Of a stretch of 55,873 nt of DNA, positions 1 to 55,873 are shown one piece after another (the first letter of the stretch is position 1; the number at the start of each line of letters is the position of its first letter). Under the pieces are notes generated by a model. It saw only the letters and a list, made by a program, of their open reading frames with translations, was not told where the DNA came from and searched no databases. The DNA is from a virus (lineage: Duplodnaviria > Caudoviricetes). Made by a program: the position numbers and the translations under genes. Location of the stretch: positions 1 through 55,873 of the IMG/VR virus record IMGVR_UViG_3300028809_000018; one strand, given 5' to 3'.

Positions 1-127
1 GAATACTCAGAACTAAAAGAAAGAAAAAATGAAAGATAGCAGGTCAGGGGCATGATCATTTGCTTTATGTTGATCATGAGAGGAGGTTGACAGGGGTATA
101 TCCGGGTGTGAAGATGGTGTGGTGAGT
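1..127 (+). repeat. Left terminal inverted repeat (127 bp)
   Basis: Bases 1-127 are the exact reverse complement of 55747-55873; identity ends after ...GGTGAGT. AT-rich compared with the rest of the genome. Confidence 0.97.
87..115 (+). promoter_or_regulatory. Promoter inside the TIR (TTGACA-N17-GAAGAT) with an ATATCCGGGT operator in the spacer
   Basis: Perfect -35 at 87-92, imperfect -10 at 110-115, motif at 98-107; mirrored at the right end. Confidence 0.6.
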
Positions 128-409
128 CGCAAGCAAGCCCTCTGCGTCCACTGCGGGCGCGTCACCAACAACGAGGAGGCGGGCTACGGCTCCGTCGAGG
201 GACAGCCCCTGTGCCACCCCAACGTCACAGGTCGACCGGACTGTTACCACCTCGTGACCGTCTACAAGCACGTCCTAGCCAACTGTCCGATCTGCTCTTG
301 GAGAGAGAAGCCCGGTGTCAAAGTCGAAGCTCATCAGCGTCGTGATCGCACTGTTGACGATGGCCGCGTGCGCACCCGGCGCCCGCCCCGACCCAAATCC
401 GCAGCCTGA
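122..409 (+). CDS. Small Cys/His-rich (putative Zn-binding) hypothetical protein
   Basis: ORF with CVHC...CH...C...CPIC; the GTG start lies in the last bases of the TIR. Confidence 0.6.
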   Translation: MSRKQALCVHCGRVTNNEEAGYGSVEGQPLCHPNVTGRPDCYHLVTVYKHVLANCPICSWREKPGVKVEAHQRRDRTVDDGRVRTRRPPRPKSAA

Positions 410-878
410 CCATGGGCCGCCCGACGGCTTTGAGCTGACCACGCCGACCGGCCCGGTCGACTACCGGGCGCTTCTGTCGGTGGTGAACGATCCCGCGGGT
501 GCGTTCTACTTCGAGGACCGCTGGGTCGACTGTTCGATCATCGGCAAGGGCCGCGACAAGCGCGTGGTGACCGTGAAGGACTCGAAGACGGGCGTCGTGA
601 TGCCCTATCAGAACTTCATCCCCGACATCCGCATCCCCTACAACAAGATCTACGACCTGCCGATCCAGAACATCGAGGGCGCGGCGGCCTTCATCGAGGT
701 GGTGTGCACGGGCCTGCTCTACGCGGGCGACGCACTGATGATGGAGGTCACCCTCGACGACCGCAACCGCCTGGCGCCGGTCATTTCGAGCGTCGAGATG
801 GACGAGATCCCCCGCGATGTGGACCCGAGCCGGCTCTACGCCGCCATCGTGACCGCCACGATCGCTACGGGCGCATGA
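315..878 (+). CDS. Putative lipoprotein
   Basis: Basic N-terminus, hydrophobic stretch, lipobox-like MAAC followed by a Pro-rich linker. Confidence 0.7.
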   Translation: MSKSKLISVVIALLTMAACAPGARPDPNPQPDHGPPDGFELTTPTGPVDYRALLSVVNDPAGAFYFEDRWVDCSIIGKGRDKRVVTVKDSKTGVVMPYQNFIPDIRIPYNKIYDLPIQNIEGAAAFIEVVCTGLLYAGDALMMEVTLDDRNRLAPVISSVEMDEIPRDVDPSRLYAAIVTATIATGA

Positions 879-1063
879 TCCGCTTCATCAACATCCTGTT
901 CCTCCTGCTGAACATCGGGAACGCCGTCATGACTTCGGTGGCGTTCCCCGAGCGGGCCGGGCTTCTTCCGGTCCTGGCCTTCGTTCACGCCGTCGGGACC
1001 TGGTTCTACGAGGGCATCTACCTGAAGGGACAGCGGCATGAAGATCATGCTGGCGGGCGATAG
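875..1063 (+). CDS. Small membrane protein
   Basis: ATGA overlap with the upstream stop; two hydrophobic segments (MIRFINILFLLL...). Confidence 0.6.
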   Translation: MIRFINILFLLLNIGNAVMTSVAFPERAGLLPVLAFVHAVGTWFYEGIYLKGQRHEDHAGGR

Positions 1064-1898
1064 CCACGGCGACACCATGTACCTGCGCCAGCTCCTGCAC
1101 CGCTGCGAGGACCAGGGGCTCGACCTGCTGTTCGTCCTGGGAGACTTCGGCTACTGGGAGCACACCGCCGAGGGTGTCCATTTCCTCGACCGGCTCGACT
1201 TCTGGGCCGCCCGCCACGACACTCCCATCTACTTCTTGGACGGCAACCACGACAAGACGTCGCTGCTGCTGGAGAAGTACGGCAACGACGTGGGGCCGGA
1301 CGGGTTCCTGGAGGTGCGCAACTGGATCAGCTACGCGCCCCGCGGGCTGCGCTGGGAGTGGTCGGGGAAGAAGTTCATCGCGCTCGGGGGCGCGTACAGC
1401 GTGGACAAGGGCTGGCGCCTCGACCTAGAGCGCAAGAAGGGCAAGCCCGAGTCGTTGTGGTTCCCGGAGGAGGAGATGTCCGATGTGGACATGGCTGACA
1501 TCCTGGCCGCCGACGACAGCCTGGTCCACATCATGCTCGCCCACGACAAGCCCCGCGCGTCCCAGCCCATGTGGAATCGGAAGGACCTGCCGGGCTGCAT
1601 ACCCAATCAGCAGCGGCTCCAGCGGGCCGCGGTCACCCTTCAGCCCGAACTGTTTGTCCACGGGCACCTTCACTACCGCTACACCGACCACATTCAGGTC
1701 GGGGACATGGACTACTGCCGGGTGGAGGGGCTCGACTGCAACCGGAACGCCGACCATGGCGGGGGCGGGCCGTGGATGGTCGAGGACACGTACCTCATCC
1801 TTGACCTGACGGACGACTTGAACCGCCCCAGGTCCCAGCCCATCGGCAACACCGACAGCGACAAGCGCGGTCGGTACCTATCGGAAGAGGCAGCATGA
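1038..1898 (+). CDS. Calcineurin-like metallophosphoesterase
   Basis: GDSHG, GDFG, DGNHD, AHD and HGHLH motifs. Confidence 0.92.
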   Translation: MKIMLAGDSHGDTMYLRQLLHRCEDQGLDLLFVLGDFGYWEHTAEGVHFLDRLDFWAARHDTPIYFLDGNHDKTSLLLEKYGNDVGPDGFLEVRNWISYAPRGLRWEWSGKKFIALGGAYSVDKGWRLDLERKKGKPESLWFPEEEMSDVDMADILAADDSLVHIMLAHDKPRASQPMWNRKDLPGCIPNQQRLQRAAVTLQPELFVHGHLHYRYTDHIQVGDMDYCRVEGLDCNRNADHGGGGPWMVEDTYLILDLTDDLNRPRSQPIGNTDSDKRGRYLSEEAA

Positions 1899-2284
1899 CG
1901 CAACGCATCAAGGCGCTTCTGGGCGCCACCCTCATCGCGCTCGGGCTGGTGGTCGCCGTGCCGGCGCCCGCGAGCGCGAGCTTCAGCCAGTGCAACGCCT
2001 TGGCCGTGGAGATCTGCGGTTGGGAGAACGTCAACTGGGGTGGCGTGCACCGGAAGTTCACGGGCACCCGGTACGTCTGCTACACGCTTCAGGGCCAGTA
2101 CTTCGACCAGAAGCTCAGTTCGGTCTGGAATCACCGCCCCCTGGAGGAGCTGCGCCTCTACTCCGGCAACGCCTGCGGGGGCAACATGCTGATCATCAAC
2201 CCCAACTCGGGCAGCTCAAATCTGGGCACGGTGGGCGGCGGCTGGAATGATGTCGCCCGCTCCTGGTCGATCGCTTGGGACTAG
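1895..2284 (+). CDS. Secreted beta/gamma-crystallin-like (peptidase inhibitor I36-like) protein
   Basis: Signal peptide ending PASA; C-x-W-E-N-x-N-W-G-G, LSSVWN, LYSGNACGG and WNDVARS pattern. Confidence 0.7.
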   Translation: MTQRIKALLGATLIALGLVVAVPAPASASFSQCNALAVEICGWENVNWGGVHRKFTGTRYVCYTLQGQYFDQKLSSVWNHRPLEELRLYSGNACGGNMLIINPNSGSSNLGTVGGGWNDVARSWSIAWD

Positions 2285-2286
2285 TC

Positions 2287-2397
2287 GTGGACACCGCGAC
2301 CGTCCTCGGCATCTGGCTGTGCGCTGGCCTGATCGCCATGCTGATCGTCGGAATTACTGATGCTCTCCTGGCCGACGTCGAGGCTCAATCGGACTAA
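2287..2397 (+). CDS. 36-aa single-TM peptide
   Basis: GTG just after the upstream stop; MDTATVLGIWLCAGLIAMLIVGITDALLADVEAQSD; fills the gap. Confidence 0.5.
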   Translation: MDTATVLGIWLCAGLIAMLIVGITDALLADVEAQSD

Positions 2398-2406
2398 TCT
2401 GGCCTT

Positions 2407-2700
2407 GTGGCCGGAACCATCTCAATGCGACTAGCCCGCAGGCAGGGTGCCCACCTTGACTGCGGGCAGTTTGCTGACCTGAACCTTGGCGACGGCAACG
2501 CCGAGCACCTGATGGAGTACTGGACGCGAGGTAAGGGCGCCGCGAAGATCCGCTGGGGCACAGACGGGTCTTTTGCCCGATGCGTCCGACAGCTCCGCAA
2601 ATACGTCAAGTTCTCCCCCGAGGGCCTGTGCGCCAAGCTGCACAAACGCGCCACGGGGCAATGGCCCACAGAGGGCGGTAAAGCCGGCATTCCCAGCTAA
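2407..2700 (+). CDS. Conserved actinophage hypothetical protein
   Basis: YWTRGKGAAKIRWGTDGSFARC...GLCAKLH motif that I recognise from actinophage proteins; start uncertain. Confidence 0.65.
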   Translation: MAGTISMRLARRQGAHLDCGQFADLNLGDGNAEHLMEYWTRGKGAAKIRWGTDGSFARCVRQLRKYVKFSPEGLCAKLHKRATGQWPTEGGKAGIPS

Positions 2701-2709
2701 TCTGAGCAC

Positions 2710-3225
2710 ATGCCGGGCACTACCACCAACTTCTCCTGGCCGACACCGAGCAACGGTGACCCGGCGCAGGTCGCCATCGACACCACCGCCTCGCTCGCGG
2801 CCATCGACTCGACGCTCGGTGATGACTGGACGACGTTCACCACGACGTGGGCGTCGACCGGCACCGCGGTCGCGATCGGGGACGCCACCACCAGCTCGCG
2901 CTACAAGCTGTTCGGCAAGTGGGCGATCATTGAGTCGCGGATTATCTTCGGCGCCACCACCACGTACGGCACGGGCACGTATTCGTTCACCATCCCCGCC
3001 GGCCTGACGATGGCTAACCTGACCGGCAACCTGCTCCCGCGGGGCTGGGCGCTCGTGGTGGACTCTTCGACCAGCACCCAGTACGTCGGGGTGGCCACGT
3101 ACGTTTCGGGCACTACGGTGGGCATCAGGACCCACGGCGCGACCGCCCTGGTTGGGCAACTCGTTCCCGTGACGTTCGCCTCGGGGGACTCGATTGGTTG
3201 GCACATCGAGGTTGAGCTGCTCTGA
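2710..3225 (+). CDS. Putative virion/minor tail-like protein
   Basis: Thr-rich beta protein with an N-terminal TT-x-F-x-W-P-x-P motif similar to the minor tail proteins at 37060-38836. Confidence 0.55.
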   Translation: MPGTTTNFSWPTPSNGDPAQVAIDTTASLAAIDSTLGDDWTTFTTTWASTGTAVAIGDATTSSRYKLFGKWAIIESRIIFGATTTYGTGTYSFTIPAGLTMANLTGNLLPRGWALVVDSSTSTQYVGVATYVSGTTVGIRTHGATALVGQLVPVTFASGDSIGWHIEVELL

Positions 3226-3245
3226 GTCTGGGGAAGAATGGGAGC

Positions 3246-3575
3246 ATGACGTCCCCGATGCCCGAAGTACACGTACATGTGCACGTAGAGGGCTCCATCG
3301 CGGGCCTGAACGAGATCAAGGAGTCCATTGTGGCCACCAAGGAAGAGGTTCTTGCCCAGGTCGCCGACCTGAAGGCGCTCGCGGTCGAGAACCTCGAAGA
3401 CACCCAGCGCGTGATCGCCAAGCTCGAAGAGGCGATCGCCAACCAGGACCTGACCGCCGTAGCCGAGGCCCTCACGGACCTCAAGGCAACCACCCAGGCG
3501 ACCAACGACGCCATCGAGGCCGCGGACCCGGAGGTTGTCGAGCCCCCGGTCGAGCCGGAGCCCGAGCCGGCGTAA
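3246..3575 (+). CDS. Acidic coiled-coil hypothetical protein
   Basis: RBS GGGAG; heptad-like acidic sequence; high-GC codon usage. Confidence 0.75.
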   Translation: MTSPMPEVHVHVHVEGSIAGLNEIKESIVATKEEVLAQVADLKALAVENLEDTQRVIAKLEEAIANQDLTAVAEALTDLKATTQATNDAIEAADPEVVEPPVEPEPEPA

Positions 3576-3607
3576 GCTCATCCCCGGTTCACGGGATGGA
3601 CTGGGGT

Positions 3608-3640
3608 AAGGCCCTCACGACTTGTCGTGGGGGCCTTTTT
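3608..3640 (+). terminator. Intrinsic terminator
   Basis: AAGGCCCTCACGAC-TT-GTCGTGGGGGCCTT followed by TTT at the convergence of + and - genes. Confidence 0.8.
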
Positions 3641-3896
3641 AGTACCCGCGGCGGGTCAGGAGCCGCTCGCTGGGCGCGGACGAGAGATGCGCCCACTCCA
3701 GGTTGAAGTCGAGCGGCACGAGCCGCCGGCAGATGCGCTTTTCGACGCATCCGATGCACAGCATGCCGGCGCGCTCCTCGGGGTGGGTGATGCAGCGCCA
3801 GATCGCGTCGTCGAGCATGTAGTGCTCTTTGATGACTGACGTGTTGACGTCGCAGTCCATGCAGTGCGAGCCGTGCGGAGTCCCCACTGCCTTCAT
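3639..3896 (-). CDS. Zn-finger hypothetical protein
   Basis: CMDC...LCIGC motifs. Confidence 0.7.
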   Translation of the reverse strand: MKAVGTPHGSHCMDCDVNTSVIKEHYMLDDAIWRCITHPEERAGMLCIGCVEKRICRRLVPLDFNLEWAHLSSAPSERLLTRRGY

Positions 3897-3934
3897 CGGC
3901 CGCCCATCAGTCGCCGTCCTTCATCCCGCTCCCA

Positions 3935-6520
3935 TCAGATGCCCCCCATGAATCCATTGTGGCCAATCGCGAGGCCAACGAAGTGGTCCGCGGTCTTGCC
4001 GCGTGGCCGCATTCGCTTATATCCCAACGCTTCCAGGCGCTGGTAGAGCCGCTGTGCCCCAAGTGGACGGTAGGACTGCTCTCGACACCACTTGTGGTAG
4101 AGGTTCTTCACCATGATGGGCTTGATGAGGTAGTCGCCGTTGTTCAAATCGGACAGAAGCGTCTCATCGGTGATCATCTCGTTGAGGAATTCGAGCGCGT
4201 TGTTCTGCTCGACCTTCGCCGCCTCGACCGCCTCCATCACGATCGGCGGGGCGTCGGCGAGGCCGCGCTCCTTGTACTTCAGGAGGCCCTCCAGCATCCA
4301 CATCAGGATGCCGTCGCTCTCCTTCAACAGCTCATCGAGGATGTACGGGTCCTTGTTTTCGATCTTCTGGGTGAACGGGATGACCTTGATCCGGTCCCAG
4401 ATCGCGCCGTCGTCGCCCTGGATGCGGAAGTGGTGGTTGGTGGCCAGCCAGATCACGCACTGCGGAGTCCAGGTCTGATTCTCCTCGTACAGACCGCGCG
4501 AGGTGATCCGGTCCAAGCCGGTCAGGCGCTTCACCAGCGACTCATCCATCCGCACGCCGTAGTCCAGCTCGGACGCCGCGGCCACCCGCGCGCCGCGCAG
4601 GTCGTTGAGGTCGTTGGTGGGGCCGCCCCGCCCGTCGCCCTTGGTCCGGAACAGGCTGTCACCCGCGGTCGCCGCGTACGAGCCCATCACGGTCGACAGC
4701 ATCTCGATGAACCGGGACTTGCCCGTGCCCCCCGGTCCGTGCAGCACGGCGAGGGCGCGCTCGGCGGGGTAGCCGAGCAGGCTGTAGCCCACCATGCGCT
4801 GCAAGAAGTCCTGGGTGGCCGGGTCGGGCAGCACCTCATCGAGGTACTTGTGCCAGCGGTCCGCCTTCGCCTCCGGGTTGAACGAGGCGCCCATCTTCTT
4901 GGTGAGGTGCTGGTCGGGCTCGTGGGGCAGCAGCTCCATCGAGGTGAGGTCGATGGTGCCGTTTTCGACGTTGAGCAGGTTGCGGTCCTGGTCGAATTCA
5001 CGCAGCGGCACGTGCGCGTAGGTCTTGAGCATGCTGACCGCGGCGTTGATCCGGCCGTCGTTGGGGGCGTTGCGCGCCCACGTGCGGTACTTGGGGTCGG
5101 CGCTGACCTGCATGGCGTCGTCGGCGATCTTGTGGGCGACTTCGCGGCAGGCTGTCTTGATCTTCACGCCGTCGGAGTCGAGCTGCCAAGCGCCGTCTTC
5201 GTAGAAGAACCACTTTTTGCGCTCGGGCACGTACGCGATCGGGTACGGCACGTGCTGAAAGAAGAATTCCGCCAGCCTGGAGTCGTCCATGTGGCTCACC
5301 TTGTAGGGCTCGGGTTCGGTCGGAACCGAGTCTACGCCCTTATCCCCCTGCAATGCGATCTCAGTCGATGGAGCCGGCGTGCCCATGAACGTATCGGCGC
5401 TGGTCCGAGGCTCAAGCGGCGTGCCGTAGCCCCGCTTCGCCAGCTCCTTGACAGCGCTGCGCAGGTCCCCGCCGTGGTGATAGTGGGCGTGGACGAAGAG
5501 CTTGGTCAGCGGTTCCTCGCTGGGCAGGCCAGCCGAGGTGGACCACACGTACAGGCCCGGCTTGCCCTGGTAGTCGGTTGAGGCGCTCGCGCCCTCCCTC
5601 ACCGACTTACCGGGTCGCGTCCAGAGCCGCTCGCCGGTCGCGCCGTGCGACTCCAACTGCCAGCCGACAGGCTCCAGGATGTCCGCCCAGTCGGTCCTGA
5701 TACCGAAGTCGTCGCCGACCGATATGGCGCCCTCAGGGCGAAGCTGGAGCACCCGCGGAGCCGGCGGCGGGGGCGGTGGGGGCGTTTCGTCGATCGCGGC
5801 CTTGATGGCGGCGTGGATGGCGTCGCGCACGTCCGGCGGGATCGCGAGGATGGCCTCCGGGCCGCCGTTGATCGCGACCCAGGGCTCGCCCGACGGGTGG
5901 CAGGCGCCGGGCGACGGCGCCACGATCACGTAGCCGCCCTCGCCGCGCGTCTCCGCGCGGGTCTTCAGGTCCGGCCCCTGCGCGATCTTCGTGTTGCCCG
6001 GCACGTCCCCGCCGAGCACGTGATAGAGCAGGTGCAGGCCGCCCGAAGGCGTCCACTCGATGTAGCCCTCCTCCATGAGGGCTCGCCACTCGGGCACGAT
6101 GTGCGCGTCCATGTGCTGTTCGATCAGGAACAGCGTCTCGGACGACGTCCAGCCCGCCTCCAGCTCCAGCATCTCCAGGCCGCCGGACGCCTTCCCGCAG
6201 ATCACGGCGACACCGAGGGGGCTGTCGTCACCCCAGAGTGCGATCACGTCCTGCTCGGACAGGCGGGTCTGCTGGAGGGGCGCCCACGGCATGGTGGGGC
6301 GCTTCGACCCATCCACACGAATCGGGACAACTGAGCACCCGGCGTCCCACCACGGGAACGCGATGTTGCCTTGGGGTTGACGAGAGACTGCCGGCTGTGT
6401 CAATGTCGCTCCTGACAGCGTGTCCTGCGTTACCGAGCCCCCGCCAAGCAACTGGTGGGGGCTCAATGCTTTTGTCTGGGTTACCGTACGCCCGCCGACC
6501 TGGGTCTTGGCAAGCCCCAC
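3935..6520 (-). CDS. Bifunctional primase/polymerase fused to a D5/P4-type SF3 helicase
   Basis: N-terminal Prim-Pol motifs (TPSGGLHL, ETRGEGGYVIVAPS); D5_N region (LLNVENGTIDL); Walker A GPGGTGKS; ASE; VKRLTG. True start may lie somewhat inside this ORF. Confidence 0.92.
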   Translation of the reverse strand: MGLAKTQVGGRTVTQTKALSPHQLLGGGSVTQDTLSGATLTQPAVSRQPQGNIAFPWWDAGCSVVPIRVDGSKRPTMPWAPLQQTRLSEQDVIALWGDDSPLGVAVICGKASGGLEMLELEAGWTSSETLFLIEQHMDAHIVPEWRALMEEGYIEWTPSGGLHLLYHVLGGDVPGNTKIAQGPDLKTRAETRGEGGYVIVAPSPGACHPSGEPWVAINGGPEAILAIPPDVRDAIHAAIKAAIDETPPPPPPPAPRVLQLRPEGAISVGDDFGIRTDWADILEPVGWQLESHGATGERLWTRPGKSVREGASASTDYQGKPGLYVWSTSAGLPSEEPLTKLFVHAHYHHGGDLRSAVKELAKRGYGTPLEPRTSADTFMGTPAPSTEIALQGDKGVDSVPTEPEPYKVSHMDDSRLAEFFFQHVPYPIAYVPERKKWFFYEDGAWQLDSDGVKIKTACREVAHKIADDAMQVSADPKYRTWARNAPNDGRINAAVSMLKTYAHVPLREFDQDRNLLNVENGTIDLTSMELLPHEPDQHLTKKMGASFNPEAKADRWHKYLDEVLPDPATQDFLQRMVGYSLLGYPAERALAVLHGPGGTGKSRFIEMLSTVMGSYAATAGDSLFRTKGDGRGGPTNDLNDLRGARVAAASELDYGVRMDESLVKRLTGLDRITSRGLYEENQTWTPQCVIWLATNHHFRIQGDDGAIWDRIKVIPFTQKIENKDPYILDELLKESDGILMWMLEGLLKYKERGLADAPPIVMEAVEAAKVEQNNALEFLNEMITDETLLSDLNNGDYLIKPIMVKNLYHKWCREQSYRPLGAQRLYQRLEALGYKRMRPRGKTADHFVGLAIGHNGFMGGI

Positions 6521-6590
6521 GCGCAGACATACGATGATCGTCGAGATCGGGTTTTGGTCGACACGTTCTCGTCCTTCTCTCCAAGAAGGT

Positions 6591-6626
6591 CAGGAGCCCC
6601 GAAGAGTCACTCCTTCGGGGCTCCTG
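6591..6626. terminator. Strong hairpin between SSB and primase
   Basis: CAGGAGCCCCGAAG...CTTCGGGGCTCCTG inverted repeat. Confidence 0.6.
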
Positions 6627-6636
6627 TCTGTGCGGG

Positions 6637-7206
6637 TTAGAACGGGATGTCCTCATCTGCCCCATGATGGGCGGGCTTGAGCTTTTCCTCGACCTGGCGC
6701 TTGGCCGCCATCTGGGCCAGCAGGCCGCCATCCTCCTGCTCGGACGGGGGCGCCTTGTCGCCAGCCGGGCTGGCGTCCATGAACGCCGCCTCCGCGGTCG
6801 GGGGCTTGTACTTCGCCGTCCAACCGATCTTCGCCGGGTTGGAGCGGAACTTCGCGTTCGCCTTCTCCTCGAATTTGTCGAAGCGCAAGAAGAGCTTGCC
6901 GCCGACCTCGATGTTCTCGGCACCCGCGGCGCGCACCGCGGCGCGGACCGCCTCCAGGCGCTTCCACGACAGCGAGATGGCGCGGACTCCGTCATCCCAC
7001 GCGTCCTCAGGGTCACGCAGATCGGTCTGGAGCTTCAAGCTGAAGTACCACTTTGGCTTGCCGTCGTCCCACGTCTTCGGCTCGCCTGTGTTGATGTCGG
7101 TCTGCTGGAGCTTCTCGGGCGGGGCTATGACGGTCCCCACGACGGCGTCACCCTCCTGATCGAACTGGAAGGACTTGACGCCTCCGCCCATGAAGTCATC
7201 GGACAC
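6637..7206 (-). CDS. Putative single-stranded DNA-binding protein
   Basis: OB-like beta sequence, acidic C-terminal tail ending DEDIPF, position next to the primase and exonuclease. Confidence 0.7.
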   Translation of the reverse strand: MSDDFMGGGVKSFQFDQEGDAVVGTVIAPPEKLQQTDINTGEPKTWDDGKPKWYFSLKLQTDLRDPEDAWDDGVRAISLSWKRLEAVRAAVRAAGAENIEVGGKLFLRFDKFEEKANAKFRSNPAKIGWTAKYKPPTAEAAFMDASPAGDKAPPSEQEDGGLLAQMAAKRQVEEKLKPAHHGADEDIPF

Positions 7207-7240
7207 TTTGGACTCCTTAACTGTCTAAACTGGACTGTTA

Positions 7241-7540
7241 TTACACTCGGTTGAGATCGATCATCTCGGCACGCTCGGGCCAGTGCCACGTGCCGCCGCG
7301 GTGCTTGGTTACGTGCTGGATCAGGTCTGTGTCAGGGATCGGCCGCTCCTCGACCTCCCCCTGATCCTCCTCAACGCCGTGGTTGAAGAAGAGGCCCGTG
7401 GGGTTAAGCACACACAAGCTGATCTCGTAGTCGCTTGAGCCGACCGCGGTCACGATTGCGGCCCGGCACTCGGAGGCGTATTCGCCGCCCGGCGTGCCGT
7501 ACGACACGTAGTGGACGGTGCGCCCGACTGTTGGCCTCAT
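7241..7540 (-). CDS. Conserved actinophage hypothetical protein
   Basis: PTVGRTVHY...CRAAIVT...GTWHWP motif. Confidence 0.75.
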   Translation of the reverse strand: MRPTVGRTVHYVSYGTPGGEYASECRAAIVTAVGSSDYEISLCVLNPTGLFFNHGVEEDQGEVEERPIPDTDLIQHVTKHRGGTWHWPERAEMIDLNRV

Positions 7541-7818
7541 TCGGCGCCACCGTCGGGCTCAATCGGTTGCGTGGCCTGCAATTCGTCGGCGATCGGCGTG
7601 CGCGTCGCCTCCAGCGCCTCGATGCCGTCCAACACGATCGCGTACTTCCAGCTCTGGAAGATGGCGATGGTGTCCTTGGTGACGTCGAGCACGTACAGGA
7701 GGGCTTGGCCCTTCTCCGACTCGATGACCTCGATGTCGACGCCCTGACCGATCAGCTCAATGATGTGCTTCTCGCCACCGTCGAACCATCCATCGGGGAT
7801 TACAACCCTGACTGCCAT
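7537..7818 (-). CDS. Hypothetical protein
   Basis: Tightly coupled ORF in the operon (ATGA overlap). Confidence 0.7.
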   Translation of the reverse strand: MAVRVVIPDGWFDGGEKHIIELIGQGVDIEVIESEKGQALLYVLDVTKDTIAIFQSWKYAIVLDGIEALEATRTPIADELQATQPIEPDGGAE

Positions 7819-8631
7819 TCAGTTCCTCCCTGGACACCCGTTCGCTCCGGGCTCGATGCCCATGAGCGTATCGCCGCTCGCGAACCACGGGCAGTACCCA
7901 CAGGCGTCGGCTGGTGTCGCGCTGATCTCCCATGGTTTCGTGCCGGCGAGCAGCCGGTCACCGATTCTGTATACGCGCTCGATCATGCGCTCCGCAAGAT
8001 GCCGGCGGTAGATGTCGCGCCAGACATAGATCCCCGAGAGCCAGCCCGCGCGCGGGAGGAACACGAGGGCGATGTCCTTCACGGGCCGCCCGGCGCGCTC
8101 GTGTCCGAGCCCGTACAGGTTGGCCTGGTAGATGTAGCTGGCCGGCGGGCCGTGGGCGCGGATCTTCCGCAACACGTCCGTGCCCGCCGTTTTCCAGTCG
8201 ATGACTCGCTGCTTTTTGCGGTCGTATACGTCGGAATGGCCCTTGATGAGGTCATCCGGCTTGACCGCGATCTCGGTGGACCAGCCATCGATGATGCCGG
8301 CGGACTGGTAGGTGTGTACGGCGCCCTCCATCCAGTGGTGCACCGCGGTCCCGACGATCGCTGGCCACGGGTCCTTCGCCGCGTTCACCTCGGGCGTCTC
8401 CATCAGGCGGTACGCGATGCGCCGATCGCAGGCGTCGCCCATCTCGCTGGGGCCGATCTGGCGCTGGAGCGAGCGGGCCGAGTTGCCGTCAGCGTGCCGG
8501 ATCATCTTCTGCACCAACGTCTTCAGCTCGGCGGCCTCCGCGCCGTCCTGGTCGTCGCACGTGGGGTGGAAGGCGATGCCCTGCTTCACCAGCACGGCGT
8601 CCATGGGCTCATCGCAGAGCAGACAGTTCAT
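7819..8631 (-). CDS. Cas4-like PD-(D/E)XK exonuclease
   Basis: IGPSEMG.C.R, GTAVH, GHSD, VIDWKT, Q..LY and C-terminal CGYCP...C. Confidence 0.88.
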   Translation of the reverse strand: MNCLLCDEPMDAVLVKQGIAFHPTCDDQDGAEAAELKTLVQKMIRHADGNSARSLQRQIGPSEMGDACDRRIAYRLMETPEVNAAKDPWPAIVGTAVHHWMEGAVHTYQSAGIIDGWSTEIAVKPDDLIKGHSDVYDRKKQRVIDWKTAGTDVLRKIRAHGPPASYIYQANLYGLGHERAGRPVKDIALVFLPRAGWLSGIYVWRDIYRRHLAERMIERVYRIGDRLLAGTKPWEISATPADACGYCPWFASGDTLMGIEPGANGCPGRN

Positions 8632-8789
8632 AGGCTCCCCCTTCGTTGCGAGGACCCTACATCCACCCACCGACAGAAAGACGCCCCGCCAAGGCCGGAT
8701 GGGAGTCCGACAGCCCGGCGGGGCGTCTTGGGGGGCGTGTGCGAGAAACCATGGGGGAGATCTCGCGCCCCGGAAGGGAGTTGTGCGGG

Positions 8790-9635
8790 CTAGGCATCAA
8801 CCTCTTCGAGCTTAGCAGCGCGGTTCTTCTTGCGCCGCCCCTGGTACATCGGCAGTTCCTTGTTTTCGCGCTGGTTCTTGTTGTAGATCGGCACCAGCGC
8901 GACGTTGATGATCGACCGGAGCATCGGGCCGGGGTTGGCCACCGAGCGGTGGTAGACCCGAGCCTTCTCCAGGATGGTTTCCAGGCCGCCTTCGAACGCC
9001 GCCAGGCGCGTGGTGAACGCCTTGTCGTCGAACTTGCCCGGCCCCTCGCCGTCGTTGTCGTAGTGGTAGATCATCTCGGCGATCGCGTTGATGATCCGGT
9101 GATCGGCCGAGTTGGCGTCCAACGTCCACGCCCGGTCGATGATGGTGAGCGTGCGCTCGAAGGTCCGGAAGCCGTCGGGGCGGTTGACGATCTTCTGCGC
9201 GGTCGACACGGCGTGGAAGGACTTGCCGATCTCCAGGCCGAACGACTCGACGATGGCGTTGATCCGGACCGCGTCCTCCTGGCCCTCGTGCACGAGCATG
9301 CGGAAGTTGTCCGCGTTCGGCACGGTGGTCCGGGTGTTGTACCGACGGAACATCTCCGCCTCTTCGGCCAGCGTCAGACCGGTGTAGACGAGTGCGGTCA
9401 GCTCGGTGGGTGCGTCGCGCACCAGCTTGACCACCTCGGAACGGTGCCAGCCGTCGAGCGCGATGGTCTGGCCGTTGGCCCGCTGACTCATAATGAGCAC
9501 ACCGAGCATCGACTCATCGAATTCGGCGACCATCTTGTTGATGCGGTTGGTGTTCAGCCGGCTGCGCTGCACCCGGTTGTCGATGACGATGTCGGAGACT
9601 TTAATCTTCTTGATCGCCGGCTTGGTCTTGGCCAT
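8790..9635 (-). CDS. ParB/Srx-like N-terminal domain protein
   Basis: VQR...LDGWHR...EEAEMF motif; RBS GAAGGAGAGAA. Confidence 0.8.
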   Translation of the reverse strand: MAKTKPAIKKIKVSDIVIDNRVQRSRLNTNRINKMVAEFDESMLGVLIMSQRANGQTIALDGWHRSEVVKLVRDAPTELTALVYTGLTLAEEAEMFRRYNTRTTVPNADNFRMLVHEGQEDAVRINAIVESFGLEIGKSFHAVSTAQKIVNRPDGFRTFERTLTIIDRAWTLDANSADHRIINAIAEMIYHYDNDGEGPGKFDDKAFTTRLAAFEGGLETILEKARVYHRSVANPGPMLRSIINVALVPIYNKNQRENKELPMYQGRRKKNRAAKLEEVDA

Positions 9636-10539
9636 TCTTTCTCTCCTTCAGCCGTGTGAGCTGTACGTTGATTCTGCGGATCGGTGCGGTGATTTTGGTG
9701 ATTTCCTTTTGCCATTTTTCGATCTCCTCCAACGCGTGTTCGGGGGAGATCGCCGCGGCCGTTGGCAATGCGGCCACGATTCCTTGCATCAGGTTCAGCG
9801 ATCGGTTGATCGCCTTGGCCTGCGCCCTGATCGACTGCGAGCCGGCGGGAGGGCGCGGCTTGTCCGCTTCCCGCCTGGCCGCCCGATCCGGGTCGATCAT
9901 GTAGAGGACTTCGTCCGCCAAGCGGTACGGGTATTTTCCGGTCCCGTCGTACTTCTCCAACTCAGCGATGATCAGAGCTACGTTTTCGTGCTCGCTCAGA
10001 AAACGCTGCTCATGGATGCGGTGCATGACCCGCGAGAGGGCCAAAGTGGCTCCCATCGGGATGCCTTCGATCTCCGCCAGGAACACCGCAGGCGTATGCG
10101 GTCCGCGGTACGCCAAGGCGCCGTTGGGCCTGCCTTTCAGGGTTCCCCGCTTGCGGGCATTCGCCCGCCCATAGTTCCGGGACCGGTCGCCCAGAAGAAC
10201 CAACAGTTCGCCCAGATCCATGAACTTTTTCTGCTTGAAGTCTGCCGTCTTGTGCCGCTGCGCGACCTCCTGAAACAGCTTGGCGGTTGTGGGCCAGTCG
10301 TCGGTGGAGATCGCCCAAACTGTCGTCGCGTGCATCCGCTTCAGCGCCTCAACTCGACGCGCGCCGTCGAGGATGAGGTAGCTCCCATCGAGGATGACTG
10401 GGGCCTCTTGCCCGTTTTTCCTGATGGACTGGATGAGCGGCTTCAGGTCCCCCACATCCGAGCGGAAGGCGTAGACGGGGTTGGCGTTGAGAACGTCCTT
10501 CAGGGGGACATTGCCTCCGGCCACGTCAACTCCTCTCAA
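9601..10539 (-). CDS. ParB-like nuclease-domain protein
   Basis: LIQSIRKNGQEAPVIL...ILDGARRVEALK motif; start uncertain. Confidence 0.8.
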   Translation of the reverse strand: MRGVDVAGGNVPLKDVLNANPVYAFRSDVGDLKPLIQSIRKNGQEAPVILDGSYLILDGARRVEALKRMHATTVWAISTDDWPTTAKLFQEVAQRHKTADFKQKKFMDLGELLVLLGDRSRNYGRANARKRGTLKGRPNGALAYRGPHTPAVFLAEIEGIPMGATLALSRVMHRIHEQRFLSEHENVALIIAELEKYDGTGKYPYRLADEVLYMIDPDRAARREADKPRPPAGSQSIRAQAKAINRSLNLMQGIVAALPTAAAISPEHALEEIEKWQKEITKITAPIRRINVQLTRLKERKNGQDQAGDQED

Positions 10540-10591
10540 CAGCTAGGGGGCCGGGGCGGCAGGCGCGGTTGCCGCCCCGGCAGGGGGAAAG

Positions 10592-11425
10592 CTAGGCGGG
10601 GACGGGGGCTTCTTCGGTCGCCGTCTCGGCGGGATTGGGCAGACCGCTGCGCTCGTAGTCGAGCACCGGCGCGGCGCCCGGCGCGGTCGGGCGGTACTTG
10701 AGGTCGGTCACCTTCATGGTGACCCGCTCGGAGTAGTTCTCGCGGTAGTAGTGGTCGGCACCGTCGTACTCCTCGCGGTTGCGCCGCATCCACTCCTCAT
10801 CGTTTGCGATCTTGCGCTGCACCTCCGCGAACGCCTCCTCCTCGCCGAAGGCGACCGCCTTGTAAACGAGGTACTCCTCGGTCACCACGGGCTGCTCGAC
10901 AGCGAGCCGGAAGAAGTACGCCTTCTTCTCGGGCAGCGGCGGCAGGCCGAGCGCCGGCAGGACCGACTGGATGACGGAGATTGCGAGGCTGCCATCCTTC
11001 GCCGCCTTCTGGGCGATGGCCCTGATCGTCTCCATGGCCGCGGTCAGGTCCGCCGGAGGATTCTCCGGCACAACGAAGGGCACGATGGCGGGGACCTCGA
11101 AGCCCAGATCCTTCAGCGCCCGCAGGTCCGCGCCCCGCTGGGTGAAGGCAGCGACCCGGCGGGTGACCGAGGTGGCTGAGGTGGTGTCGTCGCCGTTCTT
11201 CCACTCGAAGTTCAGCTTGACGTCGAAGTTCCGGCCGTTGCCGCTGTTGAGGCGACCGGGGTTGTCTCCGGGAAGGCCCAAGCGGGACTCGCCCCACAGG
11301 GCGTTGTAGACGGCGGCGCAGTAGCCGTAAACGCCACAGAGATGGTCGGCGACCTCGGCGATCTTCTCGCGGAACGCGACGAGAGCTTCGCTCGGGGCGG
11401 GGGGTTTGGCGGTGAAGGCACCCAT
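10592..11425 (-). CDS. Hypothetical protein
   Basis: Start MGAFTAK with RBS GGAGAGAA; high-GC codon usage. Confidence 0.75.
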   Translation of the reverse strand: MGAFTAKPPAPSEALVAFREKIAEVADHLCGVYGYCAAVYNALWGESRLGLPGDNPGRLNSGNGRNFDVKLNFEWKNGDDTTSATSVTRRVAAFTQRGADLRALKDLGFEVPAIVPFVVPENPPADLTAAMETIRAIAQKAAKDGSLAISVIQSVLPALGLPPLPEKKAYFFRLAVEQPVVTEEYLVYKAVAFGEEEAFAEVQRKIANDEEWMRRNREEYDGADHYYRENYSERVTMKVTDLKYRPTAPGAAPVLDYERSGLPNPAETATEEAPVPA

Positions 11426-11558
11426 GGTTTTCTCTCCAAAAAGAATTGTGAAAGGTTCGGACTGCTTCGGACTGCTTGGTCGATTCTGAGTGGCGGACTC
11501 ATCCCATATCCGCCCGTCCGGCCCTACGACTAATGCCGGCTTCGCCCTCCGGGGCCGG

Positions 11559-11759
11559 TCAGGCGACGGTGTCGGCGGGCGCCGCAACCGGCTCGGCGGA
11601 AACGAGCGTGATCTCGCTCAGGGTGGCGTGGCGCGCGGGAACCGCGGGCGTCACCTCGAAGCGGGCGTAGCGGGCCTGGTTGTTCAGGCTCGCAACGAGC
11701 TTGGTGGGGTCGATGTCGCCGTCAACCTCGACGGCCACGGTGACGCGCTGCTTGGACAT
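11559..11759 (-). CDS. Small hypothetical protein
   Basis: MSKQRVTV..., RBS GGAGAGAGG. Confidence 0.65.
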   Translation of the reverse strand: MSKQRVTVAVEVDGDIDPTKLVASLNNQARYARFEVTPAVPARHATLSEITLVSAEPVAAPADTVA

Positions 11760-11843
11760 GGTGAAGCCTCTCTCCAATGTGGATTACAGGGAGAAGATGG
11801 GAGTAGCCAAAAATGACATGCCTGCGAAGTACTCCCATCTTCG

Positions 11844-11917
11844 TGGCGGGTAAGGGATTCGAACCCCTGACCTCCAGGTTATGAGCCTGGCGAGCTACCG
11901 AGCTGCTCCAACCCGCT
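11844..11917 (-). tRNA. tRNA-Met (CAT), initiator-like
   Basis: AGCGGGT-TG-GAGC..GCTC-G-CCAGG-CTCATAA-CCTGG-AGGTC-AGGGG-TTCGAAT-CCCTT-ACCCGCC-A; 1:72 mismatch; no encoded CCA. Confidence 0.93.
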
Positions 11918-11930
11918 GCGTACGAGTCAA

Positions 11931-11958
11931 ACTCTACACCCGCATATCCCCGTGTCAA
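11931..11958 (-). promoter_or_regulatory. Leftward promoter (TTGACA-N16-TAGAGT) with an ATATGCGGGT operator in the spacer
   Basis: Lies directly upstream of tRNA-Met and the replication operon. Confidence 0.7.
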
Positions 11959-11977
11959 GAAGAACCTCAGAGATTCT

Positions 11978-12006
11978 TTCGACACCCCCATAAACGGGCA
12001 TATGAT
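11978..12006 (+). promoter_or_regulatory. Rightward promoter for terminase (TTCGAC-N17-TATGAT), probably leaderless
   Basis: Near-consensus -10 a few nt before the in-frame GTG at 12013 and ATG at 12019; no SD sequence. Confidence 0.55.
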
Positions 12007-12018
12007 CATTTTGTGGGT

Positions 12019-13437
12019 ATGTCTCTCCAGCAACGGTACGCGATGCTCCCCGAGCCGGTCCGCCGCGACGCCATCGCGTCCCAGCCCGACTACATCAAGG
12101 ACGAGATGCTCCGCGGCGAGTGGTGGTGGACCGCCCGGCCCGAGCAGGTGCCGCCGGAGGACCTGCCCTGGTTTATCTGCCTCGCGCTCGCCGGCCGCGG
12201 CTGGGGCAAGAGTCGCGCCGGCTCGGAGTGGATGGTGGGGCGCATCCTGAAGCACCCTTACGACTCGTTCGGCGTGCCCACCGAATGGTTGGTGATCGGC
12301 GAGACGCTCTCCGACGCCCGCGCGATTTGTCTGGAAGGTCCTGCCGGAATCCTGCGTGTCTTGGAGAGAAAGGGCGTAGAGCACCAATTTCTCAAATCCC
12401 CACGTCCCAGGATTGTTTTCCCGAATGGGGTAAAGCTCCACACCGAGGGCGCGGACGACCCGGACGTCGGTCGAGGGTACAACGCAGCGGGCGCCTGGCT
12501 CGATGAGGTCTGCAAGTGGCGCTACCCCAAGGAATCCTGGGATGAGGGCATCATGCCGTCCCTGCGGGCCAACCTCGTGGGGGACCAGCCGCGGGCGTTT
12601 GTGACGACCACGCCTAAGCCGATCAAGCTCCTCCAGGAGTGGATCAAGCGCACCGACAACTCCATCCACATCATGCGCGGGTCCACATTCGACAATGCCA
12701 ACAACCTCTCGGCCGCCGTCCTGGTCGAGCTGCGCAACCGTTACGAGGGAACCCTCATCGGTCGCCAAGAGCTGTACGGCGAGATGCTCGAAGCGTTCGA
12801 AGGCGCACTGTTCAACCGGCTCGACCTGGAGAACTACCGGGTTACCGATACCCCCGACGGCATCATCAACACCATCGTCGGAGTCGACCCGTCGCTCACG
12901 GGCGAGGACGATGAGATGGGTGTTGTGGTGGTGGCCAACACTCGCGACTACCACATGTACGTGCTCGCCGACCGTTCGATCATGGCCGTGGGTCGGGCCG
13001 CCGCACTGCACGCGTGGCGCGCGGTCGCCGACTACGGCGCCGACATGCTCATCTACGAGGCCAACCTCGGCAAGCGATGGATGCAGACCGTCTTCGAGGA
13101 CGCCTACAAGGAGTCGTGCGACCTGGGGCTGTTCCCCAAGGGCACCCGGCCGCCCATGAAGCCGGTCGACGCAAAGCACGGTAAGCGCACCCGAGCCGAG
13201 CCCGTCGCCATGCGGTCCGAGCAGGGCAAGCTGCACATGGTGGGGCGCATGGAGGACCTGGAGGACCAACTCGTCACCTTCACCTCGTGGGGCGCGGACG
13301 AGTCGCCAGACCGGCTCGACGCCATGGTCCACGCCTGCCGTTGGCTGATGTCCAACGAGAAGAAGGCGTCGGCGATCTCGTCCCCGACGATGAGCGCGAG
13401 CCTTCAGAACCTCTTCGCTCAATCCCGGAACTGGTAA
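12019..13437 (+). CDS. terL: Terminase large subunit
   Basis: RPEQ Q-motif, Walker A GRGWGKS, Walker B AWLDE, TTTP, nuclease GVDP and DRLDA. Confidence 0.95.
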   Translation: MSLQQRYAMLPEPVRRDAIASQPDYIKDEMLRGEWWWTARPEQVPPEDLPWFICLALAGRGWGKSRAGSEWMVGRILKHPYDSFGVPTEWLVIGETLSDARAICLEGPAGILRVLERKGVEHQFLKSPRPRIVFPNGVKLHTEGADDPDVGRGYNAAGAWLDEVCKWRYPKESWDEGIMPSLRANLVGDQPRAFVTTTPKPIKLLQEWIKRTDNSIHIMRGSTFDNANNLSAAVLVELRNRYEGTLIGRQELYGEMLEAFEGALFNRLDLENYRVTDTPDGIINTIVGVDPSLTGEDDEMGVVVVANTRDYHMYVLADRSIMAVGRAAALHAWRAVADYGADMLIYEANLGKRWMQTVFEDAYKESCDLGLFPKGTRPPMKPVDAKHGKRTRAEPVAMRSEQGKLHMVGRMEDLEDQLVTFTSWGADESPDRLDAMVHACRWLMSNEKKASAISSPTMSASLQNLFAQSRNW

Positions 13438-13441
13438 CGAA

Positions 13442-13473
13442 AAACCCTCCGCACATGGGGTACGGAGGGGTTT
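13442..13473. terminator. Terminator hairpin between convergent genes
   Basis: AAACCCTCCG...CGGAGGGGTTT just after the terL stop. Confidence 0.65.
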
Positions 13474-13495
13474 CCGGGTTTGGCGTGCCTGATCC

Positions 13496-13687
13496 TCAGG
13501 CATGCCCTCTCATTGTAGTCAGCGTCTTGATGAGCTGGGTCCGCTCCATCTCCAGGCTGTCGATCTGCGCGTGCAGGTAGGCGAGGTGATTGGCGGTTTC
13601 GTTGACTTCGTCTTTCCGGTTTTCGATCGCCCGCTCAATGGCGCCCAGCTCGCGGATCACGCGCCATGTCGGGTCATCGCTCGACAT
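13496..13687 (-). CDS. Small coiled-coil protein
   Basis: 63-aa helical ORF in a coupled leftward run. Confidence 0.65.
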   Translation of the reverse strand: MSSDDPTWRVIRELGAIERAIENRKDEVNETANHLAYLHAQIDSLEMERTQLIKTLTTMRGHA

Positions 13688-13826
13688 GGGTCAGCTCGCG
13701 CTCGTTGCGCAGGCCCAAGGGCAGGATGCCGACCCAGGTGATCTTCCCGGCGAGCATGCGGAACCCGGCCAGCCAGCGCCGCGGCCACTCGCGCAGGGGG
13801 GGCACGTAAAACTCGTAGTTCTTCAT
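13674..13826 (-). CDS. 50-aa hypothetical protein
   Basis: ATGA overlap with the RNA ligase stop; MKNYEFYVPPLREW... Confidence 0.5.
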   Translation of the reverse strand: MKNYEFYVPPLREWPRRWLAGFRMLAGKITWVGILPLGLRNERELTHVER

Positions 13827-14503
13827 GGCTGGGGTACCCCCATGATCGGCTGAGTCCCGAGCAGGTCCTTCGTCTTGAGCTTGACGATAATCCGTTCACC
13901 CTTGCGGTTGAGCAGGCCCGGCGCGGACACGCCCACGAGGCCCTCCGCGACATGGTCAGCATTCCACTTCGACCGGAAGCCCTGCTGCACGATGCCGATG
14001 GCCTCGTTCAGCGTGCCGGTGTAGACGCGAGGAACGACGTCGAGCCCCATTTTGGCGGCGACGTCTTCGATGGAGGCGCGCTCCAGCCACCAGCCCACGG
14101 GCGCGTCTGTGCGCGGCACGTAGACGTCGAACATCACGAAGGACTGGTCGGCTCGATACACACCGCCCGACTGAATCCCGGCGCCGTAACCCTCGCCGTA
14201 GAGAATGGCGGGCGATTTGCCGAAAACCTGCTCCAGGATCTCTTCCGGGAACAGCTTCTCCAGTACGGGGATGAGCCGGGTGGGCAGTTGCGCGTTGTCG
14301 GTGCGTCCGCCGAACGTGCGCTCGTACCCGGTCCACATGATCCGGATGTTGGTTCCGTCAACCTTCTCGGTGAAGAACCACGGCGCGTTCTGGAGTACCT
14401 CAAACTCGCGGCACGACCAACGGCCGACGATGAGCTTGTTGCGGTCCGGCCCCTTTTCGGTGTTTCGCTCGAAGGGGCCAGGGATCTTTACGTACTCCAT
14501 CAC
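13823..14503 (-). CDS. RNA ligase (Rnl2-like nucleotidyltransferase)
   Basis: TEKVDGTN (motif I), LYGEGYG, FDV, EGLV, KLK. Confidence 0.88.
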   Translation of the reverse strand: MMEYVKIPGPFERNTEKGPDRNKLIVGRWSCREFEVLQNAPWFFTEKVDGTNIRIMWTGYERTFGGRTDNAQLPTRLIPVLEKLFPEEILEQVFGKSPAILYGEGYGAGIQSGGVYRADQSFVMFDVYVPRTDAPVGWWLERASIEDVAAKMGLDVVPRVYTGTLNEAIGIVQQGFRSKWNADHVAEGLVGVSAPGLLNRKGERIIVKLKTKDLLGTQPIMGVPQP

Positions 14504-14712
14504 GCCACCTTCGCATCCCGCTTGAGCATCGACTCCAGGGTCGCGCGAGCCGCCCCGTTCGCCATCGGGTCGTCGTCCCAGCCCTCAAGCTCCGCGACCG
14601 CATCGATGATCACTTCGAGCTGTTGCCGGACGTGCTCATCATCCGCCCACAGTCCCCCATACCGGTCGAGCATTGCCATAGCCGCGTTGACAGCCAGAGT
14701 GCGTGTATCCAT
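14500..14712 (-). CDS. Hypothetical protein
   Basis: Coupled to the RNA ligase start; MDTRTLAV... Confidence 0.6.
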   Translation of the reverse strand: MDTRTLAVNAAMAMLDRYGGLWADDEHVRQQLEVIIDAVAELEGWDDDPMANGAARATLESMLKRDAKVA

Positions 14713-14761
14713 TTCAGACTCCCATCTGATGTTGGTAGGGACCACCCGAGTGAGGACCGCG

Positions 14762-14833
14762 AAAGAAGCGCGGGATTTGAACCCGCAACCTCCGGTTCCA
14801 TATACCGGCGCTCATCCATTGAGCTAGCGTTTG
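14762..14833 (-). pseudogene. Degenerate tRNA-like element (anticodon ATG, His-type)
   Basis: Intact D arm (GCTC/GAGC), anticodon stem CCGGT/ACCGG with loop ATATGGA and T arm GCGGG-TTCAAAT-CCCGC, but three mismatches in the acceptor stem. Confidence 0.7.
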
Positions 14834-14951
14834 CGTGTAAGCGATCTTCGTTTGGGTGGCCCCTATGTAGTTGTGAGACACCCGAGTGAAGATCGCCGAT
14901 TTTTCATCCCATGAAGAAGCGTGTAGGCGATTTTCTATTGGATGGCTCTCG

Positions 14952-15020
14952 TGTAGACCCCAGGAGTCAAACCCGGCTCTCCGCTTTGCGGCGGCGTCGT
15001 CCCCCGACGACTTGATCCAC
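14952..15020 (-). pseudogene. Degenerate tRNA-like element (GCA, Cys-type)
   Basis: Acceptor GTGGATC/GGTCTAC pairs; D arm GTCG/CGAC; T arm CCGGG-TTTGACT-CCTGG; anticodon arm only 4 bp with a 6-nt loop CGCAAA (no U33). Confidence 0.6.
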
Positions 15021-15238
15021 TCAGTACCCCAGTGGCATATATCCCGAAGATACAGAGGCGCCTGGGGCTCTGTTGCTGGGCCGGCTTCAGTCTTCCTCAA
15101 CGGATAGGGGGTTGCGCCGCCCAACCGAACCGGCCCAGCAAGGAAAACCATACGGGCACATCCGGGTGCCGTCAACCCCAAAACCGCGATGTCCTGAACA
15201 TCCGGTTGGTGCTCTTGACCGCAGTTGACCATTACGCT

Positions 15239-15541
15239 ATGGATGTGATCGTTCTGGGCGTGTTCGTGCTGATGACGCTGTCCTGCGCGTCGCTCACCCG
15301 CCTGGCTGTCTCCGACTCGCTCACCCTCAGGTTTCGGCGCTGGGTGATCGCCCGATTCGGCGAGGACAGCAACTGGACGACGCTCGTGCACTGCCCATGG
15401 TGCGCGTCGATGTGGGTGGGCATACCCCACGTCCTCGCCTGGGGCCTCATAACGCTCCCGTGGGAATGGTGGTGGCTGATGGCGCCCGCCTCGCTCGCGA
15501 TGCGCTACCTGGTTGGGCTTCTGTCGCGGCTGGAGGGCTGA
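15239..15541 (+). CDS. DUF1360-like membrane protein
   Basis: RLTR..D.L motif (SLTRLAVSDSLT) and CPWCASMW; a family typically found just before the portal in these phages. Confidence 0.75.
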   Translation: MDVIVLGVFVLMTLSCASLTRLAVSDSLTLRFRRWVIARFGEDSNWTTLVHCPWCASMWVGIPHVLAWGLITLPWEWWWLMAPASLAMRYLVGLLSRLEG

Positions 15542-17475
15542 TGCCGGGGTTCCGCCGGAAAAACGTCGAGGTGATCGAACCCGTCGAGGTCGAGCGCACC
15601 GAGCACAGCCTCATCGCCTCCGCGATGAAGTACCGCTTCGACGACGCCAGCTACAACAACTACCGCTTCCGCGACGAAACGTGGCAGCGCGAGTTGTGGC
15701 GCCTCTACGACATCACGCCCGAGCTGAGGTTCTCCGCCAACTGGGTGGGCTCCGCGTGCTCGCGCGTGGACATCTACGTCGCGGAGGTCGACAAGCTCGG
15801 ACGCGTCCAGGGTCGGGCGAAGAAGAAGGAGATCGCCGCCCTCTCCGACACCATCTTCGGTGGCCCTGTTGCCCGCGCGGAAGCTATTCGGGCCGGGGCC
15901 ATCAACCTGACCGTCGCGGGCGAGTTCTACATCCTCGGTACCACCGCGAAGGACAGCGACAAGTGGTTCGTGCTGTCCAGCTCCGAGATCCGTCGCACCA
16001 AGCAGGGCGACATCTTCTGGGGCGACAAGAAGTACTACGAGGAGATCGTCGACTTGGCGAAGTCGATGGTCACCCGCGTATGGACGCCTCATCCGCAGCG
16101 GATCTGGTGCGCGGACTCGCCCGCCCGGAGCTGCCAGGCGATCCTGCGCGAGCTGGAGCAGTTGACCAAGTACGTCTTCAGCCAGATCGACTCGCGTCTG
16201 GCTGGCGCCGGCATGCTGGTCATCCCCAACAACCTGGACTTCCCGGCTGAGGACGGCATCTCGACCGCGGGTGAGTCGCTGATGATGCGTCTCGCCACCG
16301 CCATGGCCGCCTCACTGAAGGGCGAGGGCACCGCGACCGCGCTGGTTCCGCTGATCCTGGAGGCGGACCCGGAGGACATCGAGCGGTCGTTCAAGCTGAT
16401 CTCGTTCGCCTCCGAGCTGTCCAAGCAGGCGATGGAGCTGCGCACCGAGGCGATCCGCCGGCTGGCTGGCGGCATGGACATCGCGCAGGAGATCTTGACC
16501 GGCCAAGGCGACATGAACCACTGGTCGTCCTGGTTCGTGGACGAAGCCACGGTCAAGATGCACGTCGAGCCCCTGATGAACCGCATCTGCGATGCGCTGA
16601 CGGTGGCGTACCTTGAGCCCGCGCTCAAGGCGATGAAAGAGGACCCGAAGAAGTACGTCTACACCTTCGACACCTCTCCGCTCACCATCCGGCCCCAGCG
16701 ACTTCAGGACGCGCTCAACCTGTACGAGAAGGGCGCCATCGGTTACGAGGCGCTGCGGGTCGCCGGCTACTTCAAGGAGTCGGACGCACCGTCCAATGAG
16801 GAGTCGGTCAAGAAGTTCCTCATGGAGCTGATGCTGCGCGACCCCAACCTGTTCATGCAGGCGGGTTTGCGCGAGCTGATCGGCATTACCCCAGAGATGC
16901 TCCCGCCAGAGGCGCTGACTGCCCCAGTGCCCGGCGGTCCCGGCGGGGCGGGGCCGCCTCCTCCACCCGCCCCGCCACTTGGCATTCAGAACCCCGGCGT
17001 CAGCCCGACGCCGGACAACCTCGGGGCGCCGCCCATGTCGATCGGTGGTGGCATGCCCGCCGCGGGCGCACCGCAGGGCGGTGGCGGGCTCCAGGCCGCC
17101 GCGGTTCCGTTCGGCTCAGACCAGGTCGGCGTGCTGGTCGCCTCCAACGCTGCGGTCCTTCGCGCGCTGGAGATTGCGGGCGGCAAGCTCCTCGATCGAA
17201 CGCACAGGGGTATGCACCCACACACTCCCCGGCACGAGATGCACACACAGGTCCGCGCTCGTGACACCCTGCACGCCGCCTCCCTCCTGGAGGGGGCGTG
17301 GACGCACCTGCCGACGCTCGCGAATCAGTACTCGGAAGGTGTTGACATCGCTGCGTTGCGGGCGACGCTGACGCACTACTGCACGACGCTCCTCACGGAG
17401 GGCATCCCGCACGAGTCGCGCAATCTCCTGCCCATGCTCATCAACGACGGGCATCTCGATGGCCGCCTCTCGTGA
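15541..17475 (+). CDS. Portal protein
   Basis: First large gene of the head operon; PELRF..NW..SACSR, SRLAGAG and NHWSSW motifs. Confidence 0.85.
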   Translation: MPGFRRKNVEVIEPVEVERTEHSLIASAMKYRFDDASYNNYRFRDETWQRELWRLYDITPELRFSANWVGSACSRVDIYVAEVDKLGRVQGRAKKKEIAALSDTIFGGPVARAEAIRAGAINLTVAGEFYILGTTAKDSDKWFVLSSSEIRRTKQGDIFWGDKKYYEEIVDLAKSMVTRVWTPHPQRIWCADSPARSCQAILRELEQLTKYVFSQIDSRLAGAGMLVIPNNLDFPAEDGISTAGESLMMRLATAMAASLKGEGTATALVPLILEADPEDIERSFKLISFASELSKQAMELRTEAIRRLAGGMDIAQEILTGQGDMNHWSSWFVDEATVKMHVEPLMNRICDALTVAYLEPALKAMKEDPKKYVYTFDTSPLTIRPQRLQDALNLYEKGAIGYEALRVAGYFKESDAPSNEESVKKFLMELMLRDPNLFMQAGLRELIGITPEMLPPEALTAPVPGGPGGAGPPPPPAPPLGIQNPGVSPTPDNLGAPPMSIGGGMPAAGAPQGGGGLQAAAVPFGSDQVGVLVASNAAVLRALEIAGGKLLDRTHRGMHPHTPRHEMHTQVRARDTLHAASLLEGAWTHLPTLANQYSEGVDIAALRATLTHYCTTLLTEGIPHESRNLLPMLINDGHLDGRLS

Positions 17476-18196
17476 TGCTGAGGAGACGGTCTACCAGGCG
17501 GCGAAGGCGGGCCTGAAGCGTTGGCTTGCCCGCGCGCGCGAGGTAGTCATGGCCCCGTTCGTCCGCTTCAAGACTCTCCCCAGCGCAGACGCAATCTATT
17601 CCACCCAGCCGATGTGGAATGACCAGGTAGCCCGAATCATGGCCGCGCTCGACCCAGTCTCGCGCGAGGGATGGATCGCTGCCGATCTGCCGGGAACATA
17701 CGATCCAGGGGACCCGTACGTCCGCGCCGCGCTCGCGATGACCCACAATCTGATCGTCCGCCTGCCGGACGAGACTCACGCCAAGATCGTCGCCATCATC
17801 TTTGATGGCACAAACAAAGGCCAGAGCACCGACGTAATCGCCTCGCGCATCGACAGCCTGTTGACCTACACAGGTTCCGAGAATTGGGACGGTCGGGCTC
17901 GGCTGATTGCTCAGACGGAAACGACGCGGAACTTTGGCGCGGGAATGATCGCTCACGGGCTGCTCGCAGAACGGGCAGGTGCTCGTGTCGCGAAGAAGTG
18001 GATGGCCCATGACGATGACCGTACCCGTACATCCCACATGCGAACCGACGGCCAGGTTCGGCGACTGAGCGAGATGTTCGACGTGACGGATGGGGTGGGC
18101 GAGACGGTACAGATGCTGTATCCCGGCGATCCGACCGCGCCCGCGGATGAAGTCTGCAACTGCCGCTGCTGGCCGAAGGTGGTGAGGCTTCCGTGA
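17459..18196 (+). CDS. MuF-like (SPP1 gp7) minor head protein
   Basis: RARLIAQTE, KKW...D.RTR.SH, YPGDP, NCRC. Confidence 0.9.
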   Translation: MAASRDAEETVYQAAKAGLKRWLARAREVVMAPFVRFKTLPSADAIYSTQPMWNDQVARIMAALDPVSREGWIAADLPGTYDPGDPYVRAALAMTHNLIVRLPDETHAKIVAIIFDGTNKGQSTDVIASRIDSLLTYTGSENWDGRARLIAQTETTRNFGAGMIAHGLLAERAGARVAKKWMAHDDDRTRTSHMRTDGQVRRLSEMFDVTDGVGETVQMLYPGDPTAPADEVCNCRCWPKVVRLP

Positions 18197-20343
18197 GGGA
18201 GATCCCGTTCAACGGACTCTTCGAGCCCTGGGAGGTTCCCACGGGCGATCGTCGCGTCTTCAAGGCGGCGGGCCTGCGCAACCGGGGCCTGCCGATCCCA
18301 CTGATGATGCGGACCAGCTCGGGCGGGCACGAGGGCGCCGAGACGATCGGCTGGATCGACAAGATCGTGAACGGGCCGGGCGGGCGCTGGTACTCCGGCA
18401 AGCTCGCCGACCCGGAGATCGTGCCGTTGGTCAAGAAGGCCGTCTACTTCATCAAAAACAAGGTCATCCGCCCCAGCGTGGACCTCGACCGCTCGTTCAC
18501 CGTCGAGCCCCGCGACCACTCGGACGGCAAGAAGATCGCGTACTTCACCGACGGCAACGTTATCGGCGCCACGCTCGTGCCGATGCCCGCCTTCGACGAG
18601 GTCAACATGAAGCTCACCGAGACGGTCGAGATCGAGCCCGATGAGGAGCAGCTCGTCCTGGTCGCTTCGATCATGACCGAGTTCGCCACCACCGCCGCCT
18701 GGGACTCGCTCCCCATCGCCCCGCGCGAGTACAAATTCGACGCGGATGACGCCGTGAAGCGGATCGCGGCGTGGGCCGGCGTGGGAACCAACAAGCCCGA
18801 CACCGAGAAGTACGCCTCGATGTTCCTGTGGCGCGGCGGCAACCAGACCGGCACCACCCTCGCGCAGGAGGACTTCCGCCTGCCGCTCGGCGACATCGGG
18901 CAGGACGGCCAGGCTTACCTGGTCTACCACGCCATCTACGCCGCCGCGGCGCTTCTGTCCGGCGGCCACGGCGGACTCCCCAACATCCCCGACTCCGACA
19001 AGCAGCACATCATGGGGGTCATCAACCAGATCTATCCGAAGATGGCGCAGCACTTCAACGACCCCAACATGAAGTCGCCATTCATGGAAGGACGGCCCCA
19101 GCAGATGAGCGCTGAGAGCGAAAACCTAACGGAGCGGGTCGAGGAGCAGTCGGAAAAGTTCGGGGTTGACGTCATGGAAGACAACCCTGACCCCACTGAC
19201 TACGCGGGCACCACATTCGCGACCGCAACTGCACCATCCGCCAGTGACTTCGCAAACCCCAGTCTCAAGCGAGCCACTCCATTGACCGTCGTCGGAAACC
19301 GCGTCTTCGGTCACCTCGGAAAGTGGGGCGAATGTCATCTCGGCATTGGTGACAAGTGCGTCATGCTGCCCCACTCGCAGACGGACTACACGCTGTTTAA
19401 GACTGGTTCGATCCAGCTCGACGACGGGTCCACCGTCCGCGTCGGGAAGATCACTGTCGGGACCGGTCATGCTCACCCCAAGTTCGGCATCGTGCCCTCC
19501 CGCGAACACTACGACAACTCGGGCTGGTGCGCCGCGGTCGTCAACGTGGGCGAGGACCAGTTCGGCGTCTGGGTGTCCGGCGTCCTGGTCGACGAGTCGA
19601 AGAAGGCGGAGCTGATGCGCTCGCCGCTGTCCGGCGACTGGCGCCGGTACAACGGCAACCTGGAGCTGGTGGCCGCGCTCGCCGTCAACAGCCCCGGCTT
19701 CCCCGTCTTCGCGCAGGAGGAGGGTGAGGAGTTCAGCCTCGTGGCCGCCGGCTCCATCCCGCTCATCCCCGAGCCGGCTTTCATCGAGGTCCCGTCGGCG
19801 TTCACCGCCGAGTTCTCCTACGAGGAGGTGGTGGAGCAGGTGCGCGCCTCCGTCCTCGCCGAGCAGGACCGCGCCCGCCGCTTCGCCCAGATCAAGGCGG
19901 ACCACGAGCGTCGGGAGCAGGCCCGCCGGGCGGCCCGGCTGGCGGAGTTCGCCCCCATGCCGGCGCCCACCACCCAGCAGCCGGCGGCGCAGGCCCCGCC
20001 CGCCGGGCAACCCCAGCCCGGCCAGCAGCAGCCCGCGGCCGGGCAGGATCTCGACGGCGACGGCGACCCGGACGCGGACCCGAGCACGCCCGGTATCGCG
20101 GAGGTCGATGACCCTGGCCGCGACACGATGTTGGCCCGGATGGCGGATAGCAGCTACGTCGTGATCAACGAGGAAACTGGTGAAGAGGAGGAGCCTGGTC
20201 AGTTCCTCTACAAGCAGGCGACCGAGTCATCGCAGAAGGCTGCGCAGCCGGCGCAGCAAGAGGGACAGCCGCAGGCTCAGGCCGCCCAACCGCAAGCAGC
20301 TCCGCAGCAGCAAGCTCAGCAGGCCCCTCCACCGCAGGGATAA
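18193..20343 (+). CDS. Capsid maturation protease-like protein with a Q/P-rich tail
   Basis: TGDRR.F, GH.GA..IG, SVDLD, GATLVPMPAF; second domain with GH...WG.CH and LSGDWR. Confidence 0.7.
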   Translation: MREIPFNGLFEPWEVPTGDRRVFKAAGLRNRGLPIPLMMRTSSGGHEGAETIGWIDKIVNGPGGRWYSGKLADPEIVPLVKKAVYFIKNKVIRPSVDLDRSFTVEPRDHSDGKKIAYFTDGNVIGATLVPMPAFDEVNMKLTETVEIEPDEEQLVLVASIMTEFATTAAWDSLPIAPREYKFDADDAVKRIAAWAGVGTNKPDTEKYASMFLWRGGNQTGTTLAQEDFRLPLGDIGQDGQAYLVYHAIYAAAALLSGGHGGLPNIPDSDKQHIMGVINQIYPKMAQHFNDPNMKSPFMEGRPQQMSAESENLTERVEEQSEKFGVDVMEDNPDPTDYAGTTFATATAPSASDFANPSLKRATPLTVVGNRVFGHLGKWGECHLGIGDKCVMLPHSQTDYTLFKTGSIQLDDGSTVRVGKITVGTGHAHPKFGIVPSREHYDNSGWCAAVVNVGEDQFGVWVSGVLVDESKKAELMRSPLSGDWRRYNGNLELVAALAVNSPGFPVFAQEEGEEFSLVAAGSIPLIPEPAFIEVPSAFTAEFSYEEVVEQVRASVLAEQDRARRFAQIKADHERREQARRAARLAEFAPMPAPTTQQPAAQAPPAGQPQPGQQQPAAGQDLDGDGDPDADPSTPGIAEVDDPGRDTMLARMADSSYVVINEETGEEEEPGQFLYKQATESSQKAAQPAQQEGQPQAQAAQPQAAPQQQAQQAPPPQG

Positions 20344-20346
20344 CGG

Positions 20347-23300
20347 ATGAACCCGGTCGTCAGCTTTTGGAAGGAAATCGATCACCCGCGTGATCGGTTG
20401 GGTCGCTTCCGCTCCAAGTGGTCCGTAAAGGGGCCAGCCAAAGAGCTGATCGACGCCATCCTGGAAACGGTTGAACCGCGGCAGTTCGGAAGCCCGCAGC
20501 AGGCGCACGTTTACCTGAACCGGAAGTTTGAGGGCGGCAAGCCGGGCGGCCGGAAGGCTGTTCTCGATTACCTCGGCAACTTCCGGGCCATCAATGCCGA
20601 GATGAAGGCGGGCCAGAACCCGCCCGAGGCGGAGGCGCTGCGCTCCTCGATGCAGCCGTTGCCCGACGACCTGATGCTCACCCAGTCGACGACGCCCCAG
20701 GCGTTTGGCTTGGACGCGTCGAGCCTTGGCCTGCTGGAGGAGCTGACCGGCAAGGTGGTCCGGGACCGGACCTTCACCACGGCGTGGCTCGGTCCGACCA
20801 CCAATAACGGCGGCATCCAGATGCACATTCTGGCGCCAGAGGGGACCAACGCTTCCCACGTCGGTGGCGTTGAGGTACTGCTCAGCGACAAGGTCCCGTA
20901 CCGAATCACGCACGTCAATCAGAACCCCGACGGCACCTACACCGTGGCCGCGATCGCCCTGCCGGAGAGCGAGGGCGCCAACGCCAAGACCATGCGCGAA
21001 GCCATGCTGGAGGGCCAGCGGGAAGGCAACGAAGAGGCTCGGGAGCAGGGTCTGCCCGAGTCGACCGAGGTCATGCCGGCGCAGGACACCACCATCCCGG
21101 AGCGGATGCCTGCCCGCAACCCCGCGGGCGCCGACGTTCTCGCCCCGGTCGAGGCGAAGGGTACAGGCGATTCGTCGGACGGTTTCGAAGCCGACGGCCG
21201 ACAGTCGTGGGTGAAGGACGGGCAACCCATCACCATCGGGCCGGGCCGGTCCGGCGGCGAGATCGGCGTCTACCAAGGCGACCGCATCGTCGCCACCGCG
21301 CCCGACATCGAGATGCTGCCCCAGGCCGCCGCTCGCGCCGACCTGCCCGAGGTGGCCCGCTGGGCACGGTCCAACAAGCAGACGCCCCTCGACCGGATGG
21401 GGCCGTCCGCCAAGGAGGCCGCGGACCGTGCCGCGACCAACCGTGCCGACAGCGAGGAGGCGCGGACGGCGGAGGCGGAGCGCGCCAACGTCCGCAAGGA
21501 GCGCGAGCGCGCCAGCGATGAGCGCTGGGAGGGCCGCGACAAGAAGATCGCCGCCCGGCAGGCCGAGGCCCGCAAGAAGCTGCCCAAGCTCGCCGACCGC
21601 AAGCAGGAGGAGAAGCCCGAGCCGACCGAGGAGGAGAAGGAGCGCCGCATCAAGCGGCTGGAGGACGTCCGCGCCGCCCAGCCCAAGTTCAAGCCCGGCG
21701 ACCGCGGCGGCATCGAGGACCGCGCCGGGGACGAGATCATCGCCGAGCGCAACGCGCCCCGCCCGCTCAAGAAGCTCACCAAGAAGGCTGCCAACAACGC
21801 CTCTTCGGGCGAGCTGATGCGCTCTATGCGCGAGGGCCGGCTCAGTCGCGCCGAGACGAAGAAGCTCATCACCGAGCGCGTGAACGTGCTCAAGCGCATC
21901 CGCGCCGACATGGGCGACTCCGACTCGGACGTCCGCGCCGAGCGGATCGACGCGCGGCTGGTCGAGGAGCAGGACCGGCTTGCCGAACTTGAGGGGACCC
22001 CGCGCAAGTCTCTGAAGAAGCTCGCGCCCGCCAAGTCTGTGCCCGACGGCGTTTCGGAGCCGGTCGAGGCGCCCGCGCCCGCGAAGAAGGCGCTCAAGAA
22101 GGCTGCCAAGGCGGGACCGCGCGGCGCCCAAAAGGGCGACATCATCGAGTGGACCGACGAGAACGCCGACAACAAGGTCATTCGTGGCGAGATCCTCAGC
22201 CGTCAGCGCGACGGTTCGGTCACCGTGCAATGGGACGGCGGCCGACGCGAGACAGGTGTCGATCCGGACGCGGCGAGCATGCGATTCCGACGCCGCGAAG
22301 AGGGCGACGCCCCGATCACGCCCATCAAGAAGGCGCTGAAGAAGGCCGCGCCCGCCAAGGTCGCGAAGAAGGCTGCCCCATCGGTCAGTTTCGAGGACGC
22401 GAAGAACCGGATCGACGACTGGGACAACCCGCCCAGCCGCGAAGAGATCCGCAACATGGTCGACAACGTCAGCACGGCCGATCTCCGTCGGCTTGGCGAA
22501 GACTTCAAGATCAACGGGTGGAAGCGGAAGCGGCTCGACGACCTGCGGGCCGACATCGTTGAGTACGGCGGGCGCCGGATCGACTCCATCGCGGTTCGCG
22601 GCTTCCGCGGTCGCAGGCCAGGCGACGAGACGCCCGGCGATCGTCCGATCAACCTGCCGCGGCGGCCATCGAGCACGCCTTCGGGCGTGGACGACATCGC
22701 TGAGGTGGCACGGATTCGAGCGGAGCGCGACCGTGCGCTCGCTGGTCCTGACGGCGAGATCCGCCGTCGGGGGGAAGAGGAGGAGGCTCGCCCGCCCATT
22801 CCGGCCCGCAAGACTCTGCCGCGGGCGCAACGAAACGCCGACCGCGAAGACGTCATCCGGCAACTCAATGATCACGAAAGTGACATGAACCGCCAGCAGG
22901 CCGCGGATCTCGTGGACCGACTGTCCACGCCCGACCTGCGGGCCGTCGGCAAGGCGTTCAACGTTCCTCGTGCCAACTCGATGAAGCTCGACCAGCTTCG
23001 GCAGGAAATCGTTGAAGCGACCGTCGGGCGCCGCCTGGACTCCATTGCTATCCGCGGTTTCCGTGGACGCGCGCCAGGCGTGGACACGCCAAGCGACCGC
23101 AGCACCGACGCCGAACAGCGCATCATGCGTCAGGAGGGCGGCGGCGGTGCGAGCAACGTCCGCAGTCTGCCCCCCGCCAAGGCGACCAGCGCTCCCGAGC
23201 GCGACCGGCTCGCCACCGTCACTCCGCTGAAGCGGGTCGCGCCCAGCGCCCCCGAGACGCCCCCCGCCAAGAAGGCGCCCGCTAAGACCACAACAGCGCA

Positions 23301-24444
23301 GCGTGACCGTGACCGCCTGGCCGACCTGATCGATCGCGAGTTGGCGAGCAACGATCCCGACCTGGACGCGCGGAAGGGCGTCTCTAATGCACCGACAGAT
23401 CGGGAGCGTCTGACAGCCATCCGCGACCGCCTGCGCAGCGGTGAGCGTTCATACGAGAACTTCAAGGACCTGGCTCAGGGGGATGCTCTACAGCGCCCTC
23501 GACGCGAAGCTGGCCAAGAGTCGGTGTTCGATCGGATCACGCGAGATTTCGAGGGCGGCGCTCCGATCGCCAAGAAGGCGCCCGCTAAGCGGATCAGCAA
23601 GGCGCAGCGCGCAGCCGAGGACGTCGAGCACGAGAAGCGCGAAGACGACACCCTCTTCGACGGCTTCTTGAAGACGATCGAAGACGTCGGCGACGGCCAG
23701 AACCGCATGGTGACGCGCGAGCAGCTCGCTGGTCGCACCAACCTCTCCGACAGCGAGCTGGACCGCACCGTTGCCCGGCTCAAGGAGCAGGGCGACATCA
23801 TCGAGCTGCCCAACCGCTCCGGCCTCACCTTCACGCCCGACGCCTTCGAGCGGCGGCGCGGACAGGAGCGCAACCCGTTCCCCACGCGGGCCGAGCTGAC
23901 CGAGCGGCTGGCCAAGTCCACGCCCGCCAAGAAGGCGCTCCCCAGTGGACGCGATGAGGACGATGCACGGCGCCAGCAGTCGCGCAACCGTGCGGAGTCG
24001 CTGACGGAGCGGATGGATCGTCTGCGCACCCAGCGTGAACAGCTCCAGCGGGAAGAGGCGCGGACGCAGCAAGAGATTGGCGCCAAGCAGGTGCTCGACG
24101 CGGTCAAGAAGGCGCTCCCCACACTCGACGCGGTTGCCGGCCGTCCGCGCAAAGCGCGGACCGATGACCTGGATGAGCTGATCGGCGCCCACAGGGGCGC
24201 GGGGGGGATTCTCGACGAAGCCTTCGAGAACGGCCTTGAGGTCGACTACGAAACGGGGGTCATCACGATCCCCGAGGCGGCACGTTCGCTGCTTCGGGAG
24301 CACCTTCTTAATCGTGAAGGGATCGCGGACGACAATTTGGCCGAAACCACGTTTCCGCTCCGGGGCGAGGAGCGCAGGCGAACGCGTGCCGAATTGAACG
24401 CAGCGCGCCGGCTGTTGAAGCTGGTCGAACAACCATCGAGGTGA
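20347..24444 (+). CDS. Large multidomain head-associated protein (degenerate VIP2-like ART domain, HeH-like repeats, wHTH, PAKKA repeats)
   Basis: N-terminal HPRDRLGRF; ART-like segment; two internal ~65-aa repeats; located between protease and capsid genes. Confidence 0.7.
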   Translation: MNPVVSFWKEIDHPRDRLGRFRSKWSVKGPAKELIDAILETVEPRQFGSPQQAHVYLNRKFEGGKPGGRKAVLDYLGNFRAINAEMKAGQNPPEAEALRSSMQPLPDDLMLTQSTTPQAFGLDASSLGLLEELTGKVVRDRTFTTAWLGPTTNNGGIQMHILAPEGTNASHVGGVEVLLSDKVPYRITHVNQNPDGTYTVAAIALPESEGANAKTMREAMLEGQREGNEEAREQGLPESTEVMPAQDTTIPERMPARNPAGADVLAPVEAKGTGDSSDGFEADGRQSWVKDGQPITIGPGRSGGEIGVYQGDRIVATAPDIEMLPQAAARADLPEVARWARSNKQTPLDRMGPSAKEAADRAATNRADSEEARTAEAERANVRKERERASDERWEGRDKKIAARQAEARKKLPKLADRKQEEKPEPTEEEKERRIKRLEDVRAAQPKFKPGDRGGIEDRAGDEIIAERNAPRPLKKLTKKAANNASSGELMRSMREGRLSRAETKKLITERVNVLKRIRADMGDSDSDVRAERIDARLVEEQDRLAELEGTPRKSLKKLAPAKSVPDGVSEPVEAPAPAKKALKKAAKAGPRGAQKGDIIEWTDENADNKVIRGEILSRQRDGSVTVQWDGGRRETGVDPDAASMRFRRREEGDAPITPIKKALKKAAPAKVAKKAAPSVSFEDAKNRIDDWDNPPSREEIRNMVDNVSTADLRRLGEDFKINGWKRKRLDDLRADIVEYGGRRIDSIAVRGFRGRRPGDETPGDRPINLPRRPSSTPSGVDDIAEVARIRAERDRALAGPDGEIRRRGEEEEARPPIPARKTLPRAQRNADREDVIRQLNDHESDMNRQQAADLVDRLSTPDLRAVGKAFNVPRANSMKLDQLRQEIVEATVGRRLDSIAIRGFRGRAPGVDTPSDRSTDAEQRIMRQEGGGGASNVRSLPPAKATSAPERDRLATVTPLKRVAPSAPETPPAKKAPAKTTTAQRDRDRLADLIDRELASNDPDLDARKGVSNAPTDRERLTAIRDRLRSGERSYENFKDLAQGDALQRPRREAGQESVFDRITRDFEGGAPIAKKAPAKRISKAQRAAEDVEHEKREDDTLFDGFLKTIEDVGDGQNRMVTREQLAGRTNLSDSELDRTVARLKEQGDIIELPNRSGLTFTPDAFERRRGQERNPFPTRAELTERLAKSTPAKKALPSGRDEDDARRQQSRNRAESLTERMDRLRTQREQLQREEARTQQEIGAKQVLDAVKKALPTLDAVAGRPRKARTDDLDELIGAHRGAGGILDEAFENGLEVDYETGVITIPEAARSLLREHLLNREGIADDNLAETTFPLRGEERRRTRAELNAARRLLKLVEQPSR

Positions 24445-24472
24445 CGAGTTTGCCTTGAGAGAAGGAGGAGCA

Positions 24473-24634
24473 ATGCCTTGCGGTACCTGTGGTGGCGGGC
24501 AGCCAGCCCCCATGCGCGAGTTCGTCTACACCTCTCCTCGTGGTGAGGAGAAGGTCGTTTCTTCGGAGACAGAAGCCAAGCTCCAGGTTTCCATCAACGG
24601 GGGCGGCTCGTACAAGGTGAAGAAGAAGGACTAG
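24473..24634 (+). CDS. Small protein (MPCGTCGGG...) preceding the capsid gene
   Basis: Strong RBS AAGGAGGAG; 53 aa; missing from the ORF track because of its size. Confidence 0.7.
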   Translation: MPCGTCGGGQPAPMREFVYTSPRGEEKVVSSETEAKLQVSINGGGSYKVKKKD

Positions 24635-24742
24635 CAGACGGGTCCGTTCCTTGCAATAGGGACGGACCCGCTCTATATTTCGATCAAGCTCCGGGGATGG
24701 TTGTGGGCCTCTCGGCGGACGAAGCATGCCAGAGGACAAAGC

Positions 24743-26389
24743 ATGTTTGACCTGCCGCAGGATCTCAAGATCCTGACGAAGAAGGCCCTCCAGGACTTCA
24801 GCCTGATGGCCGCGGCTGCCCGCGACGAGATCCTGGATGCCACGACCGCCGAGACGGTCACCGACGAGCAAATCGAGGAGCTTGAGCAGCTCAAGAACTT
24901 CTCGGTCGACATCGATGCCGAGCTGAAGGGGCGCCAGGAGCGTGCTGCACGCTTCAACGCCGCGACCGCCGAGGCTGAGGTCGAGGAGGAGGAGCCCGAG
25001 GCTGCCGCTGAGCCGGCTGCCGAGGCTGCGCCTGCTGCCGAGGCTGAGGCTGAGCCGGAGGCCGTGACTGCGGGCTCCGCCAAGACGCCGCGCCTCCAGG
25101 ACGTCATCAACGTCAGCAACAACGGCAACACCGCCGTAGACCTGCCCGTCTCCGAAGCGGTCAAGAACTTCACGTTCATCGCCGCTCCCGACACCGGTTT
25201 CGCCGCGGGCGCCGAGCTGGACGGCTGGGACGACATCACGAAGGCATTCGTGAACCGCTCGCGCACGCACACGCGCGGCGCCCCCGCCCAGCACCACAAC
25301 TTCGCACTCATCAAGCGCGAGTTCGGCGACCTGGACATCCTGGAGAGCGACAGCGACCAGGAGCAGATGCGCAAGGTGGACCTGGTCCGCACGCCGGACG
25401 ACGACGCTCTGCTCGCAGGCGTCGGCTGGTGTGCACCGTCCGAGACGATCTACACCACCTGTTCGCAGGTGACCGCGACCGGCCTCATCTCGGTCCCGGA
25501 GATCGGCGCCCGGCGCGGCGGCATCCGCCACAACCAGGGCATCCAGTTCGACACCATCTTCGGTGGCGGCACTGGCTTCAACATCCTGACCGAGGCTCAG
25601 GTCATCGCGGACACGGTCAAGACCTGTGTGCCGATCCCCTGCCCCGAGTTCATCGACGACCGGCTCAAGGTCGCGGTGCTCTGCCTCACCGGTGACATCC
25701 TCCAGGACCGCGCGTACCCGGAGTTCGTCAAGACGTTCATCCAGGGCGCTGTCGCGACCCAGGCGCACAACGTCAACCGGCAGATCATCGCCGACATGAT
25801 CTCCGACTCCACCGCTGTGACCTTCACGGGCCAGCCGTGGACCTCGGACGGCTCGGTGCTCTCGCAGCACATGGCCGCTGTCGACGTGGCTGCGGTTGAC
25901 ATCCGGTACCGGCTCCGGCTGGACCCGAATGCCAACCTGGAGATCAAGCTCCCGCTGTGGTTCAAGGCTCAGCTCCGGGCCGACTACCTTCGTCAGAACG
26001 CTCGCGTCAGCGACGACCTCGCCGACTCGATCGTGATGAAGATGTACTCGGACCGCAACGTGTCCCCGCAGTTCGTCTACGACTGGCAGGACGCCTTCGC
26101 CCTGGGTGCCTCCGCGGGCTACCCCGGCGCGGACGTGCCGATCAACTCGCTCCCGACCGAGGTGTCCTGGCTGATGTACCCGGCTGGCACGTGGGTGGTC
26201 GCCCGTCTCGACGTGATCCGCCTGGACACGATCTACGACAGCACCAACATCACGACCAACAAGGTCACGGAGCTGTTCGTCGAAGACGGCTTCAAGGCCA
26301 TGCGCTTCTGTCCCATCTCCCGCGTATACACGCACACGATCTGCCCGAACGGCTCGACCGGCGTGCAGCGAGCGGTCACCTGCTCCTAA
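24743..26389 (+). CDS. Major capsid (hexamer-type) protein with an N-terminal acidic scaffold-like region
   Basis: GWCAPSETIY, RRGGI, K.C..IPCP.F and FVYDWQ motifs as in Rosebush-like capsids; strongly biased codon usage. Confidence 0.88.
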   Translation: MFDLPQDLKILTKKALQDFSLMAAAARDEILDATTAETVTDEQIEELEQLKNFSVDIDAELKGRQERAARFNAATAEAEVEEEEPEAAAEPAAEAAPAAEAEAEPEAVTAGSAKTPRLQDVINVSNNGNTAVDLPVSEAVKNFTFIAAPDTGFAAGAELDGWDDITKAFVNRSRTHTRGAPAQHHNFALIKREFGDLDILESDSDQEQMRKVDLVRTPDDDALLAGVGWCAPSETIYTTCSQVTATGLISVPEIGARRGGIRHNQGIQFDTIFGGGTGFNILTEAQVIADTVKTCVPIPCPEFIDDRLKVAVLCLTGDILQDRAYPEFVKTFIQGAVATQAHNVNRQIIADMISDSTAVTFTGQPWTSDGSVLSQHMAAVDVAAVDIRYRLRLDPNANLEIKLPLWFKAQLRADYLRQNARVSDDLADSIVMKMYSDRNVSPQFVYDWQDAFALGASAGYPGADVPINSLPTEVSWLMYPAGTWVVARLDVIRLDTIYDSTNITTNKVTELFVEDGFKAMRFCPISRVYTHTICPNGSTGVQRAVTCS

Positions 26390-26390
26390 C

Positions 26391-26423
26391 GGATCGGGGG
26401 CGGCCTCCGGGTCGCCCCCGTCC
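26391..26423 (+). terminator. Hairpin after the capsid gene
   Basis: CGGGGGCGGC-CTCCGG-GTCGCCCCCG stem. Confidence 0.55.
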
Positions 26424-26455
26424 GACCTGACCGCTCACGCGAAAGGAGGTGGAGC

Positions 26456-27304
26456 ATGGCAAGCCTTACTGGTCCCCGCTATGTCGCGCGCCCCAACGCG
26501 CCCGTCAGCCGGTCAACGTTCTACAAGGTGTCCACGGGTCCGTTGGACCTGCCCGACCACGCCGGCTCGGGCGGCCTTCAGTACCAGATCTCTTGGTGCG
26601 AAGGCTTCCCGCTGTGCTACGAGGTGCTGTGCCAGACCAACGGCGAGCGCGGAACCAAGACGTTCCCCGGCTCGCCCACCACGGTCGAGGCACTGCCGTT
26701 CGTCGTCTACAGCACCATCACCTGCTCGCCGGTTGGCATGGACGCCGAGCAGCTTCAGACCTACCTGGCCGATCAGCTTGAGGTCGGCGAGCAGGCAACC
26801 GTCGAGCGCGTCTTCTCCGAGCAGCTTTGTGGACAGTTCCCCGGCCTCGCCAACAACGAGGCGACCGCGGACCTGACCGCGGCGACCGACATCGTCAACG
26901 CGGTGTCGATGTTGGAGAACTGGCTCTACGAGACGCAGGAATACGGACCGCGCGGCGTGCTGCACGTGCCGCTGGTGTTCGCCGCCTACTTCTCGAATCT
27001 GCACCTGCTCGACAACCGCGACAGCAACGGCGTCTACCGGACCGCGCTCGGCACGGCTATCAACTTCGGCAACTACGCCGGGACCGATCCGACGGGCGGG
27101 AACCCGGCCGCGGGATCGTCCTACATCTACATCACTGGCCAGACCGCGGTCTGGCGCGCACCGAGCGTCTTCAGCCCCACGCGGGGCGAGATGCTCAAGC
27201 GGACCACCAACGTCGTGACCAGCCTCATGGAGCGCGAGATCATCGTCTCCTTCGACTGCCACGCCGCCGGTACGGAGACTCCGATTTCCGGGGTGGTTGA
27301 GTAA
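26456..27304 (+). CDS. Second capsid (pentamer-type/minor capsid) protein
   Basis: Follows the major capsid gene; PFVVY...C, GEQ..VE, GVLHVP, GNY.G, N......ER pattern. Confidence 0.7.
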   Translation: MASLTGPRYVARPNAPVSRSTFYKVSTGPLDLPDHAGSGGLQYQISWCEGFPLCYEVLCQTNGERGTKTFPGSPTTVEALPFVVYSTITCSPVGMDAEQLQTYLADQLEVGEQATVERVFSEQLCGQFPGLANNEATADLTAATDIVNAVSMLENWLYETQEYGPRGVLHVPLVFAAYFSNLHLLDNRDSNGVYRTALGTAINFGNYAGTDPTGGNPAAGSSYIYITGQTAVWRAPSVFSPTRGEMLKRTTNVVTSLMEREIIVSFDCHAAGTETPISGVVE

Positions 27305-27501
27305 TGGCCCGGATCGAAGTCGACAACGACGTCCTGGTCCCCACCGCGCAGCTTCTGCTGCAACTGGTGAAGGACCCGGACGACGTCCAGTTCACGCACG
27401 GCCCGCAGGGCTCGGTCTTCGTGGTTCCTGACGCGGTCGCGGAGGAATTCGTGCTCGCCGTCAACGCGACCGAGTCCAAGCCCGAGAAGAAGGCGAAGTA
27501 A
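27304..27501 (+). CDS. Small virion-associated protein
   Basis: TAATG coupling; F.VPD.VA motif. Confidence 0.65.
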   Translation: MARIEVDNDVLVPTAQLLLQLVKDPDDVQFTHGPQGSVFVVPDAVAEEFVLAVNATESKPEKKAK

Positions 27502-27503
27502 CC

Positions 27504-28418
27504 ATGCCGTCTTACTGCTTCAAGCCCATCCGGGTGCCTCGGGTCCGGGCCACGCTCCTGGACTCGTGTGGCGCGGTCGTGGAGAGTTCCTGCTCTTCGA
27601 TCACCACGTCGGGCATCGTCACCATCGAGCAGACCGCCGAACTTCAGGACCGGGACGAGTTCTACGAGAAGAACGCCGACGGAGAGTTCTGCGTTGAGGA
27701 CGACGTTCCGCCGATCCTCAAGTGGTACAACCTGACGATCACGTTCTGCGAGGTGGACCCGGAGATGGTCTACTTCATGAACCGCCAGACGCTGATCATG
27801 TCCGATGCGGAGACTCCGGTCGCGATCGGCAACGTGTCCCGGCAGGGCGACATCGCCAACGTCAACTTCGCCTTCGAGGCGTGGACCCGGCTGGCCAACC
27901 AGTCCGACTGCGCCGACGGCGTCAAGTACGGCTACATCCTCTGGCCCTGGGTTGTTGAGGGCACGATGGGCGACGTCACCTACCAGAACGGCACCGCCAA
28001 CTTCGTGGTCAATGCCCGCACCAAGCGGTACTCGCTCTGGGGCCAGGGGCCGTACGCGGTCTACGGCTCGGAGGCCGTCGCGACGCTGGGCGACCCGCTG
28101 CCCCTGCCGACCGCGGTTACGTCGCTCGACCACCGCCAGATGTTCGTCACCACCCTCGCGCCGCCCACCGCTGCGTGTGGCTGCACCGCCGTGGATCTGG
28201 TGCTAACGGCGCCGGTCATCGACGCGCTTGAGGTGACCTACACCCTGCCGGCGGGCACCGCGCCCGCCTACATCGATTGGGGCGACTCTTCCAACACCAC
28301 GGAGGCTGGCCCGACCGCGGTTCACACCTACGCGATGGCGGGGACGTACACCGTGTCGCTCTGGCCAACGGCCTACTCGTCCGCGCCGTACGTCGATGAG
28401 GTCACTGTCGCCCCGTAA
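27504..28418 (+). CDS. Major tail protein with a C-terminal PKD/Ig-like domain
   Basis: R.T.LD.CG, KNADG..C, FCEVDP; C-terminal IDWGD...HTY...GTYTV. Confidence 0.82.
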   Translation: MPSYCFKPIRVPRVRATLLDSCGAVVESSCSSITTSGIVTIEQTAELQDRDEFYEKNADGEFCVEDDVPPILKWYNLTITFCEVDPEMVYFMNRQTLIMSDAETPVAIGNVSRQGDIANVNFAFEAWTRLANQSDCADGVKYGYILWPWVVEGTMGDVTYQNGTANFVVNARTKRYSLWGQGPYAVYGSEAVATLGDPLPLPTAVTSLDHRQMFVTTLAPPTAACGCTAVDLVLTAPVIDALEVTYTLPAGTAPAYIDWGDSSNTTEAGPTAVHTYAMAGTYTVSLWPTAYSSAPYVDEVTVAP

Positions 28419-28429
28419 GGAGGGAATCC

Positions 28430-29248
28430 ATGGCTGAGGCCATCTCTCCTTGTGACTGGCAGCTTGAGGAGAGCATCTGCTGTCCTGATTGGTCGAGCTA
28501 CAGCGCCGAACTTCAAGCACAAGCCCAGCGGTGGGCCACATACGTCATGTGGTCCGCCACGGGGCGCCAGTTCAACGCCTGCGAGATCACCGTCTACCCG
28601 TGCGGTCGCGACTGCTCGGGCGACTGGTGGTGGAGCGGTGCCGGCGGCTGGTGGTGGAGCGATGGCGTCTTCGTTCCCTACATCTGGCAGGGCCAGTGGT
28701 ACAACGCGTGGTGTGGTTGCGGCGCCGGGCCAGGCTGCTACTCGTGCAAGCCGCGCTGCGCCGCATACCTGCCAGGGCCGGTCGCGGAAGTTGTTAGCGT
28801 AGAAGTTGACGGGTCAATTATTGATCCGAGCGAGTACCGCATCTACGACCAGCAGTGGTTGACGCGGGTCACCAACAGCGACACCGAGAGCGCCGAATGC
28901 TGGCCGATGTGCCAGGACTACAACCGCACCGAGCCCAAGTTCAAGGTGGTCTACGTCCGCGGCACGCCTATCCCGCAGGTGGTGCTCGACGCCGCGGCCG
29001 TCCTCGCGTGCGAGTACGCGAAGGCGTGCCTGGGTCAGGAGTGCATGCTCCCGAGCCGTGTCGTCAACGTGGCGCGGCAGGGCGTGACCGTGACGCTCCA
29101 GTCGATTGACGAGATCCTGCGCGACGGCTTCACGGGCGTCACCAGCGTGGACCAGATCATCGCCAAGGTGAACCCGAGCCGGCTCAAGGCGCGGACGCGG
29201 CTGTACTCCCCAGACGTGCAAGTCGATCGGATGATCACATGGCCATAG
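28430..29248 (+). CDS. Head-to-tail adaptor
   Basis: ATGRQF, LPGPV..V..V.VDG, LACE..K, C.LP.RV....RQGV. Confidence 0.78.
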   Translation: MAEAISPCDWQLEESICCPDWSSYSAELQAQAQRWATYVMWSATGRQFNACEITVYPCGRDCSGDWWWSGAGGWWWSDGVFVPYIWQGQWYNAWCGCGAGPGCYSCKPRCAAYLPGPVAEVVSVEVDGSIIDPSEYRIYDQQWLTRVTNSDTESAECWPMCQDYNRTEPKFKVVYVRGTPIPQVVLDAAAVLACEYAKACLGQECMLPSRVVNVARQGVTVTLQSIDEILRDGFTGVTSVDQIIAKVNPSRLKARTRLYSPDVQVDRMITWP

Positions 29249-29356
29249 ACGACGGTGAAGTAGTTGCTAGTGAAAATACTTCACTAGCAACAACTTGGGT
29301 GGTAACTGTTTCAGCATCCATCGAAGTCTCGCGAGACGAAGAAAAGGAGGACGACG

Positions 29357-29746
29357 ATGGCAGCCGGCCTGTCTGCGGTTAACCTCGCCAACGCGTGGCT
29401 GAACACGCTATCGGGCACCACGTTCACGGGCGTCAACACGTTCGTGAAGCTCCACACTGGCGACCCTGGCGCATCCGGCACGGCCAACGCGTCCGCCAAC
29501 ACCACCCGCGTCGCACTCACGTGGGGCGCCGCGGCGTCCGGCTCGAAGGCGATCGTTGCCACCCTGCCGGTCTGGAGCACGTGGGCCGCCGGCTCCGAGA
29601 CGCTCAGCTACATCAGCGTCTGGGACAACCTGACGGTTGGCAATTTCCTCTTCTCGGCCCAGCTCACCGTGGCCCGCAGCGTGGCCAACGGTGACAACGT
29701 CACGCTGTCCTCGCTGAGCTTCGCCCTGACGCCTATCGCCGCGTAA
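29357..29746 (+). CDS. Virion structural protein
   Basis: KLHTGDPG, WD..T.GNFL, V..GD motifs; strong RBS. Confidence 0.72.
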   Translation: MAAGLSAVNLANAWLNTLSGTTFTGVNTFVKLHTGDPGASGTANASANTTRVALTWGAAASGSKAIVATLPVWSTWAAGSETLSYISVWDNLTVGNFLFSAQLTVARSVANGDNVTLSSLSFALTPIAA

Positions 29747-29756
29747 GGGGTTCGTC

Positions 29757-30965
29757 ATGGCGACCTTCAACTGGTCCGCGCCAACCCAACCCAACAACTT
29801 CGACAGCACAACCGAGCTGAGTTTGGGCGTGAAGTTCACGTGCTCGGTGGCCGCGCAGTGCACGGGCGTCAACATCTGGATTCCGTCGACGCTGCCCTCC
29901 GGCCCCAGCCCGGCGTTCGTGTCGGTGTGGCCGGGCGCGGGCGGGGCGCCGCTGGCAGTCGGGCAGTTTGAGTGGTCCGACTTCGCGGGGATGGAGGGCA
30001 CGTTTCAGGACGTCCCCTTCACCGATCCAGCGTTCACGCTGTCGATCGGCGTGGAGTACATGGCGGTCGTCCAGACCTTCGAACGTTGGGGTGGCACGCC
30101 CTCGTATCCGTGGCCGGAGACTGTTGGCGCGCTGACGGCGGTCAGCGACAACGGCTGGGTACTGGTCGGCTACGGCTTCCCTAACACGGAGAGCGGCGCC
30201 AACTTTAACTTCAGTGTGTCCCCGATCGTCGAGGCGGGCGTCGGGGTCGACATCGCGGCTACGGTCGCGAGCAACGCGACCATCTCTGCCGCGGCCACAG
30301 TGGAGCATCCGCTCGCGGCGGCCCAGACGGGCACGGCCACCATCACCGCGGGCATGTCGTTGGACGAGTCGCTGGCCGCGGTCCGCTCGGCGGTCGCGAC
30401 CATCACGGCGACGATGAGCGTCACCACGAGCGGCATCGACACGCTTCTGCTTCCGGAGGCGGTCATGTTGCTCGACTGCCTCTGCACCGCGCTCCAGGCG
30501 TACGACAACCCGCCCGAGACGTGCTGCCTGCGCCCTGGCGACACCGTCATCCAGGACGTGGGCATTCCCGGCTTCAGCCAGGACGACTGCTGCCGCGGGC
30601 AGGCATATGTGAAGATCGCCGGCTACTACATGACGGGCGAGGGCAACTCCCCGTTCCCGTCGCCTTCGACCGATGCCCCGATTTCGCCCTGCGGAGTCCC
30701 CGCCTGGGGGCTCCAGCTCGAAATGGGGATCTTCCGCTGCATCCGCACCGACCGCCAGCCCACCTGCACCGAGTACACCGAGGCGGTCATTCGCCAGATG
30801 ACCGATGCGAAGGCGATGCGGTGCGCGCTGGACTGCTTCATCTCGCTGCACGACCCCCAGACGGTGGCGGTGGGCAACTGGTCGCCCGCCGGGCCGGACG
30901 GTGGCTGCGTAGGCTCAACCTGGCAGGTCAGTGTCGAGGTGCTGAATAGCTGCGAGGAGTGCTGA
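29757..30965 (+). CDS. Tail terminator/neck-like protein with an N-terminal DUF4082-like beta domain
   Basis: N-terminal ELSLGVKF...GV; C-terminal CCLRPG, DDCC.GQAYV, EMGIFRC, GP.GGC.G. Confidence 0.65.
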   Translation: MATFNWSAPTQPNNFDSTTELSLGVKFTCSVAAQCTGVNIWIPSTLPSGPSPAFVSVWPGAGGAPLAVGQFEWSDFAGMEGTFQDVPFTDPAFTLSIGVEYMAVVQTFERWGGTPSYPWPETVGALTAVSDNGWVLVGYGFPNTESGANFNFSVSPIVEAGVGVDIAATVASNATISAAATVEHPLAAAQTGTATITAGMSLDESLAAVRSAVATITATMSVTTSGIDTLLLPEAVMLLDCLCTALQAYDNPPETCCLRPGDTVIQDVGIPGFSQDDCCRGQAYVKIAGYYMTGEGNSPFPSPSTDAPISPCGVPAWGLQLEMGIFRCIRTDRQPTCTEYTEAVIRQMTDAKAMRCALDCFISLHDPQTVAVGNWSPAGPDGGCVGSTWQVSVEVLNSCEEC

Positions 30966-31264
30966 TGTACCTGGTTCGCATGAACGTCGCGTTTGATCTC
31001 TGGGATGCCGGCGACGTGGCAGTCGTTCCGCCGAAATTCCTGGAGCGGTTTGGGCAGTACGTGACTGTGCTGGAGGCGATGTATGGCGAGGGTGGAAATC
31101 TTCCAACCCAAGGCGGACTCGTACGCCCAGAAGTTGGCCCGCAAGCGGGTGAGCCTGCTGGTGAGGGCAGTCTCGATGGAGGCGAAGATCGCCTTGAGCC
31201 GGTACACGGGGAACACGATCAAGCCGGCGCCGACGGGGGCTCACCGGAGGTCGATCCGCAGTAG
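30965..31264 (+). CDS. Small hypothetical protein
   Basis: TGATG coupling, but overlaps the next gene by ~180 nt. Confidence 0.4.
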   Translation: MYLVRMNVAFDLWDAGDVAVVPPKFLERFGQYVTVLEAMYGEGGNLPTQGGLVRPEVGPQAGEPAGEGSLDGGEDRLEPVHGEHDQAGADGGSPEVDPQ

Positions 31265-31550
31265 CGTGTCCGCGACCGGGCGCTGGAAGATCGTCGGCTC
31301 GGTCGGCTCCAACCTGCCCACCGCGATGGTCGTGCACATCGGCGCCCGGCCCCACGTCATCGCACCGCGGCGGGTGGAGGGCATGAAGTTCTACTGGAAG
31401 GAGAAGGGCCGGTTCGTCTGCATCAAGGCCCCCGTCCAGCACCCTGGCATGCACGGCAAGTTCTACCTGACCGAACCGCTCAAGATCGAAGGCCGGCGCC
31501 TCGGCTTCCGGGTGGTCGTGGCGGCCTACACCGAGCGCCTGTGGCGTTAA
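31083..31550 (+). CDS. HK97 gp10-like tail completion protein
   Basis: APTG..RRSI, VH.G.RPH.I, V.HPG...FYLTEPL. Confidence 0.8.
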   Translation: MARVEIFQPKADSYAQKLARKRVSLLVRAVSMEAKIALSRYTGNTIKPAPTGAHRRSIRSSVSATGRWKIVGSVGSNLPTAMVVHIGARPHVIAPRRVEGMKFYWKEKGRFVCIKAPVQHPGMHGKFYLTEPLKIEGRRLGFRVVVAAYTERLWR

Positions 31551-31559
31551 GATCGCCGC

Positions 31560-31937
31560 ATGGCAGCACGTGGACGTACCCCTAAAGTTTCCGAGGCCAT
31601 CGAAGGCGAGGTCGTGGGGGCAGCCACGACCGAAGAGGTCGAGGTCGTTGATCGAACCATCGGCAAGCTCAAGCTCAAGATGCGCCGACCGACCGACGCT
31701 CAGATCGCGCTCCTGGGGCGCCTCGCGGTCGCGGCGCAGCGCGAGCCCGAGAAGTACTTCAGCCGCCTGGTCGACACCTTCTTCCGCATCGTGGAAAACC
31801 TCCTGGTCGACGCGGGGGATATCGCCGCGGTCGAAGGCGCCATCATCGAAGACAAGTTGACCATCGAAGACATCGTGACGGGCCTGGGAACGAAGGATGC
31901 CACCGCGCCCGCGGGCCGCGTCCGCCGCGCCCGCTGA
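31560..31937 (+). CDS. Tail assembly chaperone
   Basis: Position before the tape measure gene; RRPTDAQIALL. Confidence 0.7.
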   Translation: MAARGRTPKVSEAIEGEVVGAATTEEVEVVDRTIGKLKLKMRRPTDAQIALLGRLAVAAQREPEKYFSRLVDTFFRIVENLLVDAGDIAAVEGAIIEDKLTIEDIVTGLGTKDATAPAGRVRRAR

Positions 31938-32517
31938 GGCCGAGCCAACCCATGTCCCGCTCCCCGAGGTCGAGGCCGATCCGGACAGCTACCTCGGGCC
32001 GGCAGCGCTCGAAGTCGACTTCGCTGAGCAGACATGGCACGTCCCCGCCCTCACGGCCGCGGACTGGTTGGCGGTCCTGTGGGCCGACCCGTTCAACCCT
32101 GATTCGATCTTTCCAGGGCTTGTCGACGACATTGATCTTGATGATGTGATCACCGAGTTGATCTTCAGCGGCGAGCTGGACGGTGACGAAGTCTTCGACA
32201 CCGCCATGGAGATCCTCGAAGCGCACAGCGGCTACCGCTGGTGGTTCGCCCTGCGCCTATCCATCCTCACCAAGGCCGCGTGGGCGCGCATCGGGGGCGT
32301 GCTCGTGCTCTCGGGCGTGGACCCGCGGAGCGTCACCCTCGGGTCATGGCTGAGCGCTGTCCTGGCGATCATCGCGGAGCGCTCCGGGGGCGGCAAAGAG
32401 TTCGCCCAACTGCTCGACAAGCTCAACGAGGCGCCCGAAGGATACGGCCCGTCGCTGGAAGAGCAGATGGTGATGGATGAGGCCGCATTCCTGTCTGCCA
32501 TGAACGCTCCGTACTGA
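31897..32517 (+). CDS. Second tail assembly chaperone
   Basis: Overlaps the first chaperone in the +1 frame; PALTAADWL, GYRWW, GVDP motifs. Confidence 0.7.
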   Translation: MPPRPRAASAAPAEAEPTHVPLPEVEADPDSYLGPAALEVDFAEQTWHVPALTAADWLAVLWADPFNPDSIFPGLVDDIDLDDVITELIFSGELDGDEVFDTAMEILEAHSGYRWWFALRLSILTKAAWARIGGVLVLSGVDPRSVTLGSWLSAVLAIIAERSGGGKEFAQLLDKLNEAPEGYGPSLEEQMVMDEAAFLSAMNAPY

Positions 32518-32550
32518 TCGTTTTGCCGCCAAACGCCCTACCATGTGGAC

Positions 32551-34350
32551 ATGGCGGCTAATGTCCTGGGTCGGGCGTACATCGAGGTGCACGCCGACAC
32601 CAAGGCATTCGGACGCGAGCTTCTCCGCGAAACCCAGGCCATCGCCACCCTGGCCGAACGCGAGTCGGGCAACGCGGGCGAGCGGATCGGCAAGGGCCTC
32701 TCCGACGGCATCCAGCGCGAGACGCGACGGGCCGCCCCGAAGGTGGCTGGGACGCTGTACCGGGCGATCGGGCGCGACCTGTTCCGGGTGGGTCGCGGCG
32801 GGCGCCTGCTGCCCCAGCTTCAGGGCGTCCTAGTCGCGGAAGCCATCCAGGTCGGCGGGAAGGTCGGCAAGTCGTTCGCCGGCTCCTTCGCGTCCGGCGC
32901 CATCGACGGCTTCCAGGCGATCTTCAAGACGCTCGGCAACTTCGTCAGCTCGATTGGCTCCTCGGTCGGAAACGTGGGCTCGGGTGGCCCGTTCGCCGCC
33001 ATCCTGGGTGGTCTGATCCTGACCGGCATCCCGGCGATCATCGGCGCGATCATCGCCCTGGCGTCCGCGCTGTCGGGCCTGCTCAACGTCATCTACCTCG
33101 TGCCGGGCGCCCTGTCGGCGATCCTGGCCGCGATCATCCCGCTAGTTGTTGCCTTTCAGGGGTTTGGCGAAGCTATCGGTGCGCTCGCGTCCGGGGATGC
33201 GAAGAAGCTCAACGAAGCCCTCAAGAATCTCACCCCTTCCGCGCGAGCCGTGGTCCGCGACCTCCAGCCGTTGGTGAAGGTTTTCAGGGATATCCGGCGC
33301 TTCGCGCAGGAGGCATTCTTCAAGCCCCTCGTTGGCGTGTTCAAGGAGCTGAAGCCGTTCTTCAGCAACACAATCGCGGGCGGCTTCATGCAGGTGGCCG
33401 CCTCCGCGGGCGAATTCACCAAGCAGCTACTCATGCTTGCCCGCGACCCCGTTGTGACCATGTTCTTCGCCCAGACCTTCGAATTCGCGGCCAGCCTGTT
33501 CCGCACGCTCGGGCCGCCGGTTCTGGCGCTGATCAAGGCGCTGGCAACCCTTTCGCTCGCCACCTTCCCGACCCTCGACAAGCTCGCCAAGGGCTTCGGC
33601 AACATGCTGTTGAAGTTCGGCGCCTGGGTCGACAAGACAGTCAAGAATGGCGACTTCGAAGGCTTCATGGACAAGATGCTCCTCGCCTTCGACAACCTGG
33701 GGCGCCTCATCGATTCAGGCTGGGAGTTCATCAAGTCCCTGATCGGTGGCCCCCAGGAGCAGAAGGAGGCGCAGGACTTCTTCGACCAGCTCATCGATGC
33801 CATCGACTCCCTGACGGCGTTCTTCAAGTCGCCCGACGGAAAGGTCGCCCTCCAGGGAATGATCGACCTCGCGAAGATCTTCTTGACTGGCCTGCTCGCG
33901 ATCCTGGTCGGCGCACTGTCCATTGTGGGCGCCTTCGAGGCGATGGCCCAAGCGTTGCGCGAAGTCCTGCGCCTGCTCGGACTCGTGTCGAGCAACACGA
34001 ACCACATCGTGGCGTTGACCCCGGCACAGCTCAACCTGAACCGCGGCCAGCAGACCCTCGGGTCCGCGCCCGGTCACGCTGACGGCGGCGATTTCAACCG
34101 CGAACACCTCGCCTGGTTCGCGGAGGGCAACAAGCGCGAGTTGGTGCTGCCCATGACCAACCCGCAGCGGGTCCGGGAGATCGCCAGCCAGTCCGGCCTG
34201 ACGTCCATGCTGAACCAGGACATGACCGTCAACGTCTACGTCGGCGATGAGCAGGTGACCGCCCGCGTCGAGAAGGTTGCCAACGCGGCGTTCAAGCAGT
34301 TCGGTCGGTCCTACAAGTTCGGTCCGCGCTTCGTCGGAGTGGGTGGCTGA
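32551..34350 (+). CDS. Tape measure protein (short, ~600 aa)
   Basis: GRAYIEV.ADT N-terminus, Ala/Gly-rich amphipathic helices, L..L.PSAR, C-terminal HADGG...AE...E..LP. Confidence 0.85.
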   Translation: MAANVLGRAYIEVHADTKAFGRELLRETQAIATLAERESGNAGERIGKGLSDGIQRETRRAAPKVAGTLYRAIGRDLFRVGRGGRLLPQLQGVLVAEAIQVGGKVGKSFAGSFASGAIDGFQAIFKTLGNFVSSIGSSVGNVGSGGPFAAILGGLILTGIPAIIGAIIALASALSGLLNVIYLVPGALSAILAAIIPLVVAFQGFGEAIGALASGDAKKLNEALKNLTPSARAVVRDLQPLVKVFRDIRRFAQEAFFKPLVGVFKELKPFFSNTIAGGFMQVAASAGEFTKQLLMLARDPVVTMFFAQTFEFAASLFRTLGPPVLALIKALATLSLATFPTLDKLAKGFGNMLLKFGAWVDKTVKNGDFEGFMDKMLLAFDNLGRLIDSGWEFIKSLIGGPQEQKEAQDFFDQLIDAIDSLTAFFKSPDGKVALQGMIDLAKIFLTGLLAILVGALSIVGAFEAMAQALREVLRLLGLVSSNTNHIVALTPAQLNLNRGQQTLGSAPGHADGGDFNREHLAWFAEGNKRELVLPMTNPQRVREIASQSGLTSMLNQDMTVNVYVGDEQVTARVEKVANAAFKQFGRSYKFGPRFVGVGG

Positions 34351-35309
34351 TGCCCGATATCTCTGTCACCGCCCAAGACACCTACGGGCGCATCCTGATC
34401 ATCGCGTCCTGGGTGGACACACCATCGATCACCCACGGGCGCGTATTCCGGGTTGAGCCTGACGGCACTGAGACGTTGGTGCGCAACAACATCGCGGTCA
34501 ACGTGGACGGCTACATGGAGCTGTCCGGCGGCCTGATGTACGTGTACGACACCGAGGCGCCGATGAACACGGCCCTCACGTACCGCACCGAGGGCTACGA
34601 CGGGATTACGGGCGTCACCTCCAGCTCGGTCACGTGGACCGAGACGCGACCCTGGCTGAAGTCGCCCTTTCACCCCTGGCAGGACCGGGAACTGCTTCTG
34701 AGGGATGACCTCGGCACGCCCGCGTGCGCGGAGGGCGACAACATCTTCTTCTCCGCCATGGACGCCGAGGTGCGCCCCAACCGTTCGGCGCTGTTCCCGG
34801 TCGATCAGCGGAAGAACCCGATCCCCTCGTACCGCGTGCGTGGCGGCATCTCGTCCTCGCTGCGCCTCATCTCGCGCACCTTCACCGCTCGCGACTACAT
34901 CATCGAGATGAACGCGCCCGGCGACCCGCTGTTCTTCCAAGCGCCCGCGCTCTACGGCATCCCCGACCGCTACATGATGGTCGGCGACTACACGGTGGCG
35001 CGGCTGTCGCCCGACCACCGCCAAGAGTGGCGTGCCAACACGTTGCCGCACACCGAGATTGACGTCCCCGTGGGGCTCGCCGACGGCATCCTCGGCAACC
35101 GTTGGGCCGACATCTGTGACACCTACGAGACGTTCCTCGACGCGGAGAACGCCGGCATCACCTGGTCGATGATCCTGCTCGGCTACGCCGCCGACCCGCC
35201 CCTCGACACCGGATTCCGGCTCTACAGCGACATCCCGGTCGACTTCGCCACTTACGGCGACATCCCCACGGGCGGTCGCACCTACGAGGGCCTCATGGAG
35301 GGCAGCTAA
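34350..35309 (+). CDS. Minor tail protein (distal-tail-like)
   Basis: First gene after the tape measure; DTEAP, WLKSP..P. Confidence 0.75.
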   Translation: MPDISVTAQDTYGRILIIASWVDTPSITHGRVFRVEPDGTETLVRNNIAVNVDGYMELSGGLMYVYDTEAPMNTALTYRTEGYDGITGVTSSSVTWTETRPWLKSPFHPWQDRELLLRDDLGTPACAEGDNIFFSAMDAEVRPNRSALFPVDQRKNPIPSYRVRGGISSSLRLISRTFTARDYIIEMNAPGDPLFFQAPALYGIPDRYMMVGDYTVARLSPDHRQEWRANTLPHTEIDVPVGLADGILGNRWADICDTYETFLDAENAGITWSMILLGYAADPPLDTGFRLYSDIPVDFATYGDIPTGGRTYEGLMEGS

Positions 35310-36433
35310 TGCTCTCTGGAGGACTAGACCTCGCGTACCGCGACCTCATCGCCTACGGCGCCAACGTCTCGACCCGCATCGAGGTGTGGCGCCAGGGCGT
35401 GCGGATCGACACGTACGGCGACGAAGGGCTGCCCAAGTACGGCGGCGCCGTCCAAGCCACCCTGATGTCCCAGGTGGCCAGGCAGCTCTCCCTCTCCACC
35501 GATGGCACCCTCTTTCCCGACGATGAGGACGACCTGCTCGCGCCGTGGGGCAACGAGCTGCGCGTCTTCCATCTCGTGCGTGCGGGCGCGGGCGTGCCCT
35601 ACGAATTCCCCACCTTCCGCGGCCGGATCAACGACGTCCAGCTCAACGATGAGGGCGACCTCATGATCGACTGCCTCGACCGGGGCGCGGACGTCAACGA
35701 CTCGCAATTCTCCGTGCCCGAGAACGCGATCGCTGGCGCCACGGTCACGTCGGAGTTCCGCCGGCTCGTATCGCAGGGCGTGCTCGACGCAGAGTTCGGC
35801 ACCTTCGACTTCATCACCGAAATCACGCCCGTGCTCACCTGGGAGTGGGACCGCGGGTCCGCCTGCGACGACCTGGCCGCCGCGGGCAACGCCTTCTGGT
35901 ACGCCCTCGCCAACGGCGACTACGTGATGCGGTACGTCCCGTGGACGATAAACCAGACGCCGCTGCTCACCATGACCCAAGGCGAAGGCGGCTACCTCAC
36001 CACGGCGGTTCCGTCGCTCAGCCGCGAAAACGTCTACAACATCGTCACCGTCGTCGGTGAGCGCGCCGACGGCGGCGACCCGGTCTGGGCCGTCCTCGCC
36101 GACAACGACCCCGCCAGCAAGACCTATGTGGACGGTGGATTCGGCCGCAAGGGGAAGCTGATCAACCTCCAGACCGTCATCACTAGCGGCCAGGCACAGA
36201 TCCTCGCCCGCGCCGCGCTCCGGCAGGCGAAGTCGCTGTCCCGGTCCTGGAGCCTCACGCTTCCCATTGATCCCTCGATCGAACTGGGAGACTGCTTCTC
36301 GATCGTCGCGCGAGGGCTGGGACCTGATGTCCAAGTGGTCCACCAGTTCACCCTTCCCCTGCTCGGCGCGGAGGAGATGACGATGCAGACGCGAGCCCTA
36401 CAGCCCGTCGACGTTCAGGTGGAGGAGGTATGA
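35309..36433 (+). CDS. Minor tail (baseplate hub-like) protein
   Basis: LAPWGNEL, YN.V.V.GE, GGFG, P.IELGD motifs. Confidence 0.8.
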   Translation: MLSGGLDLAYRDLIAYGANVSTRIEVWRQGVRIDTYGDEGLPKYGGAVQATLMSQVARQLSLSTDGTLFPDDEDDLLAPWGNELRVFHLVRAGAGVPYEFPTFRGRINDVQLNDEGDLMIDCLDRGADVNDSQFSVPENAIAGATVTSEFRRLVSQGVLDAEFGTFDFITEITPVLTWEWDRGSACDDLAAAGNAFWYALANGDYVMRYVPWTINQTPLLTMTQGEGGYLTTAVPSLSRENVYNIVTVVGERADGGDPVWAVLADNDPASKTYVDGGFGRKGKLINLQTVITSGQAQILARAALRQAKSLSRSWSLTLPIDPSIELGDCFSIVARGLGPDVQVVHQFTLPLLGAEEMTMQTRALQPVDVQVEEV

Positions 36434-37056
36434 GCGCAGCCGGAGATCTCAAGTCGAATCAGCCGCCCGACACGGGCGTGCGAATGGGGCAGGTCGCGCT
36501 CGCAAGCGACGGCTCCGTCACCGTCACCGTCAACGGCGTGGTGGTCAACTGCGGGTTCATCAACCCCAACGCCTACGCCGACGGCGCCCCAGTGCTTCTC
36601 CTGCGCTACAAGAAGTCGTGGGTGGCCATGGGCACGGTGACCGATGCCGCGGCACCCACGTACATCGCGGAGGCGGCTGAGCTGACCGACTCGGCCTCCA
36701 TCACCACCACCGAGACAGTCATCGCCACCGTGACCGGCGCTCTGAAGACGGGGCGGCTCTACCATGTGTGGATCACCACCCACGTGGGCTCGGACTCCGC
36801 CGCGAACGGTGCCTCCATCCGCATCCGCGAAGATGCACTCGCCGGGACGGTGCTCAACCAGACCGACGGTGAGCTGACCGTCAACGTGGGCGGCGTTGGC
36901 ACGCCCTGGACGTTCCTGGGGCGCTACACCGCGGTCGCCGACGGCAGCAAGACGTTCGTGGGCACACTCCAGCGCGTTGCGGGCGCCGGCAACCTGCGCC
37001 GCGAGGCGTCAGCCAACCGTCCTACGATCATGTGGATCGAATATGTCTCGGGGTGA
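36430..37056 (+). CDS. Minor tail protein
   Basis: Coupled ORF; OB-like N-terminus and beta-rich C-terminus. Confidence 0.72.
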   Translation: MSAAGDLKSNQPPDTGVRMGQVALASDGSVTVTVNGVVVNCGFINPNAYADGAPVLLLRYKKSWVAMGTVTDAAAPTYIAEAAELTDSASITTTETVIATVTGALKTGRLYHVWITTHVGSDSAANGASIRIREDALAGTVLNQTDGELTVNVGGVGTPWTFLGRYTAVADGSKTFVGTLQRVAGAGNLRREASANRPTIMWIEYVSG

Positions 37057-37059
37057 CGC

Positions 37060-37626
37060 ATGGCTGATGTGACCAACCCATGGGAGATTCCGTACCCCGA
37101 GGGCACGGACATCCTTTGCGATGGCTACCTCTACATCCAGGGGATCGCCGAGCGCGTGGACGAGATCCTCGACGAGTTTGACGTGACGCTGGCCAACGCG
37201 ATCGTGCGCCCGCTCGCGCGCATCTCGACAACCACCTCGCAGACGGTGCAGCTCAACGGAAGCATCTCGTTCTCCACGGTGGACTTCGACACGGCGAACC
37301 TGGCTTCGCAGTACATCTTCGGCACCCTCACGGCGCCGGATCAGTCGATCTGTGTCTTCGGTCTGCACGGTGTCTGGGAGGCGACCCCAGCCTCGGCTGG
37401 TGCCCAGTACCAGAACCAGGTCCTGCTGCCCGACCGCTTCCAGGAGGCGTACTACACACAGGCTGACCGTTCGTCGGCTGCCCGCGGCGGCCACACCGAG
37501 ATGGACCAGAACACCGCGGCCGGACTGGACGTCCAGTCCGCGGCCGTGTTCTACAGCGGCCAGGCGGTGGCGCCTGTGGTTTCGAGCGCCATCTTCTGGA
37601 TTCTCAAGATCGGAGACGTCGTCTAA
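37060..37626 (+). CDS. Minor tail protein
   Basis: T...IPYP N-terminal motif shared with the next two genes. Confidence 0.72.
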   Translation: MADVTNPWEIPYPEGTDILCDGYLYIQGIAERVDEILDEFDVTLANAIVRPLARISTTTSQTVQLNGSISFSTVDFDTANLASQYIFGTLTAPDQSICVFGLHGVWEATPASAGAQYQNQVLLPDRFQEAYYTQADRSSAARGGHTEMDQNTAAGLDVQSAAVFYSGQAVAPVVSSAIFWILKIGDVV

Positions 37627-38264
37627 TGGAGCAGACGACCAGCCAGCACCTTCCGTACCCGACGGAGAACGACCCGGCCAACGCGGCGCTCCAGCTTCAA
37701 GTGCTCGCGGAGGCCATCGACGCCAAGCTGGTGGCGCAGTTCGCTTTGGCCCGTCAGGCATTCAACGTCCCCGCCATCATGGTGAATTTGAGCGCCAACC
37801 AGACCGGCATCAGCAACGGCACCACCACCGACATCCTCTTCGATCAGATCCTCTTCGAGTACCCGAGCGGAGCGTGGTCGCTGACGCCCCAGTTCCCGTT
37901 CTTCCCGGAGACGGGCTATTACCGGATCGGCCTCTTCGTCAACAGCGTCCCGTCGGGCGGTGTCACGGCCAACTCCGCGTGCACCATCACCCTGCGGTAC
38001 CCGTACGTGCAGCAGATCCCGTACACCCTCTACACGATTGAGTCCTATCAGGACCGTTGCTACCAGTCCAACACCTCGGGCGAGTACCAGCTCATCGAGG
38101 CAATGGTGCGATGCGACGTCGTCAACACCACGCCCGCGTACCCGAGCGCGCAGGACTACTCGGGCATCACGGCCACCATCAACCACGCCAACGTGGCCAG
38201 CACGGTCAACGTCCTTGCCGGGTCGAAGATGTGGGCGTGGAAGACTAGCGAACTGGAGGACTGA
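37626..38264 (+). CDS. Minor tail protein
   Basis: TT...LPYP...D...LA.AID N-terminus. Confidence 0.72.
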   Translation: MEQTTSQHLPYPTENDPANAALQLQVLAEAIDAKLVAQFALARQAFNVPAIMVNLSANQTGISNGTTTDILFDQILFEYPSGAWSLTPQFPFFPETGYYRIGLFVNSVPSGGVTANSACTITLRYPYVQQIPYTLYTIESYQDRCYQSNTSGEYQLIEAMVRCDVVNTTPAYPSAQDYSGITATINHANVASTVNVLAGSKMWAWKTSELED

Positions 38265-38836
38265 TGGGCGGCACGACCTCGCTGGGCATCCGGTACCCGT
38301 ACCAGAGTGAAGTCGTTGACTCGGTCGACTACGCCAACCTAGCGACCGACGTCAACGCGCTCCTGATCGACCTGGACACCATCGCCACACTGGCCAACAC
38401 CCGGCCCAGTGTGCACATTCAGAGCGGCTCGCGGACCGGCTTCACCACGGGCCTCAATCAGGTGCTCCAGAACTTCACCCTGGTCTGGGATACCGGCAAC
38501 TTCTGGGACCCAGCCCAGACGGATCGAATCATCCTGCGCGATCCGGGGCTCTACTACGTGTTCATCGGCGGTTCGTTCCGCACACTGGCCAGCACCACCA
38601 CCTCGTTCCGCATCGCCATCCTCGCCAACGCGGGAACCGAATGGCAGTCGCGGAAGATCGACACATTGGCCAGCTCGGGCAACGGAAACGACTCCGCGGT
38701 GTCTGGCATGGTGATCGCCAGCGTCGCCGACACCACCATTCAATTCCGTTGCCAGTGGACCGGAACGGGCGGCCCGGTCAGCGTCACAAGCGGCAACATC
38801 AAGGCGTACCTCATTCGGGAGTTGGCTGATCTGTGA
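38264..38836 (+). CDS. Minor tail protein
   Basis: TT..GIRYP...LA..V N-terminus; PGLYY. Confidence 0.72.
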   Translation: MGGTTSLGIRYPYQSEVVDSVDYANLATDVNALLIDLDTIATLANTRPSVHIQSGSRTGFTTGLNQVLQNFTLVWDTGNFWDPAQTDRIILRDPGLYYVFIGGSFRTLASTTTSFRIAILANAGTEWQSRKIDTLASSGNGNDSAVSGMVIASVADTTIQFRCQWTGTGGPVSVTSGNIKAYLIRELADL

Positions 38837-39891
38837 GAGTTCTGGTCATCCCGTCGGACAATTCTGGCTGCGGGATGTACCGGCTGGCCTGGCCAGCCCA
38901 GTACCTCGCGGCGCAGGGTCACGACATCGGGATCTGCTATTTCGGGCAGCGCGGAATCCTGGAGATCCATTCGCGCGACGGCGTTCATGTCGACGGGATC
39001 TCCATGCCGCCGGGCGTGGACGTGGTTGTCGTCCAGCGGGTGTCCAACCGGCTGTTCGTCGAGGCGATCAAGGCGCTGCGGAGCATGGGCATCGCGGTGG
39101 TCATGGACATGGACGACGACCTCGGGCGCATCCACAAGAGCCACGTGGCGTACAAGCTCTACAACCCGAAGGTCCGGTTCGGCGACCCGCCCCCGCTGCA
39201 CCACCACGAGCACGTCCAGGCCGCCGCGGACGCGGCCACGATGGTCACCTCGACCACCCCGGCGCTCCAGGCCCAGTACGCCCGGCACGGCCGCGGCGCC
39301 ATCCTCGACAACTATGTCTGCGGAAGCGATCTTGACATCCCGCACGACGACAGCGACACCATCGGCTGGGCCGGCGACACCAAGACCCGCGCCGACGACT
39401 GGCAGGTGGTGGGTGACGCCCTCCGGAAGATGATCAACGAGGGCAACACCTTCTTTGTGGTCGGCGCGGAGGGCAACCTCGGGGAGCAGTTGAAGCTCCC
39501 CTTCGAGCCCAGCTACACCGGATACGTCCACGTCACCAAGTTCACGACCGCAATGTCCCGGTTCGGCATCGGGATGGCGCCCCTGTTCCCTTCGCGCTTC
39601 AACGAAGCCAAGTCCAGGCTCAAGCCGATCCAGATGGCCGCCGTCGGCATGCCTTGGGTGGGCTCCCCGTCGTACGCCTACCGGCGCTTCCACGAGGAGT
39701 CCGGCACGGGTATATTGGCGTCCAATCCGCAGGAGTGGTACCAGGCCCTGAAGCGCCTGGTCAACGAGCCCAACCTGCGCATGGAGATGGGAGCACAGGG
39801 GCGTGAGTACATGAAGACACAGACGATCGAAGCCAACGCGTGGCGTTGGTGGGAGGCGTGGACCGAGGCGCTGAAGCTGGAGCGCGGATGA
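38833..39891 (+). CDS. Glycosyltransferase (GT-B fold)
   Basis: SGCG.YR..WP, VVVQR, DMDDD, IGWAG, G.APL..S.FN.AKS.LK. Confidence 0.88.
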   Translation: MRVLVIPSDNSGCGMYRLAWPAQYLAAQGHDIGICYFGQRGILEIHSRDGVHVDGISMPPGVDVVVVQRVSNRLFVEAIKALRSMGIAVVMDMDDDLGRIHKSHVAYKLYNPKVRFGDPPPLHHHEHVQAAADAATMVTSTTPALQAQYARHGRGAILDNYVCGSDLDIPHDDSDTIGWAGDTKTRADDWQVVGDALRKMINEGNTFFVVGAEGNLGEQLKLPFEPSYTGYVHVTKFTTAMSRFGIGMAPLFPSRFNEAKSRLKPIQMAAVGMPWVGSPSYAYRRFHEESGTGILASNPQEWYQALKRLVNEPNLRMEMGAQGREYMKTQTIEANAWRWWEAWTEALKLERG

Positions 39892-40193
39892 GACTGCAAC
39901 CTGATCCCGAAGACGTGCTAGCCGTCCTGCTGAGGAACGACACCGACTCCGGCGCCGCCGATATCCGCGGCTACCTCAAGGCCCTGCTCGCCACGCTCTA
40001 CCGCGAAGATTCGGACTTCAGCGGGAAGCGCCCGTTCGGCAACTCGGGCTGGAAGTATGACCTCTACATCGCGCTCGGGCTCGCCGGGATGATCAACATT
40101 ACGTTCGATGAGGACGACTACATCGACACACTGGAGTCCGCGGAGATGGACTACGCCGACGAACTGATCTACGCAGCGATCGATGCCCTATGA
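39888..40193 (+). CDS. Conserved phage hypothetical protein
   Basis: FSGKRPFGNSGW motif; ATGA coupling at both ends. Confidence 0.72.
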   Translation: MRLQPDPEDVLAVLLRNDTDSGAADIRGYLKALLATLYREDSDFSGKRPFGNSGWKYDLYIALGLAGMINITFDEDDYIDTLESAEMDYADELIYAAIDAL

Positions 40194-40855
40194 GACTGGC
40201 GGTCATCACCACGAAGGGCACCCGCCAGAGTCTCGTAGCCTGCTACACCGCCATCGCCACCCAGACCGATGAGGTATTCATTGTCCACAATGGCATGAAC
40301 AGCGATGGCGTCCTTCAGATGCGCGAAGCCGGCGCCATCGTCATGCCCTACCTCTTCGACTGGAATCACTTCAACCTGTCGAAGGCGTGGAATCAGGGCA
40401 TTCGCGCTGCGGGCGCGGTCGCCCGCGGGCGCGGTCACAAGGAGTGGTTCACCGCGGTCCTGAACGATGACGCCATCGTGCCCGACGGCTGGATGGATGC
40501 GGTGGTGCGCGACATGGAGATGCAGGGCGCCCACGCCGGTTCCTCTGGCTGCCACCACCCCGGCGGCTCGTTCCGCCAGTCCACGCCCATCATGCACACC
40601 GACACCATGCGCGGCTGGGCCTTCGTGCTGCGCGGCTCCTCGGGCATCACGGCCGATCCGCAGTTCGTCTGGTGGTACGGCGACAACGACATCGCGTGCC
40701 AGGCGGCCAAGGCGGGCGGCCTGTCTCGGGTGCAAGGCTGGCCGGTCCCCAACCTGGCTGAGAACGAGTCCATGATCCAGTCAGAATGGCTGCTGGAGCA
40801 AGCCACCGAGGACCGGTCGCGCTTCGAGGAGAAGTGGGGGTTCCTGCCGTGGTGA
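40190..40855 (+). CDS. Glycosyltransferase family 2-like
   Basis: NLSKAWNQG, VLNDD, GWAF, WWYGD.D. Confidence 0.82.
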   Translation: MRLAVITTKGTRQSLVACYTAIATQTDEVFIVHNGMNSDGVLQMREAGAIVMPYLFDWNHFNLSKAWNQGIRAAGAVARGRGHKEWFTAVLNDDAIVPDGWMDAVVRDMEMQGAHAGSSGCHHPGGSFRQSTPIMHTDTMRGWAFVLRGSSGITADPQFVWWYGDNDIACQAAKAGGLSRVQGWPVPNLAENESMIQSEWLLEQATEDRSRFEEKWGFLPW

Positions 40856-41487
40856 TGGACAAGCACGAGTTTCTACGGCTGATGCACAACCTCATCCGAC
40901 CCGAGATCTACCTCGAAATCGGCGTCCAATATGGTCAGTCCCTTCGGCTCGCGAAGTTCTCGCGCGTCGCCATCGGAATCGACCCAAACCCTCAGGTAAC
41001 CGAGGCCCCCAGCAACATGCGTCTCTATGAGATGCACTCGTCTGAGTTCTACGACCGGGAACTGTGGACCGAGAACGAGCCAGCGGGCCTCGCGTTCATC
41101 GACGGATCGCACCTGTTCGAAGACGCCGTCGACGACTTCGATCTGGTTCTCAATTCGACCGACCGCGACTCGGTGGCTGTATTTGATGACGTACTTCCCC
41201 GGAACGAGGTGGAGGCTAGCCGCACTCCCAACCTGAACGTGTGGGCGGGAGACGTCTGGCGTCTGCACCCATACCTCACCGCGCGCCACCCACGCACCAC
41301 GTTCGTCCTGGTTGATGTTGAGCCGACAGGCGTGATGGTCGCGTACGACCTCAACTGGTCCCATGATCGTCACATCTACGAGTATGCCAACGATCCTGTG
41401 CCCGAATCCGTCCTGACGCGCAAGCACGCCGTGAGCGGAATGACCGCGCTCACCATGGTTTCCGAGTGGATCGACGCGAAGTGGTGA
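40855..41487 (+). CDS. Class I SAM-dependent methyltransferase (Methyltransf_24-like)
   Basis: YLEIGV..G.SL, GIDP, FIDGSH, FDD, W.GDVW. Confidence 0.88.
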   Translation: MDKHEFLRLMHNLIRPEIYLEIGVQYGQSLRLAKFSRVAIGIDPNPQVTEAPSNMRLYEMHSSEFYDRELWTENEPAGLAFIDGSHLFEDAVDDFDLVLNSTDRDSVAVFDDVLPRNEVEASRTPNLNVWAGDVWRLHPYLTARHPRTTFVLVDVEPTGVMVAYDLNWSHDRHIYEYANDPVPESVLTRKHAVSGMTALTMVSEWIDAKW

Positions 41488-42089
41488 AGCCCTCGGTCAC
41501 AGTTGTCATCCCCGTCCACCCCATGCGCATACGCAACGGCCTACTGCGCCGTGCCACCGACTCGGTTTGGGCGCAGACGTGCCTGCCGGACGCGCTTGTT
41601 GTGGTCGTGGACTGCGAAGGTCAGGGGGCGGCGCGGACCAGGCAACGCGGGCTCGACCAGGTGACCACCGAGTACGTCACGTTCTTCGACAGTGACGACA
41701 AAATGAAGCCCCAGCACCTTCAGCGCCTCCTCCAGGTCATCGAAGACGCTGGCGCCTCGTACGTCTACTCCTGGTTCGAACCCGTCGGATTCGGCCGCGA
41801 TCCGCTCGGGCACTTCGGCAAGCCCTTCGACCCCCACAACCCTCACCATACGACCACCGTCGTCATGTGCGAGACGGCCGTGGCCAAGGAGGTCGGCTTC
41901 ACGGCGCCCGAGCCGGGCGCGAAGACGGGCAACGAAGACTGGCTGTTCACCGTCGGCTACTGCCGGCTCGCGGTCGAGCGCGGGCTCAAGATGGTCCACC
42001 TGCCCGAGCGGACCTGGGAGTACCACCTCCACACGGCCAACACGTCGGGCATGCCCAACCGCGGAGATGCGCTCAGCGTGCCGCGTTAA
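41484..42089 (+). CDS. Glycosyltransferase family 2
   Basis: VTVVIP, A..SV.AQT, FFDSDD, NEDW. Confidence 0.88.
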   Translation: MKPSVTVVIPVHPMRIRNGLLRRATDSVWAQTCLPDALVVVVDCEGQGAARTRQRGLDQVTTEYVTFFDSDDKMKPQHLQRLLQVIEDAGASYVYSWFEPVGFGRDPLGHFGKPFDPHNPHHTTTVVMCETAVAKEVGFTAPEPGAKTGNEDWLFTVGYCRLAVERGLKMVHLPERTWEYHLHTANTSGMPNRGDALSVPR

Positions 42090-42117
42090 CTCACAAATCG
42101 GGCGTAGCCTGTGAATC

Positions 42118-42927
42118 ATGGCGCTACCCGTCCATGACGTGACTATGCCGATCTCGCTGTCGGGGCAGTCCAATGGCAAGCTCGCCGCTGACCGCCTGGT
42201 CGACACCGCCGGGCAGGCCGGCGGCCCCATCGTGCGCCTGTGCCGGCCCGCTTACCGGGCCTGGAGGGCCATGTGCGCCGCGGCGAAGTCCGCCGGGCAC
42301 ATCTTCAAGGCCGTGTCCTACTACGACTCGTACCGCCCGTACAGCGTGCAGGAAACCATCTTCAAGCAGCGCTACCGGCGCGTGGGCTACGAGACGGCGA
42401 TCTGGTGGGACGGCTCCTACTGGGTGCACCACACGGGCGCTGTCGCGGCCATCCCTGGCACGTCAAACCATGGCTGGGCGTTGGCCGTCGACATCGGCGA
42501 GGAGAAGGACGGCGACTCGGGCACCGAATCCATCGATCAGGGCTCGGTCGACTGGCTGGTGCGCAACGCATGGCGTTACGGCTTCTCGGCTGAGGTGCAG
42601 TCCGAGCCCTGGCACTGGCGCTACTACGCAGGAGACGACGTACCGCAAGCGGTGCTCGATTACGAAGGAGGAGAAGTGGCCGGATACGGCTTCGCAACAC
42701 AGGAGCAGGCGAACGACGTATGGCGTCGCACAGGCAGCATGCAGCGGATCTTGACAGACGACGTGGTTCCGCGGCTGGAAGCGATCAAGCAGCAGTTGGT
42801 GCTCCAGCTCGCGATCCTGGAGGAAATCAGGACAACCGTGGAGGCCATCGAGCCTGGAGAGGGCGGATCGTTCCCGGCCTTCCCGTGGACGGTGACGTTC
42901 GAAGGCAATGGGACCGTTACGTCCTAA
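42118..42927 (+). CDS. Endolysin, M15 (VanY-like) peptidase
   Basis: SYR...Q, PGTSNHGWALAVD, EPWHW. Confidence 0.88.
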   Translation: MALPVHDVTMPISLSGQSNGKLAADRLVDTAGQAGGPIVRLCRPAYRAWRAMCAAAKSAGHIFKAVSYYDSYRPYSVQETIFKQRYRRVGYETAIWWDGSYWVHHTGAVAAIPGTSNHGWALAVDIGEEKDGDSGTESIDQGSVDWLVRNAWRYGFSAEVQSEPWHWRYYAGDDVPQAVLDYEGGEVAGYGFATQEQANDVWRRTGSMQRILTDDVVPRLEAIKQQLVLQLAILEEIRTTVEAIEPGEGGSFPAFPWTVTFEGNGTVTS

Positions 42928-43013
42928 AACGGCGCGTCTGGGCGACGACGCGAAGTTCGGCAAATTTCGCACTAGGACGTGAAATGTCTGCACTTTCTGC
43001 CAAGATCGAAGAC

Positions 43014-43292
43014 ATGAAGAACCTATCGTGGCCCATGGCGCTGGTGCTCAGCCTCGTGGTGGTCGTGATCGGCACTTTGGCCTTTGTGGGCAAGGATGTG
43101 CGGACCGTCTCGGACGCGATTCTCTTCATCCTGGTGGCTCTCGGGTACGCCGAACTGCGCGAGATCAAGTCCAACACCAACGGCAACAACACCAAGATGC
43201 TCGAAGAGCTGGCAGAGTACCGCCGGCAGGCCGCCCGGCTCACCGACAAGGCCCTGGAGTCCGCGCCCCTCGTGCCTCCGGAGTCGAAGTGA
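43014..43292 (+). CDS. Putative holin
   Basis: Two TM helices plus a NTNGN C-terminal segment, directly after the endolysin. Confidence 0.7.
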   Translation: MKNLSWPMALVLSLVVVVIGTLAFVGKDVRTVSDAILFILVALGYAELREIKSNTNGNNTKMLEELAEYRRQAARLTDKALESAPLVPPESK

Positions 43293-43735
43293 CCACGACC
43301 AGGACCTATTCCTGGACGCTCAAGCCCCCCGCGGAGCAGCTCGACGACTTCAGCCGGCGCGCTCGCAAGGTGCTCGCGTGGGCGTGCGAGGGCGACACCC
43401 GCATCTCGTGCCAGGGCGTGACCGGCGAGGCGTTCGGCGTCGTCGAGATCTCGTTTGCCGTCACGGGCAGGGACCTGTGGGCGACCGGGCAGATCTCGCA
43501 GGACCTCATCAACACGGTCACGATGCGCCTGAAGAACCCCGCCGACATCGACTTCACCCGCGAGCGCCCGCCTGTGCACGGCAACCGCGGCTACGGCTAC
43601 GGGCGCTCCAAGCGGATCAACGGGACGTACGGCGCCGGGGAGCGGGCGTTTGATCCGACCCGGCTACTGGTCCCCGACGACGCCGCTCGTGATGCTCCGC
43701 CTCCGCCAGAGACTGAGCCTCCGACATCGGCGTAG
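43289..43735 (+). CDS. Hypothetical protein
   Basis: GTGA coupling with the holin stop. Confidence 0.65.
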   Translation: MTTTRTYSWTLKPPAEQLDDFSRRARKVLAWACEGDTRISCQGVTGEAFGVVEISFAVTGRDLWATGQISQDLINTVTMRLKNPADIDFTRERPPVHGNRGYGYGRSKRINGTYGAGERAFDPTRLLVPDDAARDAPPPPETEPPTSA

Positions 43736-43808
43736 ACACCCGCCCGCACGAGCAGCCCCAATACCAAAGCCCGCCCTCGCCGTTGACGACGGGGCGGGCT
43801 ACGGTCAT
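43617..43808 (-). CDS. Small Zn-ribbon-like hypothetical protein
   Basis: WYWGCSCG...H motif; its 3' end overlaps the convergent gene. Confidence 0.4.
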   Translation of the reverse strand: MTVARPVVNGEGGLWYWGCSCGRVSTPMSEAQSLAEAEHHERRRRGPVAGSDQTPAPRRRTSR

Positions 43809-43838
43809 GTGTCCCCAGTTTGGTTTCCGGTACGCCAC

Positions 43839-44249
43839 TCACCAGTAGTACCACTTGGCGCAGCTACGTGCTTGGTGACCGAGGAGCACCTCCTCGACGT
43901 CTCCGTTGGCGCGGTAGTCCTTCAGCGCGCGGCGGGCGTATGCACGCTCGCGTGTGCGCTCGGGGTTGTGCCAGACGCGCTCGATGTACCAACGGGGTGG
44001 CGGGGTAGGGCAGCAGAAACGGTGACCAGTTGGGTAATCGGGCTCCCACATGCACTGATCGCTCTTGCGGCGCCAGTGCTGGTTGTCCCAGGCTCGATAG
44101 GTTTTGAGATCGGGCTCAGCCGGCAGATTGCAGGGCCGGTCCTGGCGAATCAGCCAGGTTTTGAGGTATCCGAAGTCTCGGCAGTAGTGGACCTGCTCCC
44201 ACTTGGTGGCGATAACCCACCACGGTTTGTCTTTGGTCGTTCTCGACAT
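43839..44249 (-). CDS. Conserved basic hypothetical protein
   Basis: MSRT.KD.PWW...C.LP...C.W...PP.WY...ER motif; RBS GAAAGGG. Confidence 0.72.
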   Translation of the reverse strand: MSRTTKDKPWWVIATKWEQVHYCRDFGYLKTWLIRQDRPCNLPAEPDLKTYRAWDNQHWRRKSDQCMWEPDYPTGHRFCCPTPPPRWYIERVWHNPERTRERAYARRALKDYRANGDVEEVLLGHQARSCAKWYYW

Positions 44250-44308
44250 GGCACCCTTTCGGGCGCGGACCATCCGCGCTTACCTGTGCGTCATGTCGAT
44301 CACCTCCC

Positions 44309-44737
44309 TCAGTAGTAGGCGCGGCGGTACATCGCCCGCTGCTTCTCCATCTCGGCGGCACGCTTGGCCAGGAGCGCTTCGTTCTTCTTGCGATCCAGGA
44401 TCTCCAGCACCTCCTGCTTGTGCTCGTACGAGAGCAGCTCGGGGGCCGTCTTATACAGCTCCAGGATGGCTGTCTCGTGCGCGAGCTTCTTCTCGCGCTC
44501 AAGCCGGCGGTTGCGGGCCACCTTCGGCTCCCGGAACAGGGTGCTGGACAGCGCCCGCCGGATCGCCTTGTAGGCCAGGAGCCCAAGCAGGTAAAGCACC
44601 ACGCCGGGCCACACGAGTCCCCAGAGGCCGCAGAATTGCCAGCTCGGCTCGTCTTCCGTCTTCGCGGCCTTGACGTAGGCGATCCGCGTCATCACGAGCA
44701 GCCCGATCAGGTACAGAGCGATCAGCAAGGTCACCAT
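44309..44737 (-). CDS. Membrane protein
   Basis: Two TM segments and a charged C-terminus. Confidence 0.72.
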   Translation of the reverse strand: MVTLLIALYLIGLLVMTRIAYVKAAKTEDEPSWQFCGLWGLVWPGVVLYLLGLLAYKAIRRALSSTLFREPKVARNRRLEREKKLAHETAILELYKTAPELLSYEHKQEVLEILDRKKNEALLAKRAAEMEKQRAMYRRAYY

Positions 44738-45312
44738 GGGAACATCCAGTTGAATACGTCGCGGGTGTGCTTGGCGTCGTCGAGCGCGTGGTGACGCGCC
44801 CCGACCTGTACCGGCCGCGCTCCGCGGCCAGTGTCCTTGGCCATCTTCGTGAAGATCTCGACCGATGGCTGGAGTACCTGCTGAATGTCGTAGATCAGCA
44901 TGGGCAACGGCGGGCGGTGATCGTTGAAGGTGCCGAAAAGCTGGCTCAGGACAACGTAATCGAAGCCCGAGTACGAGCCCCAGATCTCCGGCTCGCCCTC
45001 CTGCACGAGGAACTGGTAGACCTCCTCGCGGAGCCCGTCCTCGCCCTCGACGCGCTTCACGAAGGCGATGTCTTCGTGCTCGTGGTCCCAGTCCGCCACA
45101 CCGATCGCGCCGACCTCGCTGGCGGGGATCAGAGGCAGGGTGGGCCAGATGTTCTGACGCATCCAGCCGTCCCGGACCATCGGTCCGAGCGGGGCGTCCA
45201 CGTTGATGCCGTAGTACTCGCGACCATCCTCAGCCACAATGCCAATCGAGATGAGATCGATCGGGTGGCCTGCGCCGCGGTTCAGGAATTCGGTGTCCAA
45301 CCAGTACTTCAT
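44731..45312 (-). CDS. DEDDh 3'-5' exoribonuclease (Rv2179c-like)
   Basis: LDTEF, LISIGIV.EDGREYY, FD.V.L..LFG, HHALDDA. Confidence 0.88.
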   Translation of the reverse strand: MKYWLDTEFLNRGAGHPIDLISIGIVAEDGREYYGINVDAPLGPMVRDGWMRQNIWPTLPLIPASEVGAIGVADWDHEHEDIAFVKRVEGEDGLREEVYQFLVQEGEPEIWGSYSGFDYVVLSQLFGTFNDHRPPLPMLIYDIQQVLQPSVEIFTKMAKDTGRGARPVQVGARHHALDDAKHTRDVFNWMFPW

Positions 45313-45413
45313 TTCCGTCTCCCCCTTCGGAGTACTGCGATCCAGATGGCGGTCATGACACCTACGGCGGTAAACACCACCGCCAACTGGAGCAGCTTGT
45401 CGTTGACGCCCAT
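45309..45413 (-). CDS. 34-aa TM peptide
   Basis: ATGA coupling to the exoribonuclease; single hydrophobic helix with a basic tail. Confidence 0.45.
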   Translation of the reverse strand: MGVNDKLLQLAVVFTAVGVMTAIWIAVLRRGRRK

Positions 45414-45486
45414 CAGTCTTTCTCGCTCAGGATTCCCATGACCGCGAAGCCGGCGCAGATGAGCAGAATGATCAACCAGAGCCACA

Positions 45487-45675
45487 TCATCGCTTCGCCT
45501 TCGCGCAGTCGGGACAGAGGTCGAGCATCTCGGTTTCGAGATGAACGAAGCCGTCGGATTTGGCGGCCTTGCGAGCCTCGACAACCGAGTGGGCCTTGAT
45601 GAGCTGACCGTGCTCGTTTACGGGGACCGCGCCGCAGTCGTCACACTCGACCCAAACCCCACGGCGGGAGGTCAT
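45487..45675 (-). CDS. Zn-ribbon protein
   Basis: CDDCG...DLCPDC; ATGA coupling. Confidence 0.7.
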   Translation of the reverse strand: MTSRRGVWVECDDCGAVPVNEHGQLIKAHSVVEARKAAKSDGFVHLETEMLDLCPDCAKAKR

Positions 45676-46595
45676 CGCTGGCCTGTGTGAACCTGTGTGC
45701 CCTGCGGAGCGATCACGATGGTGCACTGCCCGGCCGCGGCGCACGCCTTGGCCTTCTCCAGCTCCAGCTTCGCGATCTCAAGCTGAAGCCACACCTCGTT
45801 GGAGTAGAGCGACTGCTGCGCCTGCGCCGCACGCACCCGGCCCTCAGCTTCCGCGACCTGCGCGGCGGCGTTCTCCAGGGCCTTCTGCTTGTTGTTGCGC
45901 GCCTCCTGGATGCCGGCGTCGGTGTAGTCGATGTCCTTCACGAGGATCTGCACAGGCGGGCAGTCCGGCGATCCCCGGCGGAACGTGGGGCCGCAGAAGT
46001 AGTCCCCGCCGGTCAGGCGCTTCAGCTCAACCGCAAATTCAGCGGAGATCCGCTCCTGCACCTCGGCGAGGACGGTGCCGGCGACGAGAGCGTCCGCGCT
46101 GTAGTTGCGGATCACCGAGCGGGAAGCCTTCTCCAAGGCCGGGACGACCGTGTTGAGCAGCATCACGCGCCAGCCGTCGTCGGTGTCGGCCTGGTAGCGG
46201 CGGCCCATGTTCTCCCACCACTGCACGACCGGCGAGTTCGCGTCCGTGCAGGTCGTGTTGAGCGCCATGTTGGTCTGCGACCACACGTTCACCTGGACGC
46301 CCGACGGCTGGTTCGGCTCGGGCTTGCTGGCCACAGTGACGGGCACATTGGTGTCGCCGTCCTGGGGGGCGATGTTCCACGTGCGCAGGTTGTCGGGGAG
46401 CCAGACGATGGAGTTGTTGGCGATCCAGTCGTCGGACGTACCAGGGTCCACGCAGTGATCGAACTTGAAGCCGTCGACTTGGCCTTCGGCGTAGTAGAGC
46501 CCGATGGCGTCGGGCGGGGCGATTTCGGAACAGGCGGTGGTCGACACGAGTCCCACGACGGCGAGCGCCGCGAGGAGGGCCTTCTTCCAGCTCAC
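45672..46595 (-). CDS. SPFH/band-7 domain lipoprotein
   Basis: Lipobox-like TTAC, SPFH-like core, C-terminal AEA/AQA coiled coil. Confidence 0.8.
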   Translation of the reverse strand: MSWKKALLAALAVVGLVSTTACSEIAPPDAIGLYYAEGQVDGFKFDHCVDPGTSDDWIANNSIVWLPDNLRTWNIAPQDGDTNVPVTVASKPEPNQPSGVQVNVWSQTNMALNTTCTDANSPVVQWWENMGRRYQADTDDGWRVMLLNTVVPALEKASRSVIRNYSADALVAGTVLAEVQERISAEFAVELKRLTGGDYFCGPTFRRGSPDCPPVQILVKDIDYTDAGIQEARNNKQKALENAAAQVAEAEGRVRAAQAQQSLYSNEVWLQLEIAKLELEKAKACAAAGQCTIVIAPQGTQVHTGQR

Positions 46596-46900
46596 TTCTT
46601 CTTCTCCAATTCGTAGACGTTGGCCCGCCATTCGCGGACCTGCTGGTGGTGCTCGGGGGTGAGGAATGTTGCCTGGACGTCGAACTGGGTCGGCGGGCGG
46701 GTCATCTCCTCAAACAGCCCTTCCGCCGTTGCTACCAGCTCTTCCCGGCGCCGCGTCTTCATGACCGACTCGCCGGTGACGTGCTGGTACGTCTTGCGCT
46801 TGCCCATGGCGAAGCCCGCCTGATAGGCCAGCCAGTACAGGACGGCCAGGCCGCCGACTGCGAGCAGCATTCCGAGCGCGTAGAAGATGACGCGTCCCAT
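46592..46900 (-). CDS. Membrane protein
   Basis: N-terminal TM helix; coupled to both neighbours. Confidence 0.7.
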   Translation of the reverse strand: MGRVIFYALGMLLAVGGLAVLYWLAYQAGFAMGKRKTYQHVTGESVMKTRRREELVATAEGLFEEMTRPPTQFDVQATFLTPEHHQQVREWRANVYELEKKK

Positions 46901-47226
46901 CAGGAGCCCTCCTTCTTGAACCACTTCTCGGGGTCGTCATCCGCGGACACCATCTCGTCCACGAGAGCCTTGGCGCGCTCGCGCGCCTTGGGCCACGCCG
47001 TGTTCATGAGGAACCGCATCAGGTGGTCGTAGGTGCAGTTGGCCTGGATGTAGCGGTAGGCCATGTCTGCGTGAGCCTGGCTGAGGGCCATGACGGGAGC
47101 GCCTTCGCCGTCCCCGCCGTCCCCCATCCAGGTCACCAAGTGGATGTTGGCGAGCTGCTCGATGAGCTGCTTCTCCACGTTCGCGAGGTGCGCGTCCGTG
47201 ATCTGCTCAGGCGTCATGGCTTTCAT
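46900..47226 (-). CDS. Hypothetical protein
   Basis: Coupled ORF. Confidence 0.7.
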   Translation of the reverse strand: MKAMTPEQITDAHLANVEKQLIEQLANIHLVTWMGDGGDGEGAPVMALSQAHADMAYRYIQANCTYDHLMRFLMNTAWPKARERAKALVDEMVSADDDPEKWFKKEGS

Positions 47227-47618
47227 GATTGCGTAGGCAGGCGACGTTGCGCAGGCTCCCCGGCGACGAGCGCGGACACGGTCAGCGCCGCGTTGACGCA
47301 GTTGGTGTGGTTGCTGAGCATGCCCTTGTTGATGCCGCCGTTGACGGCAACGATCTGGTCGGCGACGCGCCGGCCAGTGTTGATGGCCGCCTGCTCGTGC
47401 ACGCCGCGCACGGCGCCGAGAAGCCGGGGGATCATCGCCATCGAGGCGCGGACCGCGGCATCGCGAGCAGCGTTGAACGCCGTCTCGTTGACGAGTCCGA
47501 TGAGGTTGTTTGTCTCGGCCGCATCGAGCCCCGCCTGCTGCGCCATGTGGCCGATGTTGGCCATCGTGGCGGGGTCGAGGACGTTCTGGACGTCAACGGA
47601 AACGGCGTTCGTGGTCAT
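47223..47618 (-). CDS. Hypothetical protein
   Basis: RBS AAGGAGAGAAG before MTTNAV. Confidence 0.72.
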   Translation of the reverse strand: MTTNAVSVDVQNVLDPATMANIGHMAQQAGLDAAETNNLIGLVNETAFNAARDAAVRASMAMIPRLLGAVRGVHEQAAINTGRRVADQIVAVNGGINKGMLSNHTNCVNAALTVSALVAGEPAQRRLPTQS

Positions 47619-47692
47619 GGTCTTCTCTCCTTGATGGTTTCCGGGGGTGGGCCTGGCCGCCCGCTTCCCCTCTGTCGCGGGCGGCCAGGGGC

Positions 47693-47932
47693 TTACTCGG
47701 GACGGGGGACGCCGACCTTGTCCTGCACCCACGAGATGCCCTCGCGAGCCTTGTCGGCGGCCAGGTCGACCGCTCCGACGGTCGCCGCGGCGGCCTCCTG
47801 GAGCGGGGTGGGCTCGGCGCCCTCCTCGACGTCCTCGATGAAGGCGTCCACGGCCCGGCGGGCGAGTACGACTGCGCCAACGACGGCGCCGCCGACAACT
47901 CCGGCGACTACGAGGGCGGTCTTGAGCTTCAT
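47693..47932 (-). CDS. Small membrane protein
   Basis: N-terminal hydrophobic helix; RBS GAGGAGAGAAG. Confidence 0.72.
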   Translation of the reverse strand: MKLKTALVVAGVVGGAVVGAVVLARRAVDAFIEDVEEGAEPTPLQEAAAATVGAVDLAADKAREGISWVQDKVGVPRPE

Positions 47933-47951
47933 GCTTCTCTCCTCAGAACGT

Positions 47952-47997
47952 TACCTGGATATACGGGTAGCGTAAGGTCTGGGATGGCCCGAGTCAA
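47952..47997 (-). promoter_or_regulatory. Leftward promoter TTGACT-N17-TACGCT with a palindromic operator (TACCTGGATATACGGGTA) over the start site
   Basis: -35 at 47992-47997, -10 at 47969-47974, operator at 47952-47969. Confidence 0.75.
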
Positions 47998-48067
47998 GGG
48001 CGATGATGACAAGGGAGATGAATCTCTTCAGCCCACCAGAAGGCACTTTCGCGACTCTTGGTGTGCG

Positions 48068-48649
48068 TCACGTGGGGGCACCGTCCACATTGGAAGTACC
48101 AGCGCCCGCCGAACTTGTAGACACGGTGCTTCCGAACCCGTTCAGGCGCAGGAGCTGGACCATGTCGCTCAGAAACATGAAGCTGTGCCACTCGCCCGCC
48201 TCCTTCTTCTTGCCGGGCGGGCAGAACAGGACCCGAGAGCCCAGCTCAGCCCGCAAGATCAACAGGATGTCGCCCTTGCGGGGCGCGTGATGGACCGGCG
48301 GCAGGTCCGTGAAGCCGGCGATCTCGCGGAAGTACGTCACCGCGACCCACTGCTCCACCGTGCGCCGTCCACGCCCCCGCGGCTTCACCACAACCACGCC
48401 GATGCTGGCCTTTGCGTTGGCCTTCTCGACCTCCACCTCGCGCAAATAGCCCGAGTAGTTGATGGTGCCGTGGTCGCCGGAGGTCGACTTGACCTCCCAG
48501 CACACGCCCGGCGTCCCCGTGATGTCGCCCTTGTCGAGCGCGCCCTGAAGCGAGCGCCGCTCGGCGTAGGGCCACCCGTTTTCGACAAGAAAGGCCGCGA
48601 CCGCTGACTCAGCAGCGGTCCCGGCCCTCTTCGGCTTGTTGACCATCAC
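48068..48649 (-). CDS. Holliday junction resolvase (PD-(D/E)XK type)
   Basis: KRAGT.AE, AERR...G..D.GDI.G, WEVK. Confidence 0.82.
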   Translation of the reverse strand: MMVNKPKRAGTAAESAVAAFLVENGWPYAERRSLQGALDKGDITGTPGVCWEVKSTSGDHGTINYSGYLREVEVEKANAKASIGVVVVKPRGRGRRTVEQWVAVTYFREIAGFTDLPPVHHAPRKGDILLILRAELGSRVLFCPPGKKKEAGEWHSFMFLSDMVQLLRLNGFGSTVSTSSAGAGTSNVDGAPT

Positions 48650-49038
48650 ACCCGCTTGAATTGGCGGACCTGGTATTCGGCGTACAGCGCCGGGTTGTCC
48701 CGCTTGAGCCGCTCGGCGTTCAGCTCATCGACCACCTTGGGCTCGATGTACTGCTGCGCGAGGTTGGGGCGGTCCTTGATGAAGTCCTTGGTGCGCAGGC
48801 GGTTGATGCGGTGCCAGGTATAGACCGGGCGGCCGGCGAACGTCGCTTCGTCCGCGTCGGCGGCCTTCAGCACGTCCTGGAGCTTGCCGCGGATCTCGGC
48901 GAGCTGCTTCTCCCACTCCTTGATGGTGTCGGCGAGAAACTCCTCCTGCTTCACCAGATCGGCGTACAGGTCCAAGCTCACCGACTTGGGCTCAGGGATC
49001 GCGATGTCAGTTGTGGTCGACGGTGCGATGTCGGTCAT
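48646..49038 (-). CDS. Hypothetical coiled-coil protein
   Basis: RBS GGAGGAG; ends LYAEY..R.F. Confidence 0.72.
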   Translation of the reverse strand: MTDIAPSTTTDIAIPEPKSVSLDLYADLVKQEEFLADTIKEWEKQLAEIRGKLQDVLKAADADEATFAGRPVYTWHRINRLRTKDFIKDRPNLAQQYIEPKVVDELNAERLKRDNPALYAEYQVRQFKRV

Positions 49039-49273
49039 TCTGCTCCTCCAGATCAAACAGCGGCTGGTCGTCCGGCATGGGCGCGGACTTGGCCAGGCGC
49101 GGGCGTGGTGTCTTGATGCACTCGGGACACAGGGTGGCGTTCTCCCGGAAAGCCTCCTCCTCCAGGATGTGCCATCCCCGCGCCCGCGCTCCCTGCAACG
49201 TGAGGGGCTTAGACCCGCGGCTGCTGTAGCTGGCCCCGCAGCCGCACAGGAGCCCCTCAAACGAATCCCACAT
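49007..49273 (-). CDS. Zn-ribbon protein
   Basis: LCGCG...ARARGWH...LCPEC. Confidence 0.68.
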   Translation of the reverse strand: MWDSFEGLLCGCGASYSSRGSKPLTLQGARARGWHILEEEAFRENATLCPECIKTPRPRLAKSAPMPDDQPLFDLEEQNDRHRTVDHN

Positions 49274-49281
49274 GGGCTACA

Positions 49282-49581
49282 TCATGCCGCGTAGTGGCGT
49301 GGCTTGTGGCGCGACAATGCGAGTCGGTGCTCCTGCGGGTACCGCCAGGCGCGCGCGAGCAGGCGCAGCGCCCCCGCGGGTGCTTCCATTAGCAACATTT
49401 GAACCTTCAACATCCAGATTCCCTCCTCCCCCGTTCGCATCTCCGGGTTGGCTCGACGGTGCAGCGCGCCCACGAGCGTGGGCAGGCCGATGGACAGCAC
49501 GATGATGATGGCGAGTCCCCAAATCACGACTGGTGCGAGCGCTTCGAGCGTCGCGCCGGTACTGCTGGCATCACTGGCCAT
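49282..49581 (-). CDS. Membrane protein
   Basis: MASDASS... with a TM helix; the C-terminal part of ORF 49282-50616, whose upstream part is repeat-array junk. Confidence 0.55.
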   Translation of the reverse strand: MASDASSTGATLEALAPVVIWGLAIIIVLSIGLPTLVGALHRRANPEMRTGEEGIWMLKVQMLLMEAPAGALRLLARAWRYPQEHRLALSRHKPRHYAA

Positions 49582-49600
49582 TGTGGACCAACTTTCGGTT

Positions 49601-50249
49601 TGTCGAACAGATACGGCTTGGCACGGCTTGTCGGGTCGGCCAGACATGGGTCGTCGAGACTGGTGAGGTCCGAGGGGGGTAGTCGGGCTGGGGTGGCGTG
49701 GGATGAAGCTGTGTTGACGCGTCAGAACGGAGCGTAACGAACGGATCTGTGATGTCGGGCATGGTCGGGTCTGGGTAGCAGGGATCAGTCGGGGGGGCCA
49801 GGAGTGGCAGGGTGAGTCGGCGGTAGGCGTGGCGATGCGGCGTCGCGTGATGAGATGTCGGAGCGTGTTGGGGGGAAACGTGTTGTCGGAATGGGTCGGC
49901 GAGAACACGGCTCGGGCTGGCTGGTCGGAGGGATGAGGGATGAGCGGATCAGTCGGCGTGACGTGGTCTGTGCTGGCCCGCAGAGGGTAGTCGGAACAGG
50001 GACGTGCTGCGCGGATCGGGCTCGAATTGTCGGGTTGGCAAGTGCGGGGCGAGTCGGCCAGTCGGATTGAGGCGAGGCGCCGTGGATTGTCGGTATGGGG
50101 CGCCGTGGATTGTCGGACTGGAATGGGTTGTCGGGCGTGAAGGGTGCCGGTCAGGCAAGTCGGGAGTGGAAGGGGAGGGCCGGGGTAGTCGGGTCGAGAT
50201 GAGTCGAGCGGGGAGGGCCAGTCGGCGTGGGGTCGGGTTGACATGTCGA
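49601..50249 (-). repeat. Non-coding pentamer-periodic array A (~22-24 units), candidate guide-RNA array
   Basis: + strand units W-GTCGG-(NNNGR)n-NN, e.g. GTCGG CGTGA CGTGG TCTGT GCTGG CCCGC AGAGG GT A; G-rich and C-poor; no credible ORF. Confidence 0.85.
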
Positions 50250-50251
50250 AG

Positions 50252-50274
50252 GGGGCCAGCCTAAGCCGGCCCCC
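50252..50274 (-). other. RNA hairpin between the RAMP gene stop and array A
   Basis: Minus strand GGGGCCGGC-TTAG-GCTGGCCCC; the G-U wobble favours the minus strand. Confidence 0.6.
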
Positions 50275-50282
50275 GTGACGAA

Positions 50283-51086
50283 TCAGGAAACGCGATCCCA
50301 GCGGGTCACGGTGTAGCGGCCATACGTCTGCGAACGGCTGGCCCCCAGGCCCTGCTGCTCGCCGCCCACCCAGATCTGCGCCCACTGCTTCTCGGTGAAG
50401 TCGTAATCGCTGATCACGGTGAACTTGATGACAGCCCGCTGCACCATCTCCTGGTACTGGATGGCCGAACCGAACCGGGTGTTGACGAAGTGCTGGTTCA
50501 CCTTGTCCGGCGAGGTGACGGGCGAACCGTCCTCGCGCCACAGGTCGAGGTGATCCTCGACCACCATGACGTGCTCGGCCATGAAGTTGAGTAGGCCCTT
50601 GTTTGTCTTGCCCCATCCGCGCCCGTCGAGCCGGCCCGCGGCGACGGCAACGCTGGCTGCCTCCTTCAGCGCCGCCTTGAGCTGGCGGCCCTCGATGTAG
50701 AGCTGGTGGGCGTCCGGCTTCGAGCAGATCGGGCCGTCACCGAGGCAGTCCTTGCAGCGCGTCCGGTAGAACCCGTTGAGGTTCTGGGTGGCGGCCAGCT
50801 CGGCGGTCGCCTCCTCCTTCGTGATGCCGCGCTTTTCGACGATCTCCAGCACCGCGCGCTGGATTTGCTGCTCCTTGTCGATGCCGAGCTTGGTGCGCAG
50901 CCAACCCTCGACCACGCGCGGGTCGGAGGGCACGCCGCCGAGGATCTGCTTGAGGAACAGCTCACCTTCGAATCGGTGCGACCACGCCTCGGCCGCCTCG
51001 CTGGCGAACACGGACGGGCGCGGGGGGAGGATTTCGTGCAGGCTGACGCCCGCGAGGTCGGGTGTGATGACGTCGGTCTTGGGCAT
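50283..51086 (-). CDS. Solitary RAMP / Cas7-like RNA-binding protein
   Basis: LYIEGRQLKAALKEAA (RAMP helix-1 motif), C-terminal G-rich loop GLGASRSQTYGRYTV, CxxC...C...H insertion; strong RBS AAAGGAGAGAAG. Confidence 0.8.
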   Translation of the reverse strand: MPKTDVITPDLAGVSLHEILPPRPSVFASEAAEAWSHRFEGELFLKQILGGVPSDPRVVEGWLRTKLGIDKEQQIQRAVLEIVEKRGITKEEATAELAATQNLNGFYRTRCKDCLGDGPICSKPDAHQLYIEGRQLKAALKEAASVAVAAGRLDGRGWGKTNKGLLNFMAEHVMVVEDHLDLWREDGSPVTSPDKVNQHFVNTRFGSAIQYQEMVQRAVIKFTVISDYDFTEKQWAQIWVGGEQQGLGASRSQTYGRYTVTRWDRVS

Positions 51087-51106
51087 TGCTTCTCTCCTTT
51101 GTGGAA

Positions 51107-51466
51107 TGTCGGATCAGTGGTGGCCCGATACGGGTTGTCGGTTAGATCGGGATGGGATAGTCGGCGTCGGGTCGAAGTGCAGTGTCGAGGCGGATTGAGC
51201 AGGAGGGACTTGTCGGTGCCGGGCCGCGTGGCGGTGGGTGGGCCAGTCGGGTTGATGTGGGGGGAACTGGCAAGGAACGTCGGATGGGGCTCGACGGGGC
51301 TGGTGGTGCGGTGGGTGGTCAACAGGCAAGGAATGTCAGGGACCGCATAGTCAAGCCGAGCTGAGCAGAGGTGGGTAGGCTGGTCGGTGCCGAGGCGTCC
51401 GGATTAGTCGCTCCGGGCTGAGCGGTGGTGGGTGGCGTTGTCGGAACTGAAGCGCGTCGGCTAGTC
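51107..51466 (-). repeat. Non-coding pentamer-periodic array B (~13 units), candidate guide-RNA array
   Basis: Same grammar, e.g. GTCGG GTTGA TGTGG GGGGA ACTGG CAAGG AA C; GTCGA GGCGG ATTGA GCAGG AGGGA CT T. Confidence 0.85.
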
Positions 51467-51751
51467 GTTCTTGATGGCGCTGAAGTACTTCTCCATCCAC
51501 TCGCGGATTGCGCGAGCGGCATCTTCGGGCGTGGACCCGCGGGTGGAGCCCTCCGCGGACAGCATTCGCGCCACACCCGTCTCGTCGAAGGCCCGGATGA
51601 GGCCCGTGAGCGCGTCCAAGCGGATGAGCCGGAGGCGCTCCTCGGTGAGCAGGAGCCGATCGCGGTCCAACGTCTCCACAAGGGACATGCCGTGGTGGCG
51701 TGCCTTCAATGTGGAGGCGTTGAAACGCGAATAGGTGTCGAGGTCGATCAC
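51461..51751 (-). CDS. Hypothetical helical protein immediately upstream of array B
   Basis: GTGA coupling; 96 aa; its stop codon abuts the array. Confidence 0.72.
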   Translation of the reverse strand: MIDLDTYSRFNASTLKARHHGMSLVETLDRDRLLLTEERLRLIRLDALTGLIRAFDETGVARMLSAEGSTRGSTPEDAARAIREWMEKYFSAIKND

Positions 51752-52221
51752 GTGAACTTGATGCCCGTCTCGCGGGTGATGATCTCTTTGAAACGGTCGA
51801 AGTCTTCGACGTAATCGTCCGCCTCATCGCTCCAGACCGAGCCGGCGAGGTGATGGAAGAGCGCCTCGGCTTGCTTCTTGTTCAGCCCGAGCAGCTCCCT
51901 GGCCATGTCCGAGTACGGGTAGTACCACTTCTCGTTGCCGTCGAGGTCCACGCTGATCACGTACGGATTGCCCATCGACCACGCCCGTCCGGTTCCCTCG
52001 CGCTCGTCCTGCGCCCGCATCTCGCGGATCTTCTGGCGCCCGGCCGCGGTCGGCTTGCCCGACCCGTCAACCAGATCGGACATGAACACGGCCCAGCCGG
52101 CGAAACAGAACCGGGTGTTGCAGTTGTGCTGCACCCAGTCTTTCTGGCTCCAGTGCTGGGGCGTGTCTTCGATCTGCGCGACGATGAGCCGGATCAGCTC
52201 CTCGTTGAGTGCCGTCTTCAT
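51748..52221 (-). CDS. CFAGWA-motif hypothetical protein (paralog 1)
   Basis: W.Q..W...C.T.FCFAGWA...A..LLG....A..LF. Confidence 0.78.
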   Translation of the reverse strand: MKTALNEELIRLIVAQIEDTPQHWSQKDWVQHNCNTRFCFAGWAVFMSDLVDGSGKPTAAGRQKIREMRAQDEREGTGRAWSMGNPYVISVDLDGNEKWYYPYSDMARELLGLNKKQAEALFHHLAGSVWSDEADDYVEDFDRFKEIITRETGIKFT

Positions 52222-52856
52222 GACTGGGCCACCTTCATCATCCGGTCCATGTAGTCGGCGTTGATGAGCTGTGAGGTCTGCACCCGGCCGTCGCCACCGT
52301 GGGTGAGCTTCTCGTGCTCCGCCCAGTAGACGATCAGCGAGTCGTGATCGTCCGCGGTGCCGCCGACCTCCTGGATGGGGCCGCAGTCAGAGCAGTTGAG
52401 CGTCCACGCGATCGTCTGCATCCCCCGCGTCTTGACGTCGAGCTTGCCGTCAGGGAATGACAGGCCGGTCATGCGCTTCAGATGCCGCTTGTACGAGTCC
52501 CAGGTGCCGTCGCCGACCCAGCCGGAGAACAGGACGCTGGCCTGATCCCCGGTGAAGCCGAGCAGGTCTTCCGCGACCTCGCTCCACGGGAACGCGTCGT
52601 CGGTTTCGTCGGCGATGTTGACGATGTCCAGCCCCTCCGGCGCGACGTTGGCGGCGTGCTGGATGGCGACGATGTTGGGGCGCCCCTTCTCGTCCAGGTA
52701 ATCGGACAGGTGTAGCGCCCAGCCGGCGAAACAGAACTGGGTGGGGCACGAGTCGCCCCCCTTGCGGGACCACACCTCCTGATCCCACTGGCCGGGGCTC
52801 ATCTCGATCGCCTCGACGATCTGGCGGATGAGCGGGACATTCAGTTCTTCGGCCAT
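52218..52856 (-). CDS. CFAGWA-motif hypothetical protein (paralog 2, with a C-terminal CxxC)
   Basis: Same motif; RBS GGGAGAGAAGG. Confidence 0.78.
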   Translation of the reverse strand: MAEELNVPLIRQIVEAIEMSPGQWDQEVWSRKGGDSCPTQFCFAGWALHLSDYLDEKGRPNIVAIQHAANVAPEGLDIVNIADETDDAFPWSEVAEDLLGFTGDQASVLFSGWVGDGTWDSYKRHLKRMTGLSFPDGKLDVKTRGMQTIAWTLNCSDCGPIQEVGGTADDHDSLIVYWAEHEKLTHGGDGRVQTSQLINADYMDRMMKVAQS

Positions 52857-52990
52857 TCCTTCTCTCCCATCGGTCAGCAGAAAGGGGCCGCGCCTCAAGG
52901 GCAGCGGCCCCCCTCGCTCGTGGTGCCACTTGGCGCGGACCCAATCGAGTCAGGATTGTTGCCGGGCTGCGCGGTGGCTCTTACGGGCAA

Positions 52991-53019
52991 ACAGTAGGTG
53001 GATATGCGGGTGTCGTCAA
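52991..53019 (-). promoter_or_regulatory. Leftward promoter TTGACG-N17-TACTGT with an ATATGCGGGT operator in the spacer
   Basis: -35 at 53014-53019, -10 at 52991-52996; drives the operon containing the RAMP gene and arrays. Confidence 0.78.
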
Positions 53020-53023
53020 GACC

Positions 53024-53365
53024 TTAGACGACATCGGCCTCAAGTTCTTCTTCACGGGCCTTTCCGCGCACGAGAAGCCGAGCGATGGTCTGACTCGTCT
53101 GGCCGCTGGCAGCGGCGATCTGGGCCGGCTTCATGGTGATCCTGGCGTCGCGGGCCGCGGCCTTGCGGGTGTCCGCGGCCAGACCCATCAGTTGGTCCCG
53201 CATGAGGTTGATGAGGTCCCCGCCCACCCGGATCTGATCGACCGGGTCGAGGCCCTCCAGGGCGTTGATGAGGCAGGCGCGCAGTTGAGCCTGCTCGGGT
53301 GTGTCACCTCCGTGATCGCGCACCCATTTGGCGGTGGGGGCGCATATCGCGCTGACGTCGATCAT
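53024..53365 (-). CDS. HTH DNA-binding protein (candidate repressor)
   Basis: C-terminal MKPAQIAAASGQTSQTIARLL helix-turn-helix; RBS AGGAGAAG. Confidence 0.72.
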   Translation of the reverse strand: MIDVSAICAPTAKWVRDHGGDTPEQAQLRACLINALEGLDPVDQIRVGGDLINLMRDQLMGLAADTRKAAARDARITMKPAQIAAASGQTSQTIARLLVRGKAREEELEADVV

Positions 53366-53395
53366 GTCTTCTCCTGTGCTGGTGGCGGATGCACA

Positions 53396-53425
53396 GCACG
53401 CTACCCGAATATCCGGGTAGCGTGC
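53396..53425. promoter_or_regulatory. Palindromic operator GCACGCTACCCG-AATATC-CGGGTAGCGTGC
   Basis: Perfect 12-bp arms; contains ATATNCGGGT on both strands; directly upstream of the HTH gene. Confidence 0.8.
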
Positions 53426-53445
53426 GTGACCTGCGCGTATGTGCC

Positions 53446-53847
53446 TCAGAGCTGTCGTTCGATCAACACAGCGAGCCGACCGAACGGGATCTGGTAGCGA
53501 TCGTTGAGGAGGGTGAGGGAGAACTTCTCCGAAAGCTCGCCCGGCTCGTGCTGGGCCTTGATCTCGGGGTTGATGGACAGCAGGCCCGCCCACTTGCGTA
53601 CCGCGTGGGGCAGGGTGCACGCAGACGAGTCGGCGGGGTTGTCGACGGCTACGTAACCGGTGACGCCCGCGGTCGGGTAGGGCGAGCGTTTGACGATGCC
53701 CTGCTCGGCGCCCAACTCGGTCAGCACACCAAGGCAGCAGAACACCTGAAGTCCTGAATCCTCAACGCGATTGAGGTACGCCCGCCCCTGCGGGAACTTG
53801 CCCGACATGAGCCGGCGCACCCACTCATCGCGTATGTGCGGATTCAC
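53446..53847 (-). CDS. CCLGVL-motif protein (tandem paralog 5)
   Basis: WV..L.SG...QG...CCLGVL...W.GL...LND...F. Confidence 0.82.
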   Translation of the reverse strand: MNPHIRDEWVRRLMSGKFPQGRAYLNRVEDSGLQVFCCLGVLTELGAEQGIVKRSPYPTAGVTGYVAVDNPADSSACTLPHAVRKWAGLLSINPEIKAQHEPGELSEKFSLTLLNDRYQIPFGRLAVLIERQL

Positions 53848-54296
53848 AGACCGACCTCAATCAGACCAGCGATCTGGTTGAAGTCGAGTTTCAGGTCATC
53901 GTTGAGGTTGGACAGCGACCGGTTGTACTCCTGCCCGTCGCCCAGGTCGTGGGCGTCGGTGCACATCTCATCGCACTCTTCGTCGCACGTATGCGTGTAG
54001 GTGATGTTCGGGTCGGCGGACTCCAGGCCCGCCCACTGCTGCACCTGGGGCGGCAAGGCGCCCGTCTCGCTACCCGAGCCGTAGATCATGCACGAGTCGC
54101 TGCCCGCATACACGCGCTTGCCGATGATGCCGTCGGCGACGGCGATCTCACACAGCACGCCAAGGCAGCAGTGACCCACAACCTCTTTCAGGCTGCCATC
54201 GTCATGTCGGGTAATCGCCGACAAGTAGCCTTCAGCCTGCTTGTACTCACCGGAGCGCAGGGCCGCGACCCAGCGCTCTTTGATGTCCTGCTTCAT
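53844..54296 (-). CDS. CCLGVL-motif protein (tandem paralog 4)
   Basis: WVAALRSGEYKQ...CCLGVLCEIA...LND. Confidence 0.85.
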   Translation of the reverse strand: MKQDIKERWVAALRSGEYKQAEGYLSAITRHDDGSLKEVVGHCCLGVLCEIAVADGIIGKRVYAGSDSCMIYGSGSETGALPPQVQQWAGLESADPNITYTHTCDEECDEMCTDAHDLGDGQEYNRSLSNLNDDLKLDFNQIAGLIEVGL

Positions 54297-54736
54297 GCTG
54301 CCGGAACCTCCTGAAGGTGGTCGCGCTCGATGACGTCGGCGATCTGGGCGAACGCGTAGCCCGCGGAATCGTTGAGGTCGACGAAGCTGGCGGGGTAGTC
54401 GTCGCCATCCTCGTCTGCGTAAACCTCGGACGTGATCTGCGGGTCAACAACACTGCCCGGCTGCCACTCCAGGCCCGCCCACTCCCGAACGGCGAGGGGC
54501 AGGGACGTGCACGAGGAGTCGTCGGAAGCGTCCACGGTCTGGTAGTAGGTGTCCTCGTCGCCGTCGTACCACTTCCGCTCGACGATGCCGTCGGCGACAG
54601 CGATCTCGCACAGCACGCCGAGACAGCAGAACTTCGTCTTGCCGTCCTCGCCCTTGCGCGCGAGACGTTCCTTGCCCTGCTCGTAGTCGCCGGAGCGCAG
54701 GGCATCCACCCAGCGTTGGGCGATGTCGCGGTTCAT
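54293..54736 (-). CDS. CCLGVL-motif protein (tandem paralog 3)
   Basis: WVDALRSGDYEQG...CCLGVLCEIA...LND. Confidence 0.85.
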   Translation of the reverse strand: MNRDIAQRWVDALRSGDYEQGKERLARKGEDGKTKFCCLGVLCEIAVADGIVERKWYDGDEDTYYQTVDASDDSSCTSLPLAVREWAGLEWQPGSVVDPQITSEVYADEDGDDYPASFVDLNDSAGYAFAQIADVIERDHLQEVPAA

Positions 54737-55161
54737 GCTGCCGCCTCCTGCGGGATGAGCTGTTCTTCGATGACGGTGGCGATCTGGTCGAAGTTGTAGT
54801 TGCGCTCATCGTTGAGCGCGGCCATGGTTGTTCTCATCTGCTGCATCCCGCCAACGGCCGGGACGGAGACGCGCGGGTTGCTGTACTCCAGGCCCGCCCA
54901 CTTCATGACCGCCTCGGGCAGGTAGTTGTAGCCCACGGTGTTGTCATCGACGCCCCTATACCGGCGGGCGAGTGACACGCCGTTGTTGTCCTCCTCCGCG
55001 GTCACGATGCCGTCCTTGAGCGCAATCTCGCACAGCACCCCGAGGCAGCAATGGCTCGCGGGCGTGCCATCCGCGTTGAGGCGTGTCAGGCGCCCCTGAC
55101 CCTGCTTGTAGTCGCCGGAGCGCAGGGCGCGGACCCAGCGCTCGCCGATGTCGCGGTTCAC
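54733..55161 (-). CDS. CCLGVL-motif protein (tandem paralog 2)
   Basis: GTGA coupling; WVRALRSGDYKQG...CCLGVLCEIA...LND. Confidence 0.85.
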   Translation of the reverse strand: MNRDIGERWVRALRSGDYKQGQGRLTRLNADGTPASHCCLGVLCEIALKDGIVTAEEDNNGVSLARRYRGVDDNTVGYNYLPEAVMKWAGLEYSNPRVSVPAVGGMQQMRTTMAALNDERNYNFDQIATVIEEQLIPQEAAA

Positions 55162-55700
55162 AGGTACTTCTCGATCAGGTCGGCGATGAACGCGAACGAG
55201 AATCCGCGGTCGTTGAGCGACGCCAGCGTCGTCCATTCGGTGGGTTTGTCGTTGGCGCCGTGACGCGGCGCGCTCGGGTTGGCCGCCTGGTGGGCGTGGA
55301 CCGCGGAGATCGGGATGATCGGGTCCCTCGTGGGCAGCTTCGCCCAGTCCTTGAACGGGATTGGGGGCATCGAGCGGTCATTGGCGCCGCCGGGGCCGGT
55401 GAAGGTGATGACGTCGCTGCCTCCGCGCTGCTCGGCAGAGAGGCCGGGGACCTTGTTGCGTACGGCAATGTCGCACAGCACGCCGAGGCAGCAGTACTGC
55501 TTCTCGCCGCTCTTGGCGACCTTCGCGAGCTTGCCTTGGCCCTGCTTGTACTCGCCGGAGCGCAGGGCGCTCAGCCATTGCGCCTTGATGCCCGGCTCCA
55601 TGCGGCCGATGCGGGCGCGAGCGTCGCCGGGGCTCAGATACGACGCGATCGATTCGATCGATTCGACGTTCGATGGGTAGACGAAGGTGTCGGTAGCCAT
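55158..55700 (-). CDS. CCLGVL-motif protein (tandem paralog 1)
   Basis: RBS AAGGAGAGAAG; WLSALRSGEYKQG...CCLGVLCDIA...LND. Confidence 0.85.
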   Translation of the reverse strand: MATDTFVYPSNVESIESIASYLSPGDARARIGRMEPGIKAQWLSALRSGEYKQGQGKLAKVAKSGEKQYCCLGVLCDIAVRNKVPGLSAEQRGGSDVITFTGPGGANDRSMPPIPFKDWAKLPTRDPIIPISAVHAHQAANPSAPRHGANDKPTEWTTLASLNDRGFSFAFIADLIEKYL

Positions 55701-55746
55701 GATCAGCTTCTCTCCTTGAAGACTGGCTGAGGGGGATATCCACCTC

Positions 55747-55873
55747 ACTCACCACACCATCTTCACACCCGGATATACCCCTGTCAACCTCCTCTCATGA
55801 TCAACATAAAGCAAATGATCATGCCCCTGACCTGCTATCTTTCATTTTTTCTTTCTTTTAGTTCTGAGTATTC
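55747..55873 (-). repeat. Right terminal inverted repeat (127 bp)
   Basis: Exact reverse complement of 1-127. Confidence 0.97.

What the first reader, a model, noticed from the sequence alone, without database searches (positions are those of the whole stretch)
49601..50249. Grammar of array A: delimiter plus variable-length pentamer runs, with a recent unit duplication
Seen on the + strand: GTCGA ACAGA TACGG CTTGG CACGG CT|T; GTCGG GGGGG CCAGG AGTGG CAGGG TG|A; GTCGG AGCGT GTTGG GGGGA AACGT GT|T; GTCGG AGGGA TGAGG GATGA GCGGA TC|A; GTCGG ATTGA GGCGA GGCGC CGTGG AT|T; GTCGG TATGG GGCGC CGTGG AT|T. Units are mostly ~18-40 nt and change in steps of 5, sometimes with one extra base after the delimiter. 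An 18-nt exact duplicate (GGCGCCGTGGATTGTCGG, 50076-50093 and 50099-50116) suggests growth by slippage or duplication followed by diversification, not Cas1-Cas2 acquisition. Keeping the register while the variable positions diverge implies selection (inference).
Basis: seen in the sequence. Interest (0 to 1): 0.8.

Follow-up and report, generated by a model that had tools for sequence, protein, structure and literature searches.

The report
Phage VIPR guide-RNA array, C-anchored
This odd repeat stretch is most likely an array of short guide RNAs for a lone Cas7-like protein encoded next to it, a phage "VIPR" system of the kind first described in 2026, here in a variant that uses C instead of G-G-pyrimidine as its fixed letters.

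Summary
GTCGG occurs 23 times in 49601-50249, all on one strand, against 6.1±2.2 in shuffles. G recurs at lag 5 (0.247; 0 of 1000 shuffles reach it). Unit lengths are 5n+3 or 5n+4 in 25 of 26 window units. The 18-nt duplicate is exact.

On the minus strand each unit starts with (C/T)CGAC, then NNNNC pentamers. The gene between arrays A and B (50283-51086, minus) folds as a Cas7/Csm3-like RAMP. Of 62 viral loci with a homologue, most carry the same C-rich arrays.

This matches the VIPR systems of 2026 preprints: a lone RAMP, 5-nt repeats, two letters read, one target letter skipped. I confirmed that code in sister loci: two guides match vipr codons perfectly in 12 and 17 other loci. Differences from published type II are yYC instead of GGY, short tail-less units, and no helper gene.

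A near-identical phage in another soil sample differs by register-keeping unit-sized changes, which supports growth without Cas1. The transcribed strand and the window's targets are inferred. This scan had already noted the same kind in at least 6 other genomes.

The parts
49602..50249 (-). Array A: 28 (C/T)CGAC delimiters (23 CCGAC, 5 TCGAC) plus CTGAC variants at 49725 and 50154. Units are mostly 18-41 nt of NNNNC pentamers with a 3-4 nt remainder. Candidate vrRNA guide array.
50283..51086 (-). vipr-like gene, 267 aa. Lone Cas7/Csm3-like RAMP with G-rich loop GLGASRSQTYGRY. No Pfam or PHROG hit.
51108..51460 (-). Array B: same grammar. It fills the space between the stop of the 96-aa gene and the vipr ribosome-binding region.
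50253..50276 (-). G+C-rich hairpin (GGGGGCC...GGCCCCC) between the vipr stop codon and the first unit of array A. No U-tract. Function unknown.
   Evidence: read; only a sub-threshold Rfam hit there; no terminator called
50076..50116 (-). Two adjacent units (23 and 28 nt) sharing an exact 18-nt stretch. Their read letters are AA AC GC AT and AA AC GC GC AA, so they are a duplicated and then diverged guide.
50164..50249 (-). Polymorphic, vipr-proximal end of array A. Unit-sized gain or loss and a replacement are seen in other soil runs.
   Evidence: tables 4, 5, 5c, 8
49995..50033 (-). 39-nt unit, read letters AA GA CG CG AG GT TG. The reverse complement spells H-T-L-R-R-S-F. It matches box II of a tyrosine integrase of a 43-kb phage at 14 of 14 letters.
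49658..49686 (-). 29-nt unit, read letters TA CC GG TC AG. It matches 9 of 10 letters, in frame, 8 nt upstream of the site above in the same integrase gene.
51461..51751 (-). 96-aa gene directly upstream of array B. No family hit and not related to the helper gene of sister loci. Role unknown.
49282..49581 (-). 99-aa gene directly downstream of array A, with a hydrophobic stretch. No family hit and not conserved in sister loci.

Best explanation
Array A, with array B, is a head-to-tail array of short guide RNAs (vrRNA-like units) for the lone Cas7-like protein encoded between the two arrays. It is a divergent VIPR system of a soil actinophage-like siphovirus.

Shown here:
- The grammar is 5'-(C/T)CGAC [NN yYC]n NN n(n)-3' on the minus strand.
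- The protein has a RAMP fold.
- Array and protein go together in dozens of diverged viral loci.
- In two guides of sister loci, the two letters after each fixed C match target DNA with every third target letter skipped.

Inferred:
- The arrays are transcribed with the operon on the minus strand.
- The transcript is cut at or near the delimiters.
- One protein copy binds each pentamer, holding y-Y-C (C in the pyrimidine pocket that holds Y3 of GGY in the published structure) and presenting NN.
- The filament binds double-stranded DNA of rival mobile elements and blocks their transcription.

This explains the 5-nt steps: a unit can only grow or shrink by whole protein footprints. New units arise by duplication and unequal recombination between delimiters, followed by change at the read letters. 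No Cas1-Cas2 is involved. At least two window units may aim at the tyrosine integrase of a 43-kb temperate-type phage.
For: Grammar and statistics.

Protein: AlphaFold model has pLDDT 76 and pTM 0.70. The listed Foldseek PDB rows are CRISPR effector complexes (types III-A, III-D, IV and VII), E from 1.3e-5 and probability 0.87-1.0. An independent VIA search gives Z 9.9-8.1 for Csm3, Cmr4, Csf2 and gRAMP, and the top 21 rows are all CRISPR RAMPs.

Association: 62 viral loci carry a homologue at 34-56% identity. Most have a C-rich stretch where CCGAC is the commonest 5-mer, up to 2.3 kb with 70 copies, on the gene's strand. Pooled spacings peak at 8/9, 13, 18, 23/24, 28/29, 33/34, 38/39, 43 and 48.

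Code: of 264 long units, the reading v0v1 with a 1-nt skip gives 2 guides with perfect hits in 3 or more other loci (12 and 17 loci). These fall on the vipr codons for VAEGWLK and QGFGRY, and variation sits only at the skipped wobble letters. Shuffled guides give 0. The frames v1v2 and v2c3 do not exceed their shuffles.

Strand:
- In phage SUSP1 the GGYNN repeats lie on the vipr strand.
- In 36 of the 40 sister loci that carry the helper gene, the first delimiter lies within 88 nt of the helper gene's stop and the last within 109 nt of vipr, so the array fills the gap between two co-directional genes.
- No promoter-like site was found on either strand of 48800-53600.
- The sense RNA is poorly structured (-119.8 kcal/mol, z +1.69). 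The G strand gives -250.8.
- The third fixed letter is C on the sense strand, which fits the published pyrimidine-only pocket. In a weak alignment the G1 and G2 readers D177 and W178 of SUSP1 Vipr are A and S here, while R179 is kept (paper section read).

Turnover. No Cas1. No self-targets for units with 5 or more read pairs, except one 10-of-10 hit at chance level.

Published model: bioRxiv 10.64898/2026.04.26.720920 (Results and type-classification section read) and 10.64898/2026.04.26.720927 (sections 5 and 6).
Against: - No RNA data. No run on record as RNA holds the locus, so strand, processing sites and expression are all inferred.
- Sequence relation to a published Vipr is not significant (hhalign E 0.21, probability 0.3%). 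Membership rests on fold, context and code.
- The fixed GGY of the published systems is absent.
- There is no structured 3' tail.
- No vap-like helper is recognisable in this genome, although 40 of 62 relatives have one.
- Most window units carry only 4-5 read pairs (8-10 nt), too few for unique targeting in a genome.
- None of the window's units hit the 59 sister loci above shuffled controls.
- The IMG/VR scan with the longest unit returned at least 118 stretches. In the 80 examined loci they were mostly unrelated genes, with a frame bias explained by codon usage. The integrase match was therefore picked out of noise. Only the second, adjacent in-frame 9-of-10 match gives it independent weight, at roughly p 0.01-0.03 by my own estimate.
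- The code test gave only 2 multi-locus guides of 264. One of them (L045) also matches its own vipr perfectly, which fits autoregulation as well as warfare.
Confidence: 0.75

Rival explanations
1. Same VIPR system, but the guides are transcribed from the + (G-rich) strand, antisense to the operon. Pentamers would be G-R-n/NN, the 'NNNGG'-type repeats named in the discovery preprint, with GTCGG as a minimal 3' tail.
For: - The discovery preprint lists alternative repeats NNNGG, YNNNG and NNNNG (section 20). On the + strand the array reads G-g-N-N-N.
- The invariant part would then sit 3' of the repeats, as in published vrRNAs.
- G1 would stay invariant.
- The same two letters (v0v1) are read under either strand, so the target matches do not discriminate (my reasoning).
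Against: - It would need an outward promoter at the 5' end of vipr and of the downstream gene in every locus. None was found here.
- In 36 of 40 helper-bearing loci the first delimiter lies within 88 nt of the helper stop and the last within 109 nt of vipr, so the array fills the gap between co-directional genes.
- SUSP1 repeats are on the vipr strand.
- The third fixed position would be purine-biased: its complement v2 is about 65% pyrimidine. The published pocket excludes purines.
- The G strand folds strongly, at -250.8 kcal/mol for 649 nt.
Confidence: 0.13
2. The arrays are not guides but a protein-coated leader and trailer. The RAMP protein polymerises on its own operon RNA, for autoregulation, RNA protection, or as a decoy for host type III/IV CRISPR proteins, and targets no DNA.
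For: - Array B occupies the whole 5' leader of the RAMP gene.
- The window's units are short, and none has a significant target in the sister loci.
- One sister guide matches its own vipr.
Against: - The read letters have near-uniform composition and each phage's repertoire is its own. Only 1 window unit has even a 4-of-5 match to a unit in the 62 loci. That is not expected for a mere binding track.
- Two sister guides match coding DNA of 12 and 17 other loci with mismatches only at wobble letters.
- Published VIPR proteins with the same layout repress DNA targets.
Confidence: 0.07
3. DNA-level element: iterons of a replication origin or a centromere-like array bound by a double-strand DNA-binding protein at GTCGG sites. 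Alternatively, a C-rich Rho-loading region.
For: - Same-orientation direct repeats.
- Strong strand skew (GC skew +0.36 to +0.45).
- Recombination-type genes nearby: RusA-like and RecE-like PHROG hits.
Against: - One invariant base every 5 nt, with the register reset at each delimiter, is not how iterons or rut sites are built.
- The arrays always travel with the RAMP gene across loci that share no other neighbour.
- The gapped matches to coding DNA.
Confidence: 0.03
4. Protein-coding: the 444-aa minus-strand ORF 49282-50616 that runs through array A encodes a proline-rich protein.
For: One frame is open across the whole array.
Against: - 127 of 1000 dinucleotide shuffles also have an open frame.
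- 5 of 6 long sister arrays have stops in all three frames.
- The periodicity is 5, not 3: lag-3 autocorrelation is -0.08.
- Population variants differ by 28 nt and by a net 34 nt.
Confidence: 0.01

Closest known systems
VIPR systems, best studied as type II of Escherichia phage SUSP1 (Vipr + Vap1 + four vrRNAs). Sources: bioRxiv 10.64898/2026.04.26.720920 and 10.64898/2026.04.26.720927.
   Same: - Phage-borne lone RAMP protein flanked by long non-coding stretches.
- 5-nt repeat made of three fixed letters plus two variable letters.
- The variable pairs match target DNA with one letter skipped, preferentially the codon wobble position.
- Guides aimed at other VIPR genes.
- Arrays on the vipr strand.
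- No Cas1-Cas2.
(paper.)
   Different: - Fixed letters are y-Y-C, with only C near-invariant, instead of G-G-Y.
- Units are 18-41 nt with 3-7 read pairs, instead of about 100-nt RNAs with 9-16 repeats.
- There is no structured tail or pseudoknot, only a (C/T)CGAC delimiter that shifts the register by 3-4 nt.
- About 26 units are packed head to tail inside an operon without their own promoters or terminators. Each SUSP1 vrRNA has these, by my reading of the sequence.
- No vap homologue.
- The protein is 267 aa against 195 aa, and sequence similarity is not significant.
Non-canonical and 'staggered' VIPR arrays. Sources: discovery preprint, section 9 and legend of fig. S18; bioRxiv 10.64898/2026.10.21.760802, passages on GAC/NN, CAC/NN, WGT/NN and TGH/NN.
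   Same: - Period 5 with fixed trinucleotides other than GGY, some ending in C.
[quoted passage not shown]
- A Vipr-like fold next door.

   Different: - The texts I could read do not name a y-Y-C/NN unit or a CCGAC-punctuated array.
- They describe motifs 'repeated 10 times', not runs of 3-8.
- Figures and supplements were not available, so this clade may already be among the seven types.
CRISPR arrays with class 1 Cas7 backbones (types I, III, IV, VII)
   Same: - RAMP fold with a G-rich loop.
- One protein copy per fixed step of guide RNA.
- A conserved handle next to a variable guide.
- An array of many guides.

   Different: - Step of 5, not 6.
- No 23-50-nt repeat.
- No Cas1, and no other RAMP-like or helper homologue found among the neighbouring genes.
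- Guides are non-contiguous.
- New units arise by duplication, not by spacer capture.

Membership tests
VIPR system | Lone RAMP (Cas7-like) protein with RRM core, G-rich loop and thumb | tested here: met
   AF2 model pLDDT 76. Listed Foldseek rows are CRISPR effector complexes of types III-A, III-D, IV and VII, E from 1.3e-5. VIA Z 9.9-8.1 for Csm3, Cmr4, Csf2 and gRAMP. The loop GLGASRSQTYGRY has the GhGxxxxxGhG form (motif recalled from memory).
VIPR system | Sequence homology to a published Vipr (SUSP1, KT454805.2 28474-29061) | tested here: inconclusive
   hhalign of the 28-sequence profile against SUSP1 Vipr gives E 0.21 and probability 0.3%. The alignment is collinear over 121 columns, including helix-1 and the G-loop.
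VIPR system | Long non-coding flanks made of tandem 5-nt repeats | tested here: met
   Lag-5 autocorrelation 0.247, reached by 0 of 1000 shuffles. Fixed C every 5 nt at 82-94%. The same is seen in sister loci.
VIPR system | Fixed trinucleotide GGY (canonical) or a related consensus | tested here: not met
   The canonical GGY is absent. On the vipr strand the fixed letters are y-Y-C. The preprints allow 'a related consensus' and other trinucleotides.
VIPR system | Variable NN pairs specify DNA targets with one skipped letter | tested here: met
   Met for the family: 2 sister-locus guides hit 12 and 17 other loci perfectly, against 0 for shuffles and no excess in other frames. For the window's own units it is only suggestive: 14 of 14 and 9 of 10 on one integrase gene.
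VIPR system | Accessory vap gene next to vipr | tested here: inconclusive
   40 of 62 sister loci have a conserved ~170-aa upstream gene. The window genome has no match to it. Its own neighbours match neither that gene nor SUSP1 vap1. The preprint says loci 'typically' hold two genes.
VIPR system | vrRNAs expressed, processed and bound by Vipr | not testable with these tools
   No RNA holder was listed. See Tried and rejected.
VIPR type II (SUSP1-like) | About 100-nt vrRNA of 9-16 repeats capped by a structured 3' tail or pseudoknot, each with its own promoter | tested here: not met
   Units are 18-41 nt with no tail. No promoter or terminator was called. The sense RNA is less structured than 18 of 20 shuffles. 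No Rfam family matched.
CRISPR-Cas | Array of identical 23-50-nt repeats with unique spacers, plus a Cas1-Cas2 adaptation module | tested here: not met
   TRF finds no such array. The only conserved element is 5 nt. No Cas1 in the complete genome, while the control rings in 9 of 14 genomes.

The most novel reading that the evidence does not exclude
A pyrimidine-anchored VIPR lineage of soil actinophages in which the Vipr protein has given up reading G-G and keeps only the pyrimidine pocket. Guides are one helical turn long (5-7 protomers) and are produced by the dozen from a single operon transcript. Several short guides tile neighbouring sites of a rival's integrase or vipr gene, which makes up for low single-guide specificity. 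The repertoire is renewed within populations by register-keeping unit and pentamer gains and losses at the vipr-proximal end. That would be a Cas1-free, recombination-driven counterpart of spacer turnover.
Probability: 0.35. Interest if true: 0.7.

Novelty: new variant of a known kind. Interest (0 to 1): 0.5.

Why it matters
VIPR was described only in 2026 and has been studied in E. coli and Pseudomonas phages with G-G-pyrimidine repeats. This locus and its roughly 60 relatives suggest three extensions.

- The same protein-per-pentamer logic appears to work with a different fixed code (y-Y-C). That bears on how the protein reads its RNA and on how far the system can be re-engineered.
- Guides as short as 8-14 read letters are kept in large numbers. 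This raises the question of how specificity is reached; tiling of neighbouring sites is one answer.
- Public soil metagenomes catch the array changing by whole units while the neighbouring gene stays constant. That is direct evidence on how a guide repertoire evolves without an acquisition machine.

It also supplies a simple search rule for finding such arrays in high-G+C phages: (C/T)CGAC followed by a C every 5 nt.

Tried and rejected
- Related cultured phages. blastn of 49300-51500 against 50,697 phage records gave no match. tblastn of the 267-aa protein hit only Microcystis phage Mae-JY09, at 31%. Portal relatives are at most 37% identical.
- Single-protein scan of viral contigs: no relative. 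The profile scan worked.
- Profile search of solved structures by sequence: only noise, E above 1.
- RNA evidence: no RNA holder was listed for the locus, so nothing can be said on expression.
- Parts of the stretch had no cover in runs X11 and X12. I draw no conclusion from that.
- Whole-array Fourier transform: no period-5 peak, because the register resets. Autocorrelation was used instead.
- Window units against 59 sister loci: hits equal to shuffled controls.
- Window units against the phage's own genome: none for units with 5 or more pairs, except one 10-of-10 hit at 33151-33164, at chance level.
In the 80 loci examined, 42 hits fell in one frame where the skipped letter is codon position 2. 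The proteins were unrelated, and many of the contigs have far lower G+C than this phage. I read this as codon-usage noise.
- A third window unit (49820) hits the G001 integrase at 9 of 10 but out of frame. I treat it as chance.
- Relatives of that integrase: only 3 loci. One lacks the H.LR motif.
- Helper gene of sister loci against the window's 96-aa and 157-aa proteins and SUSP1 vap1: no relation.
- Rfam: no hammerhead or other family. One sub-threshold hit at the hairpin, E 0.098.
- Promoter and terminator scan: nothing on either strand.
- Ideas considered and dropped: primase recognition sites, AP2/DRE-like CCGAC binding sites, G-quadruplex DNA, Rho rut sites. All were recalled from memory and not tested further once the RAMP fold and the code test came in.
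- Supplements and figures of the preprints were not available. They may already type this clade.
Full report
WHAT IS THERE. The window is a complete 55,873-bp virus record with inverted terminal repeats. It carries a terminase, portal, tape-measure and tail genes of siphovirus type. Its closest portals are those of actinobacterial phages at about 31-37% identity. It comes from soil metagenomes. Genes from about 44.7 kb to the right end lie on the minus strand. Two non-coding stretches, 49602-50249 (array A) and 51108-51460 (array B), flank a 267-aa minus-strand gene at 50283-51086. Both are strongly G-rich on the + strand, with GC skew +0.36 to +0.45.

CHECK OF THE OBSERVATION. GTCGG occurs 23 times in 49601-50249 and its complement never. 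Dinucleotide shuffles give 6.1 +/- 2.2, maximum 14 of 2000. G recurs at lags 5, 10 and 15 (0.247, 0.166, 0.115); 0, 0 and 1 of 1000 shuffles reach these values. Lag 3 is negative. Spacings between delimiters are 3 or 4 mod 5 in 19 of 27 cases, with 28/29 as the mode. With delimiters written [CT][CT]GAC, 25 of 26 units in the two arrays are 5n+3 or 5n+4, and so are 640 of 800 units in related loci. The 18-nt duplicate at 50076-50093 and 50099-50116 is exact.

The register is sharper on the minus strand. After CCGAC, every fifth base is C in 82-94% of 33 sites, and the base before it is often C or T. Each unit reads (C/T)CGAC, then NNNNC pentamers, then 3-4 extra bases. Put another way, a continuous pentamer register is interrupted by an inserted GAC or CGAC.

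THE NEIGHBOUR GENE. The 267-aa protein has no Pfam or PHROG match. It has 895 metagenomic homologues. Its C-terminus carries GLGASRSQTYGRY, which has the form of the RAMP glycine-rich loop (motif recalled from memory). An AlphaFold model built on 28 sequences has pLDDT 76 and pTM 0.70. Foldseek against the PDB lists CRISPR effector complexes of types III-A, III-D, IV and VII, with E from 1.3e-5 and probability 0.87-1.0. A Foldseek-independent search puts Csm3, Cmr4, Csf2, type VII Cas7 and gRAMP at Z 9.9-8.1, and its top 21 rows are all CRISPR RAMPs.

THE ASSOCIATION IS GENERAL. A profile scan of viral contigs returned 62 loci with a homologue at 34-56% identity. Most of them have a C-rich stretch on the gene's own strand, next to the gene, in which CCGAC is the commonest 5-mer. 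The largest is 2.3 kb with 70 copies. A few loci use TCGAC, ACGAC or CTGAC, and a few have no array within the fetched flanks. Pooled spacings peak every 5 nt from 8 to 48. Autocorrelation of C peaks at 5, 10 and 15 in five long sister arrays, whereas the gene itself shows period 3.

WHAT IS KNOWN. A literature search found four 2026 preprints on VIPR systems.
- From the discovery paper I read the Results and the type-classification section. It describes phage-borne lone RAMP proteins (Vipr) flanked by vrRNAs of YNNGG repeats. NN specifies double-stranded DNA with one target letter skipped. Targets are rival phages, satellites and other VIPR systems. There are seven types, 'or a related consensus' (NNNGG, YNNNG, NNNNG), plus staggered and ribozyme-interspersed arrays.
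- From the structure paper I read sections 5 and 6. One protomer binds one pentamer. G1 is read by H17 and D177, and G2 by R138 and W178. Y3 sits in a pocket that excludes purines, with R179.
- A third preprint was seen only as an abstract.
- In a fourth I read passages. It reports non-canonical trinucleotides such as GAC/NN and CAC/NN.
- Earlier notes of this scan describe the same kind of C-anchored array in at least 6 other genomes. I treated these as leads and tested the claims myself.

TEST OF THE CODE. I took 264 units of 38-90 nt from the loci and tried three choices of read pair with a 1-nt skip, each against shuffled pair order.
- Only the pair directly after the fixed C (v0v1) gave guides with perfect hits in many other loci.
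- L014:3923 hits 12 loci at 16 of 16 letters, on the codons for V-A-E-G-W-L-K of vipr, on the antisense strand.
- L045:4709 hits 17 other loci on the codons for Q-G-F-G-R-Y of the G-loop. It also hits its own vipr.
- In both cases the matched sequences vary only at the skipped letters, which are wobble positions.
- No shuffled guide hit 2 or more loci. The frames v1v2 and v2c3 behaved like their shuffles. v2c3 gives many low-complexity C-rich hits in real and shuffled guides alike.
- The first two letters of the 3-4-nt remainder are read. The CC of CCGAC is not.

So the pentamer is [NN][y-Y-C] and CCGAC is [CC][GAC]. Composition agrees: v0 and v1 are near-uniform, v2 is 46% C, c3 is 83% pyrimidine and C4 is 96% C. 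That last figure is inflated by my filter; the unbiased figure is 82-94%. This is two guides out of 264, so the code is supported for the family but thinly.

WHICH STRAND. The target matches cannot tell, because both strand models read the same two letters. Five points favour the minus (C-rich, vipr-sense) strand.
- In SUSP1 (KT454805.2) the GGYNN runs lie on the vipr strand.
- In 36 of the 40 sister loci that carry the helper gene, the first delimiter lies within 88 nt of the helper stop and the last within 109 nt of vipr. The array thus fills the gap between a co-directional upstream gene and vipr. Of the other four, two have no delimiter in the gap and two have looser spacing.
- No promoter-like site lies on either strand of 48800-53600.
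- On the C strand the invariant letter falls at the position of Y3, and R179 is kept. D177 and W178, the readers of G1 and G2, align with A and S. This alignment is statistically weak, E 0.21.
- The C-strand RNA is poorly structured (z +1.69) and the G strand folds at -250.8 kcal/mol.

I put the C strand at about 0.8 given that this is a VIPR system.

ARRAY DYNAMICS. Contigs from four other soil runs were laid on 49300-51600.
- Run X7 holds a near-identical phage. Across 50215-51600 (vipr and array B) it has 1 other letter, and across 49665-50121 it has one (A>G at 50075).
- At the vipr-proximal end of array A it has a 28-nt insertion behind 50236. The first 12 letters of the insertion repeat the 12 that follow the insertion point (window 50237-50248). 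This is the signature of unequal recombination or slippage between delimiter-containing repeats.
- It also replaces 50165-50214 (50 nt) with 16 letters. By my arithmetic this turns 62 nt between the delimiters at 50159 and 50221 into a single 28-nt unit.
- Comparing the letters by eye, the difference looks like one whole 29-nt unit, one 5-nt pentamer and a few substitutions.
- Run X3 carries the window's form at depth 35 and the X7-like form at depth 2.2, so both coexist in one sample.

Change is therefore unit-sized, keeps the register, is concentrated in about 90 nt next to vipr, and is much faster than point change in the gene. The complete genome has no Cas1. The adjacent duplicated units (read letters AA AC GC AT and AA AC GC GC AA) look like a guide copied and then retuned.

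TARGETS OF THIS ARRAY. Targets are unknown for most units. They are short, with 3-7 read pairs. They do not hit the phage's own genome or the sister loci above chance. They are not shared with other loci.

The 39-nt unit at 50033 reads, in reverse complement, H-T-L-R-R-S-F, which resembles box II of tyrosine recombinases (motif recalled from memory). A scan of viral contigs gave at least 118 stretches, mostly noise in the 80 loci examined. One hit lies in frame on the HTLRRSFA motif of a 371-aa integrase-like ORF that also has TGLRISE and RYLG. That ORF belongs to a complete 43-kb phage with direct terminal repeats and 63% G+C, G001. An 87%-identical integrase in G002 matches 13 of 14. A second window unit (49686) matches 9 of 10, in frame, 8 nt upstream (L-D-P-G) in both phages. 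It has only 2 such hits genome-wide. By my estimate the chance of that adjacency is about 0.01-0.03. The window's phage has no tyrosine integrase of its own. I regard integrase targeting as a lead, at about even odds.

WHAT DOES NOT FIT.
- No helper gene. 40 of 62 relatives have a conserved ~170-aa gene upstream of the array. It is absent from this genome and unrelated to SUSP1 vap1.
- No structured tail and no ribozyme.
- Guides are far shorter than the published ones.
- The first read pair is A/T-rich: 69% and 72% in sister loci. This is unexplained and could mark a processing site.
- A sister guide matches its own vipr, whereas the preprint reports no self-targets.

REJECTED READINGS.
- Coding. 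An open frame across array A occurs in 127 of 1000 shuffles. 5 of 6 long sister arrays have stops in all three frames.
- CRISPR. There is no long repeat and no Cas1.
- Iterons or rut sites. Neither explains an invariant base every 5 nt, the fixed partnership with a RAMP gene, or the gapped matches to coding DNA.

VERDICT. The element is best filed as a VIPR-type guide array in a variant form: y-Y-C anchored, short tail-less units, operon-embedded, no recognisable vap. The kind is already in preprints and this scan has met it before, so the interest is moderate. The population-level evidence for register-keeping unit turnover and the strand and residue argument are the new points.

Noticed in passing
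L045:4709-4746 and L045:4658-4674: A guide unit just downstream of a sister phage's vipr matches the G-loop codons (QGFGRY) of its OWN vipr perfectly, as well as those of 17 other loci. This could be autoregulation, or a guide derived from the gene itself. The discovery preprint reports no self-targets.
   Followed up: partly
L014:3923-3967: A sister-locus guide matches the antisense strand of the VAEGWLK codons of vipr in 12 other loci at 16 of 16 letters. Its own vipr differs in the first pair (14 of 16).
   Followed up: partly
L010:2733-3248 and 39 other loci (alignment A2): A conserved ~170-aa gene with no Pfam match lies directly upstream of the array in 40 of 62 sister loci. It is a candidate accessory (vap-like) gene of this clade and is absent from the window's complete genome.
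   Followed up: partly
L046:5597-5871: A run of 55 pentamers ending in C turns out to be a 15-nt tandem repeat (GGGGC GGACC TGTAC-like) about 1 kb downstream of vipr. It may be coding (a five-residue repeat) rather than a guide array.
   Followed up: no
window 50253-50276: A G+C-rich hairpin without a U-tract sits between the vipr stop and array A. Its only Rfam hit is sub-threshold (BjrC68, E 0.098). It could protect the vipr mRNA end after array processing.
   Followed up: no
window 51748-52898: Two adjacent paralogous genes (157 and 226 aa) both match PHROG 889, of unknown function, upstream of the VIPR cassette.
   Followed up: no
window 48068-49038: A RusA-like resolvase (PHROG 244) and a 130-aa protein matching only the C-terminal part of RecE-like exonucleases (PHROG 434) lie downstream of the cassette.
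   Followed up: no
PP395641.1 37725-38456: Microcystis phage Mae-JY09 encodes the only homologue of the 267-aa protein among 50,697 deposited phage records (31% identity over 91%). It is annotated as hypothetical. I did not check whether it has a pentamer array.
   Followed up: no
first pentamer after each delimiter, window arrays and 58 loci: The first read pair of a unit is A/T-rich (v0 69% and v1 72% A or T in sister loci), unlike later pairs. This is unexplained and may mark a processing or nucleation site.
   Followed up: no
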